From contig CALIRQ010000006.1 of assembly GCA_938042195.1 (NCBI GenBank), forward strand, positions 46,868-110,867: a DNA stretch of 64,000 bases, in the 5' to 3' direction. The notes beneath the pieces were generated by a model. The model saw only the letters and a program-made list of their open reading frames with translations, did no database searches and was not told where the DNA came from. Below, piece after piece: positions 1-64,000 of the stretch. Source of the stretch: an uncultured archaeon (GTDB lineage: Archaea; Thermoproteota; Bathyarchaeia; 40CM-2-53-6; CALIRQ01). How positions within the stretch are numbered: the stretch's first letter is position 1; every line of letters starts with the position of its first letter. The translations under genes were made by a program, and so were the position numbers.

Positions 1-1212
1 ATCCGCCCTCGTCATCGGGTTCTTGGGATAGCCCTTTGGCACATCGATCCGGCTCGAGTATGTTCTCCCACCCCTGAGGATCAGTTCCACCTTCGCGGAG
101 CCCAATCGGACATCCGCGAACTCCGGATCGACGTGGACCTTCACCTTGCTCGAGAGCTCGCGTATCTTCGGGTCGGAGAGCCTCTCGCTTGAGAACTCCT
201 CAAGGCCCGCCCTCCCGTGGATCAACGCGACCGCTATGCAATAGGGCAAGCTGAATTTGGCCTCGGAGGGGGTTTTGGGGGCGTAATTCCCGCCCACCAA
301 TTCCGCGGCTATCGGATAAGTCCCCACCCTCACCTCCTCCACATTCTCCGCCTTTACGCCATATCTCTCGGCCATCTCCAGCACGGCGTCCAGTGGGGCG
401 TGGGTATGGCCGCACGAGGCATGGCGCTTGAATATCGTCTCCATTATCTGGTAACCCTTCCCGAGGCCCTCAACTATCTTACTAGGATCGGCTTCCCTCG
501 AGGCCGCCCTGAAATATCCCCTCTCCGCCTCCAATATCGAGGTTGGGGCGGTGAAGCCCCTTTGGGCCAATAGCGCCGCGATCACGCCGTTCATCGCGGC
601 CTTGCCCGGGTTCAGGGGTTTGCTCATGGTCCCGAAGGCCTCGATCAGGCCAGCGGCTTGGGTCCCCGCGATGCCGAATGCCCGCGCCATCCCTTCCCCA
701 TCTAAACCCAACAGCCTTCCGGCCGCCGCGGCGGCCCCGAAGGTCCCGCAGGTGCCAGTCGCGTGCCAATATCGATAATGGGACGGGTTCATGGCCCTAC
801 CGATCCTGTTCTCGACCTCGTATCCAACTACGATGGCTACGAGCAAATCCCTCCCGCTCAAGCCATCTCGCTCTGCGATCGCCAAGGCGGCCGGCATGAC
901 GGGCGCGGCCGGGTGGACTATCGATTCCTCGTTTATATCATCCAACTCTACCGCATGGCCGGCCACGCCATTGGCCAATGAGGCATTGATGCTCGTCGCT
1001 CTGATATCGGTGCCTATAACGGTCGATTCTTCCCTCCCGCCCATATCCCTCACGATCGATGCGAGGATCCTCGAGGGCAGTTCCAGCGAGCCCGCCAGCG
1101 CAGCGCCCAACCAATCGAGGAGGCAAAGCTTGGCCTGTTCCACGACCCCCCTTGGGAGGGCTTCAAACTTCAAATCGGCGGCGAAATCCGCTAAGCGTTT
1201 CGTAACGCCCAT
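1..1212 (-). CDS. MmgE/PrpD family protein (3' end runs off the window; absent from the ORF track)
   Basis: Manual translation from ATG at 1212: MGVTKRLADFAADLKFEALPRGVVEQAKLCLLDWLGAALAG...HAVELDD...HPAAPVMPAALA...WHATGTCG...FKRHASCGHTH...PKGYPKNPMT. No stop in the stretches translated, which are all in one frame down to base 1. Confidence 0.9.
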   Translation of the reverse strand, partial: MGVTKRLADFAADLKFEALPRGVVEQAKLCLLDWLGAALAGSLELPSRILASIVRDMGGREESTVIGTDIRATSINASLANGVAGHAVELDDINEESIVHPAAPVMPAALAIAERDGLSGRDLLVAIVVGYEVENRIGRAMNPSHYRYWHATGTCGTFGAAAAAGRLLGLDGEGMARAFGIAGTQAAGLIEAFGTMSKPLNPGKAAMNGVIAALLAQRGFTAPTSILEAERGYFRAASREADPSKIVEGLGKGYQIMETIFKRHASCGHTHAPLDAVLEMAERYGVKAENVEEVRVGTYPIAAELVGGNYAPKTPSEAKFSLPYCIAVALIHGRAGLEEFSSERLSDPKIRELSSKVKVHVDPEFADVRLGSAKVELILRGGRTYSSRIDVPKGYPKNPMTRAD

Positions 1213-1314
1213 TCTAGATCCAAGCTTGGGATTGTAGGGATTAAAATAATTTCAAAATTCTTTTAATTTAAAGGATAATGCATCCCGGCATAGGGATTTC
1301 GCTGGCCGGCACGG

Positions 1315-2547
1315 TCAAGCGGCCTTGGCCATCGCCCTTATGGATAGGAGAAAATCTTGGAGGCTCAGGGGGCCCTTGAAGGATTCCACGATCACTTCCG
1401 GGTCCTTAAGGCCGTGGCCCGTTGCCACGCATACGACCTCCTCCTCCCCGGATATCTCCCCAGATTGCCTGAGCTTCATGAGGCCCGCTATGGAGGAGGC
1501 GCTCGCCGGCTCAACGAAGATGCCCTCCTCGGCGGCCAGCAACCTTTGCGCCAGGAGTATCTCCTCATCGCTTACGGCCTCCATGAGGCCTCCGGATTCC
1601 CTGACGGCCCTGAGGGCCTTCTTCCAGCTCGCCGGCCTTCCGATCCTTATGGCCGTGGCCACCGTGGCGGGCTCTTCGATTGGATCTATCGCATCGGAGC
1701 CCGACTTGAAGGCCTTCACGATCGGGGCCGCCCCCTCGGCTTGGATCCCGATCATCCTGGGTAAGGGGGGATCCAGAAGCCCGGAGGCTTCGAGCTCCCT
1801 AAAACCCTTCCATATGGCGCTTATGTTACCCGCGTTCCCCACGGGCACAACCACGCAATCCGGGACCCTTCCACCCAACTGGTCAAAGAGCTCGAACGCG
1901 AGCGTTTTCTGCCCCTCGAGCCTGTATGGGTTCACAGAGTTCATCAAATAAAGCTCCGGGATCCTAACGGCCAATTCGATAATCAGCCTCAGGGCCTCAT
2001 CGAAATTCCCCTCCACCTCAACTATCTCGGCCCCATGGGCGATCGCTTGGGCAATCTTCCCATAGGCCACGCCGCCCTTGGGCACCAGCACCGTACGTCT
2101 AATGCCGGCCTTTGCCGCATAGGCCGCGAGGGATGCGGATGTATTCCCGGTGGATGCGCAGGCGACCCATCTCTTGCCCAGTTCCAGCGCCTTCGTTATC
2201 CCGACGGCCATTCCCCTATCCTTAAAGGAGCCGGTCGGGTTCTCGCCCTCATTCTTCACCCTCAGGCGACTTATGCCGATCCTCTCGCCCAGCCTTTGGC
2301 ATCGATGAAGGGAGGTTCCCCCCTCGCCCAAGGTTATGGGCTCGATCAGCGGTCCTATAGGCAGGAATTCCCTATACCTCCAAACCGAGAGCGGCCTCGA
2401 GGTCCAATCCGATTTCCCAAGCCTCTCGCAAATCGATTCGAAGTCGTATCCGATCTCCAATAAGCCCCCGCAGTTCGGGCAACTATAAATCACTTTATTG
2501 CCCCCGAACTCCCCGCCGCAACTTATGCATTTAATGAAGTGCTCCAT
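1315..2547 (-). CDS. thrC: Threonine synthase
   Basis: N-terminal CxxC..CxxC, NPTGSFKDRG PLP-lysine motif, ASTGNTS, VEPASA; adjacent to thrB. Start set at ATG 2547. Confidence 0.93.
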   Translation of the reverse strand: MEHFIKCISCGGEFGGNKVIYSCPNCGGLLEIGYDFESICERLGKSDWTSRPLSVWRYREFLPIGPLIEPITLGEGGTSLHRCQRLGERIGISRLRVKNEGENPTGSFKDRGMAVGITKALELGKRWVACASTGNTSASLAAYAAKAGIRRTVLVPKGGVAYGKIAQAIAHGAEIVEVEGNFDEALRLIIELAVRIPELYLMNSVNPYRLEGQKTLAFELFDQLGGRVPDCVVVPVGNAGNISAIWKGFRELEASGLLDPPLPRMIGIQAEGAAPIVKAFKSGSDAIDPIEEPATVATAIRIGRPASWKKALRAVRESGGLMEAVSDEEILLAQRLLAAEEGIFVEPASASSIAGLMKLRQSGEISGEEEVVCVATGHGLKDPEVIVESFKGPLSLQDFLLSIRAMAKAA

Positions 2548-2551
2548 TCCC

Positions 2552-3529
2552 CTAACGCATCCAAACGACCTTCGCTCCACCGCAGGGCCTAGCGACGAGG
2601 GGTTCGCATTTCAGGCCCACCTCGGAGAAGCCCTCCGCCATGGCCTTCGCCACCTCGGATGCCTTGGCCGCCGTGTTATCCACGACCGCCAGCATTGTCG
2701 GTCCGGATCCGCTTATGGCGACCCCGCATGCCCCAGCCTCGTATGCCTTCTTCTTAACAATATCATAGCCGGGTATGAGCTTGGCCCTAATTGGCTCGAC
2801 TATGGCATCGACCATCCCGGATCCGATCGTGGACACATCGCCCCTGAGGATCCCCGCGACGATGCTCGATGCCCTCCCAATGTTCCGCGCCACCTCGCCC
2901 AATGGGACCTGAGCAGGGAGCATGGCCCTAGCCTCCTTCGTGCTGATCTCTATATCGGGTATGGCTATAGCGAGTTCCAGGTTAGGCGGCGGATCCATCC
3001 CTATAGCCCTCAGGGGGTCATAGGATTGTATCAGTACGAAGCCCCCCAATATCGCGGGCGCCACGTTGTCCGCATGGGGGGATCCAGCGGAACACAATTC
3101 CCCAAAGGCTGCTAGGGCTACGAGCTCATCCTTGGGAAGGCCCAAGCCCAATAGCCTATCCAGCCCCACTATGGCGCCAGCGGCCGAGGCCCCGCTGCTG
3201 CCCAAGCCCTTTCCGACCGGTATGTTCTTCTCAAGCCTTATCCTTATCCCCCGCTCTATCCCGAATTTTTCAAGGAAGTGCTTAACGGCCAAACAGGCCG
3301 AGTTGGCGTCTTGCTTCCTCGGGACGAGTTTACCATATCTACCGGAGAGCTCCAATTCCAAGTATCGCTTCCCGCATTCCTCCAACTCCTCCAGCTCCAC
3401 CGCGTCCCAAAAGGCCCCAACCGCCATGCCGAATACGTCGAACCCAGGGCCAAGGTTCGCTGTTGTGGAGGGTACCTCGACCCTGATCGCTGAATGATTA
3501 TTCCCCCGGCCTCCATTTACCGTGGCCAA
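2552..3529 (-). CDS. thrB: Homoserine kinase (GHMP family)
   Basis: PSTTANLGPGFD, PVGKGLGSSGASA, HADNVAP, ISGSGPT. Start codon uncertain. Confidence 0.93.
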   Translation of the reverse strand: MATVNGGRGNNHSAIRVEVPSTTANLGPGFDVFGMAVGAFWDAVELEELEECGKRYLELELSGRYGKLVPRKQDANSACLAVKHFLEKFGIERGIRIRLEKNIPVGKGLGSSGASAAGAIVGLDRLLGLGLPKDELVALAAFGELCSAGSPHADNVAPAILGGFVLIQSYDPLRAIGMDPPPNLELAIAIPDIEISTKEARAMLPAQVPLGEVARNIGRASSIVAGILRGDVSTIGSGMVDAIVEPIRAKLIPGYDIVKKKAYEAGACGVAISGSGPTMLAVVDNTAAKASEVAKAMAEGFSEVGLKCEPLVARPCGGAKVVWMR

Positions 3530-3538
3530 GCTGGGGAA

Positions 3539-3976
3539 TTACCTCCTCGGCTTCTCCTTCTTACCCGATATCAGGGCTTGGAGGCTTATCCCGTTGACCT
3601 TGAAGACCCTATACCTCGTCCCAGGCAGATCGCCATAGGCCTTCCCCTCGGGACCCCCTATGCCCTCTATGTGGACCTCATCGTGCTCATCGACGAAGTT
3701 TAAGGCACCATCCCCGGGCAGGAACGCCGTGACCACCTTACCGGTCTTTATCAATTGGACCCTAACGCATTTCCGCACCGCGGAGTTGGGCTGGCGGCAC
3801 TCTATTCCAACCTTCTCCAAGACTATGCCCCTGGCTTGGGGAGCCCCTTGTAAGGGATCGGCCTTTATGTCCAACATGAGTGCTCTCCTCTTAAAGGGCG
3901 CGAACTTCCATCTCATGGCCTTCCTGGATCTTCGGAGCTTCCTCCCCGCGAATAGCCCCCTTGGCGACTTGGCCAT
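3539..3976 (-). CDS. rps12: 30S ribosomal protein uS12
   Basis: [14 protein letters not shown]...[14 protein letters not shown]...GDLPG; start at ATG 3976 (145 aa). Confidence 0.97.
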
Positions 3977-4084
3977 TTTCATCATTCTCATACGGCTTGT
4001 TTGGGTCCCCCGATCCCTCAAATCATTTATATATTTTATGTGGTTGAGCAATCGCGGAAAGCCTGCATAAAAAGGGGTTTGGGG

Positions 4085-5092
4085 ATGGAAGTCGGTGGCG
4101 GTCCCGAGCGAATATCGGAGCTATTGGCCTCCGTGAGGCGAATAGTTGATCCGGTGATCGAGAGGTATATCCCCCGATCCGGACGGCCAGGGAGCCTCTT
4201 CTCACCCATATGGGACCTCTTGGATAGGGGGGGCAAGAGGTTCAGGCCCGCCCTAACGCTATTGGCTTGCGAGGCGGTTGGCGGGGATCCCATGAGGGCC
4301 GTGAACGCCGCGGCCGCCGTGGAACTCCTCCACAATATGACCTTGATCCACGACGATATCGAGGATGGGAGCCTCTTTCGAAGGGGGAAGCCATGCATCC
4401 ATATCGTATATGGCGTTCCATCGGCCATCAACGCTGGCGATGCTATGTTGATAAAGGTGTTCGAGGTTTTAAGTGATTGTCCGCTTCCCCCGGAGTTCGG
4501 GCTGAGGCTCGTCAAGAAGCTGGCGGAGAGGGCTTTCCAAGTAACGATGGGGCAAGCGATGGAATTTGAGGCGTTGGGGAGCCAGGACCCCGGTGATGTG
4601 GACGTCATCGGCATACTCAGGAACAAGACTGGGGCCCTTACGGCGCTCGCATTGGAGTTGGGGGCCATAGCCGGGGGCGCTGGCGATGGGGAGTTGGGGG
4701 CTCTGGCGAGGTTCGGGGAGGCCATAGGGATTGGGTTCCAAATAATAGACGATGTCCTGAACGTGGATGGTGAGCCGGAGAAGTATGGGAAGGAGATCGG
4801 CGGAGACATAAGGGAGGGCAAGATAACGGTCATGGTTTCGCATTTGTTGAGGGTTTCCGAACCAAGGGATAGGGAGAGGTTCTTGAGGTTGCTTGGTAAG
4901 GGCGACATAACCAAGGAGGAGGTGGGGGAGGCCATAGGCTTGTACAGGAAGTATGGGTCGATAGGCTTCGCGAGGGATTTGGCCAAGAGATTCATCGAGG
5001 ATGGGTTGCGCAACTTGGAAAATCTCCCGAAGAATGATGCTAGGGAGAATATGAGGGCTTTGGCGGAGTTTCTAATTAAAAGGGAGATGTAG
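4085..5092 (+). CDS. idsA: Polyprenyl diphosphate synthase (GGPP synthase type)
   Basis: GGKRFRP, first Asp-rich motif [15 protein letters not shown], second motif [21 protein letters not shown]. Confidence 0.9.
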
Positions 5093-5121
5093 GAGGGGGG
5101 ATTGCAGATTACATCTTACAT

Positions 5122-5559
5122 CTAGATTATTATAACGTGGTCTATTTGGAAGTACCTTTTCGCTAGCATCCTAGTCCTCTCTATGTTCCTTCCGTTCTTC
5201 CCTATCGCTATGGATTTGTCCTTCGGATCCACTTCGACGACGGCTATCTTCCTATCCGATTTCTCAGTCAGCCTTATCTCCTTTACGTTCGCTGGCGAGA
5301 GCGAGTTCCTTATCAATTTCTCTGGGGTATCAGAATATTCCACCAGCTCTACTTGTTTCCCCGTCATCTTTTTCAGTATGTTTATGTTCCTCCCTCCCTT
5401 CCCTATCGCAAGGCCCATGTCCCCCGGCTTGGTGAGGAAGATTATCCTGGTCATTTTTTCATCTATTATGCAGTCCCTCGCAGTTGCACCAGTTATGCTT
5501 TCGAATAGGGCTATGTATTTCATCTCGTCCGATGTCAGCTTTATCCTCTGAGCCGTCAA
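5122..5559 (-). CDS. nusA: Archaeal NusA (KH-domain transcription factor)
   Basis: IKLTSDEMKYIALFESITGA, AIGKGG and AIGKNG KH motifs; TTG start overlapping the L30e stop. Confidence 0.95.
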   Translation of the reverse strand: MTAQRIKLTSDEMKYIALFESITGATARDCIIDEKMTRIIFLTKPGDMGLAIGKGGRNINILKKMTGKQVELVEYSDTPEKLIRNSLSPANVKEIRLTEKSDRKIAVVEVDPKDKSIAIGKNGRNIERTRMLAKRYFQIDHVIII

Positions 5560-5858
5560 CTTTGGCCCTCCGCCGATCCGAGCATCGAATCGCCAGCATC
5601 TTTTATCGTTACCGCCAGGACCGCGAACGGCCTCCCGCAAAGGGTTCCCAAGTCCATTCCGCTCCCATTGTAGATGCGCACCGGCAAGTTGGAGAGCTTT
5701 GCGAGGCGCTCTATCTCCTTCCTCTTCTCCTTCGGCATATTTGATGCCAGTATGATCATCTTCGCCTTCCCGAAGGCCGCTGCTTCGAACGCCTTCTTTG
5801 AGCCGAACTCCACCTTCCCGGTCTTGATCGCAACGGGCAATTGTTTCTCAATATCCAC
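5556..5858 (-). CDS. rpl30e: 50S ribosomal protein L30e
   Basis: KTGKVEFGSK, AKMIILASN, DLGTLCGRPF; conserved position between rpoA and nusA. Confidence 0.95.
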   Translation of the reverse strand: MDIEKQLPVAIKTGKVEFGSKKAFEAAAFGKAKMIILASNMPKEKRKEIERLAKLSNLPVRIYNGSGMDLGTLCGRPFAVLAVTIKDAGDSMLGSAEGQS

Positions 5859-5870
5859 AGTCCACCCACC

Positions 5871-8800
5871 CTAGGAGGAGGTAAACATGTAAAGGTCTAT
5901 CAGCCCCGTGCCCATCGGTATTTGTTGTCCCACGATGACGTTCTCAGCCACGCCCTTCAAGAAGTCCTCATCCCCCCTCAGGGCGGCGTCCGCTATCGTC
6001 GGAACGGTGATCTCAAAAGCGGCCTTCGCCAGGGGGCTCGCTTTCTCTCCGGTGACGCCGTGCCTACCGACTTGGAGGACCCTGCCGGACGCCGTCATGA
6101 CGTCGGCCACTAGCATCACATGCCTTATGTCCACATCCAAACCCTGCTCCTCCAAGACGCTCATCGCCTCCTTTATTATGACGTTCCTCGCGGCCTCTAT
6201 CCCGAGGACCGCGGCCACCTCATGTATGTCATTGCTTATCGTCCTTGTGGGATCCACCCCAGGGGTCCTCAGGGCAATCGCGAGCCCGGAGCCCTCAGTC
6301 TTCAGGACCCACTCCCCGTTCTCCTCCACGACCAAAGCCCTCTTCACTGTGGGTATTCCCTTGACGTGCAAGGCCTCTATCCTGGATTGCAACTTCCTGA
6401 ACTGTGGCAACTCCATATTCCTGGCGGTTATATCTATGTTTAGGCCATGGAACTTCACGTCGCATAGCCCAAGCCTTATGGATTTTTGAAGCTCCGACAT
6501 CGCCACGCCCCTCTTCCTCATGGCGTCCGGGTCCAGCCTAACGATCACCTTCATCTCGGTTAAATCCGATTCTATGCTCGATGCGATATCCCCCAAAGTG
6601 GTATGGGTTATCCTGGACGCCACCCTCTCGGCCTTCTCCTTGCTTGACCTATGCTCCTTATCCAAATAAACGGTCATTGTTGGCGTGGAGGGCGTCTTCC
6701 TAGCATCCACTATCTCGATGAGCCTAGGGAGGCCCAAGGTGACGTTCTGCTCCCTTACGCCGGCGAAGTGGAATGTCCTTAACGTCATCTGGGTCCCGGG
6801 CTCCCCTATGGATTGGGCCGACACCATTCCCGAGGCCTCCCCGGGCTCGATTAAGGACGACTCATATTTCCTAACGACCTCCTCCACGACTTCATCGACC
6901 GCTTCCTTCGTTAACTTGGCCCCTAGGATCTTGGATCTCAGCTCATCCGCCAGCTTCGGCGTCAACCTGCTCTTATATTGCGAGAGCCTCTTGATGACGT
7001 ACTCCTTCGTGGCCTTTCTACCCTTTCCCATGGCGAGCTTGACCTTCTCAATTACCGCATCCACATTAACGGATTTCCCGCGATCGCTCTTGGACGTATC
7101 CGTCCCATCCTCGCCATATTTGAACTGTATTATATTCCCGTTTGGATCCCTAACGGTGTTGTCATACTCAACCCTTATATGTTCAAGGGCGTTCACCAAG
7201 CGCCTCTGCATGTAGCCACTCTGTTGCGTTCTAACGGCGGTATCGACCAAGCCCTCCCTCCCGCCCATGGCATGGAAGAAGAACTCTATCGGATTGAGCC
7301 CATCCCTGTAGGAAGAGTAAATGAATCCCCTCGCGGCCGCGCCAGCATCGCCCCATTCAAAGAACGAGAGGGTCCTGTCTCTGTATCCCCTCAATATCCT
7401 CTTCCCCCTTATCGATTGTTGCCCCAAGCATGCCGTCATTTGGCCTATGTTGAGCATGGATCCTCTGGCCCCCGTCCTGGTCATTACGATCCCGCTGTTC
7501 TCCATCCCGAAGTAAACCTCAGCGCACTCGCCCGCTTGATCCCTGGCCTTGGATAGCTCATTCATTATATGTATTTCCAAAGTTTCTTTCAAGGATTGGC
7601 CCGGAAGCCTTTCCAAGGTCCCGCTCCGGTAAGCCTCTATCAAGGAGGAGACGTTCCTCTCGGCCTTCTCTATGACCTTGGCGATCTTTGCCCTGACTTG
7701 ATTCGGGAGATCCAGCTCATCTATGGAATAGGTGAAACCCTTCAGGGTTAGGAACCTATCAAGGAGTTTCGATATGGAATTCAGGAACCTAGCGGCTACA
7801 TCGGTCCCATAATCCTTCACTATCCTGTGGAATAGCGTACCCGATTTCTCGGCCCCTATGGAATTTTTATCTATAACTCCCTTTATGAGTTTTCCATCTT
7901 TAACGACTACGAATGCGTCGTATTCACATTTCTCCTCTAAGCATTTCTCGCATTTATAAATGCTGCATAGGTTTGACTTGGTCGAGAAGTATAGGCCCTT
8001 TGGCAGGAATAGGCTGAATATCTGTTTCCCGCTCCATAAGCGGTTCTTGCCATCCTTTGGTGGGGGAAGCTCCCCCTCATAATTTGCCGCCGCGAGCAAG
8101 ATCCCCACCTCCTCCTTGGTCAAATAAGTCCCCTCCTTGGTCAGGAGATAAGCGGCCGTGATCAGGTCCGTTTTCGCGCCTATGATAGGGCCGCCGTACC
8201 TAGGCGAGAGTATTTGATCCCGCACCCTGGCCAGAAGGTCCGCCTCTGTTATCGCTTCCTCGCTTTGGGGAACGTGGAGGTTCATTTCATCCCCATCAAA
8301 ATCAGCGTTATAGGGAGGGCAGACGCATGGGTTTAGCCTAAAGGTCTTATATGGAAGTACCTTGACCCTATGGGCCATGATCGACATCCTATGCAGCGAT
8401 GGTTGCCTATTGAATAGAACTATATCGCCATCCCTTAGGTGCCTCTCCAAGATGAAGCCGGGTTGTATGGCCTCCGCCAATTCCTTCCTATCGGATACGA
8501 ACTCCAACCTTATCCGCCTCCCATCGCTCCTAACTATATATAGGGCGCCCGGGTATTTCTCCGGCCCATTCTCTACCAACTTCCTAGCGTATTCTATGTT
8601 CCATTCCGTTATCCGCTCCGGCACCGTAAGCTTGCTCGCAATCTCCACCGGAACGCCAACCATATCTATTTCCAAGTTCGGGTCTGGGGATATCACAGTC
8701 CTCGCGGAGAAGTCCACCCTCTTCCCGGAGAGGTTCCCCCTGAACCTCCCCTCCTTCCCCTTGAGCCTTTGGGCGATCGTCTTGAGGGCCCTCCCCGACC

Positions 8801-9692
8801 TGTGCCTAGCTGGCGGTATCCCGGAAACCTCGTTATCAAAGAAGGTCGTCACGTGATATTGTAGGAGTTCGTGGAGTTCCTCGATTATGTTCACTGGGAC
8901 TCCTGAGTCTATGGCTTCCTTCAACTTCTGATTGATCCTGATTATATCCACCAGCTTGTGGGTCAAGTCGTCCTCGGAGCGTATTCCGGATTCGAGAGTT
9001 ATCGAGGGCCTCACGCTAACCGGTGGGACGGGCAGTACTTGGAGTATCGCCCATTCCGGCCTAGCCGTTTCCGGGTTTATGCCTATGAGCCTTAGATCCT
9101 CATCGGGGATCCTTTCCAACCTCTCCCTTATCAAGCCCGGCCTTAATTTAACGGCCCCCTCATCGACTATTTCATAAAATGATGTGGGCTTCTCATGCTC
9201 TATTGGATATTGCTTAGAGCCGCAGTAGGGACAATTTGAGTTCTTCTTCGCCTCCTTCATTATCGATTCATAAAGCGAATCGGGGACCGCGTTGAGCAGA
9301 TTCCTTTCCTCCTCCATTCTCCTCCGATATTCCTCCACCCTCTCGCTTGGGAGGCGTATCCTCCCGCAATCCCTGCAGGTGATCGTAAGAAGCTTGTGGA
9401 TTAGCTTGACGAAGGATATATGCACTACCGGCTCGGCCAGCTCTATATGCCCGAAGTGCCCCGGGCATAGGGCGGCCGTGTTCCCACAGGTTTTGCATTT
9501 TTGCCTGGGCTCCAAGGTCCCAAGCCTTCCGTCCATTAGGCCGGAGGGTATCGGGACGCCATCCTCGTCGTAGGTGTCTGGGGTCGTTATCTCCGCCACG
9601 GACATCTTGCGTATCTCGCTTGGGGATAGCAAGGAGAAGAGAACCCTGTTGATCCGCTTATATGCCTCTTCGCTCAATTCCATCTCGATCAC
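5871..9692 (-). CDS. rpoA: DNA-directed RNA polymerase largest subunit, fused A'+A'' (1273 aa)
   Basis: GHFGHIEL, catalytic YNADFDGDEMN, TAVRTQQSGYMQRRL, continuing in frame into the A'' motifs AQSIGEPGTQMTL and ENVIVGQ. Confidence 0.97.
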   Translation of the reverse strand: MIEMELSEEAYKRINRVLFSLLSPSEIRKMSVAEITTPDTYDEDGVPIPSGLMDGRLGTLEPRQKCKTCGNTAALCPGHFGHIELAEPVVHISFVKLIHKLLTITCRDCGRIRLPSERVEEYRRRMEEERNLLNAVPDSLYESIMKEAKKNSNCPYCGSKQYPIEHEKPTSFYEIVDEGAVKLRPGLIRERLERIPDEDLRLIGINPETARPEWAILQVLPVPPVSVRPSITLESGIRSEDDLTHKLVDIIRINQKLKEAIDSGVPVNIIEELHELLQYHVTTFFDNEVSGIPPARHRSGRALKTIAQRLKGKEGRFRGNLSGKRVDFSARTVISPDPNLEIDMVGVPVEIASKLTVPERITEWNIEYARKLVENGPEKYPGALYIVRSDGRRIRLEFVSDRKELAEAIQPGFILERHLRDGDIVLFNRQPSLHRMSIMAHRVKVLPYKTFRLNPCVCPPYNADFDGDEMNLHVPQSEEAITEADLLARVRDQILSPRYGGPIIGAKTDLITAAYLLTKEGTYLTKEEVGILLAAANYEGELPPPKDGKNRLWSGKQIFSLFLPKGLYFSTKSNLCSIYKCEKCLEEKCEYDAFVVVKDGKLIKGVIDKNSIGAEKSGTLFHRIVKDYGTDVAARFLNSISKLLDRFLTLKGFTYSIDELDLPNQVRAKIAKVIEKAERNVSSLIEAYRSGTLERLPGQSLKETLEIHIMNELSKARDQAGECAEVYFGMENSGIVMTRTGARGSMLNIGQMTACLGQQSIRGKRILRGYRDRTLSFFEWGDAGAAARGFIYSSYRDGLNPIEFFFHAMGGREGLVDTAVRTQQSGYMQRRLVNALEHIRVEYDNTVRDPNGNIIQFKYGEDGTDTSKSDRGKSVNVDAVIEKVKLAMGKGRKATKEYVIKRLSQYKSRLTPKLADELRSKILGAKLTKEAVDEVVEEVVRKYESSLIEPGEASGMVSAQSIGEPGTQMTLRTFHFAGVREQNVTLGLPRLIEIVDARKTPSTPTMTVYLDKEHRSSKEKAERVASRITHTTLGDIASSIESDLTEMKVIVRLDPDAMRKRGVAMSELQKSIRLGLCDVKFHGLNIDITARNMELPQFRKLQSRIEALHVKGIPTVKRALVVEENGEWVLKTEGSGLAIALRTPGVDPTRTISNDIHEVAAVLGIEAARNVIIKEAMSVLEEQGLDVDIRHVMLVADVMTASGRVLQVGRHGVTGEKASPLAKAAFEITVPTIADAALRGDEDFLKGVAENVIVGQQIPMGTGLIDLYMFTSS

Positions 9693-12600
9693 GCTCTCTC
9701 CTCCAACCTCAGCCTCGGTGCGATCCCGAGCGCCAGCAACTCCTGCATAAGGAGCTTGAAGGCATAAGAAACGCTAACTGGCGATATTATCGCCCTCTCA
9801 CCGCATATCCTGCAAACATATCTATTCTGCTTTGCATCGTAATAGGCCAATAACCCACAGTTTTCGCAAACGTATATGGTAGCCTTATCGGATTCCTCCA
9901 GCAACCTATCCTTCAAGAGGGCCGAAGCCCCATATGCTATTAGGCAGTCCCTTTCCATTTCGCCAAACCTCAGGCCGCCGCCCCTAGCTCTGCCCTCGGT
10001 AGGCTGTCTAGTCAGCATCTGGACTTGGCCCCTGGCTCTTGCATGCATTTTATCGGACACCATGTGGTGGAGTTTTTGGTAATACGTGATCCCAATGAAA
10101 ACGTCCGCCATGAGCTTTTCCCCGGTGATGCCATTATACATGACCTCCCTGCCGCTGTATTGGAAGCCCATCTTCAGCAAGCCCTCCTTCAGCGAATCCA
10201 GCCCTCCGTTATCGAATGCCGTCCCGTCGATTTGCCTTCCCAAGATCGCCGCGAGCTTTCCAGCGATGTTCTCCGCGAATTGACCTATCGTCATCCTAGA
10301 GGGGATCGCGTGTGGGTTGATTATCAGATCGGGGACGATGCCATCCTCTGTGAACGGCATATCCTCCTGGGGGATCAGCAAACCTATGACCCCCTTCTGC
10401 CCATGCCTTGATGCGAATTTATCGCCGAGCTCCGGCATCCTATTGCTCCTGACCTTAACCTTGAACATCTTCCCCCCCTCCATCGACTCCGTTACGAAGA
10501 CGCTATCGATGACCCCTTCCTCGGATGGTCTCATCGTTATAGATGAATCCCTTCTAGCGGGTCCTCTCGCTTCGAATTCTCTATATTCCTCCAAGAACCT
10601 CGGGGGACTGGTCCTCCCTATTAGGACGGTATTCCCGGAAACGTCGGATTCGACGGAGATCGCGCCGTCTTCCTCGAGGAGCCTATAGTATTTTTCCCCG
10701 CGATAGCCCCTAACCCCCGGCTCTGGTATCTCGAACTTATCCTTCAATCCACCTAAATAATGCCTACACTCGGCCTCATATACCCTGAAGAAGCTGGATC
10801 GCCCAATTCCCCTATCCACGGAGGATTTGTTCACTATTATAGCATCTTCCATATTATAGCCCTGATAACAGAGCACCGCCACAACGTAGTTCTGTCCAGC
10901 AGGCCTTTTGTCATACCCTATCACCTCCATGGGTTTGGTCTTGACCAAGGGCACCTCGGGGTAGTGGAGCATATGGGCCCGGGAATCCACCCTATTGAAG
11001 AAGTTTATGGCGTATACCCCAAGGGCCTGCTTGGCCATGGCCGATTCGTAAGCATTCCTTGGAGACTGGTTATGCTCGGCATAAGGTATTATCGATGCGG
11101 AAGCGCCGAGTATGAGGTATGGGGCTAGCTCCATATGGGTTGTATTTCCCTTAATGGATCCCTCATCCAGGGCCACGAGGGCGTTTTCCTCCTCGTCGGC
11201 ATCTAGATATTCTATGATGCCATCGTTTACCAAGTCGGACCAATGGGTTTCCTTCGATGATATCCTCTCCCATAACTCAGGGGTCAATTTCGGGATGCCG
11301 CCCTCCACCACTATTAGCGGCCTCCTGATCCTCCCGGCATCGCAGTTTACGTAAACTTCCCCGGGGCCGAGGTTCTTGGGCGGGAAATAGGCTACATTGA
11401 TCTCGTGGCTTATCAATCCCTTCCTCCTCAGCGCCCTGATCTCCCTCGCCAACCCGGGGCCATCATCGACGTAGCCCGCGATGACTCCATCCACTATGAC
11501 CTTTGAGCCATGTAACCTTAGCTCGTCGCTTGCCTCGAGCGGGGGCACTACCCCCATGCTACGAATTCTCTCGATGAATTTGATTGGGTCTGTCCCGATC
11601 GATATGACGGCGTATAGCGCGAGGTTCTTGACCAACCCACAATTGGATCCTTCCGGCGTTTCGCTGGGGCAGAGCCTGCCCCAGTGGGTTGGATGCAAGT
11701 CCCTCGCCTCCAAGTTCGGCTGGCTCCTGCTAAGCGGCGATTGTAGCCTCCTCAGATGGCTGATCGTCGAGAGGAAGTTCGTCCTGTCCAAGAGCTGGGT
11801 TACGCCGACCCTGCCCCTAACCCAGTTGCCCGTCGCTATCGCGTGTTGAATCCTCTCGGTTATTATGCCAGGCCTGACGGCGCTAGATGGGGAGAACTCG
11901 AAGTATCGCCTCAATGCTATGCGCTCAAGCTGGTATTTCATATCCCTGACCAAGTTCCTGAAGGTTACCCTGAAGAGCTCCGATAACAAGGATCCGGCCA
12001 ACCTCAGCCTCTTGTTCGCGTAATGATCCTTGTCATCCGGGTCCCGCCGCCCTAGCTTCAGCTCAATCAGCCTCAGGGCCATGTCCGCCAAGAATATCGC
12101 CTTGCTCACCCTATCCTCCGGATTCCTCCCCAAGTGGGGGAGGAAGTTCTTATCCAAAACCGCCTCGGCCTTTTTGATCCTATATTCCTCCGTTTGTCCT
12201 ATCGCGACCCTATTCCCTATATAGAGCATTGCATCGCGAGCGGTGTTTATCCCTACGGATTTCTCGAAGGTTTGCTCCAGCTCGTTCTGGATCTCCGGAT
12301 CGGGGGAAACCAAGGCGGCTATCTTGGCATCGCTCTCCACCCCCAAGGCTTTCATTATTATTGTGAATGGGATCTCCGAGGGCACGCCCGGCATGGAGAC
12401 GTATATCACCCCATCGCTCTTCATCGTCGCCTCAATCCTCGCCTTGGACCCCACAGTCGTCGAGAAGACCTTGGCCTTGTATATCGGATGGGCACCCAGT
12501 TTTTCTATATCAACCAATGTTCGATTTGGAACGAGGTCCTCTAACGCGACAATTACCCTCTCGGATCCATTTATTATGAAGTAGCCGCCGGGATCCAGTG

Positions 12601-13027
12601 GATCCTCTCCGATCCTCATGAGCTCATCGGGCGATAATTTCGAGAGCGGGCATATCTTGGACTTCAACATCACCGGGAGATCCCCTATGTATACCAGCTC
12701 GGTGCCCATCTCCCGCTCCCCGACCACCGGGGTCATCTCGAGGAAGAGGGGGGCCGAATAGGTCAGGTTCCTAACTCTCGCCTCGCTCGGATAGATCAGC
12801 CTCTCTGAGCCGTCCACCTCAATGATGCGCGGGCTACCTAGCTCTATCTTCCCAAACTTTATTATTATCGGATTCCCTTCGATCTCCAACGGGATTTCCT
12901 TGACCTCATCCACAATCTCCTGCAGGCCCTTGCCCACAAAATCGTCAAAGGATGATATATGCTGCCTCACCAAGCCTTCCTCAACGAAGAACTCCTTCAT
13001 CAGTTCCCAACGCAATTGCCTTTGCAT
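9689..13027 (-). CDS. rpoB: DNA-directed RNA polymerase subunit B (unsplit)
   Basis: GDKFASRHGQKG, GGLRFGEMERDC, C-terminal zinc ribbon CENCG..CRICG. Confidence 0.97.
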   Translation of the reverse strand: MQRQLRWELMKEFFVEEGLVRQHISSFDDFVGKGLQEIVDEVKEIPLEIEGNPIIIKFGKIELGSPRIIEVDGSERLIYPSEARVRNLTYSAPLFLEMTPVVGEREMGTELVYIGDLPVMLKSKICPLSKLSPDELMRIGEDPLDPGGYFIINGSERVIVALEDLVPNRTLVDIEKLGAHPIYKAKVFSTTVGSKARIEATMKSDGVIYVSMPGVPSEIPFTIIMKALGVESDAKIAALVSPDPEIQNELEQTFEKSVGINTARDAMLYIGNRVAIGQTEEYRIKKAEAVLDKNFLPHLGRNPEDRVSKAIFLADMALRLIELKLGRRDPDDKDHYANKRLRLAGSLLSELFRVTFRNLVRDMKYQLERIALRRYFEFSPSSAVRPGIITERIQHAIATGNWVRGRVGVTQLLDRTNFLSTISHLRRLQSPLSRSQPNLEARDLHPTHWGRLCPSETPEGSNCGLVKNLALYAVISIGTDPIKFIERIRSMGVVPPLEASDELRLHGSKVIVDGVIAGYVDDGPGLAREIRALRRKGLISHEINVAYFPPKNLGPGEVYVNCDAGRIRRPLIVVEGGIPKLTPELWERISSKETHWSDLVNDGIIEYLDADEEENALVALDEGSIKGNTTHMELAPYLILGASASIIPYAEHNQSPRNAYESAMAKQALGVYAINFFNRVDSRAHMLHYPEVPLVKTKPMEVIGYDKRPAGQNYVVAVLCYQGYNMEDAIIVNKSSVDRGIGRSSFFRVYEAECRHYLGGLKDKFEIPEPGVRGYRGEKYYRLLEEDGAISVESDVSGNTVLIGRTSPPRFLEEYREFEARGPARRDSSITMRPSEEGVIDSVFVTESMEGGKMFKVKVRSNRMPELGDKFASRHGQKGVIGLLIPQEDMPFTEDGIVPDLIINPHAIPSRMTIGQFAENIAGKLAAILGRQIDGTAFDNGGLDSLKEGLLKMGFQYSGREVMYNGITGEKLMADVFIGITYYQKLHHMVSDKMHARARGQVQMLTRQPTEGRARGGGLRFGEMERDCLIAYGASALLKDRLLEESDKATIYVCENCGLLAYYDAKQNRYVCRICGERAIISPVSVSYAFKLLMQELLALGIAPRLRLEERA

Positions 13028-13038
13028 CCTACTCCCCC

Positions 13039-13296
13039 TCAATAGTCGACGACATATCTGTAAGCGACGCTCTCCCCAGCGGTTTGGCTCTTCCTTATTA
13101 TCTTTATCACATCGCCCTTCTTCGCACCGAGGGCCTTCGCCACCGGATCCGAGGCCCTAATATATGGAAGCTGATAGGGTTTTACGCGGTATTCCTCCAA
13201 GACCTTTCTCTTTTCTTCCTCGCTTAGGAGTATGTGGGTTGGGACCAAGACGTGCTTCAGTATATCGGGCCCCTCACCCTCATCGCCTTTCATCAA
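13039..13296 (-). CDS. rpoH: RNA polymerase subunit H (Rpo5)
   Basis: [32 protein letters not shown]. Confidence 0.96.
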
Positions 13297-13430
13297 ATCC
13301 CACTTCTCTCCCCCAGAATTACAATTTCTTGACGATCGCCAAGATGGCTCCTCTAGCCGGCATTGAACGGTTTAATAAATTTTTTGAATCTCCTAGGCCC
13401 GCCCACGCCAAATGATGGAGCTACATTGTG

Positions 13431-13564
13431 TGGCGGGCCCGCCGGGAATTGAACCCGGGGCCACCGGGTCTCTCCCCGGGGGTAAAAGCTTCGCCGGCGC
13501 CCCGCGACGCCACCGGTGCTCTACCTGGCTGAGCTACACGGCTCCTTTGGGAGCTTACGGGCCC
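13431..13564 (-). tRNA. tRNA-Lys(UUU) with three introns (9/10, 30/31, 37/38)
   Basis: Removing 13555-13535 (21 nt), 13512-13490 (23 nt) and 13482-13470 (13 nt) leaves a 77-nt cloverleaf: GGGCCCG UA GCUC AGCCAGGUA GAGC A CCGGG CUUUUAA CCCGG UGGCC CCGGG UUCAAUU CCCGG CGGGCCC G CCA. Each junction forms a BHB-like fold. Confidence 0.9.
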
Positions 13565-13656
13565 AGCAGGCCCGCCCGCTACGCAAAGGGGGCAATTTTC
13601 TAATTAATCTTTCCCGAGCCAAGTTTAAATGCCCTAACCGATAAATCAAAACTGGG

Positions 13657-13998
13657 TTGAGGATAGAGTTTTATGGATTCGGGAAGATAGTCATCGATGG
13701 CAAGGCCTACTATAGGGACGTTTTGATAACACCGAGCGGGGTCAAGGGGGATTGGTGGAGGAGATCCAGCCACGAGCTGCGGGCCGAGGACCTGAGGGGG
13801 TCTTTGGAGGGGGGCATCGAGGTGGCAATAGTGGGCACCGGGCGCTATGGGCTCATGAAGGTCCTGCCGGATGCCCTCCAGCTCCTAAGGGATGCCTCCT
13901 CTGAGCTTATAATCGAGAGGACCCCAAAGGCGTGCGAGGCCTATAATGAGCTCTCCGAGGCGAGAAGGGTCTTCGCGGCGCTCCATTTGACGTGCTAG
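13657..13998 (+). CDS. Mth938-like domain protein
   Basis: FGKIVIDGKAYYRDVLI, IVGTGRYG, TPKACEAYNEL, AALHLTC. Confidence 0.85.
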   Translation: MRIEFYGFGKIVIDGKAYYRDVLITPSGVKGDWWRRSSHELRAEDLRGSLEGGIEVAIVGTGRYGLMKVLPDALQLLRDASSELIIERTPKACEAYNELSEARRVFAALHLTC

Positions 13999-14071
13999 GC
14001 CTCCCCGGTTAGTTTTTAAAGGGGTCCCGACAAACCAATCGCCTCGATAGACCATTTGGAAGGGCTTTGCG

Positions 14072-15610
14072 TTGGCTTGGAGGGATTATTTGAAGGACGG
14101 TATCCAGCTCCCGGATCGAGTTTACGTCTTTGACACCACATTAAGGGATGGCGAGCAAACGCCTGAGGTATCGCTTACCCCCGAGGAGAAGTTGGCCATA
14201 GCCAAGCAATTGGATGCCTTGGGCGTCGACGTAATAGAGGCGGGCTTTCCGGTGATATCCAAGGGCGAGATGGAGGCCGTCAAGACGATATCTGAGGCGG
14301 GCCTCAAAGCCGAGATATGCGGATTGGCCAGGGCCGTTCAAAGGGACATAGATGTGGCGGTGGATTGCGGCGTGGATTGCGTTCACACGTTCATAGCCAC
14401 CTCGGAGGTGCATATGGCGAAGAAGCTCAAGATGACCAAGGAGGAGGTATTGGCCAGGGCCGTGGAGGCGGTGGAATACGCGAAGTCGAGGGGCGTAGTC
14501 GTGGAATTCTCGGCCGAGGATGCTACTAGGAGCGATTGGGACTTTTTGTTGGAGGTATACACGGCCGTTGAGAGGGCTGGGGCCGATAGGATAAACGTGC
14601 CGGATACGGTAGGATTCGCCATCCCGAGGGCCATGTTCCAGCTCATAAGGAGATTGAAGGATAGGATCCGGGTGCCGATATCAGTCCATTGCCACAACGA
14701 TATGGGGCTTGCCGTTGCCAATTCCCTCGCCAGCGTTGAGGCAGGGGCCGAGCAGGTACACGTGACCGTTAACGGCCTCGGGGAGAGGGCTGGCAACGCG
14801 AGCTTGGAGGAACTGGCCGTATGCCTCAATGTCCTCTACGGCATCCCGACGAACATAAAGCTGAGCGAAATCTATAAGACCTCCCAGATGGTCTCCTCCA
14901 TGACCGGGGTCATCGTCCAGCCGAATAAGGCGATAGTCGGCAGCAATGCCTTCGCCCACGAGAGCGGGATCCATACGCACGGCGTGATATCGTCCCCCGA
15001 TACCTATGAGCCGATAAGCCCGGAGCTCGTCGGCCGATCGAGGAGGCTTGTGGCCGGCAAGCACGCCGGGAGGCATGGAGTGGAGGAGATGTTGCGCGAG
15101 ATGGGTTTCTCGCTCACCAAGCAACAAATAGACGAGATCTTGGCAAAGGTGAAAGAGATAGGGGATAAGGGCGGCAAGGTAACGGATGCCGACTTGGCGA
15201 GCATGGCCGAGGCCCTGACCGGCTCCCTGCCCCCGGAGGAGAGGAGGATAAGACTCGAGGACTTGATCGTGGTCACCGGGAATAAGACCACGCCGGTCGC
15301 GACCGTCAGGCTGTTGATCGATGGGAAGGAGTATAGGAGTTCCCACTTCGGCGTTGGCCCAATAGATGCCGCCATAAAGGCCGTGAAGAACGTGGTCTCC
15401 GAGGTCGCGGCGTTCGACTTGGTGGAGTTCAGGCTCGATTCCATAACCGGCGGCACGGAGGCCTTGGCGAACGTCATAGTGAAGTTGGCCGACGAGAGCG
15501 GGAGGCTCGTTTCCACGAGGGCCGTTAGGGAGGACATAGTGATGGCGGGCGTGGAGGCGATCATCAATGCCGCCAATAGGTTGCTTTACCTCAGGGAGAG
15601 GAAGCCATGA
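14072..15610 (+). CDS. 2-isopropylmalate / citramalate synthase family (LeuA/CimA)
   Basis: DTTLRDGEQ, HCHNDMG, GLGERAGNA, AFAHESGIH, C-terminal regulatory domain. Substrate specificity cannot be assigned from sequence. Confidence 0.9.
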   Translation: MAWRDYLKDGIQLPDRVYVFDTTLRDGEQTPEVSLTPEEKLAIAKQLDALGVDVIEAGFPVISKGEMEAVKTISEAGLKAEICGLARAVQRDIDVAVDCGVDCVHTFIATSEVHMAKKLKMTKEEVLARAVEAVEYAKSRGVVVEFSAEDATRSDWDFLLEVYTAVERAGADRINVPDTVGFAIPRAMFQLIRRLKDRIRVPISVHCHNDMGLAVANSLASVEAGAEQVHVTVNGLGERAGNASLEELAVCLNVLYGIPTNIKLSEIYKTSQMVSSMTGVIVQPNKAIVGSNAFAHESGIHTHGVISSPDTYEPISPELVGRSRRLVAGKHAGRHGVEEMLREMGFSLTKQQIDEILAKVKEIGDKGGKVTDADLASMAEALTGSLPPEERRIRLEDLIVVTGNKTTPVATVRLLIDGKEYRSSHFGVGPIDAAIKAVKNVVSEVAAFDLVEFRLDSITGGTEALANVIVKLADESGRLVSTRAVREDIVMAGVEAIINAANRLLYLRERKP

Positions 15611-15691
15611 GGAAGCTGGGAGGATCGCTAGGGGATTCCGCAATATTTTTTAATCGAGTTGGCGGGCATCATTCTTCGCCCTGGGCGAAGG

Positions 15692-15816
15692 GCCCTGGTA
15701 GTATAGAGGTATTAAAGATACCGTAAAACCCGGCCTAGTATGTGCGGCTGTCGCCCGCACGACGCGGGTTCAAATCCCGCCCAAAAGGGACCATAATCCC
15801 TTGGCGAGGGGCGCCA
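15692..15816 (+). tRNA. tRNA-Asp(GUC) with two introns (15/16 and 68/69)
   Basis: Removing 15707-15728 (22 nt) and 15784-15808 (25 nt) gives a 78-nt cloverleaf: GCCCUGG UA GUAU AGCCCGGCCUA GUAU G UGCGG CUGUCGC CCGCA CGAC GCGGG UUCAAAU CCCGC CCAGGGC G CCA. Confidence 0.9.
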
Positions 15817-15935
15817 AACCCGCGTCGGAGGGAATCCGAATCACGGGCCTCCTCGGCCCCTAGAGCGAGCCCCGAGGGCTTGGAAACGCAAAAATTTTAT
15901 GCTCGATGTCCCCATCCATTACCGGTCCCGCGGAT

Positions 15936-16131
15936 CCCGCGGTAAGATGCCCAAGGCATCCCGCAAGCTCAGCCTGGTAGAGCTTCCGAGCCGGCCGAGG
16001 CAGGCGGCGGAGAGGCTGTAGGCGCGCGCCTTCGTCGGCGTGCGCTGCCCAAGCCTATCAGGCGACAGAAACCGGAGCGTCGCTGGTTCAAATCGGGCCG
16101 AGGGTCCGTGGAAATCCGGCCCGCGGGACCA
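15936..16131 (+). tRNA. tRNA-Tyr(GUA) with four introns (9/10, 30/31, 37/38, 59/60)
   Basis: Removing 15945-15966, 15989-16014, 16022-16070 and 16093-16114 gives a 77-nt cloverleaf: CCCGCGG UA GCUC AGCCUGGUA GAGC U UCCGG CUGUAGA CCGGA GCGUC GCUGG UUCAAAU CCGGC CCGCGGG A CCA, with the archaeal Tyr identity elements C1-G72 and A73. Confidence 0.9.
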
Positions 16132-16139
16132 CCACGGTA

Positions 16140-16147
16140 ATTTTTTT
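16140..16147 (+). terminator. Oligo-T tract after tRNA-Tyr (putative archaeal terminator)
   Basis: Run of seven T about 10 nt downstream of the CCA. Confidence 0.5.
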
Positions 16148-16185
16148 GGCGCATCCCATCCAATACGCAGGACCCGGGGATCGGT

Positions 16186-17205
16186 TTGGCCGAGAAGCGC
16201 CCAAAGGTCATCGTAACCGACCACGTCTATCCCACTATGGAATATGAGGTGGCCCTACTGGAGGGCTTCGGGGCCGAATGCGAAATCCATCAATGCAAAT
16301 CCGAAGAGGATGTCCTAAGGGCCGGGAGCGGGGCGGATGTATTGATGGTCACCTATGCCCCAATAACCCGCCGGGTCCTCTCGGGCCTCGGATCACTGAA
16401 GCTCGTCGTGAGGCATGGGGCCGGCTACGACAACGTCGATTTGAGGGCCGCGACGGAGATGGGCGTGATGGTCGCGAACGTCCCGAGATTCGGGGGGGAG
16501 GAGGTGGCGGATCATTCGATCGCCCTTTTGCTGGCCCTTTTGAGGAAGTTACCGGCCTTGGACGATTTGTCGAAGTCGGGCAAGTGGGGAGAATGGCACT
16601 CGGCCTTGCCCCTCCCCGCCTTGGATGGGCTAACCTTGGGGATACTCGGCTTCGGCAGGATTGGGCAACAAGTCGCTAGGAAGGCCAAGGCGGCCTTCGG
16701 AATGGATGTGATAACCCATCATCCCAGGAGGGATCGGGGAGAGATGCTCGCCGCCGGCGCCGAGCCCGTTGACTTCGAGGAGCTCTTCAGGAAGTCCGAT
16801 GCCCTGAGCATTCACCTTCCATTAACCGAGGAAACGTTCCATTTGGTCGGCGAGGAGGAGCTCCGCATGATGAAGCCAACGGCGGTTCTCGTGAACGCCG
16901 GGAGGGGAAAGGTCGTCGATGGGAGGGCCCTCTACAAGGCCCTCAAGGAGGGATGGATAGCCGGCGCGGGTTTGGATGTGATGGAAGAGGAGCCGCCAGA
17001 TCCCAAGGATCCTTTGTTGACGTTGCCCAATATAATAATAACTCCCCACGTGGCTTGGTATTCGGAGAGATCCCTGAGGGACCTCCAAGAGAGGGCGGCC
17101 CGGGAGGCCATCAGGGTCCTGAGCGGGGGGTTCCCCGAGAACCTCTTGAACCCAGAGGTTTTGAGGGCGAGGGGCCGAGAGGGGGCATCGAAACCAACGG
17201 TTTAG
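16186..17205 (+). CDS. D-2-hydroxyacid dehydrogenase family protein (PGDH/CtBP-like)
   Basis: RHGAGYDNVD, GILGFGRIG, NAGRG, DVMEEEP, TPHVAW. Confidence 0.9.
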   Translation: MAEKRPKVIVTDHVYPTMEYEVALLEGFGAECEIHQCKSEEDVLRAGSGADVLMVTYAPITRRVLSGLGSLKLVVRHGAGYDNVDLRAATEMGVMVANVPRFGGEEVADHSIALLLALLRKLPALDDLSKSGKWGEWHSALPLPALDGLTLGILGFGRIGQQVARKAKAAFGMDVITHHPRRDRGEMLAAGAEPVDFEELFRKSDALSIHLPLTEETFHLVGEEELRMMKPTAVLVNAGRGKVVDGRALYKALKEGWIAGAGLDVMEEEPPDPKDPLLTLPNIIITPHVAWYSERSLRDLQERAAREAIRVLSGGFPENLLNPEVLRARGREGASKPTV

Positions 17206-17304
17206 AATGGCACCATTGATGGACCCAAACGGGGTCCCGCGCCCTTAATCGCTTGACCGAAAGGTATAAAACGCCGATGTAGAATATGCCTTTTGGGATC
17301 GTGT

Positions 17305-17916
17305 ATGGGGTCCGAGAGGCTTTATTCCCTACCGCCACTGCCATACGACTATAAGGATCTAACGCCCCACATGTCCGAGGAGCAACTCCGGGTACATCAT
17401 ATGAAGCATCATCAAGCCTATGTGAACGGGGCCAACGCCATCCTACAAAGGCTTGAGAAGGCTAGGAGGGAAGGGGCCGATTTGGATATGAAGGCCACGC
17501 TGAAGGAGCTGTCCTTCAATATAGGAGGGCACGTCCTGCACTCCCTATTCTGGGGAAACCTCGCACCGCCCCGAGGGGCCAAGGAGCCGGGCGGAGCCCT
17601 GGGGAAAGCCATAGCCGATGAATTTGGGAGCTTTGAGAGGTTCAAGAAGGAATTTTCCCAAGCCGCCATAAGCGTTGAGGGCTCAGGCTGGGCCGCCCTG
17701 TCCTGGTGCCGACAAACTGGCAGGCCGATTATAATGCAGATAGAAAAGCATAACGCGAACGTCTACCCGATGTTCCGAATATTGATGGTCTTGGACGTCT
17801 TCGAGCATGCCTACTATATGGATTATAAGAACGAAAGGGCGAAGTTCGTCGAGGCATTCTGGAACTTGGTCGATTGGGAGGCGGTGAACAAAAGGCTCGA
17901 AGAAGCTATGAGATAG
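17305..17916 (+). CDS. sod: Fe/Mn superoxide dismutase
   Basis: [28 protein letters not shown] metal-ligand motifs. Confidence 0.96.
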
Positions 17917-18501
17917 CTTCGCCGGGGCTTTTTCCCATTATCTTTTCCTTTTTATGCGCCTCATAGATTCTGCGACCTACTATATCGAGCCCTCAAATTC
18001 GATCTCGAAGCCCACCGGGATCGCATGGACCCGATCCCAACCGATGGCGGCCCATGATGCCCCCGGGCCTCTTTGGGCCCGAGCGGCTCCATGCGGCCTC
18101 ATCTTCGGCAAAGACCTGAACGCTGGGGCCAAGGGCCTAGTCGATAGGGGGATCCCAAGGGGTCAATCGCGGAGAAATCCCTTCCCATAGGGATCATCGG
18201 GGGCCGAGCCAAAGCAATCCCATCGGAGGGAATAAGTCCGCGAGATCGCCTATGCCCTTTACTAAGGTCGGATTGTTGAGGGGGGCCAAGCGGCCGTTAT
18301 GATCCGTGCTCCATTCGCCCCGGAGGCTGTTGATGGCGCGGACGTTTGGGCGGGCCATGCGGACCACATGATGAATCAATGCCGTGTATATCCACCATAT
18401 GCCCAATCGAAGGGAATGGAGCGACTCTAAAATCCAGATTGCTCAGGGCCTTCGCCCGGGGCCTCGCTTGAATCCCGAGGCGATCCTCGTCAAGGATGCG
18501 A

Positions 18502-18612
18502 TGGCGGGCCCGCGGGGATTCGAACCCCGGATCCTAGGCTCCCCCCGCATCGCTCCGAAGGCCTCCACGCCCGAGCGGCGCTATGTCCTGATCCAGGCTA
18601 GACGACGGGCCC
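18502..18612 (-). tRNA. tRNA-Arg(UCG) with two introns (29/30, 37/38)
   Basis: Removing 18580-18563 (18 nt) and 18554-18541 (14 nt) restores the anticodon arm UAGGC-CUUCGGA-GCCUA; acceptor GGGCCCG/CGGGCCC, G73, CCA. Confidence 0.88.
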
Positions 18613-18678
18613 GTTCCTATAGGCGATGGAAACCCCTTTATAGGTTGCTGATGGATCCACCATCCGCGGCGCCGGGCC

Positions 18679-19128
18679 TTGGCCCTCTCGGATTCGGAGA
18701 TATTGGAGGCGATCTCGAAGGGGTTGATGAGGATAGAGCCATTCCGAAGGGAGGCGCTGAACCCGGCCGGCTACGATCTATCGGCCGAGCGGGAGGTCGA
18801 GGTCCCCCCGGGCGCCTTCAGGCTCGTGTCCACCAAGGAACGCGTCGAGCTCGGCTTGGGCCATTTGGGCATCCTGCAGATAAGGTCCTCGCTCGCCAGG
18901 GAGGGCCTCATCGCCAGCACCGCCCTCATCGACCCTGGGTTCAAGGGCCAGCTGACCATAATGGTGTTCAACGCCTCCAAGGGGCCGATCAGGATAATGG
19001 AGGGGGAGGCATTCGTGCAAATGGCCCTCCTAAGGCTTGGCGGGACCGCCGGCAGGGGCTACTCGGGCGCTTATCAAGGGAGCATTGGGGTCGTCAGCAG
19101 CCGCAGGCCCAAGCCAAAGGAAACATGA
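18679..19128 (+). CDS. dcd: dCTP deaminase
   Basis: LSDSEI, PAGYDL, RSSLAREGL, IDPGFKGQLT. Confidence 0.88.
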   Translation: MALSDSEILEAISKGLMRIEPFRREALNPAGYDLSAEREVEVPPGAFRLVSTKERVELGLGHLGILQIRSSLAREGLIASTALIDPGFKGQLTIMVFNASKGPIRIMEGEAFVQMALLRLGGTAGRGYSGAYQGSIGVVSSRRPKPKET

Positions 19129-19178
19129 TGGGGATTAATGGATTGGCTTCCAATCAAGGGGGGCGCATCGATCGGGAT

Positions 19179-20120
19179 TCATATCCGAGCGGGGATCTTG
19201 ATGCCGACCTTGCCCATGAGTTGCACGATTTGAACCAATCGCTCCACTATTCCATCCGGTATGAAGCGCATTACGAGGATTAGGGAGGCCCCCAAGATTA
19301 TGAGGTATACGTATGGGAAAGAGACCCAAAGCACCTCCATTAACAAGGTGAATACGAAGCCCCCTATTATCGGGCCCATGACGGTCCCTATGCCCCCGAA
19401 GACGGCCGAAACGATCATCATGAGGGCCAAGGTGCTATCGAAGGCCGAATACGGATCGATGTATGTCACGAACCAAGCGAAGCAGCCCCCGGCCACTCCA
19501 GCGAAGAAGGCGCTTATCGCGAAGGCCAAGATCTTATATTTGGTGGAATTTATCCCATAGGTCTCCGCCGCCGTTTCGTCGTCCCTTATCGCGAAGAGGG
19601 CATATCCCATGGAGCTGCGCTTTATGGCATAAGCGATCGCCGTCACCGCCAATAAGGTCAAAAGTATCGCGTAATAGAATTCTCGGAGTGCGTAACGGGG
19701 CGGGAGTATGAGGCCGTTCCCACCGCCGGTCAGCCACTCTTCGTTAATGGCGATCACCTTGAGGATCTCCGCCATCACCAGCGAGGATATCGCGAAATAC
19801 GGCCCCTTTATCCTCAATAGGATTAGGCCCAGGAATACGGCCGCCAAGAAAGACGCGAGGCCGCCTAAGACCGATGCCAAGTAGGCATCGAATGAAAGCT
19901 TCGTCACCAATATCCCGACCGCATAAGCGCCTATTCCGAAGAACATATAATGGCCAAAGCTCCAGTAACCGCTATACCCCGATATGATGTTCCAAGACTG
20001 GGCGAGGGCCGTGTACATGAATATGATGGCCAACAGGTTTATGTAGTATCCCTTCTCCACGATCGGCGGAATTAGGAAAAGCGTTAAGGCCAAGGCGATG
20101 AGCATCAAAGAGCGCTTCAT
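19179..20120 (-). CDS. livM: Branched-chain amino acid-type ABC permease (LivM-like)
   Basis: WNIISGYSGYWSFGH, GPYFAISSL, AIRDDETAAETYGI, GGIGTVMGP. Confidence 0.9.
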   Translation of the reverse strand: MKRSLMLIALALTLFLIPPIVEKGYYINLLAIIFMYTALAQSWNIISGYSGYWSFGHYMFFGIGAYAVGILVTKLSFDAYLASVLGGLASFLAAVFLGLILLRIKGPYFAISSLVMAEILKVIAINEEWLTGGGNGLILPPRYALREFYYAILLTLLAVTAIAYAIKRSSMGYALFAIRDDETAAETYGINSTKYKILAFAISAFFAGVAGGCFAWFVTYIDPYSAFDSTLALMMIVSAVFGGIGTVMGPIIGGFVFTLLMEVLWVSFPYVYLIILGASLILVMRFIPDGIVERLVQIVQLMGKVGIKIPARI

Positions 20121-20166
20121 CGCGCCCTCCCTCCCAACCGCCAAGCCGAGCTTGGGCATTGAGCCT

Positions 20167-21039
20167 TCACTCCTCTCCCGCGATCCCAGTGGGCTTGATC
20201 GATAATACGATAAGCAATGTGAGGAAATAAAGCAGGGGCTGGTATCTGGCGCCTAAGAAGTAGGTCCCGGAGGCCTCGGCGAACCCTATCATCAAGCCGC
20301 CTATCAAAGCGCCCGCATACGATCCCAAGCCGCCGAGGATTACGATCGTTATGGCCTTTATCCCCAATACCGATCCCATTTCTGGGGTGACCGCGAATAT
20401 TGTGGATATCAAGGAGCCGGTTACGCCGGCCATTGCTGCGCCGCTTATGACCATGAACCTCGACATCACATTGGGGTTGATGCCCACAAGCATCGCATGC
20501 TTCCTGCTCTCGCTCACGGCGCGTGCGGCCCTGCCGATTTGGGTCCTCTTGAGCATTAAATAGAACAATATGGATAAGGCGATCGCCACCAAACCCCCAT
20601 AAAGGAAGGGCCTAGATATCGATATCGCACCGATGGTCGCCGGGGGAACCCCTAAGTTCACACCCCTCAGGACATCCGTCCACATATACCTCGTTATGTT
20701 TATCAGGAGTATGGCTAGGCCGTAGGTCACAACCAAAGTTATGGCCCTGAAATAGCGCATCCCGAAGAATGGCTTCATCAGAAGCTCGTGAGTGAAAGCT
20801 CCAATCGCGGCCAGCGCGATGGCCGAGAATACGGCCGATGCGTATGGGCTTATGCCGTATAGCTCGTAAAGCCAATAGGCCGCATAGGCGCCGAGCATTA
20901 CGAATGCCCCGTGGGCCCAATTGATGGCCTTCACTACGCCGTAGATCACATTCAGCCCCACGGCCATCAATACGTATATAGATCCCAAGAGGAGGGCTTG
21001 AACGATCAATTGGAGAATCGTATCCGCGGATGGTATCAA
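20167..21039 (-). CDS. livH: Branched-chain amino acid-type ABC permease (LivH-like)
   Basis: GLNVIYGVVKAINWAHG, GRAARAVSE, ILGGLGS. Confidence 0.9.
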   Translation of the reverse strand: MIPSADTILQLIVQALLLGSIYVLMAVGLNVIYGVVKAINWAHGAFVMLGAYAAYWLYELYGISPYASAVFSAIALAAIGAFTHELLMKPFFGMRYFRAITLVVTYGLAILLINITRYMWTDVLRGVNLGVPPATIGAISISRPFLYGGLVAIALSILFYLMLKRTQIGRAARAVSESRKHAMLVGINPNVMSRFMVISGAAMAGVTGSLISTIFAVTPEMGSVLGIKAITIVILGGLGSYAGALIGGLMIGFAEASGTYFLGARYQPLLYFLTLLIVLSIKPTGIAGEE

Positions 21040-21063
21040 TCGGCAGCACCAAAAAAGGGAGGG

Positions 21064-22335
21064 TTAGGAGGCCCATCCGGGCCATGGGTATATTATGTCC
21101 ACGGAGGAATACTTCCTCGGTATCGCCACCCTCATCTCTCCCTTCTGTATTTGAAGGCCGAAGTTGATCGCTCCCAAGTTTATCTGCTTAAGCTTCTCCC
21201 CCATTGGGTTCGTCCAGTCGCCGAAGGTCACCGGACCAACGATCGTTGGGACGTCCTTTAATTCCAAGAATGCTGCTCGCAGCTTCGCGGAGTCGAGCGA
21301 GCCGGCCTTCTCTATGGCCTTCTCTATGAATTGGCCGGCCGCGTAGGGGTAGGCGGACCAGTGGCGAGGCAGCTCGTTATATCTGGCCTTGAATTTTTCA
21401 ACGAACTCCTTAACCCCTGGGAACGGCAATTCCCAATGCCAGCTCATCTGGGTGAAGACGCCCTCGGCCTCCTTCCCGAATACCTCCACGAATTTGGGAT
21501 CATTCGGCCCATCGTCGAGGAATATAAGCTTCGGCGCGAACTTTATGTCCTTCATCTGCCTCATGATAACGAAAGCATCGGCTGGATAACATACGGCGTA
21601 GAATACCTCTGGGTCCGCAGCCTTGGCCCTCAGCAATATGGCCGAGAAATCGGTCACGCCCTTCGGGTATTCCTCGTAGAAGACGCTGGTGTATCCCGCC
21701 TTCTCCCACAGGGTCTTGGTAGCCCTGGCGACCGTGAGCGGGTAAAGCTCGTTCGAGGTCAGTAGCGCGAAGGTTTTTGGCTTCGGGCTCAAGCTATCCA
21801 ATAATTCGACCCTCGAGAGGCCGAACCTGGAGGCGACTGCTAACAAGGTGAAGACGTAGTCGTAGCCTTTGGCTGGGATCGTATCCGCGGCCGCCATCTG
21901 GGAGAGCATAACCACCTTGTATTTCTCAGCTATCGGAGCGGTGGCTAGCGTGATTCCGCTCCCATAGGGCCCCAATAGGATGTCCACCTTATCCTCCGTG
22001 ATGAGCCTCTCATAAAGCCTCGTGGCCGTGGCTGAATCGCTCCTATCGTCGTAATATATGAGCGAGACCTTCAATTTCTTCCCGTACTCGGCGACATAGA
22101 TCCCTCCCCTTTCGTTGACTTCCTCGACCCACATCGTGAGGCCCCATAGCTGCCTTTGGCCTGGGGCTGCGAAGCCCCCGGAGAGGCTTAAGGAGATTCC
22201 CACCTTGATCGATTCCTTGGCTGGGGGAGCTGGTTTCATATACATATAGGCCATTCCGCCTATTGCCGCTATCACTATGATGGCGATGATAATGGCTATG
22301 TAAGTCGTTTTCACCACTCCCTTCTTATAAGACAT
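21064..22335 (-). CDS. ABC substrate-binding protein (LivK/LivJ-type), N-terminal membrane anchor
   Basis: IKVGISLSLSGGFA, YYDDRSD, LLGPYGSG; hydrophobic N-terminus. Confidence 0.88.
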   Translation of the reverse strand: MSYKKGVVKTTYIAIIIAIIVIAAIGGMAYMYMKPAPPAKESIKVGISLSLSGGFAAPGQRQLWGLTMWVEEVNERGGIYVAEYGKKLKVSLIYYDDRSDSATATRLYERLITEDKVDILLGPYGSGITLATAPIAEKYKVVMLSQMAAADTIPAKGYDYVFTLLAVASRFGLSRVELLDSLSPKPKTFALLTSNELYPLTVARATKTLWEKAGYTSVFYEEYPKGVTDFSAILLRAKAADPEVFYAVCYPADAFVIMRQMKDIKFAPKLIFLDDGPNDPKFVEVFGKEAEGVFTQMSWHWELPFPGVKEFVEKFKARYNELPRHWSAYPYAAGQFIEKAIEKAGSLDSAKLRAAFLELKDVPTIVGPVTFGDWTNPMGEKLKQINLGAINFGLQIQKGEMRVAIPRKYSSVDIIYPWPGWAS

Positions 22336-22372
22336 GATCTCCTCCCTCTCATTTTCAAGTGACCAATAAGCC

Positions 22373-23077
22373 TTATATTCCCAAATAAAGCTTTCGGAGG
22401 CGGGGATCTTGGAGGAGCTCTTCCCCCCTCCCCTGCATCGCTACTCGGCCCGTTTCCAAAAGATAGGCCCTATCGGCCAACTCCAGCGCCCTATGGGCGT
22501 TCTGCTCTATTAGAAGTATGGTGATGCCCTCCTCCTTCAAACGCCTTAATATGGAAAATATCTGTAAAACGATCTTCGGCGCCAAGCCCAAGGAGGGCTC
22601 ATCGAGCATTAAGAGCTTTGGGCGCGCCATCAAGCCCCTCCCTATGGCCAGCATCTGCTGCTCGCCGCCGCTCAAAGTCCCAGCCTTCTGATGCATTCTC
22701 TCCCGAAGAATGGGGAAGAGATTGAAGACCTCCTCGATCGTCTCATCCTTTCTCTCCTTGGCCCTCCTCGTATATGCGCTAAGCTCCAGATTCTCCAAGA
22801 CGGTTAGCCTGGAGAAGTTCCCCCTCCCCTCCGGGACGAGGACCAAGCCCTCCTCGACCACCTTGTAAGGCGGGATGCCATCGATCCTCTTCCCCATGAA
22901 CCTTATTTCGCCTCTTTTGGGAGGCAGTAAGCCCGCTATAGTGCTTAGCAAGGTCGTTTTCCCGGCGCCATTTGAGCCGATAACGGTAACGAGCTCTTTG
23001 TCCCTCACTTGAAGGGATACGCCCGATAATACTTGAAAATGCCCATAGGAAACGTCGACTTCACTGACTTGGAGCAT
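22373..23077 (-). CDS. livF: ABC ATPase (LivF-like)
   Basis: GSNGAGKTT, LSGGEQQMLAIGR, LLDEPSLGLAP. Confidence 0.92.
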   Translation of the reverse strand: MLQVSEVDVSYGHFQVLSGVSLQVRDKELVTVIGSNGAGKTTLLSTIAGLLPPKRGEIRFMGKRIDGIPPYKVVEEGLVLVPEGRGNFSRLTVLENLELSAYTRRAKERKDETIEEVFNLFPILRERMHQKAGTLSGGEQQMLAIGRGLMARPKLLMLDEPSLGLAPKIVLQIFSILRRLKEEGITILLIEQNAHRALELADRAYLLETGRVAMQGRGEELLQDPRLRKLYLGI

Positions 23078-23816
23078 AGATCCTCTCACCCAAATATGCT
23101 TCTATGACCTTCTCGTCGTTCGCGATCTCCCTAGGCTCCCCTTCGGCTATCTTAGCGCCATGGCTCAGGACGACTATCCTCTCCGCCAATTTCATTATGG
23201 CCCTCATGACGTGCTCTATTATCAAAACCGTCTTGCCCGAATCGCGGATCTTCCTGATCAATTCCACGGCCTCGTCGATCTCGACTGGGTTTAGGCCGCC
23301 GAGCGGTTCGTCCGCCAACAAGATCTCCGGATCCGTTGCCAAGGCCCTAGCCAACTCCAGCTTCTTGCTTTCCATAAGCGTCAATTTCCCGGCTAGCTCC
23401 TCCCGCCTCAATTTGGGGAAATCCACGAAGTCCAAGAGCTCCGCGGCTTTCCTCCGCATTTCGCCCAAGTCTGCTTTGCGGCCCTTCCCGAAGATCGCCC
23501 CAACGACCACGTTATCCAGCGCCGTCATGGCGCTGAAGAGTCTAGGTATTTGATAAGTCCGGCCGATCCCCATTCTGCAGATCTTATAGGGCTTTAGGCC
23601 GGTTATCTCGCCGCCATTTAATAAGACCCTTCCCCCATCTGGCCGATATATGCCCGTGATGACGTTTATCAGCGTCGTCTTCCCGGATCCATTTGGGCCT
23701 ATCAGTCCCAAGAGCTCGCCCTTATTTAAGGCAAAGCTTACATCCTTTAGAGCCACAAGCCCCCCGAACCTCTTTGTGACGTTCTCAATCCTGAGATGGA
23801 CTTCTCCCAACGCCAA
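23061..23816 (-). CDS. livG: ABC ATPase (LivG-like)
   Basis: GPNGSGKTT, RTYQIPR, LADEPLGGL, IEHVMRAIM. Confidence 0.92.
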   Translation of the reverse strand: MALGEVHLRIENVTKRFGGLVALKDVSFALNKGELLGLIGPNGSGKTTLINVITGIYRPDGGRVLLNGGEITGLKPYKICRMGIGRTYQIPRLFSAMTALDNVVVGAIFGKGRKADLGEMRRKAAELLDFVDFPKLRREELAGKLTLMESKKLELARALATDPEILLADEPLGGLNPVEIDEAVELIRKIRDSGKTVLIIEHVMRAIMKLAERIVVLSHGAKIAEGEPREIANDEKVIEAYLGERIYAPSQ

Positions 23817-23855
23817 GACCGATCCAAATTCCCCTCAGAAGTGGTCGCTTCCTCG

Positions 23856-24773
23856 TTATTTCGGTATGGCCATATCGGGCGCTGGGGAGATCGTCTGCTT
23901 GGCTTCCGGGAAGTACCTTTTCATCATATTGGCCACGAGCCAAGCCTGATGCGCCATCTTAACGCCTTCCTTTTCCCCAGGCAGGGTCCCATGCGCGGGG
24001 ACGACGGAGTTCCCGCATTTCAGATGGATCGGGGCCCCTATCCTCACCAGCTCCGGTGCTTCGTAGGTCCTTATGAATCCGCCGGATGCGGCCGGGTTGT
24101 CCGTATGGACGTCGATCGGGATCTTTATAGCAGCCCTAATGGCCGCTATCATTGGTAACTCCAAGTCCCTCACGGGGTTAAATGAATCGGCCCCCAAGGA
24201 TTCGAAGAGCTTCGCCGAAGCCGCGTTGCCATGGCCCAAGTGGGCCGATACCTTAAATTTCACCTCCTTGGGCAATTCGCCATCCCCCCTCATCCTGTTC
24301 AGGACCCAGAGCAGGCCTTCATCGTAAACCAAGAATCCCCTGCAACCCAAATCCAAGCCCCGCTTGATGTCTTCGATAGCGCGGACCACTTGCTCGATGC
24401 CTCTGAGCCTATACCCGACGTAAGCGCCCATTGGGGTCTTGGCCGTGGCGCTTGTATCATAGGTCGCCCTAGGGCCATGCGACAAATTCAATTCCACCTT
24501 GTACTCCTTCGCCAGCTCTATCATCTTAATTAGCTCGCCATCCGTATGCCTCATTATCCCGTAGGTTTCATCGATCCTATTGATTGTTATGCCCATGTCC
24601 TTCGCCGTTTCCAATATGGCCCTCATGCATTCGAAGGTGTTCACCGTGGGCACCTCGATCCTGAACTGTGCGCCATCGGGGAACCTCAGCTTTGATGTGG
24701 GCAACTCATAGAAGTCATGATCCGGGAGCTCAATCTTTCTTAAGTAAGCCCTGGTCTTTTCGCCAACTATCAT
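23856..24773 (-). CDS. Uncharacterised TIM-barrel protein resembling the 'U32 peptidase-like' family
   Basis: RFPDGAQFRIEVP, GPRATYDTSA, GCRGFLVYDEGLLW, KVSAHLGHGN, PIDVH. Family recalled from motif resemblance; function unknown. Confidence 0.6.
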   Translation of the reverse strand: MIVGEKTRAYLRKIELPDHDFYELPTSKLRFPDGAQFRIEVPTVNTFECMRAILETAKDMGITINRIDETYGIMRHTDGELIKMIELAKEYKVELNLSHGPRATYDTSATAKTPMGAYVGYRLRGIEQVVRAIEDIKRGLDLGCRGFLVYDEGLLWVLNRMRGDGELPKEVKFKVSAHLGHGNAASAKLFESLGADSFNPVRDLELPMIAAIRAAIKIPIDVHTDNPAASGGFIRTYEAPELVRIGAPIHLKCGNSVVPAHGTLPGEKEGVKMAHQAWLVANMMKRYFPEAKQTISPAPDMAIPK

Positions 24774-25036
24774 TCCAACGCTCCCTTTCCGTTTAATCCC
24801 TTTTTCCTCTATTTAATTCTTTCCATGGTTATCCAAGCAGTAGGGTGGAGCCCTTTTATTCGATAAGGCGCGGGAAGATGATGGAAGGTCCCATGGAACC
24901 CCATTTTGAGGATGGGATTTCGTTTTTATGATAAATAGTTGCGAATCTAGCACATAAAATTATTCCCTTCCCTCCTCAAGGGGGTTGCAAACTCAGCTTC
25001 AATATTCAAAAAGAAATGATTTAGGGCGCCAATCCC

Positions 25037-25810
25037 CTATGCGAGGATCGAAAGTATAGTCCTAACCTCTTGGATCGTCAATTGCCCCGGAGCGGAGGGT
25101 TGTCCGGGAAGGGAGGCATATACAAGGTCTGAGCCAAGGAGGAGACCCACCACCCTGGAGTAAGCCCCCAGGGAGCCCATGGAGGCCGAAATTATCGGGC
25201 GCTTAACCTTACCCCTAGATTCCAAGAGCGCTTGAAGTTGCGTTAGAACGTCCCCGTGAGTCCTTGGCATCGTAACGAATTTGATTACATCGGCGCGGGC
25301 TTTTTCCTCATCTTCAACGATCTTTAACAACTCCTCCTTGGGAGGCGTGTATTCAAAGTTATGGTAGGAAATTATTACATAGACTCCATGTCCTTTTGCG
25401 GAGTCGATCACCCAATCTCTGGCCTCGGGTTTCACGCTCAATTCCACATCGATTAGGCTAACGCCTTCGATTGACGTAGCCTCGGCGAGCATCCTAATGC
25501 GATCCTCTTCGTCTTGCTCCTTGAAACCCCCCTCATATTTCGGCCTATTGGTGATTATTATCGGGACTTCTTTCATGACCCCGGCCTCATGGATCAGATC
25601 CCGGATCTCGCCTTCGTCAAAGGCGTTTAGGGAGTCGATCCTAAATTCTAACATGTCTACCCCTTCGCTCAGCGCTTTTATAGCGTTAGCCCTCATCCGA
25701 TCCACCGTGTGGCCCAAAATCGGAGCGCATATCACGGGCCTCTCTCCTCCCAAGATCACGCCTTTGATCCTTATTGGCTCCGGAGCCGTCAGCCTAATTC
25801 TCTCGAGCAA
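25037..25810 (-). CDS. aroD: Type I 3-dehydroquinate dehydratase
   Basis: DMLEFRID, IIITNRPKYEGG, IISYHNF, VIKFVTMP (Schiff-base Lys), SMGSLGAYSR, SAPGQ. Confidence 0.92.
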   Translation of the reverse strand: MLERIRLTAPEPIRIKGVILGGERPVICAPILGHTVDRMRANAIKALSEGVDMLEFRIDSLNAFDEGEIRDLIHEAGVMKEVPIIITNRPKYEGGFKEQDEEDRIRMLAEATSIEGVSLIDVELSVKPEARDWVIDSAKGHGVYVIISYHNFEYTPPKEELLKIVEDEEKARADVIKFVTMPRTHGDVLTQLQALLESRGKVKRPIISASMGSLGAYSRVVGLLLGSDLVYASLPGQPSAPGQLTIQEVRTILSILA

Positions 25811-25902
25811 ATTGAGCGCCTCGCATTAATGGCTTTTCTAGGCAGGAAATATATTAATATTAAGTCGCTCCCATCCCATGAAGAGATTCAACCCTTTGGG
25901 CG

Positions 25903-26916
25903 GTGATGATGAGAGCCGCGATCTTGGTTGAACCGGGGATAATTGAGTTTAAGGAGGTTGAAACGCCTCAAATCAATGCCAATGAAGTCCTGATAAGGAT
26001 AAGGGCGGCTTCGATATGCGGCACCGATGTCCACATATTCGAGGGTCGATGGAAAGTATTCACCCCAAGGATCATGGGGCATGAGGGCTCCGGGGAAGTC
26101 GTCGATTTGGGGGAGGGCGTTACAAAAGTTGATGTAGGCGATAGGGTGGTTGTGGCCCCGCTGATCCATTGCGGGAGCTGCCGCATGTGCAGGGTTGGGC
26201 GCTATAATATTTGCGAGAGAAGGAAGTTCGTTGGAATAGAGGCAGACGGCGTATTCGCCGAATACATAAAGGTCGATCAAACCAATGTGGAGCCCCTCCC
26301 CTACGAGTTGAGTTTTGAGGAAGGGGCCCTAGTGGAGCCCTTCTCCGTAGCGGTTCACGCCGTGAGGCGTGGGGGAATACCCATGAATGGCACGGTCGCA
26401 ATCTTGGGGGCCGGGCCAATAGGGCTTTGCGCCATTCGAGCGGCCAAGGCGGCCGGCGCCGGGGAGGTTTTATCGATCGACCCTCTCGAGGATAGGCTCC
26501 TCCTCGCGAGCGAGCTTGGGGCGGAGGTGGTCATCAATCCCAAGAGGGCGGACGTTCGCGATCTCGTCCTGAAGCATACCGGCGGAAGGGGGGCCGATGT
26601 GATAATAGAGGCGTCTGGCTCGCCGGAGGCCTATAAGGGCATCGCGGATCTCGCGGGCAGGGGCGGTAAAATAATTCAAATCGGGCTCCCGCTCGCTCAG
26701 GTATGCTTCGACATGCTCCCCTTCAGCAGGAAGGAGTTGGAACTCATAGGGTGTAATGGTCACATGATGGATTTGGAGGGGGCCCTAGACCTAATGAGAA
26801 AGGAGGGGGGCCTCCTTTCGAAGATGATCACCCACCGCCTCCCCCTCCGAGATGTGGTAAAGGGAATGGAGATGGTGATGGAGGGGAGGGGCATAAAAAT
26901 CATGTTGTTGCCTTGA
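25903..26916 (+). CDS. Zinc-dependent alcohol/polyol dehydrogenase (MDR family)
   Basis: ICGTD, GHEGSG, CGSCRMC..C, EPFSVAVHA, GAGPIG. Confidence 0.92.
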   Translation: MMMRAAILVEPGIIEFKEVETPQINANEVLIRIRAASICGTDVHIFEGRWKVFTPRIMGHEGSGEVVDLGEGVTKVDVGDRVVVAPLIHCGSCRMCRVGRYNICERRKFVGIEADGVFAEYIKVDQTNVEPLPYELSFEEGALVEPFSVAVHAVRRGGIPMNGTVAILGAGPIGLCAIRAAKAAGAGEVLSIDPLEDRLLLASELGAEVVINPKRADVRDLVLKHTGGRGADVIIEASGSPEAYKGIADLAGRGGKIIQIGLPLAQVCFDMLPFSRKELELIGCNGHMMDLEGALDLMRKEGGLLSKMITHRLPLRDVVKGMEMVMEGRGIKIMLLP

Positions 26917-27466
26917 ACAACTCCCATATGTAAAAGTCCTCGAGAGCAAGCATTGCATCTCCCGCATTCCATTTAAAATTTCTCATTAATTTTTAAAGGC
27001 ATTATATATAAATAGAAAAGGTCGCCGCCGATGGATATTAACAAACCTATATTAAACCCAAGGGATGGACCAAGGATTTAATCCATCACGATATTAAGGC
27101 TGCCTGCGAATAGCCCGGTCCATTATGCGTACCCCCTGAACTAGGAAATGCTTGAATGTGCCGACGCAACGGCCTTCCCCCATTACGTTAAGGGCATATC
27201 AACCAACCCATCAACTTATCTTTTCCACCCTTCACACGATAGTAGCAAAATACGCTTCCCAGGAAAAAGGTTTGACCTTTGAGGGCGCTCTGGGAGGCGA
27301 TAAGCATTCAGTCGAAATCCAGCAACCGTTTTCATGCCAGCCGGTTTGAAGAATATCCTTCGAATGCTGAAAGGATCTGGGGATTGAAGTCTCATAATGC
27401 GCAGAGCAAGATGTGGATGCTCATTAATTTTGATAACGATCCCTTGCCCACTTCTCTCCAAATCAG

Positions 27467-28468
27467 TCATAAGTCGATTAAAACCTTCAGCCCCTCCTGT
27501 TTTAAGCTCACCATGAAACCCTCCTGAATTTTTGTTAGTGGAAATCTATGAGTTATGAGCCGTTTTACCGGAATTATGCCCTTATCTATAATCTTTATGG
27601 CCTCCCGAAAATTATCAACGTAAATGATCGATCCCATGAGCCTTATTTCCTGTCTGACTATTTGTTGCAGATCCACTTTCGCTTCGGCATCGCCCAGGCC
27701 TATGGCCAATATTTTTCCGCCGGGCCTTATCGACTTCAAAGCTTGTAAAAGGCTGGCCCCCGTTCCAACCGTATCTATCACTACATCGGCTTTTTCGCCA
27801 TCGAAGAATTTAATTAGATCCTCAGTTTCCCTTGGCGATGTCCCCAAAACCCTCTCCAACCCAATACCCCTTAAAAGAGATGCCCTAAGGGGGGAGGCCT
27901 CCTGGATGGCCACATTCGCATTCATTGATTGAAGCATTAATGCAGCCAAGGCGCCTATTGGGCCACCGCCGATCGTTAATGCATTATCGCTCGGCAAGAT
28001 GTTAACGAACCTCATCGCATGTAAAACGACCGATAAGGGCTCTATGAAAACCGCCTCATCGAAGCTCATTTTTTCAGGGACTTTCCATAGATAGTTCCTC
28101 GGAACCTTGACGAACTCCGCGAATGCCCCATCGGCATTGACCCCTAAGGAGACCTTGCTCGGGCAGATATTCGAATGGCCGGTTCGGCAGTAGGCGCAAT
28201 CGCCGCATCCGAAATTCGGCTCGATGACGACCCGATCCCCCACCTCGATGCCCCTCGCCCCATCGCCGACTTTTGAAACGATTCCCGCAGCCTCGTGCCC
28301 CATGATCAAAGGAGTCTTGACCGCCTTTTTACCCCTATATATATCCAGATCGCTACCGCAAATCCCCGCGACCTTTACCTCTACGAGGATTTCGCCCGGG
28401 CCTACTTTTGGCGTGGGGACATCTCCGATCTCTATCGAGCCGGGTCCCCTGAACAAGGCCGCTCTCAT
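27467..28468 (-). CDS. Zinc-dependent alcohol/polyol dehydrogenase (MDR family)
   Basis: ICGSD, GHEAAG, CGDCAYC..C, EPLSVVLHA, GGGPIG. Confidence 0.92.
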   Translation of the reverse strand: MRAALFRGPGSIEIGDVPTPKVGPGEILVEVKVAGICGSDLDIYRGKKAVKTPLIMGHEAAGIVSKVGDGARGIEVGDRVVIEPNFGCGDCAYCRTGHSNICPSKVSLGVNADGAFAEFVKVPRNYLWKVPEKMSFDEAVFIEPLSVVLHAMRFVNILPSDNALTIGGGPIGALAALMLQSMNANVAIQEASPLRASLLRGIGLERVLGTSPRETEDLIKFFDGEKADVVIDTVGTGASLLQALKSIRPGGKILAIGLGDAEAKVDLQQIVRQEIRLMGSIIYVDNFREAIKIIDKGIIPVKRLITHRFPLTKIQEGFMVSLKQEGLKVLIDL

Positions 28469-28574
28469 ATGGTGCACCGATGAGGGTTTGCATCTCCAAA
28501 AGTTTTTAAGCATTTTCTACGGCAGTTCGGAGAGCGCCCTAGCCTCCCGCTAGGGCTTTCAGGAGGGACCCGCT

Positions 28575-29160
28575 CACTTTGATTAGAACCTTGACTGCAA
28601 TTTGCCCTGCGACAGCTCGAGGCCATTCGCTATTTCATCTAACGAGAATTTATGGTGTTATCGTCGGTTCTTTTATCCTCCAGGAATTTATCAGATAGGT
28701 GCTCTTCTTGAAGCCCGAAGCCACATAAGCGAGCGATCCGAAGATTTCTCTTCTCACGATCGTCATTGGCTCGCTGGAACCGGCGAGGCCGCTAGCCCTA
28801 TCCAAACTACCCTCCCGCCCGGCGTAACTAAGCCCGCGGATTGGACCAAGGCTTGAGGCGGTCCCGAGGCGTCTATGGGTATGTCTGCGCCAATTCCTTA
28901 GGTGAGCTCCTTAACGCTTTCCGAAGATCTTCCAGGGTATTGGTTGTGGCCCCTGAGCTCGGCTCCTTCGACAGCTTCAGTCGGCTCTCGATTAGATCGA
29001 TTGCAACCGTATGAGCACTGGCGATGTTAGCTGCTTGTAGAGCGAAAAGTCCGATGGCTTCAACTCCAGAGATCGCCACAAAATCCCCCGACCTTTACGC
29101 TCTATCGATTGCATGAATCCCGATCGCCGCTGGCTCGACTTAAATGACCTTATCCGCGCC
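28575..29160 (-). pseudogene. Degraded third MDR dehydrogenase
   Basis: Fragments in shifting frames with stops: EPAAIGIHAIDRA*, GDFVAISGVEAIGLFALQAA..VAIDLIESRLKLSKE, HKFSLDEIANGLEL, AVKVLIK. Boundaries approximate. Confidence 0.75.
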
Positions 29161-29390
29161 GAGTTCCTCCGCGATCTAAGCCTCTTGCGATTTCCTATGC
29201 GACGACGACCCGAGTTGCATTAAACATTTCACCATTAAGGCTTAGAGTACGTCAAACCCAGCCGCGCTTTCCAATCGATGGGGGTTGCAAAGGCGAGGGG
29301 GTTGCGCATTAAGTTTAGCTCGGGTAAAAATGTTTCGCGCTTAACGGGCATCGAGCCATCCGTATAATCATAGTTCTGGAGGGGACTCGC

Positions 29391-29774
29391 TCAGGGCTTA
29401 GCGACGGCTTTCCCCCTCTCCCTGATCGCTTTCTCATCGCCGGGCGGCGTATAGGCCCATAGGAATTGCAATTCCTCCTCCCCAGCATTTTCGATGATGT
29501 GCCGTTCGCCGATGGGCACATAAATGAGGTCCCCCGCCTCCACTATTTGCTCCTTCCCGCTGGCATCGAGCACTCTGGCCTTCCCCCGGATTATGAAGAT
29601 CGACTCCTCGCCGGTATGGGAATGGGGAGCCCCCTTCTCGCCTATCCCGTACGTGGTGAACCCTATGGCCACATGCTTGGATCCGGAAGCTGGATCCACC
29701 AGTATCTTGGTAATCTTCTTGGATGGGGGAGGGGCCGGGAAAACCGGCGCCTCCTTCAACCTTATTATCTTCAA
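29391..29774 (-). CDS. Cupin domain protein
   Basis: PHSHTGEESIFIIRGKA, GDLIYVPIGERHIIEN; TTG start after GGAGGTG. Confidence 0.88.
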   Translation of the reverse strand: MKIIRLKEAPVFPAPPPSKKITKILVDPASGSKHVAIGFTTYGIGEKGAPHSHTGEESIFIIRGKARVLDASGKEQIVEAGDLIYVPIGERHIIENAGEEELQFLWAYTPPGDEKAIRERGKAVAKP

Positions 29775-29801
29775 GGCCCATACACCTCCCATCGAAGCCC
29801 T

Positions 29802-30626
29802 CTATTTGGCCTGAACGCTGGATTCCAGCGGAGATCTGCCGGGCGGGTATCTGGATTTCAGCTCCTCTATGAAGTCGCAAAGCTTCTTAACGACCGCATC
29901 AACTATCTTCATCCCCTTCTCCCTGCTGGCCTTGGTAGCATCCCCAAGTATTCCGAGCTTATAGGTTTCCCTCTGGAAGTAGAACGCAGTGATATTGTGG
30001 CCCGGGAATCCCCCGTCCTCGGGCATATGGGCGGGGCCCCCGAAGAACCTCCTGTCCACTATTGTCGGGGCCGACTCCTTCCCGGCCTTGCTCATATCCA
30101 CCAGCTCAGGATAAAGGGCTAGGGATACCGAGGTTTCGCATTCATCCGCGTGCACGAATTTGGTTTCGCATACCTCGTTCACGGCTTCCCTGGCCAACTC
30201 CCACCAAGTCGCGATCGCAATGAACGCCTTCGTTTCCAAGGCCAATTCGTGGAGGGCCCCGATCAGCGCCCATTGCTGCCCATGCCCATTCAGTATTATG
30301 ACCTTTTTGAAGCCATTGTTGACGAGGCCCCTGACCACATCCTTCACGAATTCCTTGATCAAATCCGATCTTATCGGGATCGTCCCTGGGAAGCCGTATT
30401 GGTGATACATATGGGCCCCATACCAGATCGGAGGCGCGATTATCGTTCCGGTCTTCTCGGCTACCAGCTCGGCTATCTTCTGAGCGTTCAATGAATCGAC
30501 CCCGACCGGGCAATGGGGACCGTGTTGCTCTATGGAGCCTATAGGCAGGAGGATTATGTCGCAATCCTTCGCCTTCTCAACTATTTCAGGCCACTTCATC
30601 TCCTGATACCATAAGCTTTGCTTCAT
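29802..30626 (-). CDS. Creatininase family amidohydrolase
   Basis: PIGSIEQHGPHCPVGVD, ILNGHG, HADECETS. Confidence 0.9.
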   Translation of the reverse strand: MKQSLWYQEMKWPEIVEKAKDCDIILLPIGSIEQHGPHCPVGVDSLNAQKIAELVAEKTGTIIAPPIWYGAHMYHQYGFPGTIPIRSDLIKEFVKDVVRGLVNNGFKKVIILNGHGQQWALIGALHELALETKAFIAIATWWELAREAVNEVCETKFVHADECETSVSLALYPELVDMSKAGKESAPTIVDRRFFGGPAHMPEDGGFPGHNITAFYFQRETYKLGILGDATKASREKGMKIVDAVVKKLCDFIEELKSRYPPGRSPLESSVQAK

Positions 30627-30760
30627 ATGCGATTCCTCCAAATTTTTATTGTGGACAGCGATTTAAATAGCTTTTCCCACGAGGATCTCGACAATTCGCT
30701 CCCCCAACGGACCTTTTTAATGGGATTGGGGCGATCCTTCGAATTTTTATTCCAATTAAA

Positions 30761-31660
30761 TCATTTCCGATGGAGCATCGAGAGGTAATCCTCGACGCCC
30801 TTTTCGAAATCATAAATTGGCCTAAAGGACAATTCCATTTGAGCCCTTTCCGAATTCAAAAGGCCCCTAGTACAATACGAAAGGTCTTCGCCCGCCTCCA
30901 TTCTTATTGATGCCGTTGGGATGAACTTCCTTATTATATCGAGGATCTCCCAAATGCTCAGCAGCTGGCCGCTTCCTATGTTAAAGGCTTTGTGCTTAAC
31001 GCCATACGCCCGAAGCGCTGAGAACAAGGCCCTCGCCGCATCCTTCACATACAGTGGCTCATATCGCTGCTCCCCGCGGGCGGTAGCGCTGCCGGTTTCT
31101 ATGAGTCGCTCTATGAGATTGAATCCCCTACTCTTGCCCATGCCGTATACGAGCGGGAATCTGAGGGCTATGAAGCCGATCCCATATAGCTCATTATAGT
31201 TCATGCCGAGTAGCTCGGAGGCCAGCTTGAAAATGCCATATATCGTACATGGCTTCTTCGGATAATCTTCATCTATTAATCGCTCGGCTGTGCGCCCATA
31301 AACTGCCTGAGAGCTGGCAAAGATTATTCTATTTATGTCGAATAGGCGGGAGGCCTCCAAAATGTTTATGGTCCCTTTGATATTGACGTCAACTGCCGCG
31401 ATCGGATCCCTTTGCGATTGCATCGTTAGGAGGGAGGCGAGATGGACTATCTCCTTTACATCGTGGTTCTTGATCGTTTCAACGATTCTCCCCGATTCGA
31501 GGACGCTACCCCTCACCGCATTCAATCCATCGATGGGGCCAACCAACCTGGGATCCGGGAGGTTTATGTCATAAGCTATGACGCCCTCGCCCCTTCCCAA
31601 TGCCTCCCTTAGGAAGTACGACCCTATGAAGCCCGATGCCCCAGTAACCAATATCGCCAA
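30761..31660 (-). CDS. NAD-dependent epimerase/dehydratase (extended SDR)
   Basis: VTGASGFIG, ASSQAVYG, YGIFK catalytic motif. Confidence 0.9.
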   Translation of the reverse strand: MAILVTGASGFIGSYFLREALGRGEGVIAYDINLPDPRLVGPIDGLNAVRGSVLESGRIVETIKNHDVKEIVHLASLLTMQSQRDPIAAVDVNIKGTINILEASRLFDINRIIFASSQAVYGRTAERLIDEDYPKKPCTIYGIFKLASELLGMNYNELYGIGFIALRFPLVYGMGKSRGFNLIERLIETGSATARGEQRYEPLYVKDAARALFSALRAYGVKHKAFNIGSGQLLSIWEILDIIRKFIPTASIRMEAGEDLSYCTRGLLNSERAQMELSFRPIYDFEKGVEDYLSMLHRK

Positions 31661-31703
31661 ATACCATTCGCCATCCTTTGCCTATTTCAGGGCCCGCTGT
31701 AAT

Positions 31704-32495
31704 TTACTTCAGTCCAATGGCATTCATCAAATTGCTCAAATATTCTATGCTCTCGAAGGCGGCCCTATCCGGCTCATCAAAATATGGATATATCTCGACC
31801 GACAAGAACCCTTTATAGCCTATCGCATCCAGCATCTTCAAAAGGGCCTCGAAGTTTATATCACCCATGCCTGGAATGAAGTGGTAGTTTCGCCTATCGA
31901 TTACGTCACTGATGTGAACCATCAGTATCCTCTTTCCAAAAGTTCCTATCACTCGCGAAAGATTTTCCCTGGAGACTTTCGCATGGATGACGTCGAGGAG
32001 GAGCCCAAGGTCCTTTTCAATTTCGCTCAAAAATTTCCTGGCATCGCGATAGGTGGTTATGAGGGGGCTCTTCGCAGAAAGCGGGAGGCGTGGCTCCGGC
32101 TCTATCATGCAGGAGACCCCCCGATCCCTGGCGTAATCGATCAGTTCCGAAATGAGGCCCATCGATTCCCTCCAAGCATTTTCCTTGGAGCCCTGCGTTT
32201 CGAAGCCGAGTCCTGGGCCAAGGTTGACGAGGGGGCATCCCATCTCATGGGCGAGATCGATCCTCTTCCTCCCGTATTCAAGATCCGTATAGGGGGTGCC
32301 CCCTTGAATGCAGTAAACCTCAATGCCATATTCCGACAACGCCCTCTGGAGCTTCTTTAGCTCCTCCCTGTCCCACTCATGTATTGGATGCGTGCGGGCT
32401 ATTTCGATCCCTTCGTATCCCATTTCGCTTATGCGAGGGATGAAGGAGCTTATCGGATGATCTGAATACACATTCGTATTTATCCCCAGCCTCAA
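31704..32495 (-). CDS. Sugar-phosphate isomerase/epimerase (xylose-isomerase-like TIM barrel)
   Basis: GYEGIEI, IEPE, LLDVIH, VHISD, PGMGDINF, GYKGFLSVE. Confidence 0.88.
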   Translation of the reverse strand: MRLGINTNVYSDHPISSFIPRISEMGYEGIEIARTHPIHEWDREELKKLQRALSEYGIEVYCIQGGTPYTDLEYGRKRIDLAHEMGCPLVNLGPGLGFETQGSKENAWRESMGLISELIDYARDRGVSCMIEPEPRLPLSAKSPLITTYRDARKFLSEIEKDLGLLLDVIHAKVSRENLSRVIGTFGKRILMVHISDVIDRRNYHFIPGMGDINFEALLKMLDAIGYKGFLSVEIYPYFDEPDRAAFESIEYLSNLMNAIGLK

Positions 32496-32606
32496 AGTCG
32501 GCCACCGGCCATTTGTTCGAATACTCCTAATATAAATTTTTCGAAAGGAATTGCGTTAAAAAAAAAGGCGTTGTTATGTCTTTGAAATCAGCTTAATCAT
32601 AGAACA

Positions 32607-33107
32607 TCAGAACTTATCCAATCCACCATGCTTCTTGACATAGTTCACTATTCCCCCTTCCGACAGTATCCTGACGATCTCCTCCGGCAATGGTTTGAAC
32701 TTCACCTCCGCCTTATTGCTCAAATTTTTGACGATTCCTTCTTGAAGGTCAAGCTCCACAAGGTCCCCATCATTTATGGTCGATGTGTCGCATATCACGG
32801 GCGGTAGCCCAATATTTATAGCATTTCTATAAAATATCCTCGCGAAGCTCTTAGCTATGACGGCCGATACGCCAAGCGTTTTTATGACTATCGGGGCATG
32901 CTCCCTACTGCTACCAGCCCCAAAGTTCCTCCCAGCTACGATTATATCGCCTGGCTTGACCGAAGATGAAAATTCCGGCCTTATATCCTCAAAAGCGTGT
33001 TTCGACAGCTCGAATAAATTTGATCTAAGATGCATATATCGGCTTGGAGTTATATGATCCGTGGTTATGTTATCCCCAAATTTCCAAGCCCTCCCCTTTG
33101 AGCCCAT
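32607..33107 (-). CDS. leuD: 3-isopropylmalate dehydratase / homoaconitase family small subunit
   Basis: GDNITTDHITP, NFGAGSSREHA, SFARIFYRNAINIGLP. Gene symbol denotes family only. Confidence 0.9.
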   Translation of the reverse strand: MGSKGRAWKFGDNITTDHITPSRYMHLRSNLFELSKHAFEDIRPEFSSSVKPGDIIVAGRNFGAGSSREHAPIVIKTLGVSAVIAKSFARIFYRNAINIGLPPVICDTSTINDGDLVELDLQEGIVKNLSNKAEVKFKPLPEEIVRILSEGGIVNYVKKHGGLDKF

Positions 33108-33108
33108 T

Positions 33109-34365
33109 CTACATAGCCTCCCTTGGATCGGTTATGGCGCCATAGAGGGCGGAGGCCGCAGCCGTGGCGGGGGAGGATAGGTATATATGCGCCTTGGGGT
33201 TCCCAGCTCTGCCCAAGAAGTTCCTATTGGCGGTGCTCAATACGACCTCATCATCCGCCGGGATCCCCCCGACGACGCCTATGCATAAGCCGCAACCGGG
33301 CGGCGTGATAACGACCCCAGCGGACGCTAACCTTTCAATTATCCCAGCCTTCAAGGCTTGTAGATATACATTTCTCGAGGCGGGGGTCGCTATCGCCCTT
33401 ACGCCCCTGTCGATCCTCTCCCCTCCGATTATCTTGTCTATCACTTTGAAATCCTCCATCCTACCGTTGGTACAGCTGCCAAAGAAGACCACATCTACCC
33501 TCTTGCCCAATACTTCTTCCACGGGGACCACGTTGTCCACATTATGCGGCAATGCAATCATCGGCTCCAAGTCGCTGGCTTCAATTGAAATCTCATCACT
33601 ATATATAGCATCGCCATCCGGTTCGATCTTGAAGTATTTATCCCCCCTCCCCCTCTCCTCCAAGTACTTCCTCGTTTCCTCATCGGGCGGAATGAGCCCG
33701 CATTTCGCCCCGGCCTCCACGGCCATGTTCGTAATGGTCATCCTCTCCTCCATATTCATTCTCCGAATCGCGCTCCCGTGGAATTCCATGGATTTGTAAT
33801 TGGCGCCCTCGGCCCCTATCATGCCTATTATCTTCAATATGACGTCCTTGCTGAATACGCCCTTCGGCAGCCTCCCCTCAACGCTTATCCTCATGGATTC
33901 GGGTACGCGAAGCCATGTCATCCCGGTTTTCAACGCTATAGCCACATCGGAGGCGCCCATGCCGGTGGCGAAGGCCCCGAAGGCCCCGGCCATGGTGGTA
34001 TGGGAATCGCTGCCGATTATTATATCTCCGGGGGAGGCGTAATATTCGGCTATGAGTTGATGGCAAACCCCGCAGCCCTGGTCATGGAATCTAACGCCTT
34101 TTTCGAGCGCGAACCCCTTCAGGGCCTTATAGTCGTTGCTTATGCTGGCGCTCGGGCTGGGTACGACATGATCGATGAAGACGCATACGCGGCTCGGGTC
34201 GAGCCCAATCCCGCCGCCGAGCTCGTTCAACCTGGAAATGACCAATGGGCCGCTGGCATCGTGCGTGAATACACAATCCAAGCCGCCGACTATTATGATT
34301 TCACCAGCGCCGATATACCTCCCGCATTTCCTCGACAGTATCTTTTCAACCAAGGTCTGGCCCAT
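33109..34365 (-). CDS. leuC: 3-isopropylmalate dehydratase / homoaconitase family large subunit
   Basis: DHVVP, GVCHQ, GSDSHT, GSCTNGR, CGLCIG, NRNFLGR. Gene symbol denotes family only. Confidence 0.9.
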   Translation of the reverse strand: MGQTLVEKILSRKCGRYIGAGEIIIVGGLDCVFTHDASGPLVISRLNELGGGIGLDPSRVCVFIDHVVPSPSASISNDYKALKGFALEKGVRFHDQGCGVCHQLIAEYYASPGDIIIGSDSHTTMAGAFGAFATGMGASDVAIALKTGMTWLRVPESMRISVEGRLPKGVFSKDVILKIIGMIGAEGANYKSMEFHGSAIRRMNMEERMTITNMAVEAGAKCGLIPPDEETRKYLEERGRGDKYFKIEPDGDAIYSDEISIEASDLEPMIALPHNVDNVVPVEEVLGKRVDVVFFGSCTNGRMEDFKVIDKIIGGERIDRGVRAIATPASRNVYLQALKAGIIERLASAGVVITPPGCGLCIGVVGGIPADDEVVLSTANRNFLGRAGNPKAHIYLSSPATAAASALYGAITDPREAM

Positions 34366-34663
34366 TGCCGACCCCAATCTGCCTTCCTTAACTCTTCTTC
34401 CGTAAAAAGGGTTCGTCGAAATGCTGAAAGGATTCCTCCGATCGCTAGATCCCCGATCGTGGTGCCGGGACCGGGCCGATTTATGGCCCCGAGATATTGG
34501 CAAAGCTTTGAGGCACCGATATTTTAAAAGCCCAAAGGCTTATCGCCCAGCTGGTTCCATCCTTTTAAAGGAGGAGGGGCGGGCATTGGTTCAAGAACTT
34601 GGCCAGAGGTGGAGCGTCATCCTTAAAATATAAGCAAGAACATGTAAAGCCGGGGGGGAGGGG

Positions 34664-35401
34664 ATGGACCCGAAGAGCAGCTCGAGGCTGGCGGACCTGA
34701 AGTATAAGCTGATGACGGTCGAGCTCCTCAACCTAGCCAAGAATTACTATACCTACCGCGAGCTATCCCAGCTCACCGAGCTGCCGGAAACGGTCCTGAG
34801 CAGATATGTGAAGGGCCACGTGATGCCCACCATAGAAAGGGCCAGGAAGCTGAACAGGATCTTGGAGAAGAACCTGAGGCTGGAGGTGGAGCTCCAGAAG
34901 AGGATAAAGATGGATGATTATGGATTCTTCGATAATACCAAGATCATCTCCGATACCCTCCTCCTCGATAGGGCCGTCAACTGGGCCATCAATAGGTTCG
35001 CGGGAAAGCGGGTAACGAAGGTCCTCAGCGCCGCCGTCGACGGGATACCATTGGCCACCCTGCTGGCCCATAGGCTCGGGGTTGGCCTAGTAATAGCCAA
35101 GAAGGCGAAGGAGGTGGGCATAAAGGAGTTCATAGAGGAGGTTTACATCCCCTCTAAAGCCGCCATAATGGTCAGCCTATACATCCCCAGGGATGCCATA
35201 AAAAGGGGCGATGCCGTTCTGATAGCGGATGACGTCATCGATAGCGGCGAAACCCAAAGGGCCCTCATCAGGATGATCCATAAGGCCAAGGCGGAGGTGA
35301 GCGGCATCTTCTCCCTGATAGCCATAGGGGATGAATGGAGGAAGGGCATAGAGGAGGAGGTCAAATGCCCCATAGAGGTCGTGCTCACCATCAAGAAATG
35401 A
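34664..35401 (+). CDS. HTH-containing phosphoribosyltransferase-like protein (archaeal PurR/Apt-like regulator)
   Basis: N-terminal HTH ([23 protein letters not shown]) plus PRPP-binding loop [13 protein letters not shown]. Confidence 0.8.
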
Positions 35402-36450
35402 ATCGGGCGAGGCCGGCCAGATCCCAAGGTTCGTAAACGCCCCTATCTGTTATTATAGCGCTTATCAGGTCCGGCGGCGTCAAATCGAAGGCCGGGTTGA
35501 GGGCGCCGACGCCCTTCGGGGCTATGCGGCGGCCGGCGAAGCTCAGGACCTCCTCCGGGTCCCTCTCCTCGATCGCTACCTCCTCGGGCTTGGAGGAGAA
35601 ATCGAACGTCGATAGCGGCGCGGCCACGTAGAACGGGATGGAGAACCTCTTAGCGGCTATCGCCAAGCCCAAGGTCCCTATCTTGTTGGCGACATGGCCC
35701 GTCGCAAGGACCCTATCGGCGCCGACGATCGCCTTGGAAACGAGGCCCTTGCTCATCAAATGCGCGGCCATCCCATCAGTTATCAAGGTCACCGGTATGC
35801 CGCCCCGGCTCAGCTCGAAGGCCGTTAGCCTAGCGCCTTGGAGGAGTGGCCTCGTCTCGGTGGCTATGACCTCGATCCGCTTCCCGGCCTCAACGGCGGC
35901 CCTTATCACGCCCAAGGCCGTCCCATAGCCGGCGGTGGCCAGGGCCCCCGCATTCCGCTGGCCCTCGGGGCCAATTGCAGTGCGTTAGGACCCTATCGCC
36001 ATCCTCCAGCAGGGCGGCCCCGAATGCCCCGAGCCTCCTATTCGCCTCCATATCCTCCTCGGCTATCCGCTTCGCCTCCTCCACGACGGCTCCAACGATA
36101 TCGCCCGGGCCCGCCTCCCTCGCCTTCGATAGGATCCTGGAGATGGCCCATTGAAGATTGGCGCCGGTCGGCCTCGTGGCCCTCAAGGCCTCAGCGGCCC
36201 TTTCAAGATCGGATAGGATCCTCTCGCCCTTCCCCTTGGATCTGAGGGCCGCGAGAGCCATCCCGGCCGCGGCCGCAACCCCGATCGCCGGCGCGCCCCT
36301 AACCGCCATGTCCCTTATCGCCTCAGCCACATCGCGAGGAGTCCTGCAACGGATGCGGCGCAACCTCCAAGGCAGGGCCCTTTGATCTATTATGACGACC
36401 TCCCTGCCCCTTAGCTCGACCGGTCTTAGGTCAAATGCCCTCGATCCCAA
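35391..36450 (-). CDS. mtnA: S-methyl-5-thioribose-1-phosphate isomerase (MtnA / eIF-2B family), interrupted by a 22-nt intron
   Basis: Exon 1 (36450-35975) encodes [24 protein letters not shown] and LTHC-N. Exon 2 (35952-35391) encodes [36 protein letters not shown] and NPAFDLTP. Joined length is 1038 nt = 345 aa + stop. Start is TTG 36450 or ATG 36465. The ORF track shows two ORFs in different frames. Confidence 0.88.
35953..35974 (-). other. Putative pre-mRNA BHB/BHL intron in mtnA (UUGGCCCCGAGGGCCAGCGGAA)
   Basis: Fold: CUGC / AA|U bulge / UGGCCC-CGA-GGGCCA hairpin / GCGG / AA|U, closed by CGC/GCG. Excision at the two AA|U sites restores frame and the THCNAG motif. Confidence 0.85.
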
Positions 36451-36483
36451 AGCGGAACCTCCCATTGTTGAGCGGTCCGATCG

Positions 36484-36568
36484 CGATAAAAACCTTGGCC
36501 CAAGATCCGGTTCGGATGTTTGGGGAACGAATCGCTTAAGCGGAAGCGGCGATCGAATGGTTAAATAT
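36484..36568. promoter_or_regulatory. Back-to-back TATA-like boxes between mtnA and the splicing endonuclease gene
   Basis: TTTTAT on the minus strand (about 36486-36491) and TTAAATAT on the plus strand (36561-36568), each roughly 25-40 nt upstream of a start codon. Confidence 0.5.
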
Positions 36569-36592
36569 GACTTGGGATGAGGTAGGGCGGCC

Positions 36593-37105
36593 TTGGAAGG
36601 GGAAGCCCAAAGGTTCGATGGCCGCATCCGCGGGAGGGCGGCGGTGATACCTAACGGCGGGGCCATAGGGGAGCTCAGGGAGAGGGGGTTCGGTGAGCCG
36701 AGGAATGGCGATCTCATACTCTCCCCGTACGAGGCGTTCTACCTCATCGAGAAGGGAAAGCTCAGGATATTGGATCCTAAGGGGGGAAGGGAGCTATCGC
36801 TCGAGGAGATCGTCGGGAGGCTATCGAGGGGCAGGGCCGAGGTTTGGCTGAAGTATTTGGTCTTCAAGGACCTCAGGGATCGCGGCTACATAGTGAGGGA
36901 CTTCAAGGGGATGAACTTGGAGGTCTATGGGAAGGGGCCCCAGAGGAGGATCGCGAGGATCATTTACGAGGGCGGGGAGGCGAGCTTGGATGAGCTCAGG
37001 AGGGCGCTCAGGGCATCAGCGAGGGCCGGAAGGGAGCTCATATTGGCGGTCGTGGATAGGAGGACCGACATAGTGTATTATTCCCTGGGCGAGCTGAAGC
37101 TGTGA
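36593..37105 (+). CDS. endA: tRNA splicing endonuclease, structural (beta) subunit
   Basis: LSPYEAFYLIEKG, KYLVFKDLRDRGYIV and LILAVVDRRTDIVYYSL (L10 loop/beta9). The catalytic Tyr position is kept (LEVY), but there is no His after it and the catalytic Lys segment reads RAGRE. Confidence 0.87.
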   Translation: MEGEAQRFDGRIRGRAAVIPNGGAIGELRERGFGEPRNGDLILSPYEAFYLIEKGKLRILDPKGGRELSLEEIVGRLSRGRAEVWLKYLVFKDLRDRGYIVRDFKGMNLEVYGKGPQRRIARIIYEGGEASLDELRRALRASARAGRELILAVVDRRTDIVYYSLGELKL

Positions 37106-37117
37106 GGGGCCGAGGGG

Positions 37118-38437
37118 TTGACGAGGTTCGCGGTTCCGAGGGGAATGAGGGACCTATGGCCCGAGGATTGGGCCAAGATGGATTGGATGGGGAGGAGGAT
37201 ACTCGACGTCCTGATTGGCTATGGCTTCAAGCCCGTTGAGCCCTCGAAGATCGAGCTGTTGGAGACTCTGGAGGCGAAGAGCGGCCCATCGATAAAGGAG
37301 GAGATCTATTGGTTCGAGGACAAGGCCGGCAGGCCCTTGGGCCTTAGGTTCGATCTCACGGTGGGGCTGGCCCGAATGGTCGCCGGGAGGCCCGACCTCC
37401 CATTGCCGGCCAAGTTCTGCGCGATATCGGATATGTGGCGCTACGATGAGCCCCAATTCGCCAGGTATAGGCATTTTTGGCAATGGGATGCGGAGATCTT
37501 CGGATCCGAGCTCGCTGAGGCGGATGCGGAGGTCATCTCGGCTGGGATCGATGTCCTAAGGGCCGTTGGGATAGTGAACTTCGAGGTGAGGATAAGCGAT
37601 AGGAAGCTGGCCGAGGGGTTCCTGAGGGGGATGGGCATCGGGGATCCAGCGCGGCTCGGGGAGGCCATAAGGATCTTGGATAAGCGAGGGAAGCTATCCC
37701 GAGGGGAGTTCCTAGGGGAGCTGAGGTCCCTCGGCCTAGACGATAGGCAGATCGAGGGGATATTGGATTTCGTCTCCATAAAGGCGCCCCTGGAGGAGGG
37801 GCTGAGCAGGGCGAGGGGCTTGGGCCTCGAGCGCGGTATGGCCGAGGAGGGGTTGAAGGAGCTCGAGGGCTTGGCCGATGCCCTGAGGGGCTTCGGGATC
37901 GGCCAAGAGGCCGTCTTGGACCTGAGCGTGGTGAGGGGATTGGATTATTACGACGGCATCGTATTCGAGGCTTATGATCGGGGCGGGGAGGATATAGGCG
38001 CCATCTTCGGGGGCGGGAGATACGATGGGCTCTGCGGCATTTACGGGCGGAATGTCCCCGGGACCGGATTGGCCGGCGGGATGGAGCGCATGATGCTCTC
38101 CTTAGAGCGCTCGGCCCTCTTCCCGAAGCTCAGGAGCGGGCCGCTAGTCTTCGTGGCATCCGCCAACGAGGCCGTTAGGAAGGAGGCGATCCGGATGGCC
38201 CAAAGGCTCAGGGCTAAGGGGATACCCGCTGAGTTCGATCTGAAGGGGAGGTCCCTCAGGGGCCAGATGGAGTATGCGGCCGGATCGGGCATGCCCTACG
38301 CCTTGATAATTGGGCCCAGGGAATTGGAGAAGGGGGTAGTTAAGTTGAGGGATTTGGGCGCGAGGTCCGAGGAGGAGCTGAGCGCGGAGGATTGCCTCAA
38401 GAAGCTCTCGGACTTAGCCAGATCCTTCGCCCGCTGA
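37118..38437 (+). CDS. hisS: Histidyl-tRNA synthetase
   Basis: PRGMRD, LRFDLT, WRYDEPQFARYRHFWQ, RGLDYYDG, GGGRYDGL, anticodon-binding domain. Confidence 0.96.
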   Translation: MTRFAVPRGMRDLWPEDWAKMDWMGRRILDVLIGYGFKPVEPSKIELLETLEAKSGPSIKEEIYWFEDKAGRPLGLRFDLTVGLARMVAGRPDLPLPAKFCAISDMWRYDEPQFARYRHFWQWDAEIFGSELAEADAEVISAGIDVLRAVGIVNFEVRISDRKLAEGFLRGMGIGDPARLGEAIRILDKRGKLSRGEFLGELRSLGLDDRQIEGILDFVSIKAPLEEGLSRARGLGLERGMAEEGLKELEGLADALRGFGIGQEAVLDLSVVRGLDYYDGIVFEAYDRGGEDIGAIFGGGRYDGLCGIYGRNVPGTGLAGGMERMMLSLERSALFPKLRSGPLVFVASANEAVRKEAIRMAQRLRAKGIPAEFDLKGRSLRGQMEYAAGSGMPYALIIGPRELEKGVVKLRDLGARSEEELSAEDCLKKLSDLARSFAR

Positions 38438-38526
38438 GCCTTCGGGCAAGGCCCATGGGATTATCCCTCAGGCCTCTCCAATCCCGATAATATTAAATAG
38501 GCGGGTTTTCCCTTCCAACGTTCAAG

Positions 38527-38624
38527 GCATCCGGGGGAGCTGGGGGAACCCGGCTGAGAGGGTGGCAGATCCGCCACCGACCCTTGGAACCTGATCCGGG
38601 TAATGCCGGCGAAGGGAGGGATGC
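38527..38624 (+). promoter_or_regulatory. TPP (THI-box) riboswitch
   Basis: P1 GCAUCC/GGAUGC; conserved GCUGAGA, GACCC, GAACCUGAUC and GGGUAAUGCCGGCGAAGGGA; TATA-like ATTAAATA about 30 nt upstream; directly upstream of thiW. Confidence 0.93.
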
Positions 38625-38724
38625 GGTGGATGGGCTATCCGCCGAAGCCCAGCCGAGCGCTGGGGCTCCTTCTCCGATCCGGATCCGTTCCCCCGGGTGC
38701 ATCGAAGCTCGGAGGTGAATGCAT

Positions 38725-39294
38725 ATGAAGGCTGGCGAAAGGGGGTTGACCCTGAATTTGATCCTCGCGGCTTGCCTAACGGCCTTGGGGGTGGCCATAG
38801 CGCCCTTCTTCTATTTCCCGTTTCTGGGAACGAGGGCTTTCCCAGGGCAGCATTTGATCAACGCGCTAACGGGCGTCATCCTCGGGCCTTGGTGGGGCGC
38901 CCTGGTCGCCGTCCTGATAGGCATCGTTAGGAACCTGCTCGGCGTGGGGACCATATTCGCCTTCCCGGGCGGGATCCCCGGCGCCATCGTGGTCGGCTTG
39001 GCCTATGGGGCAATGCGGCGCTTCAAGGGGAGGCGCTTCCGCTACGCGGCGGCCCTGTTCGAGCCCCTTGGGACCGTTCTGATAGGAGCGACTTTCTCGC
39101 TCTTCTTGGTTGCGCCCATAATAGGCTGGAGGCCCCTCTTGAGCTTGATTGAGGGATTGGGCCCGCTCCCAGCGCTCCTAACGCTCTGGTTCGGCTGGTC
39201 GATAAGCTCCGTGACCGGCAGCGCGATGGGCTATATTGTCCTCCTAATCCTTGATAGGGTGGGCCTCATGGGCAAATTGTCCAAATCGCCTTGA
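38725..39294 (+). CDS. thiW: ECF-type thiazole/thiamine precursor transporter S component ThiW
   Basis: TRAFPGQHLINAL, LGVGTIFAFPGGIPGA, EPLGT; fully hydrophobic. Confidence 0.9.
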   Translation: MKAGERGLTLNLILAACLTALGVAIAPFFYFPFLGTRAFPGQHLINALTGVILGPWWGALVAVLIGIVRNLLGVGTIFAFPGGIPGAIVVGLAYGAMRRFKGRRFRYAAALFEPLGTVLIGATFSLFLVAPIIGWRPLLSLIEGLGPLPALLTLWFGWSISSVTGSAMGYIVLLILDRVGLMGKLSKSP

Positions 39295-39312
39295 ATACGG
39301 GGCGCGGGGCAG

Positions 39313-39942
39313 GTGAAGGGATCGACGCTGGCTCGCAGGAGGATTGGCCCGGAGGAGGGCATCCCCTTTCGAGAATTGCTGGGCAGGAGGGTCCTGATCC
39401 TAGGGGAGGTCGGGAGCGGGAAGAGCAGGCTCACCGCCAAATTGCTCGGGGAGGCTGTCCGCCTAGGCTATTCGAATAGGATTGCCGTGATCGATCTATC
39501 TCCGGAGATAAGGCTTCCCTCCGGGGAGGTCGTGGGGGCCCCCCTCACCCGCTATATGGAGATAGGGCCGCCGATCAAATACATGAGGCCCTCTGGGATC
39601 AGGGCCCCGAGGCTCGAGGGGAGGGATCGAGAGGAGGTATTGAGGTTTGCCGAGGAGAACGCGAGGGCCATAGAGGCCGTTTTCGACGAGTACCTGAGGG
39701 AGGCGCGGGAAATCCTTTTCATGAACGACGTCAGCATATACCTCCATAGAGGCGGACTGGACCGTTTGCTCTCGGTCCTCTCCGAGGCGGATACCTCTAT
39801 ATTAAATGGATACCACGGGGCCCGCCTCAGCGAGGATAGGGGTTCGGGCATCTCGAAGAGAGAGAGGGCCCTGATGGAGGATTTGGCCGATAGGATGGAT
39901 TTGCTCATCGAGATGGATCGCTCTTCCACGGAAGGCCTTTAG
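39313..39942 (+). CDS. P-loop NTPase of unknown function (HerA/DUF87-like N-terminus)
   Basis: VLILGEVGSGKS Walker A followed by IAVIDLSPE. Confidence 0.7.
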   Translation: MKGSTLARRRIGPEEGIPFRELLGRRVLILGEVGSGKSRLTAKLLGEAVRLGYSNRIAVIDLSPEIRLPSGEVVGAPLTRYMEIGPPIKYMRPSGIRAPRLEGRDREEVLRFAEENARAIEAVFDEYLREAREILFMNDVSIYLHRGGLDRLLSVLSEADTSILNGYHGARLSEDRGSGISKRERALMEDLADRMDLLIEMDRSSTEGL

Positions 39943-39957
39943 CTATAGACCGAGGTT

Positions 39958-40081
39958 TGGTGCGGGGGGTGGGATTCGAACCCACGAAGGCCTGCGCCAC
40001 AGGATATCGCATCCTGCGACGGATCTTAAGTCTGGCACCCCGTTGGGCCCTGCCCCTTTGGCCTGACTCGGGAACCCCCGC
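39958..40081 (-). tRNA. tRNA-Leu(UAA) with two introns (30/31, 37/38)
   Basis: Removing 40048-40032 (17 nt) and 40024-40006 (19 nt) gives an 88-nt tRNA with anticodon arm CAGGA-CUUAAGA-UCCUG, a long variable arm, A73 and CCA. Confidence 0.88.
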
Positions 40082-40138
40082 CGTTGGACGGCATCTAAAG
40101 ATATAAAGGGCTGGAGAAAAATATTCCCAGTCAGCGGA

Positions 40139-40232
40139 GGGCCCGTGGCTCAGCCTGGATAGGGTTAAGGGCGTCCAAAGCGGCGGCCTCCTAAGTCGTA
40201 GGTCGTGGGTTCGAATCCCACCGGGCCCGCCA
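40139..40232 (+). tRNA. tRNA-Arg(CCU) with one intron (22/23)
   Basis: Removing 40163-40178 (16 nt; central helix GGAU/GUCC) restores the D-stem GCUC/GAGC; anticodon CCU; CCA encoded. Confidence 0.9.
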
Positions 40233-40416
40233 ACCCCCCATTCCAACGCCCTTTCGCTTCGATGAAAGGCCGAGGCGGCCCCTTCCAGCCGCCCCGGGCT
40301 AAGACCGGGGAAAATCCTTTCCTCAATTGCCCACCAGCTTCCCCCAGTGGCAGGATCCGGAGGGGCTCGGAAATGCTAAAAGCCAAAATGGACCCTTGGA
40401 TTCGGCGGGAGGGAGA

Positions 40417-41553
40417 ATGGCCCGATATAAGATAGCCAAGCTCCCCGGCGATGGTATAGGCCGCGATGTCATGGAGGCTGCCGACATCGTGCTCGAGGCC
40501 CTGCAGCTGGATGCGGAGTATATCGAGGGGGATATAGGATGGGAGTTTTGGAAGAGGGAGGGCAATGCGCTACCGGATCGAACGATAGAGCTGCTGAAGG
40601 AAACGGACTGCGCATTGCTTGGGGCGATAACCTCGAAGCCGAGGGAGGAGGCCGAGAGGGAGCTCGATCCAGCATTGAAAGGGATGGGCTACTCCTACGT
40701 CAGCCCGGTCGTAAAGATGCGCCAGATCCTCAACCTCCATACGAACATGCGGCCCTGCAAGGCCTATCCGGGGAACCCGTTGAATTATAGGGATGGCATC
40801 GATATAGTGATCTTCCGGGAGAACACCGAATGCCTCTATTCCGGGGTGGAGTTCCATCCCCTCCCGAGGGAGGTCTTCGATGCCCTATCCATCAACCCGG
40901 CCATGAGGAGGTTCGAGAAATACGGGTTGGAGAACATAGCCCTAACGGCTCGCATTATAACGCGCCAAGCCTGCGAGAACATAGCCCGGCAGGCATTCGA
41001 ATACGCGAGGAGGTACAAGAGGAGGTCCGTCACCGTGGTCGATAAGCCGAACGTCCTCAGGGAGACCGGCTGGATGATGGTGAGCTCCGCCAGGAGGGTG
41101 GCCAAGGATTATCCGGAGATTCCCCTCCGAGAAGCGAACATAGACTCCCAATGCATGTGGCTGCTGAAGAACCCCTTAGATTATGATGTCATAGTGGCGT
41201 CGAACATGTTTGGGGACATATTGTCGGATCTGGCGGCCCAGCTGGTTGGGGGGCTCGGCTTCTCCCCTTCGGCGAACATAGGCGATGATTACGCCGTATT
41301 CGAGCCAACGCACGGCTCGGCGCCGAAATACGCCGGCCAATATAGGGCGAATCCGATAGCGATGATCCTCTCCGTTAAGCTCATGTTGGATTGGCTCGGG
41401 GAGGCCGAGATGGCCAATCGCTTGGAGGGCGCGGTGGCAAGGGTAATCCGCGAGGGGCGGGTGAGGACCTATGATATGGGCGGGAACAATACGACGCTCG
41501 AGGTAGCCCGCGAGATAGCAAAATATGTTCGGAATGAAGGGGGCTGCGCCTAG
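40417..41553 (+). CDS. Isocitrate/isopropylmalate dehydrogenase family
   Basis: PGDGIG, RENTECLY, KPNV, NMFGDILSD, FEPTHGSAPKYAG, ANPIA. Confidence 0.92.
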   Translation: MARYKIAKLPGDGIGRDVMEAADIVLEALQLDAEYIEGDIGWEFWKREGNALPDRTIELLKETDCALLGAITSKPREEAERELDPALKGMGYSYVSPVVKMRQILNLHTNMRPCKAYPGNPLNYRDGIDIVIFRENTECLYSGVEFHPLPREVFDALSINPAMRRFEKYGLENIALTARIITRQACENIARQAFEYARRYKRRSVTVVDKPNVLRETGWMMVSSARRVAKDYPEIPLREANIDSQCMWLLKNPLDYDVIVASNMFGDILSDLAAQLVGGLGFSPSANIGDDYAVFEPTHGSAPKYAGQYRANPIAMILSVKLMLDWLGEAEMANRLEGAVARVIREGRVRTYDMGGNNTTLEVAREIAKYVRNEGGCA

Positions 41554-41570
41554 AGCAGTCTGAGCCCTCG

Positions 41571-42413
41571 CTAAACATTCGCGAAGAGGAGTACCGAAAA
41601 AGCGGCCGTCGAGATCCCGAAGATCTTCGAGGCCTTCACCTCCTCGCGCCAAATCAGGATGGCCAAGGCGCTCGTGAATACGAAGCTCAATTGGACGATG
41701 GAGAAGCTCACGCTGACATCCCCGTATTTTAGGGATTCCAGGAGGAGCAGGAACGCGGATGCGAGGAGGATCCCGCAAAATGGCGCATGGGTTAGGATTT
41801 GGCGATCGATCCTTAAGGATCGCTTAGAAATCGCCACGGCGAAGGCGCAGGTTATGAAGGTGGCGCCTTGGGCCGTTATGACCCCTATCGGGGTCGATCC
41901 GCCCGAGATCGCGATTTTATAGAGGAGGCCGAATAGGCTGTAGAGGAGCGTGGCCAAGATCAAATGAAGGGGCATGTTCCCCCGCCGGGGATTCGCCCAC
42001 GAGTCCTTGGATAGGGACAATATGCTTATGGCGGAGAAGAGGATCGCGAGGGCCTTCCCCGGGGTCACGGCCTCCCGAAGCATCAAGAAGGCCATGATGG
42101 CCGTTGGTATAAAACTCAACCTGAATATCGGGACGTTCACGCTCGCTTGGCCCTCCCCCAAACTCTTGAAAAAGAGATGGGTCGATAGGTAAAGGAGGAG
42201 GCCACACCCAGCCCCAAACAAAACCGTTCGGCCAGGAATATCGAGGCGGCCGAAGTGGGCGAAGAGCGATAGGCTGGTGGCGTTGAAAAAAGCGGCCTGT
42301 ATGGGGAGGAAGGAGCTCGGGGCGACTCCCTTGGAGCGAGCCCTTTTATATATGAGATCCGATGTCCCCGTGGAAACCATGCTCAAAACCGCCAATAGGA
42401 CCGGATCCATCAT
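41571..42413 (-). CDS. EamA/DMT family transporter
   Basis: About ten hydrophobic segments in two repeats; LREAVTPGKALAI and WREEVKASKIFG. Confidence 0.8.
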   Translation of the reverse strand: MMDPVLLAVLSMVSTGTSDLIYKRARSKGVAPSSFLPIQAAFFNATSLSLFAHFGRLDIPGRTVLFGAGCGLLLYLSTHLFFKSLGEGQASVNVPIFRLSFIPTAIMAFLMLREAVTPGKALAILFSAISILSLSKDSWANPRRGNMPLHLILATLLYSLFGLLYKIAISGGSTPIGVITAQGATFITCAFAVAISKRSLRIDRQILTHAPFCGILLASAFLLLLESLKYGDVSVSFSIVQLSFVFTSALAILIWREEVKASKIFGISTAAFSVLLFANV

Positions 42414-42683
42414 TATCCTCCCATCCCGCTTGCCAGGGGGGGATGGAGGGCCATCGCCCAAAGGCGAGTAAGCCTTCGCTTCGCGATCCCTTCGAGGCCC
42501 CTTGATGAGGGGGATGCGCCCTATAAATCGTTTTCCATAAGATGCTCCCCCCCCACTTGAGAAATTTCGCTTCCCTTATCCAAAATTCGCGTCCATTGCC
42601 CTTCCGCGCAATCTCCATTGCTCGATGATCCGAGCTAAATTTTAAATAGGAAATCCGGGAAGAAATGCCAGCAGTGATCGCAA

Positions 42684-43850
42684 ATGTTGGTCTTCCCAAA
42701 GGAGGAACTCGTTTCCAGGAACCAAAAGTGCATAGAGCTTATGCGGGAAAGGGGCCTGGATGCCATACTGGCCTTCACGGATTATTTCAAGCACGCTTCG
42801 ATCCGCTATCTCACCGGGTATACCTATCAACCCGTATGGCTCGCCTCCTCCACCTATGTTCTCCCACGTGAGGGTGAGCCCACGCTGCTTGTCGACCGTT
42901 TCATGGATGCGGTGAAGGAACAGGTTTGGGTGAGCGACGTCAGGACCATAAGCGGCTGGCTCGAAAGGCCCGGGCCGGCCGGAACTCTGTTGGCGGTGGC
43001 TGAGGCGACAGCGGAGATCCTGCGGGAGAAGGGGCTGGAAAGGTCCAAGATAGGACTGATAGGATACGACATAATGCCGGCCATGTGCCTCGATAGGATA
43101 AAGCACAAACTCCCCGAGGCCCAGTTCGTGGACGTAAGCGAGGAGTTCGAGAGGCTGAGGATGGTCAAAAGCGAGAATGAAATAGCGCTCATCAAGAGGG
43201 CGAACTCGATAATCAGCAAGGGATATGAGGCGGCCATAGAGGCCATAAGGCCCGGAAGGACCGAGGCAGACGTTGGATCTGCGATGATGAAGGCGCTTCT
43301 CGATGCCGGGGCCGATTTCATCCTAGCGCTATGGGTCGTTTCCGGGAAGGCGGCCGAGAGGGTCTATAGGACCCCGCTGATAACGAATAGGGAATTGAAG
43401 AAGGGCGACATGGTTTGGATGGATTGCGGGATGGCGTATAAGGGATATTTCGCGGACGTCGGCAGGACTACGGTCGTCGGCAAGGCCACGGAGAAGCAAA
43501 GGAGGCTTTGCGATGCCGTCCTGAGGATGCATAAGAACGCGGCTGGCATCATGAGGCCCGGCGTGAGGGCTGGCGATATCTACGAGGAGATGAGGCGCAC
43601 GGCTGTGGAGGCGGGATACGGGGACTACTTCAAGCCAGGAGGCTTCGTTGGCCATAACATAGGCGTAACCCTGGACGATTACCCGCTGATAAAGCCCGAT
43701 GAACCGACTCCATTAGAGAAGAACATGGTCATGAACATAGACCCGAAGCTTTTCGTCCCGGGGGTCGGCGGGGCGAGGGTGGAGGACTCCTATCTAATAA
43801 CCGAGGATGGAGCGAAGAGGCTGACCAAGGTCCCGCAGAAGCTTTGGTGA
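42684..43850 (+). CDS. Xaa-Pro aminopeptidase (M24) family
   Basis: RMVKSENEI, DCGMAYKGYFADVGRT, GHNIG, GGARVEDSYLIT. Confidence 0.9.
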   Translation: MLVFPKEELVSRNQKCIELMRERGLDAILAFTDYFKHASIRYLTGYTYQPVWLASSTYVLPREGEPTLLVDRFMDAVKEQVWVSDVRTISGWLERPGPAGTLLAVAEATAEILREKGLERSKIGLIGYDIMPAMCLDRIKHKLPEAQFVDVSEEFERLRMVKSENEIALIKRANSIISKGYEAAIEAIRPGRTEADVGSAMMKALLDAGADFILALWVVSGKAAERVYRTPLITNRELKKGDMVWMDCGMAYKGYFADVGRTTVVGKATEKQRRLCDAVLRMHKNAAGIMRPGVRAGDIYEEMRRTAVEAGYGDYFKPGGFVGHNIGVTLDDYPLIKPDEPTPLEKNMVMNIDPKLFVPGVGGARVEDSYLITEDGAKRLTKVPQKLW

Positions 43851-43937
43851 GCTCGCCGCAACGATTGGATCCAACCTTCCAATATTTTTAAAAAATGTTG
43901 CGCATCTCCGACCTAGTGCGATGATTCAAGCCGAACT

Positions 43938-45257
43938 TCAAATCTCCTCGGCCTTTCCGATCTCCGGGACCCTAGCTTCGGCGATCCCGGATAGGAACTT
44001 CGCCAAAAGCCCCGGATGCTCCGTGTGGATGGGGTATACCCGCCTCGGGCCCACCTTCTCGACCGAGCGCCTTATCTCGTTCGGCATCGCGTGCCCGGAG
44101 CAATGGACCCTGTACATGGGCACTCCGAAATGATCGAGCCAGTTGATCAGCCTCTCCCTCTCGAGCTCCATCTCCTCATTGAACGGCTCGGATGTGGATA
44201 GGAGATAGCAGCTGCCCGGCTCCGGGCCTATGCGGATTATCTCCCTGAGGTCCTGGAACGGGCACGCCAATATCAGCTTCTCTTGGGATCGCTTCACTTC
44301 CTCCGCCCCGATGGCCCGGCATCGGTCCAGCAGCTCTTCCTCCCAGTCATAATAGGATCTCTTGGAGCGCTTGTAAACGAGGATCCGATCGTCGGCCTCG
44401 GGGTCGGGCGGCCTTAAGCCCCTATCCCCCTTCAGGGCCCTCAGGAGATGGGCCTGCCTCATGGGTATGGCCATCCTCCTGCCGCTCTCCTCGGCCACCT
44501 CCAAGAACGTATTCAGCCTATCCAAATCGGCCATCGAGAAGTCCGCCAGCACCAACCCCTTGGATCCGAGGACTATCCTATTGAGCTTATCGCGGACGTC
44601 CAGCTCCCCGATCGCTTCCCCATCCAGGGCGTTCGTCCCCTCGGTGATCATCGCTTCCGGATCCGAGGCCGATGCCCCCTCGATGAAGTCGACGGTCATC
44701 TCGGGTTTGTTGCCATGGAGCCTATAATCCCCCGTATAAACCAAGGATCCATTAGGGGTCCCGATCAAGAAGCCATATGATCCGGGGACGGAATGGTCGA
44801 CATGTATCGGCTCGACTTCGATCGGGCCTACCCTTATCCTCGAGCCCGTCCTGAAGGCGATCAGGGATAGTCCCTCCAAATCGTTCTCCAACCCCCTCGG
44901 CCTGACCACCGAAAGGGCTTCGAGTATGGTCTTGGTTGTTTCGCCGCAATACACGGGAACGTCCCTCCGCAGCAGCGATAGGCAACCGGAGTGATCCGCA
45001 TGGGAATGTGATATGAAAACGGCATCCAATGGCTCGGCCTCCTCGGGCTGGAACCTATAGGCGCCCTCGATCTCTGGGACTATCCCAAGGCCGGCGAGGT
45101 CCTCCCAAGCCCTCGGCGAAAGCCAAGGCTCGGAGTAAAATTTCCTCTTCTCCGAAAAGCTCATGCCGAAATCCAGCAATACTCTGTATCCCTTGCACTC
45201 CAAAAGGACCTTGTTGCCGCCGACCTCACCAACTCCTCCGAGAAACCTCAGGATCAC
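43938..45257 (-). CDS. MBL/beta-CASP ribonuclease (RNase J-like)
   Basis: GGVGEVGGN, SHSHADH, VDHSVPGS, YTGDYRLHG, HCSGHA, PIHTEHP. Confidence 0.85.
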   Translation of the reverse strand: MILRFLGGVGEVGGNKVLLECKGYRVLLDFGMSFSEKRKFYSEPWLSPRAWEDLAGLGIVPEIEGAYRFQPEEAEPLDAVFISHSHADHSGCLSLLRRDVPVYCGETTKTILEALSVVRPRGLENDLEGLSLIAFRTGSRIRVGPIEVEPIHVDHSVPGSYGFLIGTPNGSLVYTGDYRLHGNKPEMTVDFIEGASASDPEAMITEGTNALDGEAIGELDVRDKLNRIVLGSKGLVLADFSMADLDRLNTFLEVAEESGRRMAIPMRQAHLLRALKGDRGLRPPDPEADDRILVYKRSKRSYYDWEEELLDRCRAIGAEEVKRSQEKLILACPFQDLREIIRIGPEPGSCYLLSTSEPFNEEMELERERLINWLDHFGVPMYRVHCSGHAMPNEIRRSVEKVGPRRVYPIHTEHPGLLAKFLSGIAEARVPEIGKAEEI

Positions 45258-45672
45258 GCCAACAGTTCCCCCCGATCCGTCTTTAGGATCCTTCGAATTC
45301 GCCCCCAGCGGGAGTGGCCGCGCGAACGCCCGCCGTTATGCCCAAATCGGATCGGCATTGTAAATCCGCTTTTCCCTCTAGCGCCGTTCCCTTGGGCGCG
45401 GGGGGTTTTATAAAGGGTTCTGAGCGCCCGTGCGCCCCGACGCCCTCCGAAGCTCGAGGTATTCCGCTCGCGTATATAGCGCCGTCGATACCCTATTGGA
45501 TTCTCCCAATGGTCCGTTTGAAATCTTTCAAAATCTGGCCAAAAAGGTCCAAAACGAGCCTTGGAAGATCGTCGAGGAATCGAAATCCCCAGCGGAGACG
45601 GGCCGAGGGAGCGGAGGCCCCAGCGCGGATGGCGGCGATCCCCATCGGCATGGTCGAGCCATAAGCTCGGGC

Positions 45673-46383
45673 CTAATGGCTGATCCTCTGATAGCGCGGC
45701 AGGGGCAGGCCGAAGAGGTATCTGATCCAGTTGAGCGTCCAGTAAAGGTAGCTCCTGAGGTAACCGTAAACCCTATACCTCCTCGGCGACTCCCTCACGG
45801 CGAACCCCTTCGGCAGGAAGGTCACCTTCCCAAGCCTGCTGATCCTCATTATCATATCGCAATCCTCCACCGATTCCAAGTCCTCCCTATAGCCGCCAAC
45901 GCGCTCGAAGGCCCACCTCCTAAAGGCTTGGAACTCCCCCTTTCCGTTCGGCATTATCCTAAGGGAAAACCTCATCCTAAGGTTCATGAAGACGTGCCAG
46001 AATATGTCCAGGAACGTTTCTTCCTCTGGATAGACCCTGACATCCGCTAGGACGGCCACGACCCCTTTATCCGAGAATGCCTCCAAAAGCTTCCTCCTAG
46101 TGTCTAGCGGCAATACGACGTCGGGATCCATCGATACGATTATGTCGCCGCTCGCCACCCTAGCGCCGATGTTCCTCGCCTTCCCGAATGTTTCGACCTT
46201 GGACATGCGTATTAGCTTATCGGCGTATTTTTCGGCTATGCCCAATGACCCATCCCAGCTCCCCTCATCGACGACTATCAGCTCATCCCCTTCCTCGAGT
46301 ACGGCCCTCAGGCTCTTTAGGCACCTCTCCAAGACCCTCTCCTCGTTGAAGACGTGGACGATGTAGCTTATCCTACTTTCCAT
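45673..46383 (-). CDS. Glycosyltransferase family 2
   Basis: FNEERVL, VVDEGSWD, ARNIGA, MDPD, GGYREDLESVED. Confidence 0.88.
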   Translation of the reverse strand: MESRISYIVHVFNEERVLERCLKSLRAVLEEGDELIVVDEGSWDGSLGIAEKYADKLIRMSKVETFGKARNIGARVASGDIIVSMDPDVVLPLDTRRKLLEAFSDKGVVAVLADVRVYPEEETFLDIFWHVFMNLRMRFSLRIMPNGKGEFQAFRRWAFERVGGYREDLESVEDCDMIMRISRLGKVTFLPKGFAVRESPRRYRVYGYLRSYLYWTLNWIRYLFGLPLPRYQRISH

Positions 46384-46536
46384 TTCGACGCACGGCCCGA
46401 GTCAGATAAAGAGGGGCCATGCGTCCCTTTAGCCTTAACGGCCGAGGGCATCGTTTCAAAAGGCATCGAGGGGCTCATCCGGCGCAATATTAATTGAGGA
46501 GGGGGCTCGAAGATTGATTCGAGGACCGATTCGGAA

Positions 46537-47049
46537 ATGGATTTGGAACAAGCGAAGTCGCTGATCCAAGCGACCCTAGCCCCGGTTGTGATGATATCCG
46601 GATGCGGCCTAATCGCTTTAGTTGTCCAAACTCGATATGGCAGGATAATCGATAGGATAAGGGCTCTGAGCGAAGAAAGGAGGGGGCTATTGGAGAGGTC
46701 CGGCGGCCTCGCCCATCAGGGCGCATTGGACGATCGCTTGAGGAGCATAGAAGCCCAGATGGAGAAGCTCATAAGGAGGGGTTTGTTGGTTAAGCGCGCC
46801 CTATTCTTTATAACCTCCTCGGTCTTCTCCTTCGTCCTCACGTCATTCCTCCTATACTTGGCCTATATCGCGGGCGCCCCCTTTGATCGCCTTTTCGCCT
46901 TCCTCACGCCAATGGCCTTCTTGGCTGGGATGGCGTTCCTCTTGATCGGCATGATCGCAATGGTTTTAGAGGTCGCGGCATCCTATACCTCTACCTTGGC
47001 CGAGGTTGGCATGGGGGCGGAGGGCGGAGGCGTTGGTTTGAGGAGCTAA
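46537..47049 (+). CDS. DUF2721-like membrane protein
   Basis: LAPVVMISGCGL, RYGRIIDRIRAL, RRGLLVKRALF and two C-terminal TM helices; family recalled from motifs. Confidence 0.65.
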   Translation: MDLEQAKSLIQATLAPVVMISGCGLIALVVQTRYGRIIDRIRALSEERRGLLERSGGLAHQGALDDRLRSIEAQMEKLIRRGLLVKRALFFITSSVFSFVLTSFLLYLAYIAGAPFDRLFAFLTPMAFLAGMAFLLIGMIAMVLEVAASYTSTLAEVGMGAEGGGVGLRS

Positions 47050-47103
47050 AAGGGTTCAGCGTGGGCCAGGTCCTCGCGATCGATGCGGAGCTGGTGGATC
47101 GGA

Positions 47104-47253
47104 ATGGGGAGGGCGTGCGTTTGTCCTAAATGCGGTTTCAGATTCGACATAAGCTATGGTAGGGCTTTCGCATGCTCCGGTTGCCGATCGGCGACAATGG
47201 GGAGCTGCGGCTATGCAAAATGCCCCAAATGCGGCCACGAATTTCCGCTTTAG
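47104..47253 (+). CDS. Small Cys-rich zinc-finger-like protein (49 aa; below ORF-track cutoff)
   Basis: MGRACVCPKCGFRFDISYGRAFACSGCRSATMGSCGYAKCPKCGHEFPL*: 8 Cys in CxCPKC, CxxC and CPKC; GGAG upstream. Confidence 0.7.
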   Translation: MGRACVCPKCGFRFDISYGRAFACSGCRSATMGSCGYAKCPKCGHEFPL

Positions 47254-47280
47254 CCCGCGGGATTTGAATCGCTCCCTTGA

Positions 47281-48663
47281 ATGTCCGCGATCCCGGCGCG
47301 AGTTCGCCAATGGGGATCCTTCATGATCCGTGGGCCGGAGGGGGTCCCGGAGATCGATGCCCTCGTTGGGATGCTCCGCTATGCCACGGGATCCAAGGGA
47401 ATTGGCGGCAAACTCAGGGCGGATCCGAAGGACTTCATCGTCAGGGAGCGCCTTTTGGACGGATCGATCGCCAGCGAGTCATTCGAGGGGGGGCAGCTAT
47501 CCGGGAAGGGCGACTTCCTTCGATGCGTCCTGGTGAAGTTGAATGTGGATCATTTCTCCGCGATCGAGCTCGCGGCCAAGGCCATGGGGTGCAGGCCGAG
47601 GGATGTGGGATTCGCCGGCATAAAGGACAAGAGGGCTCTTACGGCCCAATTCGTTACGTTTCCAGTAAGCAAGATCCGGGCTGGGGGGAGTAAGGCGAGG
47701 GGGATAGGCGATATCAAGTTAATCCCGGATGGGTTTGTGAATGAGGGATTACACCCAGGGAGCTCTGTTGGAAATCTCTTCGAGATAAGGGTTAGGGGAG
47801 CCCGCTCGGATCCGACTAGCCTCATGAGGGGCTTGGCGGAAATCGGCGCTTTGGGAGGGGTCCCAAACTTTTACGGATATCAAAGGTTCGGCACGGTGAG
47901 GCCCATAACGCATATCGTCGGAGGGGCCCTCGCGAGGGGCGATTTACGGGGGGCCCTCATGGAGTTCCTGGCGAGGGCCTTCAAATACGAGCCCCAAGAT
48001 GCGATCATGGCCAGAGAGGAGCTTTATGAAAGCGGGGATTTCGCAAAGGCTCTATCGGATTATCCGAAGCGCCTGCGCTTGGAGAGGATCGTGTTGAAGG
48101 CCCTGAAGCGCAATCCCTCGGATCCCCTTGGGGCCTTCAGGAGGTTGCCCCATGGCCTAAGGAGGCTCTTCGTCGAGGCCTATCAATCCTACTTATTCAA
48201 CAAGGTATTGAGCGGGCGCATGCTAAGGGGCCTTGATCTCAAATTGGTCGAAGAGGGGGATCTCATATCCCCCATTGCCGCCGATGGCTCGCCCCAAGGG
48301 GAGCCTAAGCCCGTCAAGGATCCCGAGGCGGCGAATATAGATGTAAGCGAGGGGAGGGCGTGTTTAGTGATTCCGGTCTTCGGCTACGGCGTAAGGCTTT
48401 CAGAGGGGGCCCAAGGGGAGATCGAAAGGGAGATCCTAGAAGGGGAGGGGATTTCGCCGAGGGCTTTCTACATAGGCGTTATGCCTGAGGCGAGTTGCGC
48501 GGGCAAATACAGGAGGGCTTTAATGCCCATTGAGGGCCTGCGTTTCGAGAGGATTGGGGAGGGCGAGCTCAAGTTCCAATTCTCCCTCCCAAGGGAGGGC
48601 TACGCCACGGTGGTCATGAGGGAGCTCATCAAGCCCGAGGATCCGGCGGGTCAGGGTTTCTGA
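47281..48663 (+). CDS. truD: tRNA pseudouridine(13) synthase
   Basis: PKDFIVRE, FAGIKDKRALTAQ, PNFYGYQRFG, AYQSYLFN, FSLPREGYATVVMREL. Start uncertain. Confidence 0.93.
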   Translation: MSAIPARVRQWGSFMIRGPEGVPEIDALVGMLRYATGSKGIGGKLRADPKDFIVRERLLDGSIASESFEGGQLSGKGDFLRCVLVKLNVDHFSAIELAAKAMGCRPRDVGFAGIKDKRALTAQFVTFPVSKIRAGGSKARGIGDIKLIPDGFVNEGLHPGSSVGNLFEIRVRGARSDPTSLMRGLAEIGALGGVPNFYGYQRFGTVRPITHIVGGALARGDLRGALMEFLARAFKYEPQDAIMAREELYESGDFAKALSDYPKRLRLERIVLKALKRNPSDPLGAFRRLPHGLRRLFVEAYQSYLFNKVLSGRMLRGLDLKLVEEGDLISPIAADGSPQGEPKPVKDPEAANIDVSEGRACLVIPVFGYGVRLSEGAQGEIEREILEGEGISPRAFYIGVMPEASCAGKYRRALMPIEGLRFERIGEGELKFQFSLPREGYATVVMRELIKPEDPAGQGF

Positions 48664-48688
48664 GTTTTGGAGGGGGCTCCAAATGGGC

Positions 48689-49702
48689 TTAGGGGCGGAG
48701 ATGGCAGGCAACGTAATGGAGGCGTTCCGCTTCGGTTAACCTCGGCTCCTCCTTATCGCATAAGGGCATGGCAATCGGGCATCGGGGATGGAGCCTGCAA
48801 CCGCTTGGGAGATTCGCGGGATCCGGCGGTTCCCCCTTAATACCTATCGGGATCCTCCTATGCCTATTCCCAGGGGCCGGCTCCAGGATGGCCCTCATCA
48901 GGGCCTCGGTGTAAGGGCTGAGGGGGTTTCCCAATACCGCATCGATTGGCCCGAGCTCGAGGATCTTCCCGAGGTACATCACGGCCAAGGTATCGGCGAA
49001 ATACGCCGCCGTTGACAAATCGTGCGTTATATAAACGTAGGCCATGCCGTATCTTTCCTTGAGCGATATCAAAAGATCCAGTATCTCCGCCCTTATCGAG
49101 AGATCCAGCATTGAAACGGGCTCATCGGCTACTATGAGCTTCGGCCTCAGGATCAGAGCCCTAGCGATCGCCAACCTCTGCCTCTGCCCACCAGATAGGG
49201 CATGGGGATGCCTCCCGAAGAACTCCTCCGGCGGCTCGAGCCTCACCTCCCTCAGCGCCTCGGCGACGAGCCCGATCCTCTCACCTCTCCCGCTGCCCAA
49301 TCCATGGATGGCCAAAGGCTCCATTAGGGTGTCGAGGACCGTGAACCTTGGATCGAGCGAGGAGTAGGGATCTTGGAAGATCATCTGAGCCCGGCGCCTA
49401 AACTCCTTCAGGCCCTTTCGATCGAGCTTTGCCAAATCCTTTCCTTCGAAAAGGATTTCCCCGCCATCCGGCTTGATCGCCCCGACCAGGAGCCTGCCCG
49501 TCGTGGTCTTGCCGCATCCCGATTCCCCAACCAACGCGAGCGTTTCCCCCTTCTCCAAATCCAGGGATACCCCATCGACCGCCCTGACGACCCTGGGCGG
49601 GCGCCCCCTCAGGAGGTCGAGGGGGGCCCTCCGAAGGGGGAAGGTTTTCGTGAGGTCCCTAGCGGCCAAGAGCGGTCCCTTGCCAGAGCTCCATCCGCGC
49701 AT
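48689..49702 (-). CDS. oppF: Oligopeptide ABC ATPase (OppF-like)
   Basis: GESGCGKTT, LSGGQRQR, DEPVSMLD, C-terminal CRLHPRC. Confidence 0.9.
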   Translation of the reverse strand: MRGWSSGKGPLLAARDLTKTFPLRRAPLDLLRGRPPRVVRAVDGVSLDLEKGETLALVGESGCGKTTTGRLLVGAIKPDGGEILFEGKDLAKLDRKGLKEFRRRAQMIFQDPYSSLDPRFTVLDTLMEPLAIHGLGSGRGERIGLVAEALREVRLEPPEEFFGRHPHALSGGQRQRLAIARALILRPKLIVADEPVSMLDLSIRAEILDLLISLKERYGMAYVYITHDLSTAAYFADTLAVMYLGKILELGPIDAVLGNPLSPYTEALMRAILEPAPGNRHRRIPIGIKGEPPDPANLPSGCRLHPRCPIAMPLCDKEEPRLTEAERLHYVACHLRP

Positions 49703-49721
49703 ATTCGATCGCCAAGCGTAT

Positions 49722-50678
49722 TCAACCGTAAAGCCAGCATCGAACCATGCGATTGCTCCCTAGCTCAACCGTCGGCGGGGCGCGTTCGCAGGAGGGGATC
49801 GCCGTTAAGCACCTCGGGCGGAACCTACAACCCTTCGGCGGGTTGGCCAAATCCGGTGGGGAGCCGAGTATTGGGGTGGGCTTCGATTTGCCCCCTCGGA
49901 TCCTCGGCGCGGCCGCCAGGAGGCCCCTCGTATAAGGGTGTTTTGGGTCGGAAAATATCAGATCAGAGGGGCCGAGCTCCACTATCTCTCCTGCGTACAT
50001 CACGGCGATGGCATCTGCTATCTCAGACACCACCCCCAAGTCATGCGTAAGGAGCATTATGGAGATACTCAGCCTCTCCCTCAAGTCCTTGAGCAGATTG
50101 AGTATCTGGGCCTGAACTACCACGTCAAGGGCGGTTGTTGGCTCATCGGCGATCAATATATCGGGCCTCAAGGCCAAGGCCATGGCTATCATCACCCTTT
50201 GCTTCATCCCCCCGCTGAGCTCATGGGGGTATCGATCCATAATCCCTTCGTCCAAGCCGACCTCCCATAGGGCCTTTATGGAGAGCTCCCTCGCATCCCT
50301 TTTCGGGAGTCCCAAGCGATAGACGAGCGGTTCCGAAAGCTGATGACCAATGGTGTAAACGGGGCTGAGGGCGTTCATTGCCCCTTGGAAGATCATCGAT
50401 ATCCTTTTCCATCGCACAATCCGGTCGAACTCGCCTTCGGAAAGGCTCATCAAATCGACCCCGTTGAGCCTAACGGCTCCGGAGATTATTCTCCCCGGGG
50501 ATGGGAGGAGCCTCAGCAGCGCGAGGCCAAGGGTCGATTTCCCGCAACCCGACTCCCCGACGAACCCCATCGATAAGCCCCCCTTGAGTTCGAAGGATAC
50601 CCCATCTACTGCCCTGAGGGGGGGCTTATCGGCCGGGAAGTAGTAAGCCCTCAATTCCTCCACCGCGAGCGCCTCCAT
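49722..50678 (-). CDS. oppD: Oligopeptide ABC ATPase (OppD-like)
   Basis: GESGCGKST, LSGGMKQRV, DEPTTALD, CRFRPRC. Confidence 0.9.
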   Translation of the reverse strand: MEALAVEELRAYYFPADKPPLRAVDGVSFELKGGLSMGFVGESGCGKSTLGLALLRLLPSPGRIISGAVRLNGVDLMSLSEGEFDRIVRWKRISMIFQGAMNALSPVYTIGHQLSEPLVYRLGLPKRDARELSIKALWEVGLDEGIMDRYPHELSGGMKQRVMIAMALALRPDILIADEPTTALDVVVQAQILNLLKDLRERLSISIMLLTHDLGVVSEIADAIAVMYAGEIVELGPSDLIFSDPKHPYTRGLLAAAPRIRGGKSKPTPILGSPPDLANPPKGCRFRPRCLTAIPSCERAPPTVELGSNRMVRCWLYG

Positions 50679-50681
50679 GGA

Positions 50682-52097
50682 TTAGGCCCCCCTCATCTTG
50701 GGATTCAAGGCCCTGTCCAATGCATAACCCATCATAACGAAGGCCAAGCTGGATAGGGCCAACATTACGCCCGGCGATAGGGCCCACCACCAGAGGCCCC
50801 TGATCGCCGCGCCGTGGATTTGGGCATCGTGAAGGATTTGCCCCCAAGTGGGCATCGTGGGATCCCCCAACCCGATGAAGCTTAGGCCGGCCTCCGCGAG
50901 GATTGCCGCCGGCACCGAAAGGGCGATGTTGGCCATGGCGTAAGGGATCAACTGGGGCGCTATATGCCTGAAGATTATCCTCCGGCTCGGGGCCCCCAAG
51001 AGCTCGACAGCCTCAATATACGGCGCGGCTTTGATTTGCAAAGCGACGCTCCTCGCCACTTTCGCTACCCCGACCCATCCGAATAGGACCAAATAGGCCA
51101 TCATATACAATAAGCTCCTGCCCAACGAGAGCGCGAGTAGGATCAGGAAGGGAAGGGCGGGAATCGCGTAAGCTACGTCGTTGAGCCTCATCATGAGCTC
51201 ATCCAAGCGCCCCCCGCAATACCCGCTTATCACGCCGTAAGCTATACCGATCGATACAGAGAGGATGGCGACCGATACGCCTATGGATAGCGCTATGGGC
51301 GTGCCCCATAATATCCCAACCGATAGATCCCTCCTTAGGTCATCGGTGCCGAATGGCCCGAAGACCTTCCCGCCAATCACCAATCTGCTAGATAGGACGT
51401 CATCCCCTTCCCCAAAGAGGAAGAACCGGGCTTGGAAGGCATAATCGCCCTTCAGAACCCCGGTCCCCCCTTCGGCCATTGAGGGCCCCTCCTTAGCAAA
51501 TATCATCCGCTCCGGGGATATCCCATCGGGGCTCACTATCACCCCGACCCTATCGGCCAAGCAATTCGCCAAGTTAACCTTCAGGCTCACATCGGTGGAG
51601 AATATCGCCGAATTATAAGCGCGAGCTTCCGATCCCTCGGGCCTCGGGGGCGCGGCGATCCTCGCCAAGAGCATGCGAAGGCCGTCCGGCCTCTCCGCCG
51701 AGAGTTCCACCAGCGGGGGCGATCCCCCATAAATCAGGGAGAATTTGAAGAGGAAATCATCCGGAAAGGCCTCATATAGGAAAGAGAAGTAGTAGGTATG
51801 CGTTACTACCCTAACCCAGCCGGCCGCGGATTGGCGTACCGTTGGATTCCTGAGCACCATGTGCTCGGGCAATTTTAAACCGGTCACGTAGTTCGCCCAT
51901 GCCGGCGGCGCCGCCCTGGGATATTCTGTCCAGTGGGATGGATTGTTCCATTGCCTATAGGAATCGAGCGGAACCGAAGCGATCGCGATCACGGAGAGCG
52001 CCAAGAGCATTGCGAAAAGCGCTAGGCCCGCTAAACCCACCTTGCATCTCTTATACTCCGCCCATAGGGATCTGGGGGACCACGCGCTCAACCCCAA
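50682..52097 (-). CDS. oppC: Oligopeptide ABC permease (OppC-like)
   Basis: FGTDDLRRD, YIEAVELLGAPSRRIIFRHIAP, LSFIGLGDP. Confidence 0.88.
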   Translation of the reverse strand: MGLSAWSPRSLWAEYKRCKVGLAGLALFAMLLALSVIAIASVPLDSYRQWNNPSHWTEYPRAAPPAWANYVTGLKLPEHMVLRNPTVRQSAAGWVRVVTHTYYFSFLYEAFPDDFLFKFSLIYGGSPPLVELSAERPDGLRMLLARIAAPPRPEGSEARAYNSAIFSTDVSLKVNLANCLADRVGVIVSPDGISPERMIFAKEGPSMAEGGTGVLKGDYAFQARFFLFGEGDDVLSSRLVIGGKVFGPFGTDDLRRDLSVGILWGTPIALSIGVSVAILSVSIGIAYGVISGYCGGRLDELMMRLNDVAYAIPALPFLILLALSLGRSLLYMMAYLVLFGWVGVAKVARSVALQIKAAPYIEAVELLGAPSRRIIFRHIAPQLIPYAMANIALSVPAAILAEAGLSFIGLGDPTMPTWGQILHDAQIHGAAIRGLWWWALSPGVMLALSSLAFVMMGYALDRALNPKMRGA

Positions 52098-52106
52098 TCA
52101 CCGGCC

Positions 52107-53162
52107 CTATCCAACCCTTACCCTTGGATCGAAGACGCCGTAGAGGACGTCCGCGATGAATACGCTGAGGAGGAATATGAGCGTCGAAACATAGGTCAGG
52201 CCGACTATCACGGGCACGTCGAGTAGGCCAATCGCCTCCCAGTAGAGCCTTCCGAGGCCGGGCCAATCGAAGACGGCTTCGGTTATCATCGCCCCGCCAA
52301 AGGATCCGGATAGCGCCAAGGCGATTATGGTTACTATCGGCGGAGCCGCGCTCCTGAGCGCATGGCCATAGACGATCTTCCTCTCCGGAACCCCCCTCGC
52401 CTTAGCGACGGTTATGAAATCCTCTTGGAGGATGCCAGCCACGAGGTTCCTTACTATGTAGGCCCACCCCCCAAAGCCAATGAGCGCGATCGTGAGCAGT
52501 GGCAACGCCATATGGTATAGGAGGGCCATGGGATAGGCTGGATCGCTCGGGAGGATCGGGGGGGTCGCTCTAGCCGGAAATATCCTGAGCGTATAGGAGA
52601 AGACGAGTATGGCGAGCATTCCAATCCACCAAAGCGGGAAGCTGTTGCTGAGAACCGCGTAGCCCAGCACCGCCTTGTCTAAAATCGAGCCGGCCCTCCT
52701 GGCGGCAGCGGCCCCGACGAGGATCCCCAAAACGGCGATCAGGAGCGTGGCCGTCCCGAAGAGCAAAACGGTCCTCGGGAGGCTCTCCAAAATTATGTCC
52801 TTGACGTTTGAGGATCCCCCATAGCCCCGGATGTAATAGGATTGGCCGAAGTCCAATGTCATAACCTTCATCGCGATCGCCCAGAGCCTCCTAGGGGAAT
52901 ACCAAGGATCGTTTAAGCCCATCGAGGCCACCTTTCCTTGGATCTGGGATTTGACGTAGTCCTCCAATTCCCTCGGATCCTTGAACTTCCCGACCAGCTC
53001 CTTGTTTTGGAGTATCTCGGCTCTAGTTTCTTGTTCGATGGCCCTCTTCAGGATCGCATCGGCCGATGGCCCAAGTATGGCGATCGTAAGCAGCACCGTG
53101 ACCAATAGGACCGCCGCCATGTTTAGGACCCTGCGGATCAGGAACCCCATTAGCCCCATCAT
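52107..53162 (-). CDS. oppB: Oligopeptide ABC permease (OppB-like)
   Basis: DFGQSY, EDFITVAKARG, ITEAVFDWPGLG. Confidence 0.88.
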   Translation of the reverse strand: MMGLMGFLIRRVLNMAAVLLVTVLLTIAILGPSADAILKRAIEQETRAEILQNKELVGKFKDPRELEDYVKSQIQGKVASMGLNDPWYSPRRLWAIAMKVMTLDFGQSYYIRGYGGSSNVKDIILESLPRTVLLFGTATLLIAVLGILVGAAAARRAGSILDKAVLGYAVLSNSFPLWWIGMLAILVFSYTLRIFPARATPPILPSDPAYPMALLYHMALPLLTIALIGFGGWAYIVRNLVAGILQEDFITVAKARGVPERKIVYGHALRSAAPPIVTIIALALSGSFGGAMITEAVFDWPGLGRLYWEAIGLLDVPVIVGLTYVSTLIFLLSVFIADVLYGVFDPRVRVG

Positions 53163-55757
53163 TCATCGCCCATTTTCGATCGGGGTCGACGGCGCTTGTA
53201 CCTTGGATCGCCTGAGCAAGAGCGCCATTAGCGCCGCGATCAAGGCTGAGGCGAGCGCGATCGCGGCGAAGGCCATGACCCCTCCCAGAGCCTCGGCGGA
53301 TTGAGGCGCGGGCTCGGTCCAGCCCCGCGCCTCCGGGATGGGCCCCTTCGATACCAAGAAGGCCGTTTCGAAGATCGATGGCTTTATCGCCTCGCGAGTT
53401 ATGGCGAAAACCTTGAGGGCGTAGGACCCGGGCTCAAGCGCGGAGGTCTCTTCCCCGCTCAGCCTTATCTCGAATGCCCCCGGGGGTTCAACGGGCTTCG
53501 CGGATCCCTTCGCGATCGTGAGGCCCCTCGGGTTCATTATCCTATATCCCACGGTCGCTCCCCAGCTCGGCTTGCCCCCCACCAAGACCCTTACCCTAAT
53601 TATAGCCTCCTCGCCCTTCGCCAGGGCCAAGGGCACCTCGGCGCCGATAACCTCCGCGGCCTTAAGGGTCTCGAGATCCCTCCATTGACCGAGCGGTATC
53701 GGATAGCTCGGATCCTTGAATGCCTTTATCGTGATCGTCCTAGCTTCCGGGTTATAACCATCCAGGTAGAATGGCCCATTGCTGACCACCGCGTGTCCAC
53801 GGCGCTCGATCCACTCGATCGCGGCATCGTATCGTTTGATGGCTTCGTCTAGCGATACATAGCCGCGGAGCGGTTTCGGGATCACCCGCTCAGATCTCAG
53901 CCAAGCCAAGGCCTCCTTGATCATATTCGCATCATGCCTTATTATGAGTGAGAGCCACCCCACTCCGCGCGTCTTGCTGGCGCTCTTCGAGAAGGCCGCC
54001 CTCCCCTCCACCACGAGCCTCTCCATGGCGGCGCCGATCTCCCAAGGGGTCGAGGCCCATAAGCTCGCGTAACTCGCTATGTGAGCATCGTCGAAGAACC
54101 AATAGTCAACATAGACCTCCACGCGGTTCCCCCCTGGGAACCTAACCCCCTTCAGCGTTTTCACGAATGGCCCAGCGCGCGGAGTATATTCCGGATCGAA
54201 CGTCGGGTCGCCCGAGCCCTCTTCGGTCCCCCATTCGAAGAGGAAATACAGCCAATAGAGGAGGTCCGCTTGGCTCATCGGGATCCCGTGATGCCAATTC
54301 CCATATTTGAGGCTGAGGGAGACCTTGCTGATGGCCTTGACCCCCTCGCCGACCGGCTTCCACTCCTCGGAGCCGGGATCCCAAACCTTTGCGTCGGGCG
54401 GCACGCCGAGCCTCCCGGTGGGCCCAGCGCTTTCGACCTTCCAATCCGCCCTCACGGGGAGGGGCTTCCCGGTATGGGGATGGTTCCACATGTCCGGATC
54501 GGCAACGGCCTGCCAGACCATCCTAGAGTATACGTCGTTAAGTCCTCCAATGGGGTTCCAAGATGCCTGATATATTTGTTTCATCCCTATGCGTATCGTC
54601 CCGCCAGCCCCTCCCTTGAGCCTAGCGTTCAAAAGCGTCCACCTGCTGGTTATCCCGGCCCCGAAATCCTCCACCACACCCTCGATCTCCCTGCTCACGA
54701 TGTATGGCTCCGTGGTGGATGCCAAGAATATCCTCACGGATTCCCTGATGCCCAATATGGCGGCTTCCCTGAGGAGCCCCTCCCTCTCCTCCCTAGATAT
54801 GAAGCCCCCCATGGTTATCCTCTTAGTGATCTCGTCCAATCTCTCATGTTTGTAATTCCAATACCTGGGCTCCCCGAAGCCTGGCATGTAACCGTACCAA
54901 GGGGAGTACATCTGTGATAAAATGACGTTGTCATATTCCGAAAAGCCCGACCGCCCCCACCCCTCCGTGTATAAATGCCATCGCTGGTCCTTCGGATCGG
55001 ATCCATAAACCAAATCGTAAGCCTTTATCAAGTCGCCGAATATCCTATCAATGAGGAAACCCGCCCTTTCGAGCTCAAATGCCAGAGTTTCCCCTATGGC
55101 CTTCCTGACAGGGTCATCGCTCCTGATGAATAGCTTGAGCTCGATCGGCTTGCCTTTGAAGGTCCATTTGCCATCGAGCCTCTCCGCCCCCGCGAGCCTC
55201 ATGGCCCCCGATATGGATTCCTCGGCTGAGCCGGGATCGTAGGCGATCCCCAAGGCCTCTAGCTCATCCGCCACTATCCAGTAATCCGGATCGTATGGGC
55301 CGAATGGGCTTATAATGGGGGCGCCATATCCCTTAATGATTTCATTGACTATATATCCCCTATCGATTAAGCGATTTATCGAATATCTAACCTCCCTTAT
55401 TGAGAGGGGGTTCAATCCGCCATCGGGCGCGGGGGCCGGATTGAGGAGCAGGCTCAGGATCCCGCCGGGCGTCTTGTGGACATTAACGCTAGGATCCCCC
55501 CTTAACTGGGCCGCCATCTCCAAGGGCACCCTCCAAAAGTAGGCGTGAAGGATGCCCGATTGGACCTCCTTCACGGCAACGCTCTCATCCAGATAGTGAA
55601 TGAAGACTATCTCGTCTGCATAAGCGCCCTTCGGTTCCATGCCTTGGCCATGCGCCGTGGGGGGAGCCGAGTTCATCAGGATCATGGCCGATAATGCGAT
55701 GAAAGTTATCCAAGCCCTTGGGGAACGCTGCTTCCCAGGCTTCTCCGCCTTCCCCAT
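53163..55757 (-). CDS. oppA: Oligopeptide ABC substrate-binding protein (family 5), C-terminal TM anchor
   Basis: N-terminal signal-like segment, REVRYSINRLIDR, VVSNGPFYL, extra C-terminal domain and TM helix. Confidence 0.85.
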   Translation of the reverse strand: MGKAEKPGKQRSPRAWITFIALSAMILMNSAPPTAHGQGMEPKGAYADEIVFIHYLDESVAVKEVQSGILHAYFWRVPLEMAAQLRGDPSVNVHKTPGGILSLLLNPAPAPDGGLNPLSIREVRYSINRLIDRGYIVNEIIKGYGAPIISPFGPYDPDYWIVADELEALGIAYDPGSAEESISGAMRLAGAERLDGKWTFKGKPIELKLFIRSDDPVRKAIGETLAFELERAGFLIDRIFGDLIKAYDLVYGSDPKDQRWHLYTEGWGRSGFSEYDNVILSQMYSPWYGYMPGFGEPRYWNYKHERLDEITKRITMGGFISREEREGLLREAAILGIRESVRIFLASTTEPYIVSREIEGVVEDFGAGITSRWTLLNARLKGGAGGTIRIGMKQIYQASWNPIGGLNDVYSRMVWQAVADPDMWNHPHTGKPLPVRADWKVESAGPTGRLGVPPDAKVWDPGSEEWKPVGEGVKAISKVSLSLKYGNWHHGIPMSQADLLYWLYFLFEWGTEEGSGDPTFDPEYTPRAGPFVKTLKGVRFPGGNRVEVYVDYWFFDDAHIASYASLWASTPWEIGAAMERLVVEGRAAFSKSASKTRGVGWLSLIIRHDANMIKEALAWLRSERVIPKPLRGYVSLDEAIKRYDAAIEWIERRGHAVVSNGPFYLDGYNPEARTITIKAFKDPSYPIPLGQWRDLETLKAAEVIGAEVPLALAKGEEAIIRVRVLVGGKPSWGATVGYRIMNPRGLTIAKGSAKPVEPPGAFEIRLSGEETSALEPGSYALKVFAITREAIKPSIFETAFLVSKGPIPEARGWTEPAPQSAEALGGVMAFAAIALASALIAALMALLLRRSKVQAPSTPIENGR

Positions 55758-55769
55758 CTCCAGCCCCCT

Positions 55770-56423
55770 TCATTTTAGGAATATGGACTTTAGTTTGTCG
55801 GAATCTTTGGCTGGCGTCAGGATCAGGACCTTTTGGCCCCCGGAGAGCTCCATGTTTCCATTGGGGAACTCTAGGGAATCCCCCTTGTATATGGCAATTA
55901 TCGATGATTCCTTCGGGATCTCCAGCTCGCTCAACTTCTTGCCATCGGCCTTGGAACCCTCCTCCACGGTGACTGACAAGAGGATCGTATCACCCGTCTT
56001 AGAGGAGAGGATCCGCGCGACCGTATGGTATCCGGAGATGGCGCCCTCGATGAGGTTCGCGGCTATCGTCTCCGGGCATACGGCTTCCTCTATCCCAAGC
56101 CTCTCGAACGTGCTGGCGAGGGTTGGGTCCGATATCCTCGCAATCAACCTGGGGACGCCCATCTCCTTCGCCAAGACACAGGCCAAGAGGTTTGTTTCAT
56201 CGTGATCGGTCAGGGCCACGAAGACGTCAGCCTTATCCACCTCGGCATCGCGAAACGTTTCGATCCGGGTGGCATCCCCTATTATAACGAGGGCATCCGT
56301 TTCCGACGAGAGGGCCCTCCCGCGTTTCTCATCCGATTCTATGACCACGACTTCATGTTTGACCGACATGGATTTGGCCAAGTGCCGCCCTATCCTGCCA
56401 GCGCCCACTATGACGATCCTCAA
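55770..56423 (-). CDS. trkA: Trk K+ uptake NAD-binding subunit
   Basis: IVGAGRIG, GDAT, ALTDHDETN, RCK-C domain. Confidence 0.92.
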   Translation of the reverse strand: MRIVIVGAGRIGRHLAKSMSVKHEVVVIESDEKRGRALSSETDALVIIGDATRIETFRDAEVDKADVFVALTDHDETNLLACVLAKEMGVPRLIARISDPTLASTFERLGIEEAVCPETIAANLIEGAISGYHTVARILSSKTGDTILLSVTVEEGSKADGKKLSELEIPKESSIIAIYKGDSLEFPNGNMELSGGQKVLILTPAKDSDKLKSIFLK

Positions 56424-56470
56424 ACCCCTTACCTTCGGGTTCGGGTCGGGATGCCCATATATTTTAGCTT

Positions 56471-57931
56471 TTAGGGCATTGGGAGGGTTTCCCTCCTAAG
56501 GGCATCCCGGAGGCCCCTCATAAACCCCAATACCGGCATTATCTCCAACCTCCCGATCCACATCTCCAGTACCAATACGAGTTTGGGGATGGGGTGGAGA
56601 GATGCGGAGGTTATCCCGACTGAGAGGCCCACGTTCCCTTGGGCGGATGCGCATTCGAAAAGGGAGTCCCCTATATCGAACCCGAAAGCGGTCAGGATCG
56701 CGGTGCAGATCGCCAAGGAGCCAATATAAATGATGATGAATCTGAAGGCTTCTAGTATTTCCTCGCCCCCGATCTCCCTATCCCTAAACTTGAGGGGAAA
56801 TACTAGGGAGGGGAAAAGCTCCTTCCTGAAGGCCCATCGGATGTATTTGAGCACCAATACCAGCCTGAACAGCTTTATGGCGCTTGAAGTGGAGCCATAG
56901 CCTCCCCCGATGGTCATAAGAATCGTCAGGAGGAATTTCATGAACCCGCCATAAGGCTTATTTTCTCCATAGAGCGGCGCTATCGTAAAGCCGGTTCCGG
57001 ATAGGGCGGAAACGCTTTCGAAGAGGCCGAACCTGATGGCGTCAGGGGCCCCTATTGAGGGCGATGCCAAAAGGAATGCCGCGATCGATGGAACGGAAAG
57101 GGCCAATATTGCCAGCATCGCCTTGACTTCCGGGTTATGGAAGGGGTTCTCTCCCCTAACAAGCAACCCATAATGGACGCCGAAGCTTGTTGCCCCAAGG
57201 GCCATCATTAATATGGCAACGGCCTCCATGAGCGGATTTCCATAGAACGCCAAGCTGCGGTTCCTCGTGGAGAACCCGCCGGTCGCTATGGCCGTCATGG
57301 AATGGTTTATGGCATCGAAGAGGGGCATCCCGGATAGGTGGAATAGGATGATCCCGAGCGCGGTATAGGAGGCATAGATCCACCAAATCCTTCGGACGGT
57401 CCCCGCCACGCTCGGCCTGATCTTCTCCCTCCGGGCCTCCGAGATGTAGAGCCTTGCCGCTAACACGCCCGGCCTCGCCAGAACCGATAGGAAGAGCACT
57501 ACGACCCCAACCCCGCCGAACCATTCCAACAGGCTCCTCCAGAGGAGGAGGGATTTTGGCAAGGCCTCGACATCGGGGAATATCGTAAGGCCGGTCGCTG
57601 TGAGGCCGGACATCGCCTCAAAATATGCGTTTAACCAAGATGTGCCGCCGGCCAGCTTCATCGGCACCATGGCCAGCAAGGGCAACGTGACCCAAGAGAT
57701 GGCTGATAATCTCATCGCTCGATATAGAGTCGGTTCCCCCGAGGGGGTGAGCCTATGGAGGGAATAGCCCAACGCCAATCCAAGCATCGCCGGAGCCAAG
57801 AAGGAGGGGATCAGATCCGCTTCGCCGAGGAGGAGGCAGGAGGCAGCCGGGAAGAAGAACAAAATAGAGAAGATGGCGAGTAAGAGGCCGAGAACGTGGA
57901 GATCCTCCAGAAAGGATGGCTTGCTGAACAT
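56471..57931 (-). CDS. trkH: Trk K+ uptake membrane subunit
   Basis: FEAMSGLTATG, EWFGGVG, IATGGFS, GGGYGSTSSAIK, QGNVG, GRLE. Confidence 0.92.
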   Translation of the reverse strand: MFSKPSFLEDLHVLGLLLAIFSILFFFPAASCLLLGEADLIPSFLAPAMLGLALGYSLHRLTPSGEPTLYRAMRLSAISWVTLPLLAMVPMKLAGGTSWLNAYFEAMSGLTATGLTIFPDVEALPKSLLLWRSLLEWFGGVGVVVLFLSVLARPGVLAARLYISEARREKIRPSVAGTVRRIWWIYASYTALGIILFHLSGMPLFDAINHSMTAIATGGFSTRNRSLAFYGNPLMEAVAILMMALGATSFGVHYGLLVRGENPFHNPEVKAMLAILALSVPSIAAFLLASPSIGAPDAIRFGLFESVSALSGTGFTIAPLYGENKPYGGFMKFLLTILMTIGGGYGSTSSAIKLFRLVLVLKYIRWAFRKELFPSLVFPLKFRDREIGGEEILEAFRFIIIYIGSLAICTAILTAFGFDIGDSLFECASAQGNVGLSVGITSASLHPIPKLVLVLEMWIGRLEIMPVLGFMRGLRDALRRETLPMP

Positions 57932-58121
57932 GTCCCCGACTCGCCATCCATCGGGCTCCTGAGCTCCCATAAGGGGGGATTTAAGGCTTCCCATAGGCTG
58001 GAGTTGGGCCATTGCCAAAGCCGTTTGAGGCGGGGCCATGGGAACTGGAAAAGATATATTTAGCCATTACTCGGCCACATACCGGCCTATTGGCTACAAT
58101 CCACGGGGTGGGCGATCGAGA

Positions 58122-58367
58122 ATGGGAAAGGTCAGGACGGAGATCGTGAAGAGGATGGCGAGGGACCTCCTGAGCCGGTATCCGGATAGGTTCACGACGG
58201 ATTTCGAGGAGAACAAGAGGGCCGCATCGGAAGTGATTATATTCAAAACCAAGAGGCTCAGGAACAGGGTTGCGGGTTATATAACGAGCTTGAAAAGGAT
58301 GGAGGTTAAAAGAGCGGCGAAGGCAGCGGAGGTCTCGATGGAGACGGCGCCACAACCGGCCGCTTGA
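58122..58367 (+). CDS. rps17e: 30S ribosomal protein S17e
   Basis: MGKVRTEIVKR...FEENK...LRNRVAGYIT. Confidence 0.95.
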   Translation: MGKVRTEIVKRMARDLLSRYPDRFTTDFEENKRAASEVIIFKTKRLRNRVAGYITSLKRMEVKRAAKAAEVSMETAPQPAA

Positions 58368-58386
58368 TCGGCGAACGTTACGGCGA

Positions 58387-58695
58387 TCACATGAGCTCTA
58401 TTTCTATATAAACGTCCTCCGGAGTCCTGACTCGCATCAATCTCTTCAGGAACCTCTCGTTTGGGTCCACATCTATCAGCCTCTTATGGATCCTCATCTC
58501 CCATTTATCCCAAGTATGGGTGCCCTCGCCACAAGGAGATTTCCTAGTCGGTACGACCAAGCGCTTGGTGGGCAACGGGATCGGCCCCCTCAACCTTACT
58601 CCAGTCTTTTCGGCTATCTTCTTTATCTCCTCGCATATCTGGTTCAGGTCGCCCGGCTTGGTACTGGATAGCCTTATCCTTGCCTTCTCGACCAT
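58387..58695 (-). CDS. rps10: 30S ribosomal protein uS10
   Basis: [27 protein letters not shown]. Confidence 0.97.
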
Positions 58696-58755
58696 TCAGC
58701 CTCGCCTTTGACGATCGAGTCCGTTCGCTCTAGAGCGCCTCCTCCGAAACGCCGC

Positions 58756-60060
58756 TTAACCCTTCTCCGTGACCTCCTTAACCACGCCAACTGCAACCGT
58801 GATGCCCATATCCCTTATGGCGAAGCGGCCCAGCTGCGGGAACTGCTGGAACGGCTCTATCACTATCGGCCTGACGGGCCTAAGCCTCACGATTGCGCCA
58901 TCGCCCGTTTTGAGGAAGGATGGCTTCTCTTCGGTGACTTGCCCGGTCCTGGGGTCTATCTTGCTGATCAGCTCGACGAAAGTCGTAGCCATCGTGGTCG
59001 TATGCGCATGGAGGACCGGCGTATAGCCCGCGGCTATCGCCGTGGGGTGGTTTATCACTATTATTTGGCCTATGAACTCCTTGGCCACCGTCGGCGGGTT
59101 ATCCGGATGGCCCGCGACATCCCCTCTATGGATCTGGTCCTTGGAAACGCCCCTGACGTTGAAGCCTATGTTGTCGCCCGGCTCGGCCTTCGGGATCCTC
59201 ACATGATGGGTCTCTATGGATTTCACCTCGCCCTCGACCCCCGCGGGCATGAACACCACCTTGTCCCCCTCCTTGAGGACGCCGGTTTCAACCCTTCCGA
59301 CGGGCACCGTTCCAACCCCCGTTATGCTGTAGACGTCCTGAATGGGTAGCCTTAGCGGCTTATCCAAGGGCTTCGGCGGGATCGTGAACTCGTCTAAGGC
59401 CTTCACTAGGGTGGGGCCCTTATACCAAGGCGTCTTAGGACTCGGCTCGACGAGGTTGTCTCCAACCCATCCCGAGGTCGGTATGAAGTTTATCTTCGAT
59501 ACATCGTAGCCGACCACCTTCAACAGCCCCTGGAGCTCCTTCTTGCACTCCTCGTATCGCTCCTGGCTATAATTGACTGAGGGGTCATCGATCTTATTTA
59601 TGCTCACTACGAGCTGGCCTACACCCAAGGTCCTAGCCAAGTAAGCGTGCTCCCTTGTCTGGCCGCCGGGACCTATGCCGACCTCGAATTCGCCCTTCTT
59701 TGCGGAAGCGACCAAGATAGCGCAATCGGCTTGGCTCGTCCCGGTTATCATGTTCTTTATGAAGTCCTTGTGGCCGGGGCAGTCGATGATCGTGAAGAAG
59801 TACTTCGGTGTCTCGAACTTTTGGAATGAGAGGTCTATCGTGACCCCCCTCTCCCTCTCCTCCTTCAGCCTATCGAGGACCCAAGCGAATTTGAATGTTT
59901 CCCCGGCCCCCAGCTTCTCCGACTCCTTTGCGTAGGTGTCTATCGTCTTTTGATCGATTACGCCGGATTTATAGAGCAGGTGCCCCATCAGGGTGCTCTT
60001 GCCGTGGTCAACGTGGCCTATGACCACCACATTGAGGTGCGGCTTCGATATCGCGCTCAT
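58756..60060 (-). CDS. tuf: Translation elongation factor EF-1 alpha
   Basis: [37 protein letters not shown]. Confidence 0.98.
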
Positions 60061-60144
60061 GCCTATTTCCTTCCCTCCCGAATTGAACTAACGATCTAAT
60101 TTGAACATGGGATATATAAGCATTAGATCCGGCCCCACCCCGGC

Positions 60145-60735
60145 TCACCTGCTGGAGAGGGCTATCCTCTCAATCTCCTCCTTGCGCCTTATGGCGAAGC
60201 TCCTGCTATCCCCGCCATAGGCGTTGAGTATTTCCTCGGCGAGGCATTCGTCTATGGTCCTGAAATTGTTGAAGGCCGCCTCCCTAGCGCCCTCAGCTAT
60301 ATGCCTAAGGGCCAAGTCCAGCCTCCTCTGCGGCGCGATATCCACGGCTATGGGGTACACTATACCGCCGTAAGCTACCCTCGTCACCTCCTCCTTGGGC
60401 GCCGCGTTCTCCAAAGCCTTTACGAGGACCGCTACTGGGTTCTTCCCGGTCCTCATATGGATCAATTCCAAGGCGTTCTTCACAATTCCCATGGCCTTCG
60501 CCTTCTTCCCCCCGCATCGGCCGTGGCGCATCATATTGTTTATGAGCCTTTCGACTATGTTCACAGAGGCTTTCCCGAATTTCTTATGCTCATGCCTCCC
60601 GCCGCTATGCGGGAGGAATTTTGGCTCGAGGCATATGTATCGTTTGAGCCCTGGATCCTCTACCTCGGCCTCGAAATCCCATTTCCCGAAGAGCTTTATA
60701 TCGAGATGCGCCCGCTTTTTCGAATCCTTGCTCAA
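60145..60735 (-). CDS. rps7: 30S ribosomal protein uS7
   Basis: IKLFGKWD, IVERLIN, NPVAVLVKALEN, IAPQRRLD. TTG 60735 gives 196 aa; the longer ORF runs into the SRP RNA. Confidence 0.95.
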   Translation of the reverse strand: MSKDSKKRAHLDIKLFGKWDFEAEVEDPGLKRYICLEPKFLPHSGGRHEHKKFGKASVNIVERLINNMMRHGRCGGKKAKAMGIVKNALELIHMRTGKNPVAVLVKALENAAPKEEVTRVAYGGIVYPIAVDIAPQRRLDLALRHIAEGAREAAFNNFRTIDECLAEEILNAYGGDSRSFAIRRKEEIERIALSSR

Positions 60736-60842
60736 TCCGGCCTCTCCGCTTGATTGTTGAAGGGGGTCAGGGCCAACGCCAATAAATAAGTCTTTGGGGC
60801 CCGGGGGAATCTTTATTCGATCCCCCATCCAAAGACAACCTT

Positions 60843-61176
60843 GGCGGCGGGGCTTAGGCGGGGGGCTCGGTCTCCCCTGAGGGAACCCAGTCCCGACCAC
60901 AAATGACCGATACGGTGGGCCGAGAGTCGCGGCGAGGCATCAACGACCTCGCTCTGCCTCCTGAGCCCGGCTGGGAGGGTTCGTCCCCCGGGGACGGCGT
61001 AGGGCGACGACCCCTTCTCGGAGGGGAGGGGGGCCGCCCGCGCGGGCCGAACCGGGGGAGGCTTGGGAAAGAGCACCCCTAAGGCCCGGCGTCGGCGCTC
61101 GGGGGGGAGCGGGCCTGAGTTGGGCAAGGGTCGGCGCGCGGGGCACCGAGGTGCCCAACCGCGATGTCCCGCCGCC
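60843..61176 (+). ncRNA. ffs: SRP (7S) RNA
   Basis: Helix 1 GGCGGCGGGGC/GUCCCGCCGCC; Alu loops UCGGUC and GACCGA complementary; helix 6 with a GGAG tetraloop; helix 8 GGGG-AGG-CUU-GGGA-AAG-AGCA-CCCC SRP54 motif. Confidence 0.9.
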
Positions 61177-62083
61177 TAATCAAGCCCATCAGGGCACAGG
61201 CTTTGCAAACCTCCCCGGATGAGGGCCCTCCGCATATCTTGCAAATCCCCTCACCAGCTTCGGATGAGCATTTGGCGAGGCTCCTCAGCGATTGCGCGGA
61301 TCTCAATATCGAGTATTTGGCACCCGGATGCCTAAGCTCCAAAATATTCAGCGCGGCCCTCACATCGTTCCTGATCGCCCCCTTCCCATATGGGCAGGCG
61401 GAGCTGACTATCGGGATCCCATTCAAGTAGGCATAAAGGGCGATCTCCTTCTCCGGGATCCTGAAGAAAGGCTTTATCCTGGGCGCGATACCTTGGCGAG
61501 GAGGGGAAACGGGCGATAGGGCCCTGAGGGCCCTCCCCGGATCTCCCCGGATTAGGTTGATGAGGAAGGTTTGCACCACGTCATCCAGATTATGCGCGAG
61601 GGCTAACTTATTCGCGCCCAAGATCTCCGCCAGATGATTCAGGGCCTTCCGCCTGAGCACCCCGCAATAGGAGCATGGATTTCCCTCGGGCTGGGAGGCG
61701 ATCATCTCGTCCAATGGGGAGCCGTAGAGCTCTTTGAATGAGGTCGCGATCCAAGGGATCCCCAGGACTTCGCAAAACCCCTTGGCGATGGAGAGGGCCC
61801 CATCCCTATAGCCCCCTATCCCCTCATCCACCATAACGGCCACGAGTTCGCAACTCGGGAACCTAGCTGTAAGCTTAGATAGGATATTCAGGAGGGATAA
61901 GCTATCCTTGCCCCCCGAAACCGCGACGGCGATCTTATCGTTAGGCTTAAGCATATCGTATTTGGATATCGTACGGCGGACCTTGTCCTCCAAGTTCCCA
62001 ATCAGGCAGCCGGCGCATAGGGCGACGCCCTCGTTCCTCCTCAAATATATTGCGGCGGAGGATTTGCAGATTGAGCAGTTCAT
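61079..62083 (-). CDS. tRNA 2-thiolation protein (Ncs6/TtuA family)
   Basis: N- and C-terminal zinc fingers, PP-loop SGGKDS, CSYCGVLRR, AHNLDD, CPY. Confidence 0.9.
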   Translation of the reverse strand: MNCSICKSSAAIYLRRNEGVALCAGCLIGNLEDKVRRTISKYDMLKPNDKIAVAVSGGKDSLSLLNILSKLTARFPSCELVAVMVDEGIGGYRDGALSIAKGFCEVLGIPWIATSFKELYGSPLDEMIASQPEGNPCSYCGVLRRKALNHLAEILGANKLALAHNLDDVVQTFLINLIRGDPGRALRALSPVSPPRQGIAPRIKPFFRIPEKEIALYAYLNGIPIVSSACPYGKGAIRNDVRAALNILELRHPGAKYSILRSAQSLRSLAKCSSEAGEGICKICGGPSSGEVCKACALMGLIRRRDIAVGHLGAPRADPCPTQARSPPSADAGP

Positions 62084-62093
62084 GAAACACCCC

Positions 62094-63254
62094 TCAGAAC
62101 TTGAATGGCCCAAAATTTATGTAGGAAAGCGCCAAGTTAGCGAAGAGAAGGCCCGCGCATGCTATGCTCGCAGCGATCCTTATCCCCCTTCTCCTCCTGA
62201 TGCCCATCGCATCGAGGAGGGCATCCAAATATCTATCCCCATCGAGGGGATATAGGGGCAACATGTTGATTAGGGCGACGTTCAGGAGGACCATGAAGAG
62301 CCAATTCTCGGCCATTAATAGTCTATAAGGAAGCTCCTTGGGGGCGAAGGGAACCCTTGGCTCGAAGAAGGGGAATGGATAAATTCCCATCGTGGCCCTG
62401 CTAGAGTTGAGCGGATGGGCCTTTGCTACGATTGGAAAGTCCCCCCTATCGGTCCTTGTGACGAGCACGGATCCAGGCTTTGCCATTGATAGGTAGGACC
62501 TTAGCGCGCTAGGATCCCAAACCCTCGTGCCGTTTATGGAGAATATCACATCCCAGCTCCTTATCCCGGCCTCCTTCGCCGGCCCCCCCTCCACGATTCC
62601 AGTTACCAAAACGCCCGATGGCTCGGTCGAGTACAATGGGTAGATCGTGGCGGGGAAATTCGACAATAGGATTAGAAACACAAGGGCCAGACATACGTTC
62701 ATTGAGGATCCGGCGGCGAATATCCTGAGCTTGGGGCGCCAGCTTAAGCCGCTCAGCTCCTTTTCATCGAGCTCCACGAATGCGCCAGGTATTAGATAGG
62801 CCAAGAATGCGCCCACCGATTTAGGCTTGACCCCCTCCAGGAGGCTGGCTATCCCATGAGACGCTTCATGGCTTACGACGAGGACGGCGATCGCCAACAA
62901 TAAGTAGGGCAGGCTCTCGAACCCAACGGTGATCCCTGGGACCAATATCGTGACCCTATCTGCCCCCTCGGCTCGATGCGCCAAAAGCCTAGCGTTCATC
63001 GCTAAGCGATAGATTATGAACGCCATCATGCCGATCCCGAGGGCCGCGCCAGAGTTGAAGAATGCCCTCCAGAGTTTGCTCCCCCTCCTAGAGATCGCCT
63101 CCAGAAGGCTGTTGAATGCCTTCGTTCTATAGGATAGATAGAAAAGGCCCACGGATATCCCCCTCTCCTTAAGCCTAAAGGCACGCGAAAGCGCGAAGAG
63201 CGCCAACCAACCGATCGAATAGACCGCTAGAGATTGGATCAGATCGAAGCCCAT
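62094..63254 (-). CDS. Site-2 protease (M50) with PDZ domain
   Basis: HEASH zinc motif, GAFVE, PDZ segment, NMLPLYPLDG. Confidence 0.92.
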   Translation of the reverse strand: MGFDLIQSLAVYSIGWLALFALSRAFRLKERGISVGLFYLSYRTKAFNSLLEAISRRGSKLWRAFFNSGAALGIGMMAFIIYRLAMNARLLAHRAEGADRVTILVPGITVGFESLPYLLLAIAVLVVSHEASHGIASLLEGVKPKSVGAFLAYLIPGAFVELDEKELSGLSWRPKLRIFAAGSSMNVCLALVFLILLSNFPATIYPLYSTEPSGVLVTGIVEGGPAKEAGIRSWDVIFSINGTRVWDPSALRSYLSMAKPGSVLVTRTDRGDFPIVAKAHPLNSSRATMGIYPFPFFEPRVPFAPKELPYRLLMAENWLFMVLLNVALINMLPLYPLDGDRYLDALLDAMGIRRRRGIRIAASIACAGLLFANLALSYINFGPFKF

Positions 63255-63330
63255 GTGAAACGCAAGGAAGGTGGAGGGTAAAGTAATAATTAAACATTTA
63301 TCGTAATCTTTGCCGGGATTGGTCCCGAAA

Positions 63331-64000
63331 ATGCGATCTGGACAAAAAGCGGAGTTCAGGGAGGTCGTCTACGAGCGAGGGAGGTGGGAGTTATTGGAGC
63401 GGATGAGGGGGAAGGCCCTAGGGATAATGCGGGCTCTGCAATCCTCCAACTTGGCTCCGGTAATTTATGGCAGCATAGCCAGGGGGGATGTCGATAAGGA
63501 TAGCGATCTGGACGTCTTCATTCCGAATCCTATCTCCTCCACCGAGGTCGAGCTCGCCGTGGAGATGGCTGGCTTTAGGCCCCTCAGGAGGGTTTTGGTT
63601 CAGGCGACGCCCTCCTATGCCCCGAAGGGCTATTTATTCCTGGAGGAGGACGTATCGATTTCCTTTCCTTTGGTGAAGCTCCGAACTGTGGAGAGGGAAT
63701 TCTACAAATTCGCTGGCGAGCTCGATCTCAGCGGCGCGAGTGAAGGAATCAGGAGGGCAGGCGTTAACAAGCAATTGCTCCTGATCGAACCGAAGGAGTT
63801 TGGGCATGTGGAAAGCCCAGTGGTTGGCAGGGAATCCTATGTGGCCGGGCTGCTCGGGATAAGCCTGAGAACGGTCATGGATAGGGTGAGGGCGCTGGAT
63901 AAACGCAGCAGGGTGGGAAGGACGGGGCTATTCATTGAGAGAGATCTGGGACCTGAAGAAAATTTTGAGTCCGTACTCGCAAAAATGGAGGCGGGGAATC
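63331..64000 (+). CDS. Conserved archaeal nucleotidyltransferase-domain protein (3' end runs off the window; absent from the ORF track)
   Basis: Manual translation: MRSGQKAEFREVVYERGRW...IYGSIARGDVDKDSDLDVFIP...QATPSYAPKG...GVNKQLL...RVGRTGLF; open to base 64000. Confidence 0.85.
   Translation, partial: MRSGQKAEFREVVYERGRWELLERMRGKALGIMRALQSSNLAPVIYGSIARGDVDKDSDLDVFIPNPISSTEVELAVEMAGFRPLRRVLVQATPSYAPKGYLFLEEDVSISFPLVKLRTVEREFYKFAGELDLSGASEGIRRAGVNKQLLLIEPKEFGHVESPVVGRESYVAGLLGISLRTVMDRVRALDKRSRVGRTGLFIERDLGPEENFESVLAKMEAGN

Follow-up and report, generated by a model that had tools for sequence, protein, structure and literature searches.

A predicted bulge-helix-bulge-type intron within the coding sequence of mtnA from uncultured archaea

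Introduction

An intron in the pre-mRNA of archaeal cbf5 is said to have been treated by Watanabe in 2002 and also by Yoshinari in 2006. In members of the Desulfurococcales and Sulfolobales, the cbf5 intron forms an unconventional bulge-helix-bulge (BHB) motif that is cut between the second and third nucleotides of the bulges; it interrupts the catalytic Asp codon, and its hosts have a hetero-oligomeric splicing endonuclease (Yokobori, 2009, PMC2738675). A further paper states that relaxed motifs are cut only by the (alpha-beta)2 and epsilon2 forms of this enzyme (PMC5829648).

The mRNA of HVO_1309 in Haloferax volcanii, which has an intron in its 5′ UTR, likewise contains BHB sites and is a substrate for the splicing endonuclease; the paper of 2020 that describes this intron names that of cbf5 as the only further one of the BHB type that had been reported (Schwarz, 2020, PMC7714728). 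A review of 2023 has no entries other than cbf5 and a Haloferax 5′ UTR and considers that more such introns are probably still to be found.

Here we analyze an insert in the mtnA gene of an uncultured archaeon, which lies in a 64-kb stretch of DNA (the whole of this stretch is hereafter called the window). The literature searched, with most subscription journals outside its coverage, contains no mention of an intron in mtnA or aIF-2BI, in agreement with an earlier interpretation made from the letters of this DNA (the sequence-only reading), whose author knew of no mtnA intron on record. We consider the insert very likely to be an archaeal intron of the BHB/BHL type in the mtnA pre-mRNA, as predicted from DNA. 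It is a new instance of a known mechanism and does not call for a new one.

Results

The mtnA gene is located on the minus strand of the window and is interrupted by 22 nt at 35974..35953, within the Asn codon of the motif THCNAG. In the RNA sense, the surrounding codons read GUC CUA ACG CAC UGC AA^UUGGCCCCGAGGGCCAGCGGAA^U GCG GGG GCC CUG GCC ACC. Exon 1 (35975..36465, minus strand) starts with an ATG at 36465, or alternatively with a TTG at 36450, and its last bases are the AA of the THCN Asn codon. Exon 2 (35391..35952, minus strand) begins with the U that completes this codon as AAU and ends with the stop codon at 35393-35391. The putative intron between them (UUGGCCCCGAGGGCCAGCGGAA, 35953..35974, minus strand) was delimited from the sequence, the fold, and the homologous inserts of relatives at the same site; it comprises the third nucleotide of the 5′ bulge, a 6-bp hairpin with a 3-nt loop, the GCGG that forms the 3′ strand of the central helix, and the first two nucleotides of the 3′ bulge.

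Without removal of the insert, the mtnA frame runs into a TGA at 35892-35890 (ORF 35890..36717), and the remainder of MtnA is encoded by a second ORF (35391..35915) in a different frame. When the 22 nt are deleted in silico, a single ORF results; its length is 350 aa with the ATG at 36465 as start and 345 aa with the TTG at 36450. The sequence-only reading had placed a 22-nt frame break at THC-N^AG and the end of unspliced translation at this TGA, and had claimed that removal of the 22 nt restores the frame, the THCNAG motif, and a protein of 345 aa; the same is seen here, with 345 aa as the length from the TTG start. Four deletion registers yield an identical product because AAU stands at both ends of the insert, and the register 35974..35953 was chosen because of the bulge rule, which is the sole selector among the four.

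The predicted spliced product scores 437 bits on the NCBIfam model NF004326 (cut-off 271) and 395 bits on TIGR00512 mtnA (cut-off 279), and its 214 bits on the model for ribose-1,5-bisphosphate isomerase are under the cut-off of 314. Its alignment with the MtnA structure of T. maritima (PDB 1T9K) reaches 337 bits and has no gap through LTHCNAGALAT. Judged by these matches, the spliced product would be an MtnA (S-methyl-5-thioribose-1-phosphate isomerase, a member of the IF-2B superfamily) with an intact THCNAG motif. The Cys of this motif is reported to be the catalytic residue in structural work on MtnA of B. subtilis; the split falls one codon after it.

Full-length homologues of the spliced MtnA share at most 63% identity with it. 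Closer relatives were retrieved by a search with the C-terminal piece, only as fragments of 140-196 aa that are located on long contigs, and the close relatives are represented in the protein database solely by N- and C-terminal fragments. In the DNA of these relatives, two IF-2B genes are called side by side and the insert recurs: every close relative retrieved via protein fragments has one at exactly this position of mtnA. The insert is 23 nt long (loop AUCG or AUCC) in relatives with 89-97% protein identity, 32 nt at 70%, 31 nt at 63%, and 26 nt at 61%; four more protein fragments led to variants of 31 nt. Between lineages, the hairpins have unrelated sequences (e.g., CAGCCGGG/CCCGGCUG). 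One variant (L217) has a 3′ bulge that ends in C, with which splicing would produce AAC and the Asn would be kept. The closest named relative is Candidatus Bathyarchaeia archaeon GCA_038847005.1, with 97% identity over the C-terminal half. Near-identical contigs are present in metagenomes of the source hot-spring communities (SRR28530380 and SRR28530381, and JGI 3300005860, 3300005573, and 3300009503).

A scan of metagenomes with the pattern CACTGYAA-N(10-40)-GCRGANTGCGGGNGC returned 118 stretches, approximately 83 of them in a true mtnA context (...VLTHC before and NAGALAT... after the insert) and 34 representing chance matches. Scan and relatives taken together, 56 distinct introns of 19-44 nt were obtained, plus three found via proteins (about 59 variants), and the true diversity is probably larger because variants with other codons are missed by the scan. 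In the scan-derived variants, the search pattern presets the central helix and the 3′ flank, and independent support for these two elements comes from about ten variants found via proteins, all of which have the central helix CUGY/GCRG. When the cuts are placed behind the second bulge nucleotide, both THCN^AG and the reading frame are recovered in the window as well as in 99 of 99 mtnA matches, with ...THC upstream and NAG... downstream required in this check (...LTHC and NAGALAT... in a later filter). The motif is restored also where the bulge bases vary (AAA/AGU, AAA/AUU, and AAA/AUC). The comparison with related genomes, which the sequence-only reading had proposed as a check, places the insert at the identical site in relatives and in some 83 metagenome contigs.

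Species-representative genomes were scanned with the spliced protein as well. Among the best 80 matches there were intronless relatives only, with identities of ≤58%; the genome of the window and its close relatives are absent from these 80, probably because split genes rank lower. In a rough neighbor-joining tree of spliced and intronless proteins, calculated without support values, the intron clades are interspersed among intronless ones. This distribution suggests repeated loss or gain, but a tree of this kind does not allow the individual events to be counted. Two MtnA entries labeled as “partial,” one under the name Nitrosocaldus (P0184) and the other under Nitrosotalea (P0225), were rejected as candidates: both are truncated at contig ends, and they therefore provide no evidence for an intron in ammonia oxidizers. 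Seven predicted full-length spliced products from six lineages were looked up as exact matches in a collection of 15 billion proteins, in which none was present. A chimeric query of 12 junction-spanning segments against the protein database retrieved long fusion proteins only and was uninformative.

The whole relaxed BHB element spans 35940..35995 on the minus strand, as delimited from the minimum free energy (MFE) fold, the folds of variants, and pair counts. The region 35995-35935, folded without constraint, has an MFE of −33.9 kcal/mol (z = −2.8), and one of 200 shuffled sequences folded equally well. In the MFE fold, the outer exon-exon helix (35995-35987/35948-35940 and 35984-35981/35952-35949) consists of 9 bp, an AA bulge, and then CGCA/UGCG. 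The other elements, on the same strand, are the central helix CUGC/GCGG (35980-35977/35958-35955), the 5′ bulge AAU (35976-35974), the 6-bp hairpin UGGCCC-CGA-GGGCCA (35973-35959), and the 3′ bulge AA (35954-35953, plus U 35952). Exactly 4 bp, those of CUGC/GCGG, separate the cleavage sites, and a cut after the second nucleotide at both sites excises exactly 22 nt. The central helix takes its 5′ strand from the 5′ exon and its 3′ strand from the intron, which is the orientation of the BHB in tRNA, as derived from the canonical intron position 37/38.

In a strict hBHBh′ motif, each of the two strands has a bulge of 3 nt on the 3′ side of its helix portion, and it is the 3′ site that deviates here. 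The sequence-only reading had described a 4-bp helix, an AA^U bulge closed by a perfect hairpin of 6 bp, and, opposite a single A, another AA^U closed by three G-C pairs (bulge-helix-loop geometry). The helix, the first bulge, and the hairpin are recovered; at the 3′ site there is no canonical 3-nt bulge, the U of AAU being paired with the opposing A in the MFE fold, which leaves a 2-nt bulge, or a 1 × 3 internal loop if this pair is open. As modeled, the motif is of the relaxed (BHL-like) form, as in cbf5, rather than of the strict form.

A relaxed BHB scanner detected about 340 motifs in the window vs. 269-329 in shuffled sequences, and the BHB geometry alone is not significant because of this resemblance. 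Six of the motifs are inside mtnA and one lies exactly at 35974..35953, where the chance of a motif per given site and length is approximately 2e-5. What goes beyond chance is the exact frame-restoring register combined with conservation. Generic BHB scanners were also applied to the window in a search for further mRNA introns and were abandoned as non-discriminating, with match numbers equal to those of shuffles; a frame-joining filter on the BHB scan mostly returned fused neighboring genes.

Pairing within the hairpin was counted for the first five pairs, from both hairpin ends, in the 56 variants. Standard pairs occupy 272 of 280 cells, vs. a mean of 205 and a maximum of 223 in shuffles. 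All five inner pairs show compensatory changes in a loop-trimmed alignment, in which 97.5% of the cells are paired vs. 27-43% when the partners are slid. Closing helices are thus found on both sides, with covariation as counted in the inner helix. Three pairs of the outer helix are invariant because they are codon-constrained. Pairing of the Thr wobble base with the Ala codon, which needs Thr ACG, occurs in only 19 of 55 rows and fails in the two-thirds of variants that have Thr ACC/ACU; in several of the latter the 3′ site is a 1 × 5 internal loop in the MFE fold. The central helix, 5′ bulge, and hairpin appear jointly in the MFE folds of 41 of the 56 variants and the full motif in only 36-41 of 56; of the same 56 folds, 47 show AAU or AAA as a clean 3-nt bulge on the 5′ side. 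The Ala codon is GCG in the lineages found via proteins (GCA in one of them, L216) vs. GCG in nine of 61 intronless homologues, and the flanking synonymous sites look constrained.

Insert lengths are distributed over all three phases, and every insert with a length that is a multiple of three has an in-frame stop. The 5′ bulge is AAA in 31 of the 56 variants; read without splicing, this codon would specify Lys, and the Asn codon arises through splicing alone. These observations bear on translational recoding, in which the ribosome would frameshift at or hop over the insert and the RNA would remain uncut, with bypassing in gene 60 of phage T4 as the model for hopping. The window itself could accommodate such an event: AAU...AAU brackets the insert, peptidyl-tRNA(Asn) could take off and land on these matching codons, and a stable hairpin follows the take-off site. 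Among the variants, however, the same 31 have AAA (Lys) as take-off codon, landing codons are AAU, AGU, or AUU, and the invariant Asn would not be produced. The spread of 19-44 nt over all phases leaves no single frameshift rule, and what is conserved is a BHB-like geometry, with no slippery sequence. Across the variants, neither matching take-off and landing codons nor a slippery site with a fixed shift was found, and we regard recoding as very improbable.

Both exons of mtnA are under purifying selection in lineages down to approximately 60% identity, with dN/dS vs. relatives of 0.14-0.34 for exon 1 and 0.05-0.22 for exon 2. The first 20 codons of exon 2, which in unspliced RNA come after the break in frame and precede every possible restart codon, have no nonsynonymous and seven synonymous changes relative to one relative (L081), and none and 15 relative to another (L097). 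It could be argued that a neutral insertion inactivated or split mtnA, leaving a pseudogene or two separate polypeptides, as gene callers annotate two fragments in every relative and no spliced product is on record. Strong selection on both halves, including the 20 codons before the first possible restart, argues against both a pseudogene and a two-polypeptide enzyme; moreover, the insert occurs at one site with a covarying structure in at least 56 variants, and the break lies within THCNAG, in the codon next to that of the Cys. An inactivated or split gene is therefore highly unlikely.

As a short palindromic hairpin that is flanked in the window by a 3-nt direct repeat (AAT), the insert might be a small mobile DNA element resembling a MITE, or else a self-splicing intron. 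It occurs only once in the 64-kb window, even with up to three mismatches, the flanking repeat is missing in most variants (AAA...AGT and similar), all lineages have the insert at the same site, and 19-44 nt are far below the size of group I or group II ribozymes; either explanation is extremely unlikely. An assembly or sequencing artefact, a general possibility in metagenome assemblies, has a practically negligible probability, as the insert or a homologue of it, its sequence varying with the lineage, is present in independent assemblies from four sources (JGI, NCBI, ENA, and Logan). The interpretation of the insert as an intron, which the sequence-only reading had put forward, is supported by site conservation, covariation, and purifying selection.

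A gene for a tRNA-intron-endonuclease homologue of 170 aa (36593..37105, plus strand; Pfam PF02778 and PF01974) is divergent from mtnA, with a spacer of 127 bp between the two. Aligned with EndA of M. jannaschii (1A79), the homologue lacks the catalytic His, where the alignment is gapped, and has Arg/Glu in place of the Lys. It is probably a structural (beta-like) subunit, and the missing catalytic His would imply a heteromeric enzyme. Neither an endonuclease paralogue or catalytic subunit nor an RtcB-type ligase is encoded within the 64-kb window. The endA-mtnA neighborhood is found in intronless archaeal loci too, which indicates an old synteny and no consequence of the intron.

Two tRNA genes in the window contain extra sequence. 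The first (13434..13543, minus strand) has approximately 36 additional nt in the anticodon region, where the Rfam model RF00005 has 9 nt and the gene 45. The second (15696..15783, plus strand), which ARAGORN missed, has a 27-nt insert in the D-loop region according to the RF00005 alignment, i.e., at a non-canonical position. The former may be seen as supporting context, pointing to a genome with introns that need a splicing endonuclease, and the latter as possible context for an endonuclease of broad specificity.

Discussion

In the mechanism proposed here, the transcript of mtnA would fold so that the exon sequence CUGC (the Cys codon and the preceding base) pairs with the intron sequence GCGG. 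One AA^U would be exposed on the 5′ strand and closed by the intron hairpin; a second, on the 3′ strand, would be closed by the Thr-His codons pairing with the Ala-Gly codons. The tRNA-splicing endonuclease, probably a heteromeric (alpha-beta)2 enzyme, would cut after the second nucleotide at each site, and an RtcB-type ligase would join the exons to ...CAC UGC AAU GCG..., with the 22-mer probably being circularized. The expected spliced junction is CACUGCAA^UGCGGGGGCC, with exon 2 starting UGCGGGG. Full-length MtnA with THCNAG would be made from spliced mRNA only, and unspliced RNA would give a truncated product with an out-of-frame tail. MtnA activity would then depend on the machinery for tRNA splicing, as the sequence-only reading had proposed. 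Endonuclease cleavage, ligation, and the circular intron are the parts of this scheme that we infer.

The predicted mtnA intron resembles that of cbf5 in many respects. Both are short introns in coding sequence with a relaxed BHB, the same cut (predicted for mtnA), and a position at or near a catalytic codon; their distributions are patchy, suggestive of gain and loss, and their hosts have a hetero-oligomeric endonuclease, probably so in the case of mtnA. The genes differ, since mtnA encodes a metabolic sugar-phosphate isomerase and cbf5 an RNA pseudouridine synthase, and so do the lineages, with the mtnA intron occurring in uncultured archaea (whose one named close relative belongs to the Bathyarchaeia) and the cbf5 intron in Desulfurococcales and Sulfolobales. 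The phase is also different: the mtnA intron follows base 2 of the Asn codon, whereas the cbf5 intron follows base 1 of the Asp codon. Experiments have demonstrated the splicing of cbf5, whereas that of mtnA is a prediction from DNA.

With the BHB introns of archaeal tRNA and rRNA, the mtnA intron would share the 4-bp helix, bulges on opposite strands that each lie 3′ of their strand, and the same rule of cleavage by EndA followed by RtcB ligation, and a circular intron is expected. Different from these introns, that of mtnA has no tRNA body, its 3′ site is a 1 × 3 or 1 × 5 loop or a 2-nt bulge, and its exon strands are constrained by coding. In HVO_1309, the intron is located in the 5′ UTR and has a canonical motif that is served by an alpha2 enzyme, whereas the mtnA intron lies in the reading frame and would decide whether the protein is possible at all.

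A further parallel is the IRE1/RtcB splicing of HAC1 and XBP1 mRNA, in which a small frame-shifting intron (26 nt in XBP1) is removed at stem-loops by a protein endonuclease and the exons are joined by a tRNA ligase. As predicted for mtnA, removal of the mRNA intron alters the protein that is made. The IRE1 system differs in its unrelated endonuclease, its recognition motif, and its regulation of splicing by stress.

Conclusion

Since 2002, cbf5 has been the sole archaeal coding sequence known to contain an endonuclease-dependent intron, and mtnA would be the second archaeal gene with such an intron within its coding sequence. It would extend this class to an ordinary metabolic enzyme, with one fixed intron site and dozens of natural variants in many uncultured lineages.

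The intron might furthermore be a conserved control point within the active-site motif and no neutral relic, and would tie the synthesis of MtnA to an active tRNA-splicing endonuclease and ligase; together with cbf5, this would amount to a general rule of gates at catalytic codons, with more such genes still hidden. We consider this rather unlikely. The endonuclease homologue, probably a structural subunit, is encoded divergently from the same 127-bp spacer. If the rule held, archaeal mRNA introns would persist at catalytic-site codons as an all-or-none gate, and further genes of this kind would await discovery among gene calls that look “fragmented” in uncultured Thermoproteota.

As introns of mtnA pre-mRNA, the variants of the insert would offer a set of natural mutants from which the substrate rules of endonucleases with relaxed specificity could be studied, and a test case for the gain and loss of archaeal introns. 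Because mtnA genes of this kind are called as two fragments or as “partial,” the capacity for methionine salvage would be understated in the genomes that carry them.

Genomic Context of mtnA

A homologue of the tRNA-intron endonuclease lies within a few kilobases of mtnA both in intronless archaeal genomes and at most of the loci that carry the intron. This proximity was observed in the window, where the endonuclease-type gene occupies positions 36593-37105 (+), at six compared loci (L001, L003-L006, and L025), and at most loci with the intron. Intronless genomes with the endonuclease homologue close to mtnA are found in the Bathyarchaeia, Nitrososphaerota, and Methanomethylicia. The endA-mtnA neighbourhood is conserved, with no evident reason in terms of function.

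The clade with the 31-nt intron carries a phage-integrase-family gene (PF16795) immediately downstream of mtnA (L089, 3341-4648; L092, 3904-4602; L219, 2341-3555). In the window, a convergent 245-aa open reading frame (ORF) containing a phosphoribosyltransferase domain (34664-35401, +) shares 11 nt (35391-35401) with the 3′ end of mtnA, and this convergent layout is kept in relatives.

MtnA Homologues in Databases

Many MtnA homologues in JGI data, found among the matches to the C-terminal piece of the protein (P0129-P0240), share recurring exact lengths of 300, 293, 250, or 240 aa, compared with approximately 345 aa. Such lengths may reflect genes called too short, or else, in other lineages, another interruption closer to the N-terminus. 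A single chimeric query built from 12 junction-spanning segments matched only long fusion proteins in the protein database (P0241-P0278); in these, the IF-2B/MtnA domain is combined with a glycosyltransferase (PF00535), TsaD-like (PF00814), or class II aldolase domain (PF00596).

tRNA Genes and a TPP Riboswitch

Two tRNA genes with inserts, at 15696-15783 (+) and 13434-13543 (-), were matched by Rfam and missed by ARAGORN. In the former, 27 nt are inserted in the D region; its acceptor end may carry a further small insert because only Rfam model positions 5-66 were matched. A TPP riboswitch (Rfam RF00059) was identified at 38523-38635 (+), scoring 71.7 bits where the gathering cut-off is 54.3; hisS is located directly upstream. 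The hydrophobic 191-aa ORF downstream of the riboswitch (38719-39294, +) looks like a putative thiamine-precursor transporter.
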